Source of the DNA: Stegostoma tigrinum
Taxonomy: Eukaryota
Direction of reading: 5' to 3'
Assembly: GCF_030684315.1 (NCBI RefSeq)
Contig: NC_081395.1
Coordinates: 14,149,542 to 14,213,541 of the forward strand
DNA: 64,000 bases
Below, piece by piece: positions 1 through 64,000 of this stretch. The translations under genes and the position numbers were made by a program. The notes beneath the pieces are model-generated. The model had not been told where the DNA came from. It saw only the letters and a list, made by a program, of their open reading frames with translations, and did not search any database. Numbering within the stretch: the stretch's first letter is position 1; each line of letters opens with the position of its first letter.

Positions 1-1559
1 TGATATCATAGTGTTCCATATTTCATATTTCCATCTATCCCTGCTGAGCTAGTTGGCCAGATTGCCTGTTTGCAACGTCAATGGTGTCTGTTCGAGACTC
101 ACACAGGTGAGGTTGCTGAGAAGGACTCTGCTTTCCAAAATTCCCCCTCGCAATGACACAGTTACCCTTAGGTTTAACCACCATCTGTCATCTTCTTCTT
201 TGATGGGAGCGCAGTACTGTGTTGACTTTACCTTATATTTTTGGTCTCTGTTAGTTAATGACAAATCTGACTCTTCTTCTATGTTGAATGAACCATTAAA
301 TCAATGTGTCAACACTGGACTATTCGCCTATTTACAGCAATTGTGTCTTTAAAAATATTAAATCAGTGATGATTTATTTTTATGAAAGATGGAGAGAAAG
401 ACAGATAGGCAGGCAGACCGACTGACAAACATATAGAATAGCCTTTGAAATGTCAGACAATATTATGGATGGGTAGTTCGTTGACTGTGGTGATTATGCA
501 GTTGTGATGTCAGAAGGGTATCAATGACAAGACAAATGAGGAATGGCATTGCTTGAACCATAGTGGATATGATGCGATGAATCTGTTTCCCTTTGTACTT
601 ATATTGCCAGACCTGCCGGTTTCCTCTACCACTCTTTAACTTCCAAATTGCCATATTAGTAGCAGTTTAATTTTATTAGCATGAATTTAGTCACAGTGAA
701 ATATTAAAGTTTGACGTGTTGAGCTTATTTTAGCGTCAACGTGCTCATGAGGAAGTTTTGGTTTGTCTCTTCAAGAGATAATGTTGAAGGACAGGATGTG
801 TAGTTGGAAAGCAAAAGCCCCTTACTGAAACAGAGACCATTGCCAATGTGATCTGCCACAATACAACCCACCATTACCATTAAGCGAAGTGACCAACACT
901 CATTCAACAGGGATTCAAAGCTGCAGTCTGTAGACAAAGGAAAATGGAACCATATTCAGTGGGTCAGATCAAATCTACGCAGTCTTTCCACATTCAGTTG
1001 TGAATAATGATGAAGAACACATGAAGAGCTAACGGCCTTAGAAGGCTAAAAAGAAAAATAATGTTTGTGAAACGCAGTGCGTAAATGCAAAAAAAAACTG
1101 AAAAATGTTTCATCATCTTCGTCCAGAAGTGTTGACGGCATGATCTACTGGTAAAAGCTCCAAATGCTGCAACCGTCAGACAAGCAAAGGTTCATCTACC
1201 TCTATTTGCACCGTAAGCTGACAAGAAACCATTCAGAGCATTGGATAAAACAAAGACCATAAGGTCGGACACTATCCCTATTGTCACGCTGAAGGTTGAA
1301 CTTCAGAACAAACCAAACGTAGGCGAGATACCTCATGATAGCTTCAACGCTGGTATCTACACAGCAACATCGATAAAATGCTCCAGTGTGTCTTCCTCAC
1401 AACGTTCGGGACAGATTCAATTGCAAAAGTTACCACACCTTCAATCTAGTGGGATTTAATCGTATAGTGATACAAAGTGTCATTGACAATGCTGTTAATT
1501 AACATTTATGCACCTGAACTCACCTGCTTTGCAGTCATTGTTTGGATACCACGAGGATC

Positions 1560-2600
1560 ATTCAGTTTCAGATATCATTACATGCTTGTTTCAAATATGT
1601 ACAAAATAGCCAAATCCCTGGCGTGAGCTGTGGGTGTTTAGCCTTCATTACAAGGCAGCATTTTCCTGCGTTTGGATAAAGGAGTCTTTGCAAAATTGAA
1701 GCCAATAGAAACGACCAGGTTGGATTCTCTGGTTGGATTCTTATTTCGCACAAACAAGGATGGTCATGGTTGGAGTAACCCAGTCAGTTTAGCTCCAGGT
1801 CATTGCCACCTGAGTACACCAGAGGAGCGTTATGGATTCAAGTACCTTCATCTGCTGCTTCAGTATCTTCCCTATGACACTAGAAGCGGGATTTTTCGTT
1901 GTTCACTGAAAAAAATTCAACTCATTAGATTTTTGTTTCAATCCAGAAACAGTCTGCTACCACATAGAACAAAATTTGAATGAAAAATATTCAGTCATAA
2001 GCCAATAAAGAAGAACTTTCGAATTTCTTCATACATATGCCAAGGAATGGTCATCTCAAATAACAGCTAGTCTAATTATCTTTCCTTGACAACCTTAAGA
2101 CGATTCATCATGCAAACGTTTATGGTTAAAATGCTGCTTTTTACAATTGACCAGGAGTTTACTTGGTCCCATCACATCTCAAGAGTAGTTACAAGAGAAA
2201 GGTCAGTTGCTGGTTATGTTTTAACTCATCCCTGACTTCCAGTTCTGTACACTGTATACAAAGGAGACACCTCGAATGGGATGCAATGGTCTTTTCATAC
2301 TGATTTCGATGGAACTCGAATGGCATTTTCAAAAAAGGTATCCCAATAGAATCCAAGAGGGAAAAAAACTGCTTGAACAGCACCCGTTTATTCAGATCAG
2401 CTTAGACAAGCAAATCCTCCATCACCAATGGACAAAGATACCTGCGTGAGCAATCCGCAACCGTTATGATAGGAAATAACATAGGCTCCTTTGAGAATAC
2501 CTTTCCAACAAGTAAACTGTACGAATGGATGGGAATGCCACCAACAACGGATTATGTCCTTTTAAGATGCACATATGAATTATGCTAACACGAATAAATG
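1560..2600 (+). mobile_element. Highly decayed LINE of the same family as 19270-20150
   Basis: KAAF..VWIKGVFAKL and TIDQEFTWSHHISRVVTR remnants. Confidence 0.5.
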
Positions 2601-2869
2601 TTGCAACAAAAACAAAGTTGCTGGAAAAGCTCAGCAGGTCTTGCAGCATCTGTGAAGGAGAAAACAGAGTTAATGTTTTGGGTCCGGTGACCCTTCGTTA
2701 GAATAAATGTTGCATTGCATTCCATGTTATTGTAAAATAATGGAACTCCCTTCCGAACAAACTATAATTGGAATGATATCATACAGACTGCAGCGTAACA
2801 AAAGAATTCACATCATGTTTGTCAGTGAAATTAAGAACGTACAATTAATTTGGAGATTTCAGTGGTAGA

Positions 2870-3590
2870 ACATAGAATGTTGAACAGTACAGCGCAGGAA
2901 TGGGCCCTTCGGCCCACGATGTTGTGCTGAACATGACACCAATTAAACCTATTCCCTTCTGGTTGCCCTTGGTCCAAATACCTGCATTCCTTGCATATTC
3001 ACGTGTTTATCTAAAAGTCCCTTCAATGCCTTATCTGTCTCAACCACCAGCCCAGCAGTGTGTTCCAGACTCCTACCACTGTCTGTGGGAAAGAAAAAAA
3101 CTGCCCCTCATATCTACTTCGAACTTTCCCCCTCTTATCTTCAATGCATGGCCTTAATGTTAGATCTTTCAATGCTGAGAACAAGATTCCGGCCGTCAAA
3201 GCTATCTATGCATCTCGTAATTTTATAAAATTCTATCAAGCCTTCTCTCAGCCTCCACCGGTCAAGAGAAAACAACCCGACATGTTTTTTACCCTCTCGT
3301 ATCCTCTAATCCAGGAAGCACCCTGGTAACCCTCTTCTGCACTCTCTCCAAAGTCTCCACATTCTTCCTGTAATGCGCCGACTAGAATTGAATGCAATAC
3401 TAAGTGTGGCCTTACCAAAGCCTTATGAAACTGCATCATGGCTTCCTAGCTCTTGTGTTCAGTTCTCTGGCTAATAAAGGCAAACATGCCAAACATCTTC
3501 TCTACCACCTTATCTACTTGTGTGTCCACTTTCAGGGAGCTATGGACGTGAAGCCCAAGTTCCTTCTGTACATCAATGCTGTTCAGACCC
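2870..3590 (-). mobile_element. CR1 LINE 3' fragment
   Basis: KALVRPHL on minus; agaacatagaa...tacagcgcaggaa tail. Confidence 0.8.
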
Positions 3591-4111
3591 CTGCAAATGT
3601 TTGCATCACTGAACAAACTAAGAAATTACAAGTGAATGGGGCCTGCCATGATAGCAACATTTTTGCGGAAGATTAATTGATGCAGTATTGTTGTTTCTTC
3701 AAAAAGAAGTTTTTATTTACCACGTGGTGACCAAGGATTTTTATGGTGAGAACATATTCCCGTCAGCCATTGTTTCTGACATAGTAACAAAACAATATTA
3801 TGTCACATCACATTCTGCTGGCGGCCTTAATAAGATTTAATATTGATCAAATTTCAGTTGGATTTTATTTATTGATACAGAGGAACTCAGAAAGAAGATG
3901 GTGCCTTAATTTCTGCTGAAGTATCTTTATTTATATTGTTTAATGAATGTTGATTAAAGTATAAATAAGTACAATGGGGTTTAATGTTGGGATTGGCAAA
4001 AAATAAGTATGCCTTCCATGTTATCATTTCTTCCTTTTTTTGTCATTACAGCGCTAAACCATGACTATGTTTCAATGAGATTATCTCAGTTCCACTAGGT
4101 CTTGTGAGCAG

Positions 4112-6527
4112 AGATAATGGAAACTGCAGATGCTGGAGAATCCGAGATAACAAAGTGTGGAGCTGGAAGAACACAGCAGGCCAAGCAGCATCTTAGGAGG
4201 ACAAAAGCTGACTTTCTGGGCCTAGACCCTTCATCAGAAAAGGGGTGTGGGGAGAGGATTCTGAAATAAATAGGGAGAGAGGGGGAGGTGGACTGAAGGT
4301 GGATGGAGGAGAAGATAGGTGGACATGAGAGTATAGGTGGGGAGATAGGGAGGGCATAGGTTAGTCCGGGGAGGACAGACAGGTCAAGGGGGCGGGGAGA
4401 GGTTAGTAGGTAGGAAATTGAGGTGCAGGTTGAGGTGGGAGGAGGGGATAGGTGTGAGGAAGAACAGGTTAGGGAGGTGGGGACGAGCTGGGCTGGTTTT
4501 CGGATGCAGTGGTGGTGGGGGGCGGATTTTGAAGCTAGTGAAGTCCACATTGATACCATTGGGCTGCAGGGTTCCCAAGCGGAATATGAGTTGCTTTTCC
4601 TGCAACCTACGGGTGTCATCATTATTGAACTGCAGGAGGCCCATGATGGACATGTCATCTAAGGAATGGAAGGGGGAGTTAAAATGGTTCGCAACTGGGA
4701 GGTGCAGTTGTTTATTGCAAACCAAGCGTAGGTGCATGGGCCCAAGCTATGCCTGCCTCTTTGTAGGTTACGTGGAACAGTCCTTCTTCCAGACCTACAC
4801 CGGCCCTAAGCCCCACTTCTTCCTCCATTACATTGATGACTGTATCGGCGCCACCTCGTGCTCCCAAAAGGAGCTCAAACAGTTCATCTATTTCACCAAC
4901 ACCTTCAATCCTAACCTTCAGTTCACCTGGACCATCTCCAACACATCCCTCACCTTCCTGGTCCTCTCTGTCTCCATCTCAGGCAACCACCTAGAAACCG
5001 ATGTCCATTTCAAGCCGACCGACTCCCACAACTACCTGGAATACACCTCCTCCCACCCACCTTCCTGCAAAAATTCCATCCACTATTCCCAATTCTTCGC
5101 CTCTGCCTCATCTGCTCCCATGATGAGGCATTCCGCTCCCATATATCCCAGATGTCCTTGTTCTTCAAGAACCGCAACTTCCGTGAATCCCCCCCCCCCG
5201 ACATACCCCCACAGTGGTTGAGAACGCCGTCGACCGTGTCTCCTACATTTCCTGCACCTCATCCCTCACACCCCGCCCCCGAAATAACCGCCAAAAGAGA
5301 ATCCCCCTAGTCCTCACATACCACCCCACCAATCTGCGGGTACAACGCATCATGCTCCAACACTTCCGCCATCTACAATCCGACCCCACCACTAAAGATA
5401 TTTTTCCATCCCCACCCTTGTCTGCCTTCTGGAGAGACCTCTCTCTCCGCGACTTCCCTGTCTGCTCCACACTCCCCTCCAACCCCACCACACCCGACAC
5501 TTTCTCCTGCAACCGGAGGAAGTGCTACACTTGTCCGCACACCTCCTCCCTCACCCCCATCCCAAGTTCCAAGATGACTTTCCACATCAAGCAGATGTTC
5601 ACCTGCACATTCGCCAATGTGGTATACTGCATCCGTTGTCACTTCCTCTACATTGGGGAAACCAAGCGGAGGCTTGAGGACCACTTTGCAGAACACCTCC
5701 GCTCGGTTCGCAATAAACAACTGCACCTCCCAGTCGCGAAACATTTCAACTCCCCCTCCCATTCCTCAGACAACATGTCCACCCTGGGCCTCCTGCAGCG
5801 CCATAATGATGCCACCCGTAGGTTGCAGGAACTCATATTCCGCTTGGGAACCCTGCAGCCCAATGGTATCAATGTGGATTTCACCAGCTTCAAAATCTCC
5901 CCTCCCCCCACTACATCTCAAAACCAGTCCAGCTCGTCCCGCCTCCCTAACCTGTTCTTTCTCGGGCGGCACAGTGGCTCAGTGGTTAGCACTGCAGCCT
6001 CACAGCGCCAGGGACCTGGGTTCAATTCCAGTCATTGGGCGACTGTCTGTGTGGACTTTGCACATTCTCCCCGTGTCTGCGTGGGTTTCCTCCCACAGTC
6101 CAAAGATGTGCGCGCTAGGTGGATCGGCCATGCTAAATTGCCCATAGTGTTCAGGGGTCTGGGTGGGATGCTTCAAGGGGCGGTGTGGACTTGTTGGGCA
6201 GAAGGGCCTGTTTCCACACTGTAGGAAATCTAATTTAATCTCTCACCTATCCCCTCCTCCCACCTCAAGCCGCACTTCCATTTCCTACCTACTAACCCCT
6301 GCCCGTCCTCCCCGGATTGACCTATCCCCTCCCTACCTCCCCACCTTTACTCTCCTCTCCACCTATCTTCTCCTCTATCCATCTTCAGTCCCTCTCTCCC
6401 TATTTACTTCAGAATCCTCTCCCATCCCCCTCTCTGATGAAGGATCTAGGCCCAAAACGTCAGCTTTTGTGCTCCTAAGATGCTGCTTGTCCTGCTGTGT
6501 TCATCCAGCTCCACACTTTTATATCTC
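4112..6527. mobile_element. Penelope-like element, inverted structure (minus arm to about 4733, plus arm from about 4734)
   Basis: RT fragment (MGPSYACLF, YIDD) and GIY-YIG endonuclease (YCI...YIGETKRRL...EH) on plus; inverted GIY-YIG end and terminus on minus. Confidence 0.9.
5963..6240 (+). mobile_element. tRNA-derived shark SINE (HE1-like) nested in the Penelope element
   Basis: A box TGGCTCAGTGG and B box GGTTCAATTCC; the Penelope sequence resumes after it. Confidence 0.85.
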
Positions 6528-7323
6528 TACTAGACCTTGTTGCTGTTTGTACCATACTGACCCCTTCCTCGATTAAAACCACACTCATCCGTGCCATTAC
6601 ACAGATTACAAGATGCTTGATACTCTGTGATACATATTTACATTATCTGGTATGAAGTCTTTAATACGTGCCTTGAAAAGGTAAACTGAATGTTGTAACA
6701 GTCTCCTGGGGTGAATTGGAAATGAGAGACTGGATTGAAATAACTCTACTGCATTTCATCCTTCTCCATGACAAATTCTGCTGCATTAATGTTAGTAATT
6801 TACATTTGTGTTGTACTGTGATGATTATTCAACACATCTTATTTACTGAAAAAAACATTTGGTTCCTTTGTAGAATGTTGTAGATATTTTGCTGTTTCAC
6901 AGCCTGTGTATATAGAGTTCAGGGCTGTGAAAGTGTAGAACTTTCAACTAGCCTGTTGTAGTGTTCTAATGTCACTGCATGAAAACAAAACTCATTTGGT
7001 TCACAGAAAAAAAGTGAAAAGGAATATGTAACATTTGTGAGACTGCGTATCTTTGTGTCCGTACGTTGGCGCGTTTCTATAAAACAGATCTACATTGATG
7101 TGCATATGATTTCCAGAAGCATAAATGATTATCTTTCGCAGTATGTTTCAGCATTTTGATCAGTTATATTCAGTTTAAAATTCTTTAATAGTTCTAAAAG
7201 ACATTGGTGATGAATCATCTGTTTAGATAGCACTATCTCATTTAACTTTCCTTGAATAATTTTGTACCTGGTGTTCAGTGGGAATATGGAAAAAGTCAGA
7301 GAAGCGATAATTAGATCAACATG

Positions 7324-7433
7324 TGATAATGGGAACTGCAGATGCTGGAGAATCCAAGATAATAAAATGTGAGGCTGGATGAACACAGCTTGAACACTGG
7401 GCCTCCTGTGTTCATCCAGCCTCACATTTTATT
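7324..7433. mobile_element. Short hairpin derivative of Penelope termini
   Basis: Inverted arms aaaatgtgaggctggatgaacacag / ctgtgttcatccagcctcacatttt; 18-bp direct repeat at 7310-7327 and 7431-7448. Confidence 0.85.
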
Positions 7434-7749
7434 AGATCAACATGTGATTCTTTACGCTTTACTTTTCAGTGCCCATCCCATCATCACACAGAAACTATCT
7501 TCTAACTTCCTTCACTCGGAAATAAATTAGACACTGTTGAATAACGACCTACATCTGTAGCATCTTTTGTGTTGTCATCCCATAAGCAGGAACATATCAG
7601 ATGTGAAGCTGACTCAACACAGCAATACTAAAGCAGGTAAATATATACTTCCTAAATGTGGTCGTTTTAAATCGGATCATGAAGGAGGGGAGAGAAACAA
7701 AGATTTACGAAGGAATACCAGTATCAAGGGCAAGGCGGCTAACGACACA

Positions 7750-8090
7750 TGAACTTCTGCGGGTGCATATAAGAACATTGAGTATAGGAGTTGGGGTGGC
7801 TTGTTGCAGCCGAATAAGGCTTTGGTGAGGCCACAATTGCGGTACTGCGTGCAGTTCTCTTCATCCTACGGTAGAAAGGATATTCTTAAACTAGAAAGAT
7901 TGCGGAAAAGTTTGCTAGGATGCTACCTTGCCTGGAAGGTCTGAATTATAAAGAGACGTTTGACAGGCTGGGACTCTTTTCCCTGGAGCGTCGGAGACTG
8001 AGGGATGATCTGGTGGAGATGCATAAAATCCTCAGAGGCATTGATGAGGTAGACAGCCAATAGCCTTTCCCCATGTAAGGAAGTATGACT
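7750..8090 (+). mobile_element. CR1 LINE fragment
   Basis: KALVRPQLRYCVQF and LGLFSLERRRLRDDL remnants. Confidence 0.75.
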
Positions 8091-9829
8091 CGAGAGTTTT
8101 GGCTTAAGTGGAAGTCGGGGAACTGCTCAGCAGACTATTGCTTTACTTAAGCCTAAGTGTGAAAAGAGATGGATGAATGTTTCAGTAGCAATTGTGTTGA
8201 AACCAGTGACGGTGCAGACGATGTTATGGTGGTGAATTCTCATATTGACATTTGAGCAAGATTTCAGGTGAGAATCGCTGCTCAAGATGAGGCCAGGTAC
8301 CAAAACGAGAATTGCTGGTTTCTAATTCAGTCAGTGGCAATGGCACTAAATATAATCCATAGCCCAAGCAGTAAGTTACTATGGGATATAATGATAGGGC
8401 GGTCCGTTTTCTAAAAGAGAGGAAATTTATGTTAATCCCATACTCCATAGATTATAGATCACAATTAGAATCCGAAAATAACACTCGTATGACTTTGATT
8501 AAGGCAACCTTGATCTTTTGACAGCGATGGGAACTTGAATTGAGGCATGCATACAGAGTTCTGCAACATGTGTCTGGTTATGGGAAGCAATAAATTGCTT
8601 CTGTCAATTTCAGCTTTTCTTTTCTTGACTTTCAAATTTTAAAAAAATTGCTTCCATTGTTTCCCATGTTTTCTAACTTTTTCTTACCAGATGCACTAAC
8701 GCCAGCCCCTCCAATATTTAATGAATTGACCCTTAATCAAGGATATGGAGTGCTACTGAAGGGAATCTGCCTCAAAGTTGCATTCCCTGTTCCATCTGTC
8801 CTAGTGACAGGCAATAATTAATAGTATTTGTCACCCCTTGTTTTCTCCAACCTGCAGGAATTTCTCACAGGCCTTAGGGCCGTAGAATATCATCTGGAAA
8901 GAATTCAATGGGTTTGTGCACAACGACGCATCAGAATGGTATTATCCTCCAGGAATCATCCCATTGGTTCTTAGAATATACATGCTCTCGTAAACATTCA
9001 GGTTATTAGGAATCGAACGCCCCTGTAACTAATAGAGATGTGACTGGGCGTTCGAAACGTAAAACTACAGAGCAGACACCTGTATAAATGTGAGCAATTT
9101 GTAACGGCTAACACATAGTTATTTTTTTTTATCTGTGATCAGTGGGCCGTGAATAGTTCATGAATTGTCGGCACAGGAGTCACAGAGGTTTCCTGTAAAT
9201 TACAAAGTGATTTGCTGCTCCTGGCTGATGCTGAATTTTTGGCTTCCAGTGACAGTTCTTACAGTAGATTAATGCATGGAATATATTCGGAACAAACTTC
9301 AATTAAACCCAGGCAGTGGTTGATCTTTCAGCAAAGTCAATTCGAATGTATTTCATATGTTATGACATTGTGCAAAATGTGTGTTAACGATGGCATGTTC
9401 AAAATAAAACAAAATAAAGAACAATATAAGTTTAAAATTTTGATATATAAAAGTTAATTTTACTGGTAATCATGAAGCTCTTTCGCAATCCCTTGGAAGT
9501 ACACACAAGCTGAGTTGGAATCATACAGTTAGAAACAAAATGGTAAGGAATGATACCAGTGCATCATTCCATTAGGACGCTTGTACTCGATAAACTAATC
9601 TGCAAAAACAGAAGTTGCTGGAAAAGCTTAGCAGGTCTGGCAGCATCAGAGTTAATGTTCCGGGTCTGGTCATCCTTCCTCGGAGACAAACTGCAGTTTG
9701 ACAAATTTAAATCTCAATCTTGAGGTAGACTGGGAATTCAAGTTACCCACTCATTTTTTTTGCATGATTTCAGTCAACAGCCTTTATATTTTAAGATGAA
9801 ACACGTGTTGGTGCAAATGCAAGAGGAGG

Positions 9830-10150
9830 AAATGATGCGGTGGTATTTACTACTATTAATTCAGACGCTGAGGACCTGGGTTCGAATCCTACCATGGCAG
9901 ATGGTGCAATTTGCATTCAATAAAAAAAATCTGGAATTAAGAGTCTAATGGTGACAACGAAAACATTGTCGATCGTTGAGGGAAAAACTCATTTGCGTTA
10001 CTAATGTCCTTCAGGAAAGGAAACTGCCATCCTTGCTTCGTCTGGCCGCCGTTTGACTCCAGACGCATAGCAGTGTGTTTAACTGTTAACTGTCCTCTGG
10101 GCAGTAAAAGGTGACTGAGCTAGTGACGCCTCCCCGCCCGTGAATGAATT
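9830..10150 (+). mobile_element. tRNA-derived SINE with an L2-like tail
   Basis: B box GGTTCGAATCC; body shared with 49040-49130 and, inverted, with 18900-19060. Confidence 0.65.
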
Positions 10151-11250
10151 TCAAACACACGTGTTGCTGGCAAAGAAACAGATACATTTTAAACTCATCG
10201 CGTACTTAATTCTGCCGCTTTCTTGATAAAATTAAAAGAAAAAAAAGCCTTGAGACAAATGATACACCAAATCTCTCGAACAATGTGCAACAGTACAGAT
10301 TTTCACATAGTTGGTGCTGGAGCAATTCAAAGGGGAAGCGGTGAAATTTGATACACGTGAATAGCATTCGGCTAACCATGCAGTGTCATCAAACCTATAC
10401 AGTTTGGTCTAAGTGTCAATATTTTGCATTGAGAATTGTTAGGCGTGAATTGGAATAACAGCCTAAAGTCAGGTAGCTGAAATTCAGTGATCGGGTTATT
10501 CAGAGAAGGTTATTTTAAAGTGGAATGAAACATTTAGCAATGGAAGCCGTCGGACAGTGAGTGATGTTATTCCTTCAGTTTTTCACGTCCCAAAGCAAAT
10601 ATCATTGTTTTTACTTATAAGTAAATGAAACCTTGCATTTCTTCTATATTCTATTCCACAAACGGAGCAAAGGAAATAATAAAAACGTACAGATTTATAA
10701 CACCTTTAAGTGCCTCAGAGTACCCCACTTATTCTGCAACAATGAAAACTTTTTAAAGAAATATACTAACAAATTGCTGCGTGGGGAACCAGTCTGTGAA
10801 ATTACCACAGTGCGAGGGATGAAACCGCATTGCAACGAATAACGAGACAATTTTCTTTCGCCATGTTGGCTGATGGTAAGTGTTGGTCCTGATCATTGAC
10901 AGCGTTTCCCAGCAACTTGAAAATTGCTGTATAAGAGCATGTTCGGTCATCCGAGTGAAACTGGACACTGAATACAGTAGGTATTTACTGGGAATGTACG
11001 TGCTCGCGCCGATTCAACTTTCAGCTAATCATTTTTGGGAAAACTATATTTAATTCCAAACATTCAAACACCAATTAAGCAACGTTTTTAGAAATATTCG
11101 CTGAACCTGGGTGACTGATGGTTAATAATGTTATCTCCAGCTGGATGCGACAGGAACGCAGAGGAGGAGTCAAACTGTTGCAGGGGAGCCCCGTGACTCC
11201 GAATCTCCCACCTCTCTCTCTCGCTGTTTCTATTATCAGGCTCCAACCAG

Positions 11251-11258
11251 TATAAATA
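11251..11258 (+). promoter_or_regulatory. TATA box of the IgH V promoter
   Basis: TATAAATA about 100 nt upstream of the leader ATG (11350). Confidence 0.6.
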
Positions 11259-11349
11259 GCGGAATGGTTCCGCTCCATGTTCACAATCAAGAGGAATTGT
11301 TCCGACACTGAGTCGCATTCTCTATCCAGTTGTGCCAAAAGACTAGACA

Positions 11350-11395
11350 ATGCAACTGATCCCGTTCCTCTGCTTTTTGCTGTCTTGTTTCACCT
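11350..11395 (+). CDS. IgH leader exon (MQLIPFLCFLLSCFT, phase 1)
   Basis: ATG at 11350, hydrophobic signal peptide, GT donor at 11396; a 105-nt intron to the ttcacAG acceptor at 11500 joins in frame to Y-I-R-S/NIALTQ. Confidence 0.9.
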
Positions 11396-11500
11396 GTGTG
11401 TTACTTACAGTATAATAAAAGTGTGCTTAAGATATTCTATTTTAGTTCTTTCTTTTTTTGCTTGATCTCTAATGTTATTGTATGTTTCATTTATTCACAG

Positions 11501-11803
11501 ATATCCGATCCAATATCGCGTTAACCCAGTTACCTCCTGTGTCAGTAAAGCGTGGACAATCTCATAAACTGTCCTGTTCAGTGTCGGGGTTCAGTCTTGA
11601 CAGCCACCATGTACATTGGTTTAAGCAAATTCCCGGGAAAAGGTTGGAGTGGCTCCTTGCTTATAGAAATCCTTCAGATACCAATTATTACGCGCCTGGA
11701 GTCGAAGGCCTAATCATTCCTTCAAGATCCTCCTCTACAGCCTACATTGAGATCAAAAGTTTCAGACTCGAAGACACCGCCATTTATTACTGTGCAAGAC
11801 ATG
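11501..11803 (+). CDS. IGHV: IgH variable segment, open frame, IgW-like / IgM1gj-like VH
   Basis: NIALTQ...HKLSCSVSGFSL...WFKQIPGKRLEWL...EDTAIYYCAR: both canonical Cys, the FR2 Trp and the YYC motif are present, followed directly by an RSS heptamer. Confidence 0.95.
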
Positions 11804-11843
11804 CACAGCAGCTCAATCAAGTCCAGGGTGCATAAAAAATACC
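11804..11843 (+). other. V 3' recombination signal sequence (about 23-nt spacer)
   Basis: Heptamer CACAGCA at 11804-11810; A-rich nonamer AAAAAATAC or AAAAATACC after a 23-24 nt spacer. Confidence 0.8.
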
Positions 11844-12158
11844 GAGGATGAGTAATTGCATTGAATCGTAGGTGAGTATTTATTACACGTATTTGCAATT
11901 AGATGGAAAGACGTTCGAATTAATGCAATACAGTGGCAAAGAACAATAAAGATGTTAATTAGGTTTGTGTGGAGAGAGAACATGATTCTGGTTATATTAT
12001 TCACTGCTGACGATTGGATGTCTACCAGAAAAGTTATTACATAGCTGGTCAAAAACTTCCGCCAAATAAATCTCACAGTTAGACTATGGTCAAAATATAT
12101 TGAGCTGCTGTAAATTATGTGATTATATTTCTAACATCAGCAATTAATCAGTCAGAAT

Positions 12159-12239
12159 AGTATTTATATAATGTCGTATTACTGTGCTACAGCTGGAGTC
12201 ACAGTGCTGTGTATCGCGATGTCCTCATATAAAAAAACC
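12159..12239 (+). other. IGHD: Single D segment CTACAGCTGGAGT (12187-12199) with 5' 12-RSS and 3' 23-type RSS
   Basis: AGTATTTAT-12-TACTGTG upstream; CACAGTG followed after 22-24 nt by an A7CC nonamer downstream; about 380 nt from V and 370 nt from J. Confidence 0.9.
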
Positions 12240-12567
12240 CTAGGAACTTTGTAAATTCTGCGATCAGTACCAGGCATGAAAGATCTATCTTAACGAAAAT
12301 TATCTATTTAAAAAAATAGCAATTCTATTGAATTGCAACAACAAGAAAATGTCATGATTTTTCACGTTGACAATCCCATTACAACTGCACTGGTGACTGA
12401 GAACTGTTTCGAACAATTTTCAGATTTAATCACCAAAATTATTTGAATATCCCAGTGAAGCCCTCTTGGAGAACTCGGAATCATGTATTTAAATGTGCCG
12501 AATGATTTAGTTTCTGTATTTTGCAAGGAACGACCGAATCCAATGTATGATGCGGTGTGACTCTGTG

Positions 12568-12614
12568 CTATTTTGACAACTGGGGACAAGGAACCATGGT
12601 GACGGTGACTACAG
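12568..12614 (+). CDS. IGHJ: IgH J segment (YFDNWGQGTMVTVTT)
   Basis: WGQG motif; phase-1 donor G|GTAAGA at 12615; the 5' boundary is uncertain because the RSS is degenerate. Confidence 0.92.
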
Positions 12615-13248
12615 GTAAGAAACATGTTTTATTCGTGTTATGCTTGATTTGTGACATTATTTCATTTTTCTGTTTTTTTTTGCACAATTACTGTGCGAAC
12701 TAAACAGTTCAGTTGGTTGATGCTATGCTTACAACATTGATTTTGCGGCGCTGCAAAGTGATACCACCATTTTACTGCATCTCTAAATTTGAAGAAAATA
12801 GTTATGGAGATATTGAGAGTCTGGCTGAGTGATTTGCCACTTATTTGCTGTTGAAACATTCTACCTGGCTTACTTCACACATTTGAATTTTGATAGCAGT
12901 TCGGCGTTTCTGACAAGTTTCTAAACTTGGAAACGTCTGATTGTTGCAAAGTCATAACATAAGTTTAACAACGTTGAAACTAAATTTTGGAATTATATCT
13001 AAATGCTTTCAAGGTCTAAAAATTAATACAGAGATGTTAAATTTTTTGCGAATTAAATTGCAAGATATTAATACGAGTTTGATGAGTATTGATTTTAATA
13101 AAGGAAACACTGCTCTAAATAAGCAAAACGTGTTTAACAAATTTCCTGCCATGGTCAGATTTAAATTATTGCAAATATTTCAATAGAATATCGTCTCCCA
13201 ACATTACTGAAATATGTTATTGATTAAGAATCAACATGTTATATATAA

Positions 13249-13320
13249 GAGTGTGGAGCTGGATGAACACAGCAGGCCAAGCAGCATCTCGGGAGCACAA
13301 AAGCTGACGTTTCGGGAATA
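13249..13320 (-). mobile_element. Tiny Penelope-terminus insertion in the J-C intron
   Basis: gtgtggagctggatgaacac...ctgacgtttcggg flanked by TGTTATATATAA at 13237 and 13325. Confidence 0.75.
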
Positions 13321-14513
13321 TCACTGTTATATATAATGTATTTCAATTCAATTGCCCTGCATTTGTCTATATTTGTCTATTTTGAAAATAATAATAATGT
13401 GTTAAGTGGCAGTCAATACCGACGCAATGCACTGCATTTTATTTGAAATATTGTATATTGTTTCTGCTGAAAGGATTTGGAGAATTACACAGTTGTGGGA
13501 TGCATTCCTTTGATGTTGCACATTTTTGCTTATACGTTGAAGGGAATATCTACAGATGATACACTGAATAGCTAAAATAGGTGATGCTCTTTGTTGATTC
13601 TATAATGCTTATTGTTATTCGCTAAAATTAACTATTTTGGGTGATTGAAGCAGATAGAAGCAAGGTTACAGTAAATAACTAGTTGTTATTCACACGTATA
13701 GATATGCGATGCAAACTTTTGGTGACCGTGCGTTAACATATATTTTATAACATTCTCATACTTACATGAAATGTTGAAGTAAGATGAAAACACACAATCA
13801 ATGAACTTAAACCATCAAAGTTGACGGACAAGTAGGGAAATGGGGAGGGGACTAAATCAAAATAGAGTTGGATGGGTCGGTAAAGTACTCTATCTCTATG
13901 GTTCCACCTTTCTCTAGAGGTTTTGAGAGCATTGGTCGACACAGCCTGCTCCACTTCCAGGGGCACTTAGGCAGAAACCCAACCACAGATGTTGGACAGA
14001 CAGTCGGCAGCTATGACACGCTGCTCTGGATTTGTTAATAGCCAACTTGTCCAAAGCCAGGTGCAGACGCGCTGGGAGGTCCTGTGGCTGGCCCTCACCA
14101 CTCCGAATGCACAAATGTCAGGAGCATGGGGCTGAAATACAAACATAAGCCAAACAAAGTCATTTAAAAGAGAGTGCAATGACCAGCAAGGAAACTTTAT
14201 GAAACATGGATATAAATAATTCAGTTTCACACAAAGACATAATAACGTGAGAAGAAGACAACAACAAACTTCAGAGGCTAGAGCAATTTCCATTTGATAA
14301 AAATGAAATACTCAATAATCAGTGATGGTCATCTAATCCCTGTGAGCAATATTTAGCTTTTGTTAGAATCACTGCTCTACTTACTCTTAATGTTGCCATT
14401 TTGAAGATTACGTAAAAGACTTGCGATCTCTCAGCTTTATACTGATGCCACTGATTGCACTGCTGCGTTTAGTTTAACAAGGAATTTAAAAAACAATTGT
14501 CTTCTCCCACCTA

Positions 14514-14668
14514 ATGCAAATAATTGACAGACAAATAGTTATCAATGGAGTTCGTGTGGTAAATGCATTTAACCAATTTAATATCCCCTTGGGTGAACAT
14601 CTGCAGTGCAGCCAGTCCTCCCTGTTCCTTCAATATTACCTACCGTTAAAGAAACAGGAGACTTCCTC
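14514..14668. promoter_or_regulatory. Candidate IgH intronic enhancer motif cluster
   Basis: Octamer ATGCAAAT at 14514, RUNX core TGTGGT at 14555, E-box CATCTG at 14598, PU.1 ACTTCCTC at 14661. Confidence 0.4.
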
Positions 14669-17600
14669 TAAACCGACCTTAATAATGTGCTGCGCTTTGA
14701 AGTTGTTCACAAACAAACATTTGTACGCATTATTCCCCTTGTATTCAGTGAAAGTGGGACTCCATCAGGGTGTATATGGGTAAATGGTTAATTTTTATTA
14801 GAGCAGGTTAGTTTAATTGTAAATAACATTTTGAAACTGAAGAGCTGTCGCGCTCTAAGTTATTTTGAGTGGGTCTGACCAGGTACCTCTAAGGTGCAGG
14901 TCGTGCTAAAAACCAGCGTGGCAGATAATACGAATATTTTTCTGTCACTCAATTTTGTATTGATCATCCTGGATTTTACTTCCAATAAATGGCAGAATAT
15001 ATTTACTATTTAATATACATGCATTGCATAATTGTTGGAGTGATTTATAAAGGTTTGTCAGGATTGCTAAATCCCAAATATTCAATTAACGAACAGAAAC
15101 GAAGCCAATAATACTTATTCAAGTAGATATTCACGTTCATTCCACTGTTATGCCTTCAGATACTATTTAAAATGTAGTGTCTCGCTTTCGTGCACATCTT
15201 ATCTGGCTATCCATTATTCATTGCTGAGCTGAGTAATCACATAGTGTTCACACAAGGTAAAATTGCCCACGCTCAGTGACAACAGTTTTGAGGCTAGATG
15301 CTCTTTACGTCGTTTCAACATAGTCAGAAACAAGAAGAATTTACTGGTCAGTTAGTAGCGAGCAGCACAATGCTTATTGAGGAACTTGAATACTAAAAAT
15401 GCGTATATTAAAAGAAAATACTTGGTCTCCACAAACTTGCATGATATTTAGTATTTTATTTACGATATATCTTAATATCGTTTCTTTAGAAAATGTCATT
15501 TCCGAAAAGACAAGTCGTAAACACGTTACAATTAAGTCATTTGGCATAAAAGAACAAATGAGCAGCAGTAGAGAACTAGATTGTAATGACGGAGTGCACT
15601 AAAAACAATGATCACTCACGTGTGCATTGCATCGTATAGAGAATTACAGAATACAAAATCTTTTGGTTGAAGAGAATGTTTAATTGCTGTCAATTAATTC
15701 AGAAAGCCCTTTTTTGCTCAGCTCCCTTTGACTTGATAAGATGGCACTACAAGTTTTAACCTGTTATCTTCGTGATTAACCTCGACATTTTTTCTTGCTA
15801 GTATTTAATTCCGAGATTATTTCAAATCAGTGAATAGTCAATGTTCAATGTATTACGTATTACTTTTAACCATGTTACTGAATGCCTGTTACAGCAACAT
15901 AATTGCTATTTATGTAAGTTATTTTGATGTAGCTGTTATCAGGAAATTAAATGTTACATAGAATTGAAGATTTATATTTGACGGGGAGAAATGACAGCCA
16001 ATCAGGGAAATCGGTCAAGTTAGTAGGAGCTTGAGAGTAATGTTGAAACGAATTGCATTGTCTGAAATTGCCGAAAGATTCAATCAACCTAAAACGTTTC
16101 AGGAAATAAGCAGATATTAGACATATATCAGTTCAGTGAATGATTGCTGCATCAATTTTGCCTGGTCTGATTCTGTAAGATATGTAAGAATCAGAAATCC
16201 ATCTGAGTGGTTACGAACCGACTAATTCCCCTAATGAAGTTCGAGATAGACGGATTTATTTCAGAAGCTTGTATCTGTAAGGAAAGTGCTAATTCAGCTT
16301 GAAGTTTGAAATGGTGTCTCAGAAAAGAGACGTAACCCAGTTTGAGGCATAGGGAAGCAATATTTCAGTACAAAATAAGTGGAGAAAAATCGTTAATCTT
16401 TTCAGTGTTGATATGCCTGGCGTGTGGAAGTTTGATGTTCGATAATACAGCAGGTTTTCAGACACGGTAGGGCATCAAGTCAGCTTCAGAATTCAACCTA
16501 GCTGGCTTTTTTAAAGATTACTTCGCTTATCGAGACGATGCAGAGAGATCTTTGGATTAACTTGTCAATGATAAGTCAGGCCTGAATGATTTTTCATTGC
16601 CTGTGGGAAAGGGAAACTTTTCTTTATCGGACTAACGAACATCTAGTATTGGAACTGTACAGTTCTGAGGAAGTGTCGCCGGATCCGAAACCTTAGCCCT
16701 GATTTCTTCTTCACAGGTGCTGCCAGACCTGCTGAGTTTTTCCAGCAACTTCTGCTTTTATTCCTGATTTACAGCATCCACAGTTCTTTTGGTTTTTATT
16801 TCGCGTTTGACCTAGATGAAGTAAGCATAAATTGCTCTATTATTCAAATCAAACAGATTTAGTTCACATTTGTGACCAAACAGAAGAGAACAATAATTTC
16901 CGCTGTTATTGGTTAAATGACAATGGTGAAACATATTCTATTTCAAATTTTAAAAAAAAGACAAAATTGTTTTGATCAATATCTCTCCTTCCAAATAATT
17001 TCACCAAGTCGGTATAAAGCTATAGACATTAGTATGGGTTGTGATGGGATTGAAGCTGGATCGTATTTTGTGGCTGAATTGGTCAATTATGTTGCTTCAA
17101 TTTCTATCTAATGCAAACCGTAATTTGAATAATTGATGGCAGATTATAGGAAAAATTCATCTCCATCAATATGAAAAGTACATCTTTTATTACAATTAGA
17201 GTTATTAACAAATGAGAAGAGAAAGACGGTTTAACATTATCAGTAACTCACCTTCATAAATTAAATAGTTCAGATAAAGATGCTTTTTAAAATTTAATCT
17301 AACCATATGCATGAGAATTAGAATAATTTAATGGCTAAGTCTACAGAGTGCTTCTGTTTCTTTTTTTCTTCTATTTATCTATCGATCGATCGAGAAAATG
17401 TCTAAGAATGATTTTTTTTATTTTTCCCAACGGACCATACTTTTGGCTTTCAATGAGACCTATTTCATTCTTGTGCACGAATTATATTTTTTTTATAAAA
17501 AATTGTAGTAATACATCTGGTTTTTGGTGCACTAGCGAAAAAATAGTAATTACATAATAGTCTCAATAATTATTAATCTTTCAACAAAATTATAAGCAGA

Positions 17601-19269
17601 TGGCAGAAGGAAGGGAATAATTGCTTTAGAGAACTGAAGATTTAAATCGGTATCAGACAAAATACATAGGTGAGCAACAAAAATAAATCAAAATAACTTC
17701 TCAAGCTTCCACACACAAACAAAATCCTTAAATATACTTTCAGTGCACTTGATTCGTCACAACGATTCGTTTCCATTGTTTACACTGTACATGTCTGGAA
17801 GATCTAAAGCAAAACGGTACTTTTAAAAAAATGCTGTCTCAGAATTCAAACTCATTATTATTAAACAGTTGACAAGCAGTTCATCATCATTAAGTTCACT
17901 ACAAATAATAGGGCCAAGATTTTACAGGTTTCGTTCTGTGTTTTTGCATTCATTTTCAAGTCCTGCCCTATTCTTTCCAAATATTTGTTTTTCTCTGCCA
18001 GCTTCAAACCTACTTTCTTTCGTTTGTACTATCCATCCAATGCACCCTCACAAATCCAAATTCAAACACCCTCTGTGCATTTTGGACTACCAAAGCAAAC
18101 TTCAGAGCTCATGTTCACGTTGCATTCCCCTCTCTCCATATGCAACTTCCCTCTCACTTGCTTTGCTGCCTCGTTTTCTTCAACAGTATTTTCAGCCTTC
18201 ATAATACCAGTTAATTCCTGGGATCTCCTACTCCCTGCACGCTGTTGCAGCTCTGTATTCCTGCCGCGCCCTCTTCTTCTCCCTACATTCCTAATCTTGT
18301 TTACATTTAGTTGAAACTTGCATTTTCAACTTCAGTTCTGTACAGCCATTGTCTACTGTCTACCAACACTCCCTTATAGTCTTTATTGCTGCCAAAACTT
18401 GGTAGCCGTTTTCGTTCCATTATATTGCTGTCTCCGTTCCTCAAATTCTATCGGCTCCTCTTTCTAGTTGCCTCCTCGCCCGCGTCCTTGCAGCCTTCTC
18501 CTACACATCGCCACTCCATACAAGCACAGACAAATTTTAAAATCTATTAACTTTCTCAAAGCTACTGCATCTAAATTCTTTCTTATGTTCTTTCAATCGC
18601 TGACTGTTTCTTTCCCGCATTTGCTGTGTGCTTGTTCCCACATCAGCAGCAAATGTGATAACGTATCAGCCAATGATTGAAGGAACGTTGCCCGTAGAGT
18701 TTGTTTCTCTCACCTACAAGAATGATGTTTGCCTGCTTGGCATCCCATTGAGTGAATTTTCCATTCCTTCTAGCGGTGTTTTGAATCACTGTGTCTGCCT
18801 CTGCACCCATTGGCTTGTCCATCAAGGTATACCGAAATTCCAGATGATTATATACTCACTTTGGTTAGTTCTTAAATAGTTCAGCTTCTTACCTTATTCT
18901 ATTGTGGAATGTTAGCGTCACTGACAAGGCCGACGTTTGTTGCCACCCATAACTGGAATTGAGAACTTTGCTCAGATATTTCAGAGGACAGTGAAAAGAG
19001 TTGAACACATTGCTGTGGTCTGGAGTCACTGTACCAGATGAGGTAAGCATGACACATTTCCTTTCCACTGATTGATGGATCGTGTGTAGAATTAACCTTC
19101 TGAGAAAGTGGTGGATTACAACAATTACAACCTTTTAAAGATATTTGGAAAGATACATGAATAGGGGATGTTTCGTGGAATATGGGCAAGGAGCAGGCAA
19201 GGGAGACTAGTTTAGGTCAGGATTATGTTTTCCATGGACTGGTTGGACCGAAGATATGACTCTATGACT

Positions 19270-20150
19270 CTTTGACTTACTCTCCATCATCAAATTAGAA
19301 ATGGAGATTTTTGCCAATGATCACACTAAAATTCAGCAGCAGTTGTGACTCCTCAGATACTGAAGCCATCCATTCCTAGCTGCAGCAAGACCTGGGTAAT
19401 ATCCAGGCTTGGACTGAGATGTGGTAAATAACATTTGCACTACACAAATTCCTGACATTTATCATATCTAACAAAAGACAAACTGACCATCTCCATTTGC
19501 ATTCGAATAGGAATTGCTGAATACCCTCGCTGTCAACACCCTCTAGATTATAATTGAGCAGAAAATTAATTGAAATTGCCATATAAATACTGCAGCTACA
19601 TGATTGGGTCGGAGGGTCAGAATCTTGCAGCGAGTAATTCCCCTTCTGACTGCCAAATACCTGCAAGGCACAAATGAGGAGTGTGACAGAGTACACACTA
19701 CAAGCCTAGATAAGTGCAGCTCCAATAAGTCACAACTGACGATACCATCCAGGAGAAAACAACTCACTTGGCTGGCACAACATCCACAGCATCTATTCTG
19801 TCCACGATCAACACTCGGTGGTAGCAGCGCCGCTGACATTCGGTAGAAGACCTTAAACGGCACCTTCCAATCTCTGTACCTCGTCCATCTCGACAGAATA
19901 TGGCAGTAGGCACACTGGCACATGCACATTCCCCGCAAGTCATCCACCATAGTGAATTGGAAATATTGAGCCATTCCTTCATTGTTGTCAGGTGAAAATC
20001 TTGGAATTCCGTTCCTAACGGTATTGTAGATCTTCCAACATCACAAAGACAACATCTGTTATGAAGGAAGCTCACCACCGCGTTCTCGTGGGCAATTAAA
20101 GACAGACAATACTTGCTGGTCCATCCAGCGACGCTCATATCCACGAGAGA
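19270..20150 (+). mobile_element. L2/CR1-superfamily LINE 3' part in the J-C intron
   Basis: FANDHT, LQQDLGNIQAW and INTAAT..GRRVRILQRV RT C-terminal remnants; the 3' tail is shared with the SINE at 9830. Confidence 0.7.
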
Positions 20151-20699
20151 AAGAAGACTGTTAAAATAACAACTTAAATATGAGTGGAGAGGAAGTAAGG
20201 CTGATGAGTGATAAGGTGAAATGGTTTGGGAATGAGTGAAGTTTTCTTTAAAGTAGTAATGAAATAGAAAAAAAAATCAGAATACAATCATACACCATTT
20301 GTTTCCGATAAATGGGCTTTTTTTTGTCAGAAAGCCTATTTCACGTATGTATCTTAAATAGTGTAAAAGTTTTGCTTACACAATGCATCTTTTGTCAGTT
20401 CAATTTTCACTCATAAACATAGCTCGTTTAAATTAGATTACAAATATTCAAATTTCAACCTGTTTGCTTATTCAGGTCAAACTCCTGGAATTCCCTCCTT
20501 ACTGACATTATTTGACTGTCTACAGCACATGAACAGAAAATGTTCAAGAAAGCAGCTCGCCACCACATTGTCAAGGGCAGATAGGGACGGGCAATAAATG
20601 TTTGCGCAGCCATTTATGCCCACATCCCCCAAGTGAATAAAATAAACGTTAAGCACTAGTTGAAACATATAACTTGTTCTATTGTCCTTTCTTTATCAG

Positions 20700-20999
20700 T
20701 GATACCATCAGTCCCCACACTGTATGGGTTGATCTCCTCCTGTGAACAATCAAACTCATCCAAGTCTGTGACTTATGGCTGTCTGGTGATGGACTACTCC
20801 CCCGAAATCACCAGCCTTACTTGGAAGAAGGAGCAAGATCAAATTGACAGTGGACTGAAGACTTACCCATCAGTGCTGAATAAGGAGGCAACGCATACCC
20901 TAAGTAGTCAGTTAACGATCTCTGAATCAGAAGAGGGAAGCAGCAGAATCTACTGTGAGATCCAACAAAGCGAGAAAGTCTGGCGAGAAGAAATGCCAG
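20700..20999 (+). CDS. IGHM: mu-type constant exon CH1 (intact)
   Basis: tatcAG acceptor; [15 protein letters not shown]...[16 protein letters not shown]...[10 protein letters not shown]...IYCE typical of shark Cmu1; G|GTTAGT donor. Confidence 0.92.
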
Positions 21000-21439
21000 G
21001 TTAGTGGTCTGGGTTAAACAGGACAGTAGTTGCAAGGTGTCAAAAAGTGTATTACACGTATAAGTTATGTTCCTGTTCTGGAGTCTGTCGTTTAGAATAG
21101 ATTAAAGTATGATGCATTGCTCAAGTAAACATCTCACACTTAGTTTACTGCTGATGTTTGTCATCTCCATATCACACTTTCTCCATTCTGTGTAGTTCCA
21201 CTTCATATTTGGCATACTATTTACAGCTCTGCACTCCACAATGCACTTTAGCATATTACGAACAAGTCTGCACTCCACAAATCACTTAGTGCACTGTGAC
21301 AAGTTTTACATTTATGTCAAACCTAGAGTATTGTTTTGAGTCCGCCTTTGTGGATTGTTCTGTGAAGCTGGAGAGGAATGAGCCCACCTACAAGAATAAT
21401 GCTACACTCGATTAGTTATTATTGTCAGGAAATTTCGAA

Positions 21440-22087
21440 AAAGCAGGGGTCATTTTCTCACAAAATAACACGTGGGATGCGACTAATTGCAGCAGTTCAG
21501 ACTTAATTAGCAGACAGTTAGATGAGACAAATACACTTAGCAATTCAGAAGAACACTATTCCATAAACCATGTCGATGGAGGGGGTGCAGAGAAGGCTCA
21601 CTGGGTTAATTTCGATGTTGAAAGTGTTGGCTTGCGAGGACCGATTAAGTCGACTGGGGTTATACTCTTTTGAATTTAGAAGAATCAGGGGACAACCTAC
21701 AGAAACATATGCAATTATGAAGAGAGTGAAGAAGATAGAAGCAGGGAAGTTGCTTTCACTAGTGGGTGAAACTAGATCTGGGGGGGGGGTGTAGCCTCAA
21801 AATAACAGGGAGCAGAGTTAGGACTGAACTGCGGTAGAATTTACTCACCCAGATAATCATGAACTTGTGGAATTATCTGTCCAGTGAAGTAGTTAAGGCT
21901 ACCTCGCTGATTTTTTAAAGTCAAATATAGATACATTTTTGAACGGTAAAGGAATTAAGAATTATGGTGAACGTGCGGGAAGTTGAGCTGAGTCCAAGAA
22001 AAAGATCTGCCATTATCTTATTGAATGGCGGAGGCAAACTCGACGGGCCAGATAGCCTACTCTTGCTCCTGTTTCTTACGTTCTTAC
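21440..22087 (+). mobile_element. CR1 LINE 3' fragment in the CH1-CH2 intron
   Basis: EGVQRRLT...EDRLSRLGLYSFEFRRIRG; (ttcttacg)2 tail. Confidence 0.82.
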
Positions 22088-22351
22088 GAGGAGAATGTGG
22101 AACACGCCACATTGTATACCTGCCTCCAGGGAAAACTGAATAGGTCCACTGGGTAGAGCCGAAACGGCATTCTTTTGATGCAGCACGAGCAGGTAACGCC
22201 ACAGGATTTTTGTAAGGGGGTTTGAACGCTGACATTCAACTGTTGATTTCAATGGCCTGCTTATCTCATTTGTTTTGTAAAAAGACAGACAGCTTTTACT
22301 TGGTTGATTCGCAACAAAGTTTAATTTCCTACCTTATGTATTTTCTTGAAG

Positions 22352-22663
22352 ATCCCGTTATCCATCATCCAACTATTACTGTCACCGCGAGTCCTAGTCA
22401 GGAAGTCATGAGCAGCAGATTTGCAACTGTCGTCTATTCAATCGTTGATTTCCGTCCAACCTCAATCGCTGTAAATTGGCTGAAGAATGGACAAGTCATC
22501 CCTTCGGGATTTGTCACTTCCCCAACCTTTGAAGTGAACGGCAACTTTTCAGCCACCAGTCGTCTCACAATCACTGCCAGGGAGTGGTTCGACAATGCGG
22601 TCTTTTCCTGCCAGGTTACTCAACGACGGTTCACCCAAATTCAGAACATCACCAGATCTTCCG
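22352..22663 (+). CDS. IGHM: mu-type constant exon CH2 (open frame, first canonical Cys replaced by Tyr)
   Basis: gaAG acceptor; [12 protein letters not shown]...WLKNGQ...[21 protein letters not shown]...CQV; G|GTAAG donor. Confidence 0.9.
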
Positions 22664-24267
22664 GTAAGAAAATCAACACCCAATATTGGGAGTCCATTCT
22701 GGCACCAATCTCAAAGTCGCGAGCTCCATTGGAACTGATATAATCTATATTGTTTAGTAATCTCACAATCTTCCAAAGTAAAAGGAAGACTTTCCTTTTT
22801 AGAACGTCAGAATGTCCCAAGATATTTAACAGCCAATCTTTTCTATTCGATCATTGCCGCAATGTAAGATATTCGACAGCCATTTGCTGCTGAGTAATAT
22901 GATGTCATGCTGAGTCGATTTTTTTCCCATTAGCTTCATCTGCAGGTTAAGGGATAACTGTCGACCAAGAACGAGACTCGCTGCTGAGTTTATTTTTCGA
23001 ATAATTTCTGGTCTATAACAAAAACAGAAGCTAGTTCCCTTGGAACTAACGACGCGGAAGGCTTTGAAAGCAAATTAAGAGGACTTGCGGTCCTTGGTTT
23101 AGCATTTTCTGCAAAGTCTGCATCTCGATGACTTCAGTATTCGCTCATGTGACGTTGCTGGTGTCAACTTAAATTTGTGCTAAATTCTTTTGAATTAACA
23201 TTGATCGCACAATCTTTCTGAATGAGAATTACGCAGACTTCGGGATTCCGTGCACTAAGAACACAATGTGAGCATTCCATGAAATGTTGGATAGTGGCTG
23301 AGGATAATTTTGTTTCATTTTTATCTTACAATGAATGATGCCGTTTTGAATTGGTAATTCAGGTCGGCCATCAAGTGCAGCTAATTGTTCAAAACCTACT
23401 TCAAGCAAAAAAAAGTCTCTATTTCTGTAACGACATTCTCTTTGAACATTGTCAATGACAGACTGAAAAGTCGAGGTTTTATTCCTTCGAGAGTAAAACT
23501 AACAGATTATCTCATTAAGGTGATTAATTTGTTAATGGAGTTTAAAAATGAGTTCAAAACATTACGGTGCAATTTCACAACTAAAATTTGAAACCTTAAA
23601 GACAGCAACTATATTTTGCGGTACATTTAACGAAGATTTCTTCACACAACGGCTTTGGAATATTCAAATGTTCACCAAATACCCTGCCCCTCCTCTCACG
23701 CACACTAACTATTGAGCTTGGTGTTTAAGTAATATTTGTTTTAGAAATTAAAGGTAGTAGTGTTTATTTCTTCAGGGAATAGCATCAGAGATTACACAGC
23801 GCACGTAAGTAATTTGAATTCAGAAACAGATCATACGATATCTCATTGATTTGCAGAACAGTAGTCGGGGCATATTTTTGTTCTGTTCCTATATCCCTCG
23901 AACTACGCCTATGATATATTTCCTTCCGTGAACACGATGAACACTCACTTTGGACACACATTGGAATACTTCACGTCAGCATTACAAACATTACTTGGAC
24001 TGACTGATTAACCTGGGGATGTTTTAATTCCTGGTAAGAACGTTGAGAGGAGAATAGAGAAGGGGTCATAAATCGTGGCAGGTCGGGCAAAACAGTGCTG
24101 ACATTTTCAGGAGAGGTGGCAACCAGAGACTGTTCACTTGTCGTGAATGGGAAACGAATCAAAAACAAGGAGTTCATTATCATAAAGTTATTTATACTTC
24201 ATGAGAATAACATTTGAATACTGAAGTTCTGATACTGAAGCTGCTGGTTCTCGGTTCTATTTCACAG

Positions 24268-24575
24268 AGGATTCCACGTGCAGCGATCCTAAAATCACTT
24301 TATTGCCACCGCCAATCGACCAAGTCTTACTGGACTACACGGTAACATTAACTTGCATCGTGTCTAACGTTGCTTACGAAGTTAACGTGTCTTGGACCCA
24401 AGGAACGAAGCCTTTGAAATCAGGATGTCTAATCAACAGGGAGAGGATCAACACAGTGTGATCAGCAAAATAGATATCCCTACACAAGCTTGGCAGAGTG
24501 GGGCTACATTCTTCTGCGTGGCAAGCGATCAGAATCTGCTGACCCCTGTAAGAGGTTCTATCAGCAAAATAAAAA
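24268..24575 (+). pseudogene. IGHM: mu-type constant exon CH3 with a -1 frameshift near 24423
   Basis: [15 protein letters not shown]...TLTCIVSN...[12 protein letters not shown], then the domain continues in another frame (MSNQQGED...[11 protein letters not shown]); the unshifted frame stops at TGA 24459-24461; exon is 308 nt. Confidence 0.88.
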
Positions 24576-25083
24576 GTGGGATTGTAGTAATCTGACACTC
24601 ATTTTGCCTACATTCTACATCGCCGGTAAGTCACTGGATACCTCAAAGTACCATAATGAAGAACAGAACTGACACAATTTCTGATGACAGTAACTGACCA
24701 CGCGGCGATCGAAGGGGATTTAAAGGAAGTTAGATGTGATTATGAGGCAGAAAAAGCATTGCAGCGTCTGCTATTTGGGTAAAATGAAGTACTGTGGCAA
24801 ACGGCTGATGTGATAAATTAATATCGTTGCAGGACAGTTGAGTTGCACCCTACGTTAGAATGCTACAAACTCCATATATTCTTCCAGTTCCTCTCGATTT
24901 TCTTCCTTTAGTTCCTTCAGAATGTAATTATATCCGCCTCGCCTGGGTAAAAGTCCAATCATTGAGGGGAAATGGAAAGCTCTCAAAAACGTTTGTTGCA
25001 AAGCGCATTTCTTTCATAACTGAAAGTTAGTTTCATTGTCTCTGGAATGCTCCAGTCTGATGATACTTGTCAATTTTCTGCAG

Positions 25084-25476
25084 ATAATCATCCCCGAGTG
25101 TCTTCCGTATCTGCCCTCTTGCCCTTGGCAGAAAAACCCTCTTCTCAGGAGTTCGTCTTGCTCACCTGCTTAGTGAGAGGTTTCTCCCCCCCGAGAGACC
25201 TTTGTTAAGTGGACCGTCAATGACAAACCGGTGAATCCTGGTAACTACAGGAACACCGAGGCGATAGCGGAGAGTGACAATACTTCCTACTTTATGTACA
25301 GCCTGTTATCCATCAGAGCGGTGGAATGGGCCAGCGGTACCTCTTACTCTTGTATGGTGGGACATGAGGCGATTCCCCTGAAATTCATCAACAGAACTGT
25401 CGATAAATCTAGTGGTAAACCGAGTTTTGTGAACGTTTCCCTGATACTGATGGACACTGTTAATTCGTGTCAATGA
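25084..25476 (+). pseudogene. IGHM: mu-type constant exon CH4 plus secretory tailpiece, with a +1 frameshift in a C7 run (25186-25192)
   Basis: [10 protein letters not shown], shift, then [16 protein letters not shown]...[11 protein letters not shown]...[24 protein letters not shown]; internal G|GTAAAC donor for the membrane form at 25415; penultimate Cys retained. Confidence 0.9.
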
Positions 25477-25504
25477 GCATCGGTCGATTGCATTTCACTT
25501 CTTT

Positions 25505-25510
25505 AATAAA
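25505..25510 (+). terminator. polyA signal of the secretory form
   Basis: AATAAA about 30 nt after the secretory stop. Confidence 0.75.
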
Positions 25511-28298
25511 AATCAATGAAACAATTTCTTTCAATCATGAACAGCTCAATTAACTCCCTCATCACCACCGCACCACCGCCGCCCACCCCCCCCCCCCACA
25601 ACAACCGCCCCGCCTGAAGTACCTCTGACAACATTTTCAATGGAGAGAAACATTTACCTGAATTAGCTTATTTCCAGGTCTAGTGTTCAACTGTCCAAAA
25701 GCCAATCTTTCGAATTCAGACAAACACAAATTAGAAAGAAAAGCTGAAGCTCTTTTACTGAGGATTTCTCAGAGTAACTTCAAAATCTTTCTTCCTGCAA
25801 TTGTGAAAGTGATTTATTTTTATTTCCATTTCTGTCAAACAAATGAAGGCCATTTAGATCTCGGCGTCAATATTCTGCACATCAACAATCTCTCTACAAT
25901 TGATTCCACTTCATGTTGCAGCAACAAATCATTGGGCCTGTTTTCAGGGCTACACACAAACCTGAAACAAACAGGCACCGCATTGCCCCCTTCAAAGCAG
26001 AAGCACAGGAAAAGATAAGTTGAATCCAGTGTACTTCCACTTCCCTCCAAAGGTGGGCGGGGATGGTAAATTGTTCCCTCCTGCTCCCTTCTGCATAGCA
26101 TCAGGAAAGTTCATCAATTAGCTCATTGCACTTCCACTTCACCAACGAAGAAGGAGACTAACAATTCGAAGGGGAATTGTTAATCAACGTATTTCACAAT
26201 GCCCGAGCGAAGAGATGGCTAAAGGGCAACTATTAACTCAAAAGAAAGCTTCAAATGTAACTGTTTTCTATTATATGCTGACAAAGCACACAGGTCAGCT
26301 TGCAGCTTCCCGTCAAAAAGCTTACATTTCCAGCATGGTTGTCGTCCTGTGTTTACTAATCTTAATCAACATTATTGTTAAAAATGTATATTTTGCGCTC
26401 AAACTCCTGAAGATAAAATCAGGCGAATTAGTTACATCCTTACGTGTGTCCCCCGCCCCTCCCTTTCATCACGGTCCTGTAACAAAGCTCTCTGAGACAC
26501 ATTGGTTGAGTTGGTGGATTTGTGTTCCTGATGTCACCTTGCAACTTACAGAAAGCACTTTGGATTCAGGAAGGTGATTCTTGTGTCATTCACTCGATCA
26601 GAAATTGATTCGATTACTGGCACTTTATGAAAATTGGAACAATAATATCAACGAACCGAAACAAAACGCATACTTAACTGATGTCACACACCCATTCACA
26701 AATTGATGGAAAGACAGGCAAATAACAAATTCACGCTAGTAAACACAAATACAAACTTTTAACATACGCAATAGGACAGTCTCACAAATACAGAAACAAA
26801 GGTTATGGTAAACATTAAGCCAACACATCAGTTGATATAAATAAAGGGAAGGTAAAGGCACCATGATCCTGGAGAATCACATGCTTTTGACAGACAAACA
26901 CGACCGGTTGTATCTCGGTTGAAGATTTAGTTGGCGCAAGACTTGAAATCATGTTGCTGGTATAGTTCTGGAAAACAAGCTAGCTGTCTGGCCAATTGAA
27001 TTAACCAATCCCAGTAAACATAAGCAGACAAGTAGAGAAGCACATATGCAGACTGAAAAAAAGACAAAATAACAGAAATAAGTTATGGACGTCTAGCAAA
27101 AAGGCAAAAGAAAAAGTCGAAATACCCGACAGCTCATTAAAAATCTGCGTCTCTGGCAGATGTAATGTTGAGGACTGATGTCATGTTGAGTATTTGCAAC
27201 ATTTCCGTTTTAATAAACAAAATCAAACACTGGATTACAAATACAGAGATAAACAGAAGCAAAAATTCGAGGACAAATATAGAAAGAAAATCGCATCAAT
27301 GCACTGTCAAATGCACTGAACAAATGAACGCACACGGATTGTAGACAAAGGTATTAGAATATAAAAGCAATATAAACGCACTTCACCCAAAATCTAACAT
27401 GTTTTAACAGAGAAATGTAAGCTAACTGAATCAAATACTTTCACGAGAACGCAGACAGGAATAGTCTGACAGACATATAGATCAGAAAAGAAACATAAAC
27501 AGCCATATTAGTGGGCATGGATGCAAACACAAATTAACACAGAGTTTGGTGCAAAAACAGTCATCAAAATATAATCAGACGCGTTTACAAGCTCATACTT
27601 TCAAGATGATAGAAATATCAAAGTACACACATGTAAAGAGAAGACACAGGAATGCAATCATCAGCATTCAGTGACACATGATAAATGTGCGCATTATGAA
27701 GCAGCCACGCGATTAACAAAAAGTGGGCGAAGCTCATACACATATGCAAATCGTGATCCACCATAAAAGTAATCAGGATATATTAGAATGTGTAACTCAA
27801 ATTTGCTATTTGGAACATATGACCATCCAATAATTCCCTCATATATATGGACGGTGTAACGTATCAATTTTTCTATGTAAGAACTGATCTAAACCAGTGA
27901 ATGATTCCTCAATAACTAATAATGATCACACATAGCTTTTAGGCAGTGACGATAATAATTTGAAATTAAGTAGCTGTCTAGTAAAACAAGGCGTTACCAT
28001 AGATCAGTAAACTTCCTCAACACTTCTCAAATTAATTGTCTGAAATTGGTCAACAATGAACTGACATTGAAGACAAACTAATATGTTCCCAGAATGGGTA
28101 GAATGAAGAACATGAAGGAAGATCGGTTGTGGAAATAATAACATAGATTTTGTTTCAGCCAGAGATTAATCAGTATTAATACACAATTCAAAATAAATTA
28201 GAGCACAATCTTTAACGGAGCGAGAATAGAATTTCATAAGTACAATAGTCTGGAAAAATTAACAAACTGACTATATTATTTTGGCTGTATTCCGGTAG

Positions 28299-28426
28299 AT
28301 TCCACAGACCACGTCTGGATTGAAGATTACCAGGATATAAATAGCAACACCTGGACAACTGCATCCATGTTCATCACCCTGTTCCTCCTGAGTATTTTCT
28401 ACAGCGCTGCTGTCACTCTAGCGAAG
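28299..28426 (+). CDS. IGHM: IgM transmembrane exon TM1
   Basis: [43 protein letters not shown] with the conserved antigen-receptor TM residues; AG acceptor and GT donor. Confidence 0.92.
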
Positions 28427-28554
28427 GTAAAACGATTCAGTCCGCGTACTCTTCAAAACGACAGAAACCATTGAAAATACCCTGAATATTTATTTGATTA
28501 AAAGCTAACATAATCCAGGAATCCAGGATCATAAACACCATTTTCCTTTTACAG

Positions 28555-28563
28555 GTCAGATGA
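28555..28563 (+). CDS. IGHM: IgM exon TM2 (V-R-stop)
   Basis: ttttacAG|GTC AGA TGA gives a K-V-R cytoplasmic tail; AATAAA at 28953-28958. Confidence 0.85.
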   Translation, partial: VR

Positions 28564-29039
28564 TCTGTTGAATATCCGACTTGCTGGATTTCATTCAAGC
28601 ATTAATTCCTCTACATGACGAATTTAAAATGAATTATCTTCTCCTTTAAAAAATAACTGTTTTATTCAGTTCATTATTTCACACCTCTCGCTGAGACAAG
28701 TGTGGAAACTACGTCCGTATTTTCATTTGAATAGTTTGAGATAATGAATAAGTTTCTTATTCCACTTGAATGAGAATTCCATTTAAAAGTAATATTTCTT
28801 GTTCTTTATTCAGAATTTTACTTTCCCGCTTGCAGAGTCATTTCTTCTTTCTTGCTTGTGTTTGTTTCAGTTGTACAAATAATTGGCAGCTGAGCCGATA
28901 TGCGCTTCATTTTCACTGTGATGCTCGTTCTATTCACTCCTGTTAACTTTAAAATAAACAATGTGAAATGCCATTCTGGAAATGTTAGTCAATCTTTAAT
29001 GGATGTGAACAAAATATGGCTTTGCTGAACTTATTCTCC

Positions 29040-29800
29040 AAGACCAAGCAACCTGTCAAGGCAGGTCATGTCTGACAATACATGGTTTGTGGTCTAACTT
29101 TTAGAGGAATGCAGACAAAGTGGAACCTTGGGGTTGAAGTGCACAATTTATTGAACATGGCCAGGCAAGTTGCAATAGTTGTTAAGGAAATTTGTAGGAT
29201 CCTTGGATTCCTAAACAGAGGCGTAGCGTATAAAATACAAGGAAGGGATGCGGCGCTGAAAATTATTGTCCAGACCGCATCGGAGTACTGTTTTCTGTTC
29301 TGGGCAACTTATTAAAGGAAGGATGTTAAAGTCCTGGAAAGAGTGCAAAGGCAATTTAATAGAGTGATATTAAGAATAAGTGAATTTAAGTCGAAAGAAA
29401 GATTAGAGAAATTGGGTTTATTCCCCTTCAAGCACATAGGTTTAAAAGGTAAATTATCGCGATGTTCAAAATTATTCACAATTTTCTCAGGGTAAAGAAT
29501 CATATTCTGTTTACACGAGTTTACACGTCAATAACCTGGTGTGACATTTTCAAGATTGTCAGCATGAGATCTGGGAGTGAGTAAAAGAGAATTTGGAATT
29601 AGTATCGGGGGCGAAGATGGAAGATTTGTGGAGGCAGATTCTGGACGTTTCAAAAAGAGTTGAATATATATAAAGACTTTATAGGGCTATCGAAATGCAA
29701 CTGGTGAATGTGACTAGCTGGGTAGCTCTTTCCAGCGCCAATACGGGTATGATGAATTGAATCGCCTCCTTTTGCACTGAAAAAATCCATGATTGTTTGC
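29040..29800 (+). mobile_element. CR1 LINE 3' fragment, degenerate
   Basis: NLGVEVHNLL...ILGFLNRGVAYK...EYCFLFWA. Confidence 0.7.
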
Positions 29801-30489
29801 TGAGTTGAAAAGTGAGGAGTTTCCTTAAAGTTTACGTTTAACGCCACTGAAAGAGTGCAGTTAGCCGACAAAACTGTCAGCATGGGGAATTAGAAATGTA
29901 GTACCAACAATTTGTGGATATTGAGGACCAAATGGACATTTTAAAGCTGGATGCTAAACCGTTGTTAAGAACGTCAAAGCATATAGGATAAGGTTCAGTG
30001 CTGATCGATGTGAATGGTTGAGCAGGTTAAAGGGCTGATGTAGGTGACAATAATTAATAAAAAAATCTTCTCTTGAAACAGGTGGTGAAGTCTCTGGATT
30101 CCAGGTACCTAGAGACAGGATTCCAGCCTCCGCTCATTATTTCCCCCAGCCTTTACTTGAGTCGTGTTCCAGAGTACTGCTGCACTCTCGGGCCAGGGCG
30201 AGACTTCAATCCCAGGGCAGTCCCACTTTCTCTGTCTGGCGCTAGCTCAAGGAATATGAGAGAGGAACATAATTTGCAAAACTTCCTGGCTTCATTTTCT
30301 TCCAAGTCATGCAGTTTGATTTGATACAGCACCGATTTCCTTTTAACTTTCACACTGACTGAAATATCCTCCTCTGAAGTAAAAGACCTCTAATTCCCCT
30401 AGGAGGTACAGAGAAGTGTGAAAGTCTGGATCTGGAATTAGTGGTACATCTGCTGAGGAGAACATTCTAGGTATTTTAGAGGAACCTGC

Positions 30490-30752
30490 TGTTATAGAAA
30501 CCCTACAGTGCAGAAGGAAACCTTTCAGCCCAACAGGCCCGCACTGAACGCTCCCCACCGCCACCACCCCACCACCCCAGGAGAACATCCCACTCTATCT
30601 CCATACATTCTACTTTTACGACAGTTCATGCACCGAAATTGCTTGCCTTTGGACCGCGGGACGAAACTAGAACGCGCAGAGGAACACAGACATAGGGAAA
30701 ATGTGAAAACTCCATAAAGACAGTAGTGCTAGCCACTGAGCCATTGTGCTGT
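30490..30752 (-). mobile_element. Degenerate tRNA-derived SINE (same family)
   Basis: Reverse complement of the head (gtgctagccactgagcca) and of the tail (ccctacagtgcagaaggaaacctttcagccc). Confidence 0.65.
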
Positions 30753-33219
30753 CCTATTTTAAGTCTATGCACACACTGTCTGTTTACGATCGCTAAGGCA
30801 GGAAGAAATGAACGTGAGTCTATCAGTCAGTTTGAATCAGCTCCTTCGGGAGATTGGGTAGGACGTATATGTGGTAAAGCAAAGTGAGAATGATGGGAGG
30901 GCTTGAGTGATAAAACCAACTGAAATAAGAACAGGATGAAACTCCTCAAGAATACTCCACCATTGAATATGATCATGGCTGATCAGATATTCCTCACACC
31001 CACTACCCTGCCCTTTCCTCATACTCTTGATTTCTCTACCGATCAATCTATCTCAAGTATTGAAACTATCTCAACCTTAAATATTTGCCCCCACGGCTCT
31101 CTGTGGTACGGAATTCAAACGACTCACAACCTCTGAGAGAAAATAAAATGCTCATGTCTCACTCTTAAACTTGTTCTGAGACTATGCCGGTTGGTCGATA
31201 ATTATCATCCCTGAGCCCATTCTATCCAGTGTCCTGGAATTTTACACACTTAGAATGCAAAATCAAAGCCAATGGGATTGTAGTAATATACTGTTAAGTA
31301 ATGGAAATTGCTTAGCAGAGAGGAAACGGGTAGTAGGAATAAATGAGGCTTCTTTTGGGACAGAAAATGCAAATAAGTGCGGTGTCATAAGCGACAGTGC
31401 TTGTACGCCAGGGTTCACAAAACGGGTCAGCGAGATTTACAAAACAGAAGTCATCTGAATTGATGCACGAGACAGAAAAAGGAACTGGCTCTAGTAATTT
31501 ATTGCCTTAATTTATTTAATGCTGAATCTTTGCTGTAGATTGAGTTCTAAAGGATTACAAACCACTGGGACAAATTATCTGAAATTTGAGAAAAAAACTC
31601 AGGTAATGAATAGCCCAGCAGAAGAGAAATGACATCTCATGTTGCTGTTGGCCAACATTGCGAAAGAGCTGCGGATAGGTTGGGCCAGCATTAGAATATT
31701 GCATTATTTTGTATTAAAGACCAAGGCATTCCCAAATTTCCCTATAGCTTGGCTGAACTGTGATTGTCTCTAGAGAGATTGTTGACCAAATTCATTCATC
31801 TAGAAACGCAGTTTTAATAAAGAAAAGAGCAATTGAGCCATTTGTCGTCTACGAAGTAGTGAACAGGTGCAGGAGAAAAAAAAATCTATTTCTGGGCTGT
31901 GTAAAAGAAACTTAAATGTACTATTCCTAATCCTTTAGTAGGGGCTCTAATTCACACTAAACAGAAGTCATTGGCAGTATGATGGTTGACCTTCTTTTTG
32001 CAAACTGAGATGCAGCATATTTGTTCATGTACTTTGTGTTTGGAATAAAGCTGAATTGAAGTCGTAACTTATCCAATGAGCAATTCCAAAAAAAAAGTCA
32101 CTTATCTCATAGATAACCATACGATGGACAAAGTGTCTGTCTGATAATATGGATTGTATTTCATGAAATTGCATTGCTTGCAGAGAACGTTAACGAGTAT
32201 ACATTGTTTGTGTTGAATGAGGAAAGGATTATGCAAAGGCGATTAACTGATGGAATCACCAAGAATAACTGCTTGAGGCAGACGCACAGATTCTGAGATA
32301 GATGCAGTTTACCCAGGATTCCCTCACAATCATTCTAGACAAGGTGGCACAGTCTAAATTAAGGAATCCTTTTGAGAATGGAGGGATGCATTGCTAAGGT
32401 TGGATGGGCTCTTGTCAGCATGTATTCAGAATGCTGTGAGCAGTTTTGCCCTCCACCCCAACCCCATCTAAGAAAAGCTGGGCTGGCTTTGAAGGAGGTC
32501 CAGTGGAAGTTTACAATATGATTCTGGAGAGCAATGGCTTGTTATTTGAGGAACAGTTGAGAGTTCTGTGATTATACTCATTGAAGTTTAGAAGGTTGGG
32601 GTGGGATCTTGCTGAAATAGAATACTGAAAAACCTGGATAGAGTGGACGTGGAGAAGATGTTTTCATGAATAAGACAGTCTAAGACCTGGGGCACAGCCT
32701 CCTACTGAACTGGTGAGCCTGTAAAACTGAAATGAGCAGGAATTTCTTCAGACAGTGGGTGGTGAATCTAATGAACTCAAGGCCACAGTGGCAAGGTTGT
32801 TAAGTGCCTTTAAGGCAGAGATTGATTTTTGATTAGTAAGGAGAATCAAAGCTTATGGGAGATGATAGGGGAATGAGATTGGGAAAATATATCTCTCATG
32901 AAATAACAGTGCAAACCTAATGGGCGAATGGCATAACTATGCATCTATATCTTATGGCATAATTCGACCTTTCGGCGTTGAAATGGGAATTTATTTCCAT
33001 AGTACAGTAGCTCTCTTTCCTCCAAAGGGTTGAAAATTCTGGTATAATGTGCTTTATTACATGTGTTTAACAAAGGGACATGGAAGCAAGGTGGCCGGGT
33101 AATGAAATATGTGCACCTTTGAATGCAATAGGAATGACAGCCCTTAACCCATTTCTATAGAACACCATTTGATGTCGGAATAAATTGTAGAATTACTTGC
33201 AATGGTATGAATTTATTTA

Positions 33220-34680
33220 TACATTGTAGGAAGCTAGGAAAGAGACTGCTGAGGTCCTTTCTGAGATTTTACATCATTGACATCCAAGGTGAGGTGCCAG
33301 AAAACTGGAATGTGGTCACGTGCACTTCCCTGCCCTCTCCCCGTACTCTTGATTTGTTTAAGAATGCCGGTAAGGTAAAGCCAGGGAACTATAGAGCAGT
33401 GAGCCTGATGTCAGTAGTGGGTAAGTTGTTGGTGGTTATGCAAGGGGATAAGTTTTACATGCATTTTGAAAGCAAGGACTGATTATAGTCTTTGTGTGTA
33501 GGAAATTGTGTCCTTCCAACTGGATCAAGTATATTTTTAAGAGGTGGCAAAGAGGATTATTGAAAGTTGAGCAATGTCTATATAGGCTTCATTAAGGTGC
33601 TCAACAAGTTTACACATGGCAGACTGGATAACAAGGGTAGATCACATGGAATCTGGGGGAGACCAAGCCAATTGGCTACAAACATTGCTTGGAGATAGGA
33701 GACAGATAATGATGGTAGAGGGCTGTTTCTCAGAAGCCTGTGCCCCGAAGTGGGCTACAAGGATTGGTGCTGGGTCCACTGCTTTTTGTCATTTATATAA
33801 CTGATTTGGATCTGAATGTATGAAATATATTTAGCAGCGTTGCAAACTATACCAAAATTGTGGGTGTAGAGGACAGTGAAGGCGTTACCTCAGACTACAA
33901 TCGATCAGATGGGCCGTTGGACCAAAAAGTGGCAGATAGAGTTTAATTTAGATAAATATGAGGTATAGCATTTTGGTGAGGCAAATTAGGGAATGACTCT
34001 AGGGAGAGGCCATTCATTAACGGGTGGGCCTTGGCAAGTATTGCCGAGCAGAAATACTTAGGATTGCAAATTCATAGTTCCTTGACAGTGGAACTGCAGG
34101 TAGATAAGAAAGTGAAGAAGGTGTTTGACACATTTACGTTCTTGGTCAATGCATTGAGTTTAGAAGTAGGAATTTCATGTTTCGGCTGTGCAGGGAATTA
34201 GTGAGGGAACTTATAGAATACTGCATTCAGTTCTTGTTGCCCTTAAGTAGAAAGGATGCTGTTAAACTTGACAGGATGCAGAAATGATTTACAGCGACAG
34301 GCAGTGTAGTCTGGGGCATTTTTCTCTGGAGTGTCAGAAGGTGAGAGATTATTTGATGGACAGAAAATTATGAGGGCCCTGATCAGGTGAACAGCCAAGG
34401 TCTTGTTGCCAAGGTAGCAGCGTCCAAAACTACAGTGCATAGGCCTAAGATGACGGGACAATAGTTAAAAGACACCTGGGGCACTTCTTATCAGAAGAGT
34501 GGCGTGAATATGAAATGAGCTGCCAGAGATGGTGCTGGAGACATGGATATGAAAGAATTACAGGGATATGGGGCAAATGCTGGCAAATGGAATTATGTTA
34601 GTTGAGGATGTCTCGTGACTTGGGCAAGTTGGACTGAATGGTCCATTCCAGTTCTATATAACTCCATGACTTCATGATTT
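33220..34680 (+). mobile_element. CR1 LINE 3' part, degenerate
   Basis: KPGNYRAVSLMSVVGKLL and downstream RT remnants; ctccatgact tail. Confidence 0.8.
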
Positions 34681-35879
34681 GAGGATTGGGAATCGACTGC
34701 GATACTACTAAGTTTATTAATGATACAAAAAATGGGAGGACATAAAGATGGTTCAGACAATTTAGGAAAGTTCAGTGACTGGTAAATACCTGACAGATGC
34801 AGTGTGAAGTATGAGGCGATCCATTTTATGGTCAATTTATCAATCCATGTACCTTTTCAAATTAAACATCTCTGAATTATATCCTTTTACTTTAGGCACG
34901 TTCATTTGATCTCCATTGGAATCAGACTCATCACTGAAGTTTTGCCTTTCTGTAATCAGTCACTAAGAGAGGCTATCTGGCTCAGTTAAATTTGTCAGTT
35001 TTCATATTTTCTTTTCAAGGTGTTTGAAAATTAAATTTCCCCCTCTTTCTCTTTTCGCCTTTCAATTGCCAACTGCCTTAGCCCTAATTCACATTTCCTC
35101 TTTCTTACATTTTCCATTGTTCCTCTAATTTACTTCTTGGCAAATTTTAGGCAATTCTGCATAGGCACAACAAGTTCTGGATTCCCTCTGTTTAACTCTA
35201 TGTGTTGATGGTATCAAAGTATCTCATCTTCATGAGCACCTGCTTTTATTTTTACCCTCAGGTTGCCTGCTATCTGTCTCAATTGATCCCAAGTCAAAAA
35301 CTTCAGATCATTCACTTAGTGTTTTCTCCTCCCAGAAGGCATCTCAGCACTCAGAACCACTCGGAAAGTCCCATTCATGCAATAAATTTCACCACTTTAC
35401 ACCTGTTTTATTTCCAGCGCCTCCTTGCATGCATTTCTTAGAAACAGAGACAGATCCATCTTCAATTCTATGAATTCTAACTCCGGCAAGAGCCTACAAT
35501 TTGTTACACTCCCAGCTGAATTGAAGCACAGGGTGTGTGAAAAGGACACAACTTTGTTATGAAAAGAAAGTTTAACAGGAAAGGAGAGAATCAGCAGAGA
35601 CAACTGGTCAGATTGTCTCAATATTACGGCTAAAGAAGCTCCATGAGCTCCTAGAGCATCTTCACAGAAGTGATGACAGTGAAGACATCATTAACTAACT
35701 TGTACTCGAATTTATACATAGATTTAACATTGGATTTAAAAGACAGTTGATCTATTTGACTTACATTTAAAATAGTAATATCTTAAATGGAGATTTAATT
35801 TATTAACATCAGGAGGGAAAGGCCCGAATGAATATGGTTCAATCTTGGATATGATGAACAATAAAACCTAACAGCAGAG

Positions 35880-36610
35880 TTACTTGTAAAGTTGCTGGTG
35901 ACTCAACAGGTGAGAAGCCAAAACTCTCCCCACATAGTGTGAATTTACTGGTGTACAGTGGAGTCAGAAGGTTGCTTGAAGGCAAACCTTCAGTGGGAGC
36001 AGCCAGTCGGTCTGCTGTGGATGAAATATGAGTTCACACGAACAGTGATAACATGCCCTGCAGCCTGGATGTTTATAAGACCTCTCTGTGTGTTAATTAA
36101 CAATGTATCTGCAGTGCAATTGACTCAGAGAATCACTACCTGGGCTTAGTGCAAATGAATGGCCTCTCCCCAGAGTGAACTCGCTGGTAAGAGGCAAGTT
36201 TGGTTGTCTGAATAAATCCTTTCCTACATGTGGAGCAGATAAATGGCTCATTCCAGTGTGAATGTATTGATGGATTTCCATCCGGGGTGGGTAATTGATT
36301 CCCTTCCCACAGTCCATATATTTCTGCTTTTTCTCCATGGTGGGTCTATATTTCTATCTCCTGGGAGAAATGATGAGTTAGAACTAGTCTATGCACAGAC
36401 CGCATGTACAGTCTCTTTTTATTTGAATGGTGATTTTGTTTTTTTTTAAACTTAATTTTTTTAAGCTTCTTTCACAGTCTGTAAACTGGTACACTCATTA
36501 CGATGTGTCCGACTTGTTGCTTTTCCAGGTGCACTAATGTTTGTATTCTTTTCACAGCAGACAAATCAAACGCTTCTCCTACCATAATCAAAGATAGGCG
36601 ATTTTAAGAT
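35880..36610 (-). pseudogene. C2H2 zinc-finger gene remnant
   Basis: DCGKGINYPPRMEIHQYIHTG followed by frameshifted CSTCRKGF...RVHSGERPFICT fingers; stops and lost Cys residues; boundaries approximate. Confidence 0.7.
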
Positions 36611-36849
36611 TCTAATTAATTGAGTGACTCTGTCGAATTTTGACAGGACATTTTGCTAAGTTTACATATCTCTGTGATTCCATCCCCTGGAAAATAAGAT
36701 GACAGAAGTTAGTGAACTGATAGAACCTCAAAACAGACAATCTCAGTTTCTGTGAAAACAAAACAGAAAGATAAATGAAATCAAGTCCAGCTAGGGGAAA
36801 CTTAAACCTAGGCAGGTAGAGGATCAGGTACAAGTGGTTAGTTCTGAAA

Positions 36850-39800
36850 GATGGATGGAATTACAACAAAAAGATGAGATGATAAAGGAGTTATATCATA
36901 AAGCCTATGCGAGAAGGAATCTGAGTGTATTCCCGAATACTGTTACCTTAAGTTAAAATCTTAATGAGGACATGGAGACTTGGCTGGTTAGTGCAGATGG
37001 GTGGAAGTTCACCATATTACGTTGCCAGTAGAATACAGGCAGGAGGTATTGAATGTAACACATGAATGACTTGTAGGAGACCATCAAAAAGTGAGGAAGA
37101 AGCAGGCAAAGATACAGAACCATTTTTAATTGGCCTGGTTTACATAAAAATGTGATTGAAATTTGCTGCACCTGTCATTCATGTCAGATGGTAGGAAAGC
37201 CACAGGCAGTGATCAAACCAGCACGTTTGATATCATTTCTCGCAGTTGAAGAACCGTTTACATGGGTTATTGTTGATTGTGTGGCTACCCTCCCTAAAAC
37301 CAAATGTGGAATCAATATTTACTAACCATAATGGATGTATTTAACAGATTTCCTGAGGCAATTCCATTATGGAATGTGAGGGCAAAAATGTTGATGAGAA
37401 GGTGTTTGCTTTCTCTACCCATTATGCACTACGCGGGGAGATTCAGTCAGATGAAGAGTCCAATTTAATGCTAAATTATGTAAGGAGGTCATAGATAGTT
37501 TAGGCACCACCACTTTAAATAGAATGCGTACCATCCTGAATCTCAGGGAGCATTGGAAAGATGTCAGCAGATCCTAAAGACAATGTCGAGGGCTTATTTA
37601 CAGACTTGCCCAAATGATTGGGATAAAGGTGTCCCATTTATATTATTTGCTATTAGAGATGATCCAAATGAATTAACTCAGCTTATACCTTTTGAATTGA
37701 TATTCAGATACAAAGTAAGAGGGCCATTAAAATGATTTTAGGAAAAGTTAATAGGTTTAAAGCCAGCGATCTCACTGTTGGATTATACATCTGAGGTGAG
37801 AGAAAGATTAAGCAGAGTAGATGAACTAGCTAGACAACATTTGAAGGTAGTGCAGCACCACATGAAGCAAGAAGCTGAAAAAGAAATCTAGAAGTCGTAT
37901 ATTTTACCTTTGGGATAAAGTATTGGTGCTGTTACCAGTTGCAGGAGACCCCTTCAAAATAAGGTTAAGTTGTCCATATTAGATTGAAAAGAAGTCAGAT
38001 GAATTATATGGTAAAAATGCCAGATGAAAAAAAAACAAATTGCCGGGTATGTTATGGGAACATACTGAAACAGTACAATGACAAGGAAAGGGAGCAAGAG
38101 AAACAGGTATTAGTTTTTGCCATTCAGAATGAGGAATCAGATCCAGAGGACTGGGATTTTGATGTGCTTCAGAATAAATGAAATAATGACCAAGTCCTTA
38201 AGGAATGGCATAGGGCAGTGAGCTATCTGCCCCAGGAACAGAGAAAAGGAATGAAAAATTGTAACAGTGATATGAGGACCTGTGCAGAAATTGGATGGGT
38301 GGGCTAATTCCATAGCACATCAGGTCATGATGAAAATGCTGCCCCGATAAAACAACGTTCCCTACAGCTTAATCCTCTCAAAGCATGGCAGCTTGGAAGC
38401 AATGTTCCAAGAAGACAGGAGAGGCAAAGTGAGTGAAGTTCCCTGATCATTTGATGGTACTCAACAATTCTGCATAGATTACCAAAAGGACAACATTGTG
38501 ACAAAATTGGACTCATACTCAATTCCAAGGCTGGAGGATTGTGTGGAAAACGTAGGAAACCCTACTTACATCATAAAGTGGGGCTTATTTCGTGGTTAAT
38601 GGCAAGTACCTTTGTCAGAGACTAAAAGACGTTTTTGCTTTTGTAACCTCAAATGTGATATATCATTTTAAAGCAATGTCCTTTGAAATTAAAAATGCAC
38701 CAGTCACTTTTCAAAACCTTATGAACAGAGTTGTGGCAGGATTGACTAATTGTGCCATCTATACAGATGACTTAGTGATCATTAACCATTCATGGAATGA
38801 TCACATGGAGCATTTGGCACAGCTCTTTGAGACTATGAAAGGAAAAGTTGCTCATAAACCTGGCAGAAACAGAATTTGCGAAGGTGGAAATTACATTCTT
38901 GGGGCACACATGAGATACAGGTGGATGACATTGAGGAATGTGAAGTCAAAGGCCAAGAGGAATTTCCAAGACCATCCTCGAAGAAGGAAGTGCTACAATT
39001 TTTAGGATTGAGTTTATTCTACAGGAAGTTTGTACAAAATTTGGCAATGTAGTAAAGCCTTTGATGAATTTGTTTAAAAAAAGCATGAAATTTCAGTGCA
39101 CTGAACAATGTCAGGAGGCATTTGAGAATTTAAAAGCAGTGTAAACCACACAGGTTTTAGCCATGCCAATTCTTTGAAGTCTTTCAAAGTTGGCATTGAT
39201 GCAAGTGATGCAAATGTTGGAGCTGTGTTGCTGCAGGAGGATGATTATGAAATTGAAAGGCCAATCGGTTATTTCCCAAAAATAAAACTCAATATCCATC
39301 AGAAAAGATGCTCAAACATTGAAAAAGAGTTATTGAGTTTAGTAATGGCCTTACAACATTTAATGTTGACATTGCAAACAACGCATCAGAGACGATTGTG
39401 TATACCAAACACAATCCTTGACATTTCTGCAAAGATTTAAGCACTAAAATACAAGATTATTTCATTGGAGTTTTATGTTACCAGTATTCAATTTAAAGTT
39501 TGCACATTTTGTAGGTTGTGAAAATATTATCATGGATGTTTTAACGCAAGGTTAAAAGAAAAAAAAATGTTTATGTAAGATAGACATGGTAGTGTCCAAT
39601 GTTATGTATAAATGGAATTAGTTTAAAATTTGAAACTCTAGATTAATGAGCTATGGATCTAATTATATAATGGAGTTAATGTTTTAAATTTTTTTTTTAA
39701 ATCTTTCTTTTCGTAATGATGGTTCTTTTTTAGTAAAGCAGGTGTTGCAAGGTTGAGTAGAGTACTTATGGATTGGGAAGCAGAATGTCAGCATTTGGTG

Positions 39801-40889
39801 TTTGTAAAGTGTTGGTGTTTGTAAAATGCTGAGGGAAAAGTATCGTGTGGTCCCTTTAAAAGATTGTGTTTATTTCTGCGCTTAGAAGTTTAAAATGGAT
39901 ATCTGTGAGCAGCTTGAAAGCTTGCAAGTACAGAAACTACCCAAATTGAAACTGTTGCATCAAAAAGCCATACTACTAGCAAGCAAAACAACATTTTTAC
40001 CAATGCAACAGGTTTTTAAATTCAGCCAATAAATTTGAACCAGGTCTTTAGGTACCAATCACCTCTTGAATTTATATCTGATGGTTTTGACAACCAATCT
40101 GACTGTAGAAATATTGTTATGCCATTCTGGGTGTAAAAGAGGGAGTCCATTGGAAAAATTGTCAGAGCTAACTGTCGTCTGCCAGAGCTAAGGGCTCTCT
40201 GCTCTCAGGAGAGAGTTGGTCGCTGTCACAAATCTCACAAGTTGTAGAATAAACACCATCTATTCCCAACAGTACCATGGCACACCTAGTTAATATTCCT
40301 GAAAGAAAAATTGACAGAGAATGCACAGAACATTAGGAAAGACATTGATTCATAGAGATTGATAAATTCTTGATCTCGCAAGGAATTAAGGGCTATGGGA
40401 AGACTGCAAGTAAGTGGAGTTGAAATGCCCATCAGCCATGATTAAATGGTAGAGTGGACTCAATGGGCTGAAGGCCTTACTTCCACTCCTATGTCTTATG
40501 GTCTTATGGTCTAAGACAAGTAGCCTGGCTGTAATTTGAGAGACTTAAATTCTATTCTTAATTGTTAAGAATTCTTAAGTGTGACTTATACTTATTGGAA
40601 CAGCATACTATTAGAATCTTGTTTTATTCAGAAATAGTTGTCAGCTAGAATGGAACTTTTAGTTTTTTTTAATAGTTCAGTTAATTTGTTCACTGTTAGA
40701 TTAGTAATTTGCTACTTGTTGAATATAAAGTGAGTGCAAGTCATTCATTTGATTTAAACACTAGAAGTCGCTGAAAGACAGATTATACCCCTTTTCACAC
40801 TCCTTTTACAGATTATAGAATGAGGATCTACTCTTTGGTGCTTTGGCTTTAATTCTCAGAGGTGAAGGGTCGATTTCCACTTCATAACA
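36850..40889 (+). mobile_element. Decayed Ty3/Gypsy LTR retrotransposon of Gmr1 type (integrase, RT, RNase H, 3' LTR)
   Basis: Integrase motifs at 37170-37735 (CHSCQMVGKP; YHPESQGALER; WDKGVPFILFAIRD...PFELIF), RT at about 38330-39050 (KNAPVTFQNLMN, YTDD), RNase H at 39174-39440 (DASDANVGAVLLQ); LTR-like TG...CA segment at about 39743-40889. Confidence 0.8.
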
Positions 40890-41214
40890 ATCGGCTAGGA
40901 CTTTTCACTGGTGTGTTTGGGTTGATGGGTGATCTAATAGAGATTTTTTAAAATCCTCAGTGGCATAGATAAATTGAACAACAAGTGTCTTTTCCATAGG
41001 GTGTGAAGGTTTAAAACTAGGGGTCAGATTTTTTAAGGAGAGAGGAGAAAGATTTAAAAAGGACATCAAGGGCAACATTCTTACATATAGAGTGGTTCAT
41101 GTGTGCAATGAATTTCGAGAGGAAGTGGTGGATGCAGGCTCATTTACAATGTTTAAATAACACCTGGACAAGTACATGAATAGGAAAGGTTTGGAGGGAT
41201 ATAGGCTAGATACA

Positions 41215-41431
41215 AGATAATAAAGTGTGAAGCTGGATGAACACAGCAGGCCAAGCAGCATCTCAGGAGCACAAAAGCTGAAGTTTCAGGCCTAGACCCC
41301 CTCTCTGATGAAGGGTCTAGGCCCGAAACATCAGCTTTAGTGCTCCTGAGATGCTGCTTGGCCTACTGTGTTCATCCAGCTTCACACTTTATTATCTTGG
41401 ATTCTCCAGCACCTGCAGTTCCCATTATCTC
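41215..41431. mobile_element. Short hairpin derivative of Penelope termini carrying a hammerhead motif, inserted into a CR1 tail
   Basis: Inverted arms of about 85 bp; 13-bp near-perfect duplication at 41202-41214 and 41432-41444. Confidence 0.85.
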
Positions 41432-41774
41432 TAGACTAGATACAGACAAGTGGGAATAGTTTAGTTTGGGAACAGAATTGGTGCACACTAGTTTATTATT
41501 TATTTATTATTTCCTTCCTGTATGACTCTATGACTCAAAGATTTCTCTCCAAAGTGGCATTATTATTTATCCTCCTTCTTCCCACAATTCCACGTGAACC
41601 ATTATCCTCATGTGCCCCACAATGCCACCCATAGTTTCACTGCTTGCCAATCATTTTGCATGAATATTTGGCAAAAAAATGAATAAAAGGAACTTAAAAT
41701 TCACGATAGAAGTTGGGAAGAAACAAACATTTTTCTTGATTTTCTCTTCATACCGGCCTCCTCCAACCCATATA

Positions 41775-41860
41775 ACACTACGCATGCGCGCCTCTGCAAT
41801 TGGCCCCTGTAAAGATGGCGGCCATCAATGAGGGCTTTGGACGTCTTCAGGTACGCTGCT
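41775..41860. promoter_or_regulatory. CpG-rich promoter-like element (NRF1-like, CCAAT and YY1 motifs)
   Basis: CGCATGCGCG at 41781-41790, ATTGG at 41799-41803, AAGATGGCGGC at 41812-41822. Confidence 0.5.
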
Positions 41861-42089
41861 ATTTCGTTTCTGCTTCAAACCAGGGCAGGAAGCTTCTTAT
41901 TTCGAATGGCATGATTTCCCGTTGTTTATAACTGTTTTCAATCCTTTCTCACTCCACTCGTCTGATGAACTGGGCTTACTTTCACATTTTACGAGCTTCT
42001 TTGTCTTGAAACGTACGACAGCCAGTCCCTCAATTACAACCATACTGCGCCTGTGCACTGAGAAACGAGTCTCACAAGTCCCCCTAAAC

Positions 42090-42197
42090 AGCGAAGTGTG
42101 AAGCTGGATGAACACAGCAGGTCTTGGCCTGCTGTGTTCATCCAGCTTCACACTTTGTTATCTTGGATTCTCCAGCATCTGCAGCCCCATTATCTCT
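42090..42197. mobile_element. Short hairpin derivative of Penelope termini
   Basis: aagtgtgaagctggatgaacacagcagg...cctgctgtgttcatccagcttcacactt; TCACAAGTCC repeated at 42072 and 42200. Confidence 0.8.
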
Positions 42198-42388
42198 AAT
42201 CACAAGTCCACCTCCTCTTCACTGACTCCGACTTTCTTGGAGCACCAGGTCTTCCGCTACGTCATTCAACCCCGCACCCTGTTCCTATTGGAGATAATGG
42301 GAACTGCAGATGCTGGAGAATTCCAAGATAATAAAATGTGAGGCTGGATGAACACAGCAGGCCAAGCAGCATCTCAGGAGCACAAAAG

Positions 42389-42420
42389 CTGACGTTTCGG
42401 GCCGAGACCCTTCATCAGAG
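42389..42420 (-). ncRNA. Minimal hammerhead ribozyme motif
   Basis: Reverse strand reads CTCTGATGAAGGGTCTCGGCCCGAAACGTCAG. Confidence 0.75.
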
Positions 42421-45080
42421 AGGGGGATGGGGAGAGGGAACTGGAATAAATAGGGAGAGAGGGGGAGGCGGACTGAAGATGGAGAGAAAAGAAGATAGGT
42501 GGAGAGAGTATAGGTGGAGAGGTAGGGAGGGGATAGGTCAGTCCAGGGAAGACGGACAGGTCAAGGAGGTGGGATGAGGTTAGTAGGTAGATGGGGGTGT
42601 GGCTTGGGGTGGGAGGAAGGGATGGGTGAGAGGAAGAACCGGTTAGGGAGGCAGAGACAGGTTGGACTGGTTTTGGGATGCAATGGGTGGGGGGGAAGAG
42701 CTGGGCTGGTTGCGTGGTGCAGTGGGGGGAGGGGACGAACTGGGCTGGTTTAGGGTTGCAGTAGGGGAAGGGGAGATTTTGAAACTGGTGAAGTCCACAT
42801 TGATACCATATGGCTGCAGGGTTCCCAGGCGGAATATGAGTTGCTGTTCCTGCAACCTTCGGGTGGCATCGTTGTGGCAGTGCAGGAGGCCCATGATGGA
42901 CATGTCATCTAGAGAATGGGAGGGGGAGTGGAAATGGTTTGCGACTGGGAGGTTCAGTTGTTTGTTGTGAACTGAGGGGAGGTGTTCTGCAAAGCGGTCC
43001 CCAAGCCTCCGCTTGGTTTCCCCAATGTAGAGGAAGCCGCACCGGGTACAGTGGATGCAGTATACCACATTGGCAGATGTGCAGGTGAACCTCTGCTTAA
43101 TGTGGAATGTCATCTTGGGGCCTGGGATAGGGGTGAGGGAGGAGGTGTGGGGACAAGTGTAGCATTTCCTGCGCTTGCAGGGGAAGGTGCCGGGTGTGGT
43201 GGGGTTGGAGGGCAGTGTGGAGCGAACAAGGGAGTCACGGAGAGAGTGGTCTCTCCGGAAAGCAGACAGGGGTGGGCATGGAAAAATGTCTTGGGTGGTG
43301 GGGTCGGATTGTAAATGGCGGAAGTGTCGGAGGATGATGCGTTGTATCCGGAGGTTGGTAGGGTGGTGTGTGAGAACGAGGGGGATTCTCTTAGGGCGGT
43401 TGTGGCGGGGTGGGGTGTGAGGGATGTGTTGCGGGAAATACGGGAGACGCGGTCAAGGGCGTTCTCGATCACTGTGGGGGGAAAGTTGCGGTCCTTAAAG
43501 AACATGGACATCTGGGATGTACGGGAGTGGAATGTCTTATCGTGGGAGCAGATGCGGCGGAGGCGGAGGAATTGGGAATAGGGGATGGAATTTTTGCAGG
43601 AGGGTGGGTGGGAGGAGGTGTATTCTAGGTAGCTGTGGGAGTCGGTGGGCTTGAAATGGACATCAGTTACAAGCTGGTTGCCTGAGATGGAGACTGAGAG
43701 GTCCAAGAAGGTGAGGGATGTGCTGGAGATGGCGCAGGTGAACTGAAGGTTGGGGTGGAAGGTGTTGGTGAAGTGGATGAACTGTTCGAGCTCCTCTGGG
43801 GAGCCGGCGGCGCCGATACAGTCATCAATGTACCGGAGGAAGAGGTGGGGTTTGGGGCCTGTGTAGGTGCGGAAGAGGGACTGTTCCACGTAACCTACAA
43901 AGAGGCAGGCATAGCTGGGGCCCATGCGGGTGCCCATGGCCACCCCCTTAGTCTGTAGGAAGTGGGAGGAGTCAAAAGAGAAGTTGTTGAGTGTGAGGAC
44001 GAGTTCAGCTAGGCGGATGAGAGTGTCGGTGGAGGGGGACTGGTCGGGCCTCCGGGACAGGAAGAAGCGGAGTGCCTTGAGGCCATTTCCATGCGGAATG
44101 CAGGTGTACAGGGACTGGACGTCCATGGTGAATATGAGGTGTTGGGGGCCAGGGAATTGGAAGTCCTGGAGGAGGTGGAGGGCGTGGGTGGTGTCACGGA
44201 CGTAGGTGGGGACCCCTCACACCCCGCCCCCACAACCGCCCTAAGAGAATCCCCCTCGTTCTCACACACCACCCTACCAACCTCCGGATACAACGCATCA
44301 TCCTCCGACACTTCCGCCATTTACAATCCGACCCCACCACCCAAGACATTTTTCCATCCCCACCCCTGTCTGCTTTCCGGAGAAACCACTCTCTCCGTGA
44401 CTCCCTTGTTCGCTCCACACTGCCCTCCAACCCCACCACACCCGGCACCTTCCCCTGCAAGCGCAGGAAATGCTACACTTGTCCCCACACCTCCTCCCTC
44501 ACCCCTATCCCAGGCCCCAAGATGACATTCCACATTAAGCAGAGGTTCACCTGCACATCTGCCAATGTGGTATACTGCATCCACTGTACCCGGTGCGGCT
44601 TCCTCTACATTGGGGAAACCAAGCGGAGGCTTGGGGACTGCTTTGCAGAACACCTCCGCTCAGTTCGCAACAAACAACTGCACCTCCCAGTCGCAAACCA
44701 TTTCCACTCCCCCTCCCATTCTCTAGATGACATGTCCATCATGGGCCTCCTGCACTGCCACAATGATGCCACCCGAAGGTTGCAGGAACAGCAACTCATA
44801 TGCCGCCTGGGAACCCTGCAGCCTAATGGTATCAATGTGGACTTCACCAGTTTCAAAATCTCCCCTTCCCCTACTGCAACCCTAAACCAGCCCAGTTCGT
44901 CCCCTCCCCCCACTGCACCACGCAACCAGCCCAGCTCTTCCCCGCCCACCCACTGCATCCCAAAACCAGTCCAACCTGTCTCTGAGATAATGGGAACTGC
45001 AGATGCTGGAGATTCCAAGATAATAAAATGTGAGGCTGGATGAACACAGCAGGCCAAGCAGCATCTCAGGAGCACAAAAG

Positions 45081-45112
45081 CTGACGTTTCGGGCCTAGAC
45101 CCTTCATCAGAG
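45081..45112 (-). ncRNA. Minimal hammerhead ribozyme motif
   Basis: Reverse complement of the same core. Confidence 0.75.
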
Positions 45113-45214
45113 AGCGAAGTGTGAAGTTGGATGAACACAGCAGGTCTTGGCCTGCTGTGTTCATCCAGCTTCACACTTTGTTATCTTGGATTCTCCAGCA
45201 TCTGCAGCCCCATT

Positions 45215-45246
45215 CTCTGATGAAGGGTCTAGGCCCGAAACGTCAG
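45215..45246 (+). ncRNA. Minimal hammerhead ribozyme motif
   Basis: Identical core to 45550-45581. Confidence 0.75.
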
Positions 45247-45549
45247 CTTTTGTGCTCCTGAGATGCTGCTTGGCCTGCTGTGTTCATCCAGCCTCACATT
45301 TTATCAACCTGTCTCTGCCTCCCTAACCGGTTCTTCCTCTCACCCATCCCTTCCTCCCACCCCAAGCCGCACCCCCATCTACCTACTAACCTCATCCCAC
45401 CTCCTTGACCTGTCCGTCTTCCCTGGACTGACCTATCCCCTCCCTACCTCTCCACCTATACTCTCTCCACCTATCTTCTTTTCTCTCCATCTTTGGTCCG
45501 CCTCCCCCCCCCCTCCCTATTTATTCCAGTTCCCTCTCCCCATCCCCCT

Positions 45550-45581
45550 CTCTGATGAAGGGTCTAGGCCCGAAACGTCAG
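45550..45581 (+). ncRNA. Minimal type I hammerhead ribozyme motif (Penelope terminus)
   Basis: CT-CTGATGA-aGGGtctaggCCC-GAAAC-GTC-AG: full core, stem II, palindromic ACGT stem III and GUC cleavage triplet. Confidence 0.75.
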
Positions 45582-46098
45582 CTTTTGTGCTCCTGAGATG
45601 CTGCTTGGCCTGCTGTGTTCATCCAGCCTCACATTTTATTTCCCTGTTCCTATTGGTCAGGTGCCCCTTTCAATCGTGCAGGCCACATTGTGATCCTGAG
45701 CAGGCGCACTGTGGTAAGAAGGTGAGCGCTGGAGCGCAAAGCAAGCTGGGAACGTGATTGCCGGCCCCAAATCCCGCTCTGTGGTTTTTGCTTCCTTCAC
45801 TGTCTCACGGGGTCATCCATTTAATGCAGAGAGAAAGAATTTAATCTCTCAGAAAGCAGTGAATCAGTAGACTGCGTTACTGCAGAGGACTGTCAAGACT
45901 GACTGGTTCACAAAGGCTGGCCGGTTCAATATGAACATCAGAAATAGGAACAGGGTGAGACCATTCAGTCCCTCAAGCCCTCATTCAGTAGGGTCATACT
46001 TGATCGTACATTCCAGACGTCTGCTCTTCTGCCCTTTACCCATAACCCTTTATTCCCTGACTGATCAGGAAACTACCTCAACCTAAAATATACATATA

Positions 46099-46390
46099 GG
46101 GGCGGCATGGTGGCTCAGTGGTAAGCACTCACAGCACCAGGGACCCGCATTCAATTCCAGCCTCTGTGGGGACTTTGCATGTTCTCCCCACATGGATTTT
46201 CTCCGGGTGCTGCAGTTTCCTCCCACAGTCCAAACATGTGGAGGTCAGAGGGATTGACCATGCTAAATTGCCCGTCATATTCAGGGATTGTGTGTGTTTT
46301 AGGGGGATGGGTCTGGGAGGGATGCTGCAAGGGTCAGTGTGGACTTGTTGGGGCAAAGGGCCTGTTTCCACACTGTAGGGATTCTATAAG
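46099..46390 (+). mobile_element. tRNA-derived SINE (same family as 5963-6240)
   Basis: gggcggcatggtggctcagtgg head and shared body and tail. Confidence 0.8.
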
Positions 46391-48009
46391 CACTGTGCCC
46401 CCGCAGTTCTCCGTGGATTTCCAATGACATTAAATTCAATTCTCGGAATACTGATATTCTATCCTCTGGCTGAGACTCTCCCATGAAGGGAAACATTCTT
46501 TCACCATTTAGCCTGTTAAGAGTCTTATGTGTTTCAATGCGATTGCCATTCAAGGCTGAGAAACACATTTTTAAGCAGTTGAATAAAGGCAAAATTCTGG
46601 GCAGCCTCTAAATCTAAAACAAACTTACAGCACAGTCACAACTCAGCAGGCCTGGAAGTATCTATGAGGAGGAAAGCAGCTGACACTTCGAAACTTGTGC
46701 AACTTCTTCAGAACTAATCAATATATAAATCAAATTTTATGGGAAACAGAAATGACAGTGGAGCTGAGGTTTATCAGATCAATTCTGTCCTCCTTAGATA
46801 GGAGTCAAATTGATGGGCTGAATGGCCTCTTTGTGCTCCCACATCTCACTCTGTCTCCCTCTCTCTCTCTGGTCGCTCAGTCTGCACATGCTCCAGCAAT
46901 AGTTTAGCACTGTGCTTGCCTGCACAATGGTTCTATCACCCACACTTCACTTACTCTGGCAACAGCAGTGTGAGCATTGGGACTGTGGTCATAGTCAAGA
47001 GGTTAAGGTGATGGAATTGAAATGATCCTCACAGAAATTCTTACCTTTCAGACTTTTTCATGACTTTAAATACATGACTGTGGATTTATCAGTGGCAGAG
47101 AATACAAATCTTGCATTTTACTTCTGTGCATCTGTCACATCACAAAATTTGGAATCATAATCGGTGGAATCTTTTGCCATGGTAGCTTCATCCGTGTGCT
47201 CTGAGATGCTGTGTTACATTTCTACTTTCCATGATGATTAGCGTTTAAGTTCCATAGTAGCCATATTTCCTGTTAGTTCACCTTCAGATATGTCAGAAAA
47301 TATATTTGGAGACATAAGTGACAGTTTAGATTTAAAGCAGGAGCTGTGTAATGTTTTACTGTGACAGGAAAAGTGAGGAACAGCAATGAAAATATCAATA
47401 TAAATGAGAGAGACAGTGGCATGGGCACTGAAAAGAATAGATCTTCTTGGACCACTCCATATGATTGTTAACATTGATTGGCGGGCAGGGGGATTGATAT
47501 CTCAGCACAACAGAAGTTGCTCTGGAGCAATGATGTGTTTCAGAACAGTACTTGTTGATGTAATCTAATGACAGCATTTGACAAAATACAGAATCACTTG
47601 GGTGAAAATATTACCTCTCCCACATTTAGTCCGGGAAATGTTAAGTTTCAGTCTGTTGACCAGCTGTCCTGGCTATTCTCAAACTGAGTTACTGAGAGGA
47701 GAAAGGCTGAACACTTCGGCCAGTGAAGTCACTGCCCTTCTTAACTAGATCAGTTTCCAGCCTGAGCCCACACTGGGAGTTCCAGTCCTCCCGGAAGTTG
47801 GGTTCTGTTCAAGCTGAAAAATCTGCTGTAAGGATTGATTTTATTTTTAAATTGTTGGTTGATGAGAAAAGAAGTTTACATTTACAGGGTGCCATGCAAC
47901 AGTTCAGGCCATCTGAAAGCAATTCACTGTCTGTGAGGCACTTTTTGAATTACAAACTCTCGACGAGATTTGGAAGTCAAGTCTAACACAGTGATATCCT
48001 GCAGACGAT

Positions 48010-48375
48010 AACAAGATGACCAGAGTCAGCGAAAAAATGAGTGAGATTCTGAATGAGTCAGAGAAAATGAGTGAGATTCTTAATGAGTACTTTGTGTCGG
48101 TATTCACCGAGGAGAGGGACATGACGGATGTTGATGTTACGAATAATTGTTTGATTAATCTAGGTCAACCCAGCATAAGGAGGAGGCAAGTGTTGGGTTT
48201 TCTAAAAAGGCATTAGGTTGGACAAGTCCCCAGGTCCGAATAGTATCTATCCCAGGTTCTGAGCGAAGTGAGAGAGGAAATAGCTGGGGCCTTAACAGAT
48301 ATCTTTGCAGAATCCTTGAGAACAGGTGAGGTTCTGGAGGACTGGAAAATTGCTAATGTTGTCCCCTTGTTTGCA
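48010..48375 (+). mobile_element. CR1 LINE ORF2 fragment with an internal tandem duplication of about 30 bp
   Basis: SEKMSEILNE twice, then YFVSVFTEE; KSPGP; EDWKIANVVPLF. Confidence 0.75.
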
Positions 48376-49284
48376 TATTAAAGAAGTTAGCCACCTACTG
48401 TTCCACCTCCATAATGTCCCTTCAGTCCACTGGTTCTAACCAATTGCAGAATCATCATAACCAATTATACATTACCAATATCCACACTACGCACACTCCA
48501 CTGAAGACCTTGATGTACATGTTCCATTTAAAGTCTCGGTCTGTGCCTGCGCAAAATCCACCTATCACTAGTGTGCAGCATTTTCTGTTCAGTCCTTTGA
48601 AAGAAACAAAAGCAATGAATGACTTCAAGAAAGATTGAGATATAGCACTTAAGGCTGAAGCAATTAAAGGATTTGGGGTAAAGCAGGAACAGTCTCTGTT
48701 GGGTGTTCAGCCAGGTTCACAATAATGGGCATATTAGGTCCAAAGGGCCATTCAGCACACTCCTGCTCCTATCTTATTTGTTCCAATGTTTAAAACATTG
48801 GAATATTAACTAGTGTTGAAAATGATTAAATCCTTTCGTACAGTCTTTTGAGAGTGATAGCTTTGCAATATCAGTACATTTTATGAACAATGTATTAATT
48901 TCCATATTCAAATGTTGACTAATCTTTTCACAGTTGGATTCTACATGCTTCCAACTCAGAGGATATCAAAAATCTTTCTGTTCATGAATTCCATGTGCTT
49001 TCTACTCTTCAATTTAAGAAACTGAATTAATTAACTGTTGATTTATCAAAAACCCATCTGGTTCACTAATGTCCTTTAGGGAAGGAAACCAACCGTCCAT
49101 ACCAGGTCTGCCTACATGTGCTTGAGTCTTAAATGCTCTTTGTAACAACTGTTAAATGTCTGAAAGAAAATGAAACCTAATGGACCACCTGACATTGACG
49201 TATGCAATTGAAACAACAATGGCAAAAATGGTCTACCAGTTCTAACTGTGCAAAGTCCTCCTGACTAGCATCTGATCTGATCTA

Positions 49285-50790
49285 TTTTATCCGAGGAGTT
49301 CCTGTGAAGTCAGGAAGGGAATTACGGGGCCACTTGCAGAAATACTTGTATCATTTATAAATACGGGTGAGGTGCCAAGTGACTGGAGATTAGCTAATGT
49401 TGTGCCTTTGTTTAAGTAGGGATGTAAGGAGAAGCCTGGGAAATATGGACCTGCAAGTCTGACTTCACAGGCGGGTAAATTTTTGGAGGTGATTTGCAAA
49501 GGTAGGATTTATATGCATTTGGAGAGTCAAGGAATAATTAGTAATTGTCAGCATAGTTTTGTGTGAGGGAACTCATGTCCCACAAACTTGATTGAGTTTT
49601 TTCAGGATGTAACCAAGAAGAATGATGACGGCAGAGCAAGTAGCCATAGTTTACTTGGACTTTAGGAAAGTCTTTGACAAGGTTCTGCATGGTAGACTGA
49701 TTAGTAAAGTTAGATCACATGCAATTAGGTTGAGCTGGCTACTTGGATACATACAGCAGGAAACAGAGAGTGATGGTAGAGGGTCGTTTTTTGGACTGGA
49801 GGCCTGTGACAAGTGATGTTCCACAGGAAGTGGTGTTAGGTCGACATTTGTCTGTCATTCATATAAATGATTTAGATGAGAATATAGAAAGCATAGCTCA
49901 CAAGTTTGTGGATGTCACCAAGGTTGGCACTATAGGTGACTGTGAAGAAGGTTATCTAAGATTATGAAGAGACCTTGATCAATTTGAGTCAATTGCCTGA
50001 TTATTGGAAGCTGGAGTTCAATTTGGATAAATGCAAACGATACAATTAAATGTAGTGCCTTGGGTTGTGTTATAGAAGAGAGAGACCTAGGGGTTGGAAT
50101 ACATAATTCTTTGAAGTTTGTATCACATAAAAGTAGGGTGGTTTAAAAGGGTGTTTACCACGCTTGCTTGCATTGCACAGAACTTTGTGTATAGGAGTTG
50201 GGCCATTATGTTCAGGTTGTACAGGACATTAGTGAATCCACTTCTCAGTACTGCATCCAGTTCTGGTCTCCCTGTTATAGGAAGGACGTTATTAAGCTGG
50301 AGTTGGTTCATAAGATATTTACCAGGAAGTTGCAGGCAATAGACCGTTTTAGTTACAAGGAGGGGTTGGATAGACTGAGATATTTTTCATTGCAGCATAG
50401 GAGGTTGAGAGATGACCTTACAGAGGTTTATAAAATGATAAGAGGTATAGAAAAGATAAATAGCAGTTGGCTTTTTCCTGGGTTTGGAGATTTCAAGGCG
50501 AGGAGGGCATATGTTCAAGGTGGAGGAGAAAGATTTGAAAGAGCTGTGAGGGACAATTTGTTTCATATAGAGAATTGTTCGAATGTGGAATGAATTTCCA
50601 GAGGAAGTGATGGATGTGGGGACAGTTACAAGTTTAAAAATCATTTAGATAAGTACATAAATGAGGAATGTTTGTCAGGATAAGGGCCAGGCACAGGCAG
50701 GAGAGACTAGTTTAAATTGGGATTATGATGTTCACGGACTGGTTAGATTGAGTGGTCTTTTTCCATGCTGTAGGACTCCATTTGACAGCT
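49285..50790 (+). mobile_element. CR1 LINE 3' part (RT), degenerate
   Basis: YLDFRKVFDKVLHGRL, HINDLDE, QYCIQFWSPCYRKD, RRLRDDLTEVYK. Confidence 0.88.
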
Positions 50791-52104
50791 AGTGCTAAAA
50801 TTGAGTGCGTTCTCTCACAGACTGGTCGATTAAAAAGCCTGACACAGAATCACACTTTAAAGAACATGTCTCACGTGCTGCCATCACTATTCCTCGATAT
50901 GTTGTGTCCCACTGACAGGAGAGACCCAGCAGATGTTCTGGCATATTGGTTCAGGAAACAGTCTGCCACAGATGAATTTGGGCATGGTAGCACTGAAAAG
51001 AATGACCACTGCACAATCCTTATGGAAATAAAGTTCTGCCTTCACTTCGATAATATATCATGTGCTATATGACACTATCTCTGTGCTGAATGAGATATTT
51101 ATTTAAATAGATCTAGCAATCCAAGATTGAATTTTCACAAGGCACTGTAGTCATCAGTGGTCAAATTGTATTTGAACATAATCTGCAATGTATTGGCCTC
51201 CTATATACTGTACTTTACCAATGCTGTCATGCCAGAGTTCAATCTTGGTTCAACGAAGAGTGCAGGAGAGCATGCCAGGAACAGGACCATGCACACCTAA
51301 AAATGCTGTGTCAACCAACTGAAGCTACAAAACAAGATTATGTGTGTGCTAAATGGCTTAACCAGCAATTAACAGACAGATTTAAATGAATCTATGTCTG
51401 AAGGACTAAATCTCAGCTCTGCAGTCCCACCCCATCCAGTCGTGAATGATTGTAAATAATGAAACAACTCACTAGTTGAGGAGGTTGCAAAAGTACCTTA
51501 ACGATGGGAGACCCAAGCACATGCAAAGTGGGAAGTGCTGAGTCGATGATCCAAATTGGCCTCCTCCAGACGTTCCTGCCATCACTGATGCCAATTTGCA
51601 GCCTATTTTGTTCACTCCAAGTGATTTCAGCAAACAGCTGGAGGCCCTGGATACTGCAAGGGCTGCAGGTCCTGACAAAATTCTAGTGATTGAATTAGTA
51701 TCACTTTAAAGCACTGTAGAAACCTCTTCCATCTGTTTGCTGAGAATTGACAATGCGTATGATGCAGACATTTGGCTGGGTTAAGTTTGTCCTGACTTTA
51801 GTTACAGAACACAACTGTGCAATTGTCCATATTGTCAAGTATGTATTATGGCTGTAGCAGTACTCAAACAGCTGAATTAACGGCACACTGGTTTTGGGTA
51901 CGTCCTTTCAGTATTATTGCCACAATGTTGTGAGGGGATTTGTTTTGTGAGGGGAATTATGCCACAATGGGTTCCTTCCCATCACTTACTCCTTTGCAAC
52001 TTTATCACAACTGCCAAGACGAAAATATTTTCAATGTTGGTTTCAATTTCGCCAGGGTCTCACTATTCCTCATCTTTGTTACATTCTCAGGAAACAGCGA
52101 CCTC

Positions 52105-52505
52105 TGAGATGGCTGAGATAACAAAGTGTGAAGCCGGATGAACACAGCAGGCCAAGCAGCATCTCAGGAGCACAAAAGCTGTCGTTTCGGGCCTTGACCC
52201 TTCATCAGAGAGGGGGATGGGGAGCGGGTTCTGAAATAAATAGGGAGAGATGGGGAGGCAGACCGAAGATGGATAGAGAAGAAAGGTGGAGAGGAGAGTA
52301 TAGGTGGTGAGATGGGGAAGGGATAGGTCAGTCCGGGGAGGATGGACAGATCAAGGAGGTGGGATGAGGTTGGTAGGTGGGAAATGGAGGTGCGGTGTGA
52401 GGTGGGAGGAGGGGATAGGTGAGAGGAAGAACAGGTTAGGGAGGTGGGGACGAGCTGGTCTGGTTTTGTGATGCAGTGGGGGACCTCCCACCTCAAGCCA
52501 CACTG
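52105..52505 (-). mobile_element. Penelope-like terminal fragment
   Basis: Same terminal sequence as the 42292 arm. Confidence 0.85.
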
Positions 52506-52680
52506 AAGTAACAACAGTTCTCTGGGAAAGTGGATAAATTACTAGGGTAGATGGATTTTTCCCATGTTATTAAAGGAAGCTAGGAATGAAATAATGGTTG
52601 TGCTGTGATTCATTTTCTAATCCTTCCCACATATCAACGAGGTAGTCAAGGATTGAAGATCTGTGAACACTATAACTTGC

Positions 52681-53030
52681 AAGATAATACACTGTGAAGC
52701 TGGATGAACATAGCCGGCCAGGCAGCAGCAGAGGAACAGGAAAGCTGATATTTTGGGTCGGACACTTCTTCAGAAATAGAAGAGGGGTAAAGGAGAGCTT
52801 AAATAAATAGAGAGAGGAGGGCTAGGGTTGGGGAGGATAGGTGGGATGGTGATAGGTGAGTGCGAGTAGACAGTGGTGGGGATTGATCGGTGAGGTTGGA
52901 GAAGCGGATAGGTGAGAGAGAAGTCAGACAGGTTGTGTTAGGTCAAGGAGGCTGGGATGAGAGGGCGGGTGGTAATGGTATGAGGTCAGCAGTGGGGAGA
53001 TGTTCACATGAGTAAAGTCCACATTAAGAA
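52681..53030 (-). mobile_element. Older Penelope-like terminal fragment
   Basis: Diverged gtgaagctggatgaaca... terminus and purine-rich segment ending in aagtccacatt. Confidence 0.65.
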
Positions 53031-53479
53031 TAGTCTTACTGTCTCTGTGTGAGTTATAACTTGTATGTTTTTTTTTAAGTGCCTGATTTAAGCCTGATGT
53101 TATAGGAGGGAAGGTCTGAAATCCATGGTCTGAAATTTTTTGGGATCAATTCTGAAAGGAGAATCTGACACTTGGGGTTTTCAAGTCCAGTGAGAATTCA
53201 TAGTGATGTGGGCATCAGAGGAGGTGAGATGGCATTGAAGAGTGGCAACTTTTGCTCCAGTGGCAATTCCTGATGAAGGGGACTCATGCCTGGCCAACAT
53301 GGCAGAGCACTTAACAAGAAGGACTGTGAAGGTAAATACTTGTTCTTTATTTCTTTTTTCTCTGCCTTTGTATTCTATGTTTTTGGGGTTTTTTTGTGTT
53401 TTAAAATGGCATCAGAGAGAGGCAGCACTAGACAACACTTTCCTCTGTATATTGTAATAACGTACACATGACAATAACT

Positions 53480-54530
53480 AAGTCAAATCAACAAAGGTTA
53501 AGCTTTACTAAACGCCTTTTTGTGGACATAAAATGTAGATTTGTGAGAATAATGCAGTGGATGTTGTCGACATGAATTTTAGTAAGACATTTGACAAGCT
53601 TCTATGTGATAGCCGAGCCCAAGAAATAGAACTTCAAGAGACATAGAAGAATGTTGTGAGTTCGATCCAAAACCGTTTCAGTGACTGGGAACTAAAGGTA
53701 AGACTTGATGGAAGATTGTGTGAATGAAAAACGGTTTGCAGTGGTGATCCATGCGCTGTTTTGGGTTCCTTTGTGTTTGTTGTACATATTAATGATTCAG
53801 GTGTAAATGTTGAAGGGTGATTTGCAGATGACATAAATATTGGAGATGTATTCCAGATTGAAGGTGATGGCTGTCGAATGAAGAATGATGTCAATTGTTT
53901 AGTTGTGTGGGCAGAAAAATGGCAAATGGTGCTCAATTTGGACAAGTGTGCATTTAAGCATTTGGGGAGAGCAAGCAAAGTTCGGAACATACATTGAGCT
54001 ATTGAAAGTGGAAGAGAAAGTAAGAGGTCTTGACAATTACTGGCTTGTAATAAAAGAACAATACAATCAAGTGTAGGTAAGTCCGTAGCTGACAATTTTG
54101 TACAATTCCAATCACTAAATTACAGAAGAGACATAACTGTTTGAGAGAGAGTACAGAGATTTGCATGAACGAAGAATGCAGCTTTAAGGAAAGATTGGGG
54201 AAGCTAGGCTTGCTTTCCTTCGAACAGAGGAGATTGAGGGTTAACTTATTTAAGGTGCAACAAATTATGATGAACACAGGTAAAGTACTAAAGCAGAGTA
54301 CTAATTTATCATACAACATATAGTTAAGATGCTTGGTAAAGGTATTAATGGAAGTATGAGAAAAAAGTGTTTTTACCTAAAGGACAGTGGACATTTGGAA
54401 TTTACTTTCTGGTGGAAGTAGACAAGCTCAATAGTATCCTGCAAGGCTACTGGTCAGGTACTTCAAAGTGAAATTAGAGTTGGTTGGTACCTTTTCTTGC
54501 TTGAGAGGCATTTTGGGCTAAAAGGTCAGA
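53480..54530 (+). mobile_element. CR1 LINE RT fragment, degenerate
   Basis: FSKTFDK-like and FADD remnants; FKERLGKLGLLSFEQRRLR. Confidence 0.75.
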
Positions 54531-55061
54531 AAGAAATGCAAGTATGCAAAACAAAAAGAGATAAAGAAAGAGACTAAGAAAGAGCAAGTGAAGGGAAGAG
54601 AGTGTGAAGGGAAGAAAGAAGGAAGGGAGGACGCCATTCATTTGTAGAATGTGCTTAATGATCTTAGAAAGTCCAATCTTGTGTTAGAAACCATAAATTA
54701 TCTTTGTCTATTGCATGAACCATGGTAGTAATTATGTGCAGAGACAAGATTCACAAATATGATTAGCTGAATAAGCAAAACATGGTTTGAGTGGTTTTCA
54801 ATGAGGTATAAACATTGGACCTGATAACTGCAGAGAATTTTTCCTTCTTTTTTAAATAGTCATCGTGGGATGCTTCACATTCCAGGTTGTGGTTTGGCAT
54901 GTCGACAAGGAAGCAGTGAATCGGATAGTTCAGCATTCTTTCAATATTAAGAACAGTGGGCTGTTGCTACTAGATTGCAAGATATCCGTCTCTGAAACGC
55001 AGAAATTTGGCTCTATATTGTGAGAAATAGAGTGCTGCACACCAAATGGTGCTAATTGAAG

Positions 55062-55993
55062 CTAAATAACTGGAGGGCACTTTACTGCATTTTCCTGTTT
55101 AAAACAACGATGAAAATAGCAAAGAGGATAAATTACGATCTGCTTAAACTCCTCTCGAAATTTCTTCTGGGTCACCGCATAGATGAAAACGTTGTTACAG
55201 GAACTAAGTATTTGTAGCATATTGGTCGTCTCTTGAAGGATATACTGTGGATTATTGAAATCCAGGCTGTTAAAATAACCCACACCAGTAATTCGCACAT
55301 AAAGAAACTGTATGATGTGAGTGACCCACAGTAGGAGGAAGCTGAGTGAGACAGTGAACAGCAGGACAATGGATCTCCTGCGGTTGGCCATCTCTGCATC
55401 TCCTCGATCCTTTGTGCTCCGGAGTCTCCTACGGGCCCTGCTAGCAACTAAGATATTTCTTACTGTCAAGGTATTGAGCAGCAGAATGAGGAGGAATGGG
55501 AGAAAAGGAGTTAATATGTGGTCCAGTGAATCGAAGGCCTGCCAAGCAGACACTGTGTAATAGAAGGACTTGATAATGCAGAACCAGGGCAATCCACCCA
55601 CAAAGTACAAGGGCTCAAAGATGAAGTAAAAAGGAGCATTTTTTGCAAAACTCAGGAAACAGACAATTCCTATGACCAGAGATGCAGATTTCTCCGTGCA
55701 ATATCTGGTTTTCAGGCTCTGGCAGGAGATAGCAACAAATCGGTCAAAGGTGAAAGCTACTGTCAGCCAGACTGAACAGTCTCGAGTGGCAAAGATCAGC
55801 ATAGTCGTGAGCTTGCACCCTGTGGTGATGGACAAGACACTGTCAGGAAAGTAGATTCGGCCAATCCGATTGAGGATGCACCCATTGATGATGACAAGGA
55901 AATCGGTCACTGCTATCGCCACCAGGTAGAAGGAGATGCACCGAGAAAGACCGCATCGTCGCCGGCAGAGGATTAAGATTGCCACCAAGTTTG
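55062..55993 (-). CDS. GPR139/GPR142-like class A GPCR, exon 2
   Basis: Open multi-TM frame with ANLVAILIL...CGLSRCI, DCSVWLTVAFTFDRFVAI and NVFIYAVTQKKFREE; tctcacAG acceptor. Confidence 0.88.
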
Positions 55994-57052
55994 CTGTGAG
56001 AAATGAAAACAGAAATACTATGGGAACATAGGAAAGAGCTTGAGTATGCTCCTTGGCCATCAAGGCTGATCTAGAGCATAGTTTTTCTACCTGAAAAAAA
56101 TTTCTGCACTATCTACCTATCACTAGACATTTTTTACATCTCAATCTTTCAAGCTTGCCTTGGATATACTGTAGAGTGCTTCAGACTCCATAACCAAGGT
56201 TGAATTTTTTTGCTGTGCTCTCATTGAGGGAAGACTGAAATAATATTCTCAAAGTCAACGTTGCTTGCCATGGACAGCAAGGCAGAAAGTGGAGGCTGTG
56301 ACTAATCAGATGGTTCTCTCAAAAAGACATTGTCATCAGAGTGGAAGAAATGTGCTGTGACACTATTATTTGAGCCCAAATGCAAGACACATCCATCCTG
56401 AAAGGAAGCACAATCAGATTGGTGGGGCATGTAAGTTTAAGAAGAAGGAAAGAAGGCTAATTAACAGTTAGTGTGGGGGCACAGACTCCGAAGCTCTGGG
56501 CCATTAACCCTTGCTATGTTTACTGAATACAGCGAATGCAGACAGAAAGATTGGCCTTGATTCTCCCTGAGCAGCTGCACAGGCAGTGTACCGGTTGTTC
56601 AGGGATGGCGATGGTAGTTGGGGAAGGGGTGCGGGCAGGATCTGTAGGAGTGAGATGGTAGCGGGAGAAGGGGGGAGTGACATCCCAATGTGGTCCCTTC
56701 CCTTCTTCCTCAGGAATTCCATTAGCCCGCCAACTTCCCATAATCTGTGTTTACCACCACTCAAATCAGAACTCACCTTGATCTAAACCAACCAAAAACC
56801 ACCAGCACCAAACACTCACCCACATCAATGACACTCCCACAATTCCACCTGATCACATGAAAAATAGAGATGAACAAATCATGCTGACTTTGCAAGAGAT
56901 AGTCACTTCCAGAAATGGTTAGAAAACATAACATTGCCTGAAGAATGTTCAAAACATATCAGCCCAAGCAAAATAACGGATTAACAATTATTGATTTGAA
57001 ATCTCTCATTTAAATATTTCTATAAGTGAACACAAATCCATATTAATAATCA

Positions 57053-58423
57053 GAGATGGAATTTTTGCAGGAGGGTGGGTGGGAGGAGGTGTATTCTAGG
57101 TAGCTGTGGGAGTCGGTGGGCTTGAAATGGACATCAGTTACAAGCTGGTTGCCTGAGATGGAGACTTATTCCATCCCCTATTCCCAATTCCTCCGCCGCA
57201 TCTGCTCCCACGATAAGACATTCCACTCCCGCACATCCCAGATGTCCAAGTTCTTTAAGGACCGCAACTTTCCCCCCACAGTGATCGAGAACGCCCTTGA
57301 CCGCATCTCCCGTATTTCCCGCAACACATCCCTCACACCCCGCCCCCGCCACAACTGCCCTAAGAGGATCCCCTCGTTCTCACACACCACCCTACCAACC
57401 TCCGGATACAACGCATCATCCTCCGACACTTTCGCCATTTACAATCCGACCCCACCACCCAAGACATTTTTCCATCCCCACACCTGTCTGCTTTCCGGAG
57501 AGACCACTCTCTCCATGACTCCCTTGTTCGCTCCACACTACCCTCCAACCCCACCACACCCGGCACCTTCCCCTGCAACCGCAGGAAATGCCACACTTGC
57601 CCCCACACCTCCTCCCTCACCCCTATCCCAGGCCCCAAGATGACATTCCACATTAAGCAGAGGTTCACCTGCACATCTGCCAATGTGGTATACTGCATCC
57701 ATTGTACCCGGTGCGGCTACCTCTACATTGGGGAAACCAAGCGGAGGCTTGGAGACCGCTTTGCAGAACACCTCCGCTCAGTTCGCAACAAACAACTGCA
57801 CCTCCCAGTCGCAAACCATTTCCACTCCCCCTCCCATTCTCTAGATGACATGTCCATCATGGGCCTCCTGCACTGCCACAATGATGCCACCCGAAGGTTG
57901 CAGGAACAGCAACTCATATTCCGCCTGGGAACCCTGCAGCCTAATGGTATCAATGTGGACTTCACCAGTTTCAAAATCTCCCCTTCCCCTACTGCATCCC
58001 TAAACCAGCCCAGTTTGTCCCCTCCCCCCACTGCACCACACAACCAGCCCAGCTCTTCCCCCCCACCCACTGCATCCCAAAACCAGTCCAACCTGTCTCT
58101 GCCTCCCTAACCGGTTCTTCCTCTCACCCATCCCTTCCTCCCACCCCAAGCCGCACCCCCATCTACCTACTAACCTCATCCCACCTCCTTGACCTGTCCG
58201 TCTTCCCTGGACTGACCTATCCCCTCCTTACCTCCCCACCTATACTCTCTCCACCTATCTTCTTTACTCTCCATCTTCGGTCCGCCTCCCCCTCTCTCCC
58301 TATTTATTCCAGTTCCCTCACCCCATCCCCCTCTCTGATGAAGGGTCTCGGCCCGAAACGTCAGCTTTTGTGCTCCTGAGATGCTGCTTGGCCTGCTGTG
58401 TTCATCCAGCCTCACATTTTATT
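57053..58423 (+). mobile_element. 5'-truncated Penelope-like element with a short inverted 5' piece, inside the GPCR intron
   Basis: GIY-YIG ORF 57640-58110; 17-bp duplication ATCCATATTAATAATCA at 57036-57052 and 58424-58440. Confidence 0.92.
58333..58364 (+). ncRNA. Minimal hammerhead ribozyme motif
   Basis: CTCTGATGAAGGGTCTCGGCCCGAAACGTCAG. Confidence 0.75.
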
Positions 58424-58965
58424 ATCCATATTAATAATCAATGGCCACCAGTGGGAACTGGCTGAAGTTTAACTCCAGAAGTTGCATTGTAGAGAGATGC
58501 ACTCAATCAATGAATCGTATATCAAAATATATTTACGATGATGATTGCACCGCGACAATTTATTTTCCAAATCCATGGTAAGAAAATGCAATGCTGCATT
58601 TTCCATCAAGGATACATCATTCAACTTCATAATACTAAACACATTCAAATGTGTTTTACTAGACAATGATAAAAACAGAATTCTAACAGATTAATATTTG
58701 TTCAATGCCACACATTATAAGTCATTAAATTAGCAGCATTTGTATGAATTTGCAGTGTTACCTGTAAATACACTTCAATGCAAGTAATGCATTCTCCTTC
58801 ACTAAAACACAGCATTGTTTAATTCACCTATGTACACAAGAATCCATTTGAATTTTCTTACATTCAGACAATGGTTCATATTAGAAAAGTATGAAACTGA
58901 TCCTGAAGGGTAAGTGACAAAATATCTGGAAATTTAAAAAAAAATTATCAGGATCAATTGCTTAC

Positions 58966-59035
58966 CAGGAGCACCAATTGCAGCAAGAATGGGATAGGCA
59001 ATGGCAAAAAATGGACCTTTTGCAGGCGCGTGCAT
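58966..59035 (-). CDS. GPR139/GPR142-like GPCR, exon 1 (MHAPAKGPFFAIAYPILAAIGAP)
   Basis: ATG at 59035, G|GTAAG phase-1 donor; joins exon 2 to give a 333-aa protein with a continuous TM1 (YPILAAIGAPANLVAI). Confidence 0.85.
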
Positions 59036-60554
59036 GCCTTTCACAAACTAAAGGAATTAACAAAGCTGTAGATATTAGCTCTATGGCACATTTAAATCTT
59101 CCCCCATTTATTCTGACTGAGATTCTCCAGAGGGTTAATTAAGATACAAGATGCACAGCAGCTACAGTTCAGTGAGCAAGCAGATGAACTCACTGTTTCA
59201 TACCATTGTAACATTGGAAAGGGGAATGGCTCCATGTTAATTTTGGGCCAAGATTTGTTTCAAATTATGTGTTTTCTCCACAAATCATGACCTTGCATGT
59301 CTTTCGGTAGAGCATCTGATGGGGAATTCTAATTTGAGATCCTATCTGTAATGTAAGACAAATTTCAATGCATATTACCATCTCTCAGATAACAAGGTGT
59401 GGAGCTGGATGACCACAGCAGACCAAGCAGCATCTTAGGAGCAGGAAAGCAATTGTACTCGAAATATAAAATGTCAGATTGGTGCATGTGTTGCCTTTAT
59501 TGGTAATTACATTGAAGTATAATCCTGTAATGTTACTGAAATATTTCAGAAGCTTGACAGCTAAATTACTCGACATCACTATGATAGTTAACACAGCAAG
59601 CTTTCCAAAGTGGAAACCATCCGATGCTCATTTTGATCATGTGGAAACTACAGAAACAGTTGTTTGTCCTAATGAATGAAAAATCCAGAAAAGGGCTGTT
59701 TGGCTTCAGCATTTGTCATTTAGTAATTGTTAGCCAATAAATCAACATAATGTAAACTTCATCAGGTGAAATTTGGTTTAGAAATTTAGCAGCAAGTGCA
59801 GAATTCGCAGACAGGGGGCAATGCAATGTAGAATGATTTACGTTTGAGTGAAGGAACTGCTGTGCGAGAGCCAATTGTAATATGGGCAGTGACAGGCATA
59901 TGCTGATATTGTATGAGACATGTGACACTACAAGAACAATGTAGACAGCACTTAGAGCACAGACATAATCAAACACATAAAATAATAGGTCGTCCTACAG
60001 GAACATCCATTTGGCCTGAGTGCAATGATATCTGACACGGTGCCTCGTGTAATATAAAGAGAAACAAAGACATGTCAAGTAATTGCAGGGCATGAAATAA
60101 ATCAGCTCAGTCTTAACAGTATCAGGATGAATGCAATGTGGATTGATACAGTGTCCAGTGCAGAATTAAATTAGCAGGGGCTCGAACAACAGAAACAGAG
60201 TCAAGATCTATTTTGATGTAAATCGGTACAGGATCGAGTGTAATATAAACAAAATGTGTATAATAAACAAAAAGTGAAATAAAGGTGGAAATGTCAAATA
60301 AAATAAACCAATGACGCGGTCTGGTGTTACATGGGACACAAAAGCTGACAGGAAGGTAGGTCGTTTTTTTAGGTTATAAAATCTCACCTCGTGCAGCAGG
60401 TAGTAATATATTTGGGCGGTTGTTTTACCCAAAACACTACTACGGTGTGTCACCCACCCATCCTCCTCCTCGAACAAAAAAAAATCTGAGCGCTGATTTG
60501 GTCGGGCTACTTTTTAAATTACTTTTCAATAGTCTGTGTGTGAATTTAGAACAG

Positions 60555-63470
60555 AGGAATGAGTGCCAGGGCAGTTGCATGCACCTTCTGCAGAGTTTGG
60601 GAGGTAAGGGTCACTACTAGTGACCCCACTGACTTCATCTGAGGGAAATGCACTGAACTCCAGCTCCTCGGAAACCACGTTAGGGAACTGAAGCTGGAGC
60701 TGGATGAACTTCAGAGCATTTCAGAGGCTGAGGGGGTAATTGAGAGGAGTTACAGGGAGGAAGTCACACCTCAGGTACAGAAAAAGGTAGATGAGTTCCA
60801 GTCAGGGGATGGAAAGGGAACAGGCAGACAGTGAAGGGATCCCCTGTGGCCATTCCCCTCAATAACAAGTATGCCATTTTGGATACTGTTGGGGGGGATG
60901 ACTTGCCAGGGGTAAACCATGGGGTACAGGTCTCTGGCACAGAGTCTGTCCCTGTTGCTCAGAAGGAAAGGGGGGAGAGGAGGAGAGCATTAGTCATTAG
61001 GGACTTGAAAGTTAGGCAGACATATAGAGATTCTGTGGGATGAGACAGACTCGTGGTTGGTGTGTTGCCTCCCAGATGCCAGGGCTCATGATGTCTCGGA
61101 TCATGTTTTCAGCATCCGTAAGGGGGAGGGGGAGCAGCCCTAAGTCGTATTCCACATAGGCACCAACGACATAGGTAGGAAAAGGGATGGGGATGTGAGG
61201 CAGAAATTCAGGGAGCAAAGGTGTAAGCTTCAAGATAGAACAGACGATATCTCTGGTTTGTTACCCGTGCCACGTGCTCGCAAGGTGATAAATAGGGAGC
61301 GAGAGCAGTTGAACACGTGGCTGCAGAGATGGTGCAGCAGGGAGGGATTCAGATACCTGGATAATTGGGGGTCATTCTGGGGTAGGTGGGTCCTCTACAA
61401 AAGGGATGGTCTACACCTGAACCAGAGAGGTACCAATATGCTGGGTTGGGTGGGCCAGAATTTGCTATTGCTCTTCGGGTGAGTTTAAACTTATTTAGCG
61501 GGGGTATTGGAACCTGAATTGTAGCTCCAGTGTCCAGTCATGTTGAGAGTAGTGAAGTCATAAATAAGGTTTCAAGGTCACTGGAGTGTACCGGCAGGCA
61601 GGAAGGTGGTTTGAAGTGTGTCTACTTCAACACCAGGTGCATCCAGAATAAGGTGGGTGAACTTGCAGAATGTATCAGTACCTGTGACTTTAACGTTGTG
61701 GCCATCTCGGAGACATGGATAGAGCAGGGACAGGAATGGTTGTTGCAGGTTCCAGGGTTTAGATGTTTCAGTAAGATCAGGGAAGATGGTGAAAGAGGGG
61801 GAGGTGTGGCATTATTAGTCAAGGACAGTGTTACGGTGGCAGAAAGGATGTTTGATGAGGACTCGTCTACTGAGGTTGAAGGAACTGAGGCTAGAAATAG
61901 TAAAGGTGATGTCACCCTGTTGGAAGTTTTCTATAGGCCTCCGTGAAGTTCCAGAGATGCAGAGGAAAAGATCATCAGGATGATTCTGGATCGGACGGCG
62001 AAGTTAACAGGGTCGTTGTGATGGGGGCTTTAACTTTCCAAATATTGACTGGAAACGCCATAGGCTGATGATGCTAGATGGGTCAGTTTTTGTCCAATGT
62101 GTGCAGGAGGGTTTCCTGACACAGTATGTAGACAGGCCAACAAGAGGCGAGGCCACATTGGATTTGGTACTGGGTAATGAACCAGGCCAGGTGTTAGATT
62201 TGGAGGTAGGTGTGCACTTTGGTGATAGTGACCATAGTTAGGTTACGTTTTTTTGAGCGATGGAAAGGGATGGGTTTATATTGCACGGCAAGAGCGAGAG
62301 CTGGGAGAAAAGGCAATTATGAGGCAATTAGGCAAGATTTAGGATGCATAGGATGGAGAAGGAAACTGCAGGGGTTGGGCACAATTAAAATATGGAGCTT
62401 GTTCAAGGAATACCTCATGTGTGTCCTTGATAAAGAATATATCTGTTGTTCAGGGTGGAAGTGGTCAAGCAGGGGAACCATGGTTTATGAAAGAATTTGA
62501 AACTCTTGTCAACAGGAAGAGGGAGGCTTATGTAAAGATGAGGCATGAAGGCTCAGTTAGAGCGCTTGAGAGTTACAAGTTAGCCAGGAAGGACCAAATG
62601 AGAGAACTAAGAAGAGCCAGGAGGGGACATGAGAAGTCTTTGGCAGGTTGGATAAAGTAAAGCCCAAAAGTTTTCTATCGGTGTGTCAGGAACAAAACAA
62701 TGACTAGAGTGAGATTAGGGCCAGTCACGGACAGGAGTGGGAAGTTGTGCATGGAGTCCGAAGAGATAGGAAAGGCGCTAAGTGAATATTTTTCGTCAGT
62801 ATTCACACAGGAAAGAGACAATGTTATCAAGGAGAATACTGAGACACAGGCTATTAGACTAGATGGGATTGGGGTTCACAAGGGGAGGTGTTAGCAATTC
62901 TGGATGGTGTGAAAATAGATAAGTCCTCTGGGCCAGATGGGATGTAACCTAAGATTGTCTGGGAAGCTAGGGAGGAGATTACAGAACCTTTGGGTTTGAC
63001 GTTTATGTTGTCATTATCTTCAGGAATAGTGCCAGAAGACTAGAGGAGAGCAAATGTTGACCCCTTGTTCAAGAAGGAGAGGAGGGACAATCCTGGTAAT
63101 TACAGACGAGTGAGCCTTATTTCAGTTGTGGATAAAGTGTTGGAAAGGATTATAAGAGATAGGATTTATAATCATCTAGAAAGGAATAATTTGATTAGGG
63201 ATAGTCAACACGGTTTTGTGAAGGGTAGGTCGTGCCTCACAAACCTTATTGAGTTCTTTGAGAAGGTGACTAAACAGGTGTACGAGGGTAAAGAGATTGA
63301 TGTGGTGTTTATGGATTTTAGTAAAGCATTTGATAAGGTTCCCCATGGTAGGTTATTGCAGATAATACAGAGGCATGGGATTGAGGGTGATTTAGCGGTT
63401 TGAATCAAAAATTGGCTAGTTGGAAGAAGACAGAGGGTGGTGGTTGATGGGAAATGTTCATCCTGGTGTA
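60555..63470 (+). mobile_element. CR1 LINE, 5' two-thirds (ORF1 with SGNH esterase; ORF2 APE endonuclease and start of RT), disrupted
   Basis: HIGTND and RDGLHLNQRG (ORF1); VVAISETW and GGGVALLVK (APE); PGNYRRVSL, SQHGFVKGRSCLTNL and MDFSKAFDKVPH (RT). Confidence 0.92.
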
Positions 63471-63814
63471 CCGCAAGGATCTGTTTTGTAGAAAATTATC
63501 GTGAACTAGCCAGTCCCTTACAAAATCTTATCAAAGGAGGGCAAGCTAGATCAGGTAATATTGAATGGGAACCTGAGCAAGAGGTAGACTTTGTCAAAAT
63601 CAAACAGACACTGGCCTCTGAAAAGAGCTTCCTGACCTGAAAAAAACTTTGTCACCTCTTTTGCAGCGAAGCAAAAGCAAATCAATCTGCAGTAGTGAAA
63701 AATTTCAAAACACAATTAATTGAAATTAACTTCACTTTCGCCACCTCAACAAATAATGGCAACTGGATTCCATGCAAGATTTTGTTTCACAAAAGCAGTG
63801 AAATGAAAATTTCG

Positions 63815-64000
63815 AGGTAACACGGTGTGAGGCTGGATGAACACAGCAGGCCAAGCAGCATCTGAGGAGCAGGAAAGCTTGACATTTCGGTTCGGGACCC
63901 TTCTTCAGGAAAGGCTCTGAAGGAGGGTCCCGAACCGAAATGTCAAGCTTTCCTGCTCCTCTGATGCTGCTTGGCCTGCTGTGTTCATCCAGCTTCACAC
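63815..64000. mobile_element. Hairpin Penelope-terminus derivative (second subfamily), cut by the window end
   Basis: Near-perfect inverted arms around about 63912, each with CTGA..GA / GAAATGTC. Confidence 0.8.

Follow-up and report, generated by a model that had tools for sequence, protein, structure and literature searches.

How an IgH cluster can assemble its segments when it carries a single D, and a J on a 12-type flank, is the question raised by a locus of Stegostoma tigrinum, since the usual layout of shark IgM clusters is V23-12D22/23-12D12-23J. The locus lies in a 64,000-nt stretch of DNA, hereafter the window (G000:C54:14149542-14213541; G000 is the genome and C54 the contig), and its segments are listed below, together with the spacers of the same signals in X12, a sequencing run of another organism (organism B) that is presumably of DNA.

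11350 to 11395, plus strand: leader exon; its donor keeps GT and is 2 nt shorter than the canonical donor of X12
11501 to 11803, plus strand: VH exon, open frame, of VHII/lambda1113 type (an IgW-like V), single copy in G000
11804 to 11843, plus strand: V signal, spacer 24 in the window and 23 in X12, heptamer at 11804-11810
12159 to 12186, minus strand: D 5′ signal, spacer 12
12187 to 12199, plus strand: the single D, 13 nt, D1-like
12200 to 12239, plus strand: D 3′ signal, spacer 24 in the window and 22 in X12
12200 to 12567, plus strand: D-J interval, 368 nt, forward, homologous over its whole length to the interval between D1 and D2 in IgM paralogues
12509 to 12547, minus strand: the 23-spacer candidate of the original prediction, which lines up with paralogue sequence that is not a signal, about 45 nt 5′ of D2
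12542 to 12567, minus strand: putative J signal, with a D2-type nonamer-like element at 12542-12550, spacer 10 (12 in X12) and heptamer at 12561-12567
12568 to 12614, plus strand: JH of IgM type, YFDNWGQGTMVTVT, open frame, intact donor at 12615

The layout given in the original prediction, a V (ending at 11803), one D and a J 368 nt further on with no second D, was confirmed in the sequence, and the two elements that it named, a nonamer-23-heptamer (12509-12547) and a heptamer adjoining the J (12561-12567), were present at the stated positions. Beyond the exons of the cluster itself, none of Ig type was found in the window or in the 30 kb to each side of it. A contig of run X4, which bears the same species label, matched 11330-12625 at 1295 of 1296 letters and with no gap, which argues that the layout is not an assembly error; X4 may be the assembled sample itself, in which case it shows accuracy rather than independent occurrence.

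To score the recombination signals, as the original prediction had proposed, we used a weight matrix trained on 134 signals of G000, which is rough and not a RIC model, the D2 3′ signal having been mis-called in 7 of the 16 IgH training clusters. Both strands of 11795-12640 were scanned at nine spacer lengths and compared with 100 shuffles, of which the best scores had a mean of 7.2 and a 95th percentile of 14.4. Only the D 3′ signal (18.1) scored above this percentile; the V signal (10.9) and the D 5′ signal (10.2) lay below it and were identified by their position beside the coding segments. The predicted 12-nt spacer on the 5′ side of the D was borne out, whereas the V and D 3′ signals, both described as 23-spacer signals, scored best at 24. 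As predicted, the J-adjacent heptamer had no nonamer at 12 or 23 nt (matrix totals −5.5 and −2.3, respectively); the best J-adjacent nonamer was found at a spacer of 10, with a total score of 4.8, and is itself weak (−5.4). Within 12240-12540, where an overlooked 12/12 D had been envisaged, the scan found no paired flanks, and the best single site scored 3.6 against the shuffle mean of 7.2. Searching the exact 12-signal pattern throughout G000 gave 25 matches compared with 12 in the control, mostly chance, one of which led to a TCR J array.

In order to find on which signal the J stands, 12 two-D clusters on contig C55 were each cut into three intervals for comparison with the window. Aligned end to end, the D-J interval of the window (368 nt) matched the IgM D1-D2 interval (376-399 nt) with a z of 9.0, the top of 48 comparisons, compared with a z of 2.0 for the D2-J interval and only 0.7 for the D1-D2 interval on the reverse strand, by which an inversion of the kind found in the horn shark IgM gene lambda1113 was ruled out. 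The similarity resides mostly at the ends: with the signals stripped, the interior gave a z of 2.9 against the IgM D1-D2 interval and of 3.0 against two IgW intervals and thus does not discriminate between them, while local alignments of the intervals reached a z of 2.9 at most. A profile search returned one match with an E of 0.023 (the D1 3′ signal) and two weaker ones. On its 3′ side, the D has a flank like that of D1 in IgM paralogues (z 5.6), and its 5′ flank (12135-12179) resembles their D2 5′ flank more than that of D1 (z 4.0 versus 1.3); the hybrid-joint account set out below leaves this D2-like 5′ flank unexplained. It is scarcely credible that the one D arose by joining D1 to D2 in the germline (V-DD-J), a pattern known in sharks. 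In an IgM cluster of G000 at about 3.276 Mb on C55 (L039 / L014), a single 30-nt D with 12-spacer signals on both sides does precede a 23-spacer J, as expected of such a join, and the accessible part of PMC4622739 gives the pattern for nurse shark IgNAR type III; however, the D of the window measures 13 nt, its 3′ signal has a spacer of 22-24, and an intact D1-D2 interval comes after it.

The register of the interval at the J was found to matter. In alignment to the paralogue L016, a 2-nt gap opens at the J heptamer, which is where X12 has 2 extra bases that produce a canonical heptamer with a 12-nt spacer to the nonamer-like 12542-12550. In the X12 register, the 45 nt upstream of the J matched the D2 5′ flank at 22/45 ungapped positions (0/2000 control windows) and the J flank at 14/45 (p 0.16); with the register as it stands in the window, the D2 5′ flank no longer matched (16/45, p 0.07). 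Besides, the J starts 1 base short of paralogue J starts and carries no D2 bases. Judged by the interval homology to the paralogues, the X12 register and the absent D2 bases, the J most likely stands in D2's usual place, on D2's 5′ 12-spacer signal.

The original prediction had instead looked to 12509-12547 for a broken 23-spacer signal of the J. Were this decayed signal still the J's, D2 would have gone by a plain deletion and the cluster would have been a dead orphan since, with no means of joining D to J. The nonamer of the site scores 11.4, and in the register ending at 12540 the 45 nt match an IgW J flank at 20/45 positions (p 0.0025; 1 of 72 comparisons and in effect one IgW sequence). 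Nevertheless, the first C is missing from its heptamer, which is 20 nt away from where J coding begins, its total of 9.2 is inside the chance range (95th percentile 14.4), and in the alignment to L016 its nonamer falls about 45 nt before D2, on sequence that is not a signal; moreover, X12 has its canonical heptamer directly on the J, and an orthologous V is spliced to its leader in a third organism (organism C, below). This reading is quite unlikely, and the site is most likely ordinary intervening sequence, a decoy.

Compared with X12, the window has 1 base more in the V signal and 2 more in the D 3′ spacer, and 2 fewer at both the J heptamer and the leader donor. The organism B cluster is therefore, as far as its sequence tells, likely a V23-12D22-12J cluster, which would be legal under the 12/23 rule. 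X12 cover leaves out about 12270-12417, and at 12269 its contig runs on with 136 unlike letters; inside the stretch matching about 12270-12417, organism B may hold a D2 or an insertion.

The explanation that we consider probable is that the window holds a VHII-type single-D IgM cluster with frameshifted C exons, the J of which likely sits on the 12-spacer signal of a deleted D2. In this explanation, an ancestor of the layout V23-12D1(22)-12D2(12)-23J would have lost D2, the D2-J interval and the J's 23-spacer signal in the germline, by a cut at the heptamer border that cost about one J base and left no D2 bases. The 12-signal 5′ of D2 and the 23-signal of the J point in the same direction, and a hybrid joint between such a pair deletes D2, the D2-J interval and the J signal and fuses the 12-signal to the J. 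A RAG hybrid joint between the D2 5′ signal and the J coding end is the best fit, to which we give about an even chance; a microhomology deletion between the two heptamers is a lesser possibility, and a D2-J coding joint with D2 trimmed away is rather unlikely, either of which would produce an identical scar. The resulting V23-12D22-12J layout would comply with the 12/23 rule, joining V to D and then D to J, or V to J directly, with two junctions rather than three and in a TCR delta-like order. In the window species, short indels would later have moved three spacers to 24, 24 and 10, and the C exons would have broken. Thus, the original prediction that D2 was lost or the J signal decayed, with D-J joining now unlikely in the window species, stands, while its identification of the J signal with 12509-12547 does not, in view of the paralogue homology and X12; the cluster was most likely legal earlier as V23-12D22-12J, its D2-type 12-spacer J signal having lost 2 nt.

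Constant exons were found on the plus strand downstream of the V-D-J, giving the four-domain C mu, secretory tail and transmembrane exon of a shark IgM cluster:

20700 to 20999, plus strand: C mu 1, intact, 300 nt
22352 to 22663, plus strand: C mu 2, open, with the first canonical Cys changed to Tyr
24268 to 24575, plus strand: C mu 3, 308 nt, with a frameshift near 24423 and a stop at 24459-24461
25084 to 25476, plus strand: C mu 4 and secretory tail, 331 nt to the membrane donor, with a frameshift in the C run 25186-25192
28299 to 28426, plus strand: transmembrane exon 1, intact

Among the 40 matches listed, the identity of CH1 was 49-58% with 19 exons of IgM type and 30-32% with 4 of IgW type, and the J motif is WGQGTMV, compared with WGSGTFL in IgW; IgW class was ruled out by these two features. 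The V is different. It is single copy and linked to C mu in G000, in searches that scored the best candidates; the best other V segments in G000 are four IgW V (49-57% identity, 65 matches), and IgM or VHI-type V on C55 reach 36-44%. In a V tree of 14 rows, the window V falls in a 7-row IgW V clade (support 100/99). The support for its branch with the catshark scyTo_0014239 (89/89) does not reach the starred level, and the CH1 tree does not resolve the branching, with scyTo_0014239 (V) and scyTo_0014240 (C) being the nearest rows in the two trees. The former is 67% identical in V and the latter 70% in CH1; the two have adjacent gene numbers and an equally long longest contig, and scyTo_0014240 shares a Phe in CH2 with the window C. 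No longer protein with the window V was found among 88 candidates, and nothing among the best 150 representatives exceeded 58% identity to it. Against horn shark lambda1113, read by eye from Fig. 5 of PMC2191167 with one codon unreadable, the V matched at 73/96 residues, ungapped. This match and the catshark V/C pair suggest that the window cluster is likely a single-copy IgM and an orthologue of VHII (lambda1113).

The J spacer of 10, the frameshifts in CH3 and CH4 and the loss of the first Cys in CH2 together indicate that the window copy is best read as a decaying pseudogene, which would give no heavy chain; the catshark C (scyTo_0014240) has an open model over 464 residues. Both frameshifts are read from the assembly, and the CH4 one sits inside a 7-C homopolymer. 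It is most improbable that the window copy still functions, with its C frameshifts being assembly errors and a spacer of 10 or some other site allowing D-J joining at a low rate. V, J, CH1 and the transmembrane exon are open with splice sites, the J heptamer is identical to that on paralogue V signals, and the CH4 shift could be laid to its run of 7 C; however, assembly and run contig agree at 1295/1296 letters over V-D-J, the CH3 shift lies outside any long run, the CH2 Cys loss is a substitution, and the J spacer is 2 nt short. Spacers 2 nt short are poor RAG substrates.

Among the 16 runs with small shares of the locus, the comparison covered X12, X15 and X18. Of the runs listed as containing the sequence, none was RNA of the window species; evidence for expression came from organism C, where two runs from two studies (X15 and X18, presumably RNA) contain a leader spliced to the orthologous V, with 12 other letters and no gap. 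This splice indicates that the VHII orthologue is transcribed in organism C. On the V-D and D-J intervals, X15 and X18 gave no cover, and in them no transcript joining V, D and J was found. The V contigs of both runs stop at 11797, where the DNA run X12 continues past; this is a weak hint of rearranged transcripts and would equally be expected if the end of FR3 has words in common with other V genes. Two further candidates were set aside: V-to-J joints starting at 11793-11801, with sides of 22-32 letters common to paralogues, cannot be assigned to the VHII gene, and a loose end behind the J in X18 that is like the start of the window CH1 was left unused, as a two-contig consensus with an agreement of 0.83. 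A second IgH cluster lies 1 Mb off (L024, G000:C54:15194000-15203999), with a germline-joined VDJ that is out of frame as assembled (31 nt from CAR to W); an L024-like joined form occurs in the DNA run X12 and, at high depth, in X15, where it is in frame at 39 nt (joint 11801-12581).

The spacer-type order inferred for the intact window cluster is that of TCR delta (V23, 12D23, 12J), and the original prediction had assigned the V(D) half to TCR delta or to another cluster. TCR alpha/delta genes were located on C55 and not on the window's C54: a TCR alpha J array at C55:880-961 kb and a 12/23 D at C55:961056, on the contig that also carries the main IgM and IgW arrays of G000. This D (L046, minus strand) is TCR delta-like, and its core resembles IgW D1. 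Upstream of the TCR D and J array, at C55:1.05-1.10 Mb, lie VH-like segments (L025-L027) that have strong 23-spacer signals and for which no D-J of their own was found; we take them to be candidate TCR delta-associated VH. These orphan segments are thus on C55 together with the J array and the 12/23 D, and the window V does not have the location of a TCR delta-associated VH or TAILV.

Retention of the V, or of V and D, to supply TCR delta or another IgH cluster in trans would be consistent with the open V frame beside a broken C; the 23-type ends formally fit the 12/23 D and the J array of C55, which has 12-nt spacers, and VH to TCR delta rearrangement is described as common in sharks in the accessible part of PMC12227049. 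Nevertheless, the same text presents a linked Ig/TCR complex, to which the arrangement on C55 corresponds, and attributes VH to TCR delta joining to close proximity, while the window and the TCR genes are on different contigs. Shark IgH joins almost wholly within the cluster, as far as the accessible parts of PMC2435157 and PMC2191167 go, the former giving one possible exception in 97 partial rearrangements. Both the V signal and the D 3′ signal have drifted to a 24-nt spacer, with 2 nt missing from the leader donor, which suggests no selection on the V side. A donor role is accordingly highly unlikely, and the claim is unsupported: the TCR genes are on another contig, no further Ig exon is nearby, and damage to the C exons explains the pseudogene. 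The window cluster differs from TCR delta in its IgH V, WGxG J, C mu and contig, and its likeness to TCR delta is better described as convergence than as membership.

Other altered IgH clusters were seen on C55. In L023, L034 and L038, the V lies about 430-450 nt from the J and no V signal was found, and these are probably germline V-D-D joins; in the IgM cluster L061 (C55:3.056-3.066 Mb), CH3 is split over two frames. The remainder of the window includes an open 348-residue frame on the minus strand (55062-56108) that looks by eye like a class A GPCR and to which a 246-residue frame in L073 is similar, and stretches with reverse-transcriptase-like and endonuclease-like frames that we take to be retroelement fragments (4349-6224, 42643-45043, 57104-58110 and 61144-63403).

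The closest known gene is lambda1113 (Hinds-Frey et al. 1993), described in the accessible part of PMC2191167 as an IgM gene in which the D1-D2 interval is inverted (V23-12D12-23D12-23J), with three cDNAs and use within the cluster. Like the window cluster, it is a single-copy divergent V on C mu with germline-rearranged signals, and the two V share a CDR2 insertion and an FR3 deletion and are far from VHI. In contrast, lambda1113 has two Ds, the inverted interval and cDNAs, whereas the window cluster has a forward interval, no D2, a 12-type J signal and broken C exons. An interval that is forward in the window and inverted in the horn shark indicates two separate germline events. The accessible text of PMC2193153 calls the lambda1113 inversion a germline hybrid joint, the documented case of signal swapping in the germline. 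In both that joint and the window cluster, a coding end has exchanged its signal for one of the other type and lost few bases, although the former is an inversion between two Ds and the latter would be a deletion that puts a D signal on the J. In partly joined shark clusters (VDD-J, V-DD-J and D2J; PMC2193153 and PMC4622739, as far as accessible), germline loss likewise cuts the number of somatic joints; the window cluster differs from them in having no D2 bases at the joint and a changed J signal type.

A single-D shark IgM with a 12-signal J was not found in the literature searched, a set that excludes the main nurse shark papers. In 2004, Rumfelt et al. reportedly described a divergent VH family of the nurse shark, of which the horn shark monotypic gene is an orthologue. 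We presume that this family may be nurse shark Group 6 and that Group 6 may be the window gene. In its accessible part, PMC2435157 names IgM Group 6 of the nurse shark a pseudogene. The gene family has been known since lambda1113, while the layout of a single D with a 12-signal J may be new.

How the differing 12/23 layouts of Ig and TCR originated is an old question, and signal swapping by a germline hybrid joint rests, as far as the accessible text of PMC2193153 goes, on the single documented case of lambda1113. The swap in the window differs from it in leading from an IgH layout to a TCR delta-like layout in a single step. As a pseudogene, the window copy is itself of little functional interest; paired with the seemingly intact X12 copy, from which it is a few bases apart per signal, it offers a ready pair for recombination assays. 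Tentatively, and at somewhat less than an even chance, we propose that VHII in relatives of the window species is a working IgM with the TCR delta grammar (V23-12D22-12J) that arose from a germline RAG hybrid joint. If true, this would be a second natural swap of 12/23 signals, arising independently in the single-copy gene that underwent the first, and would mark the VHII gene as a recurrent target of germline RAG.
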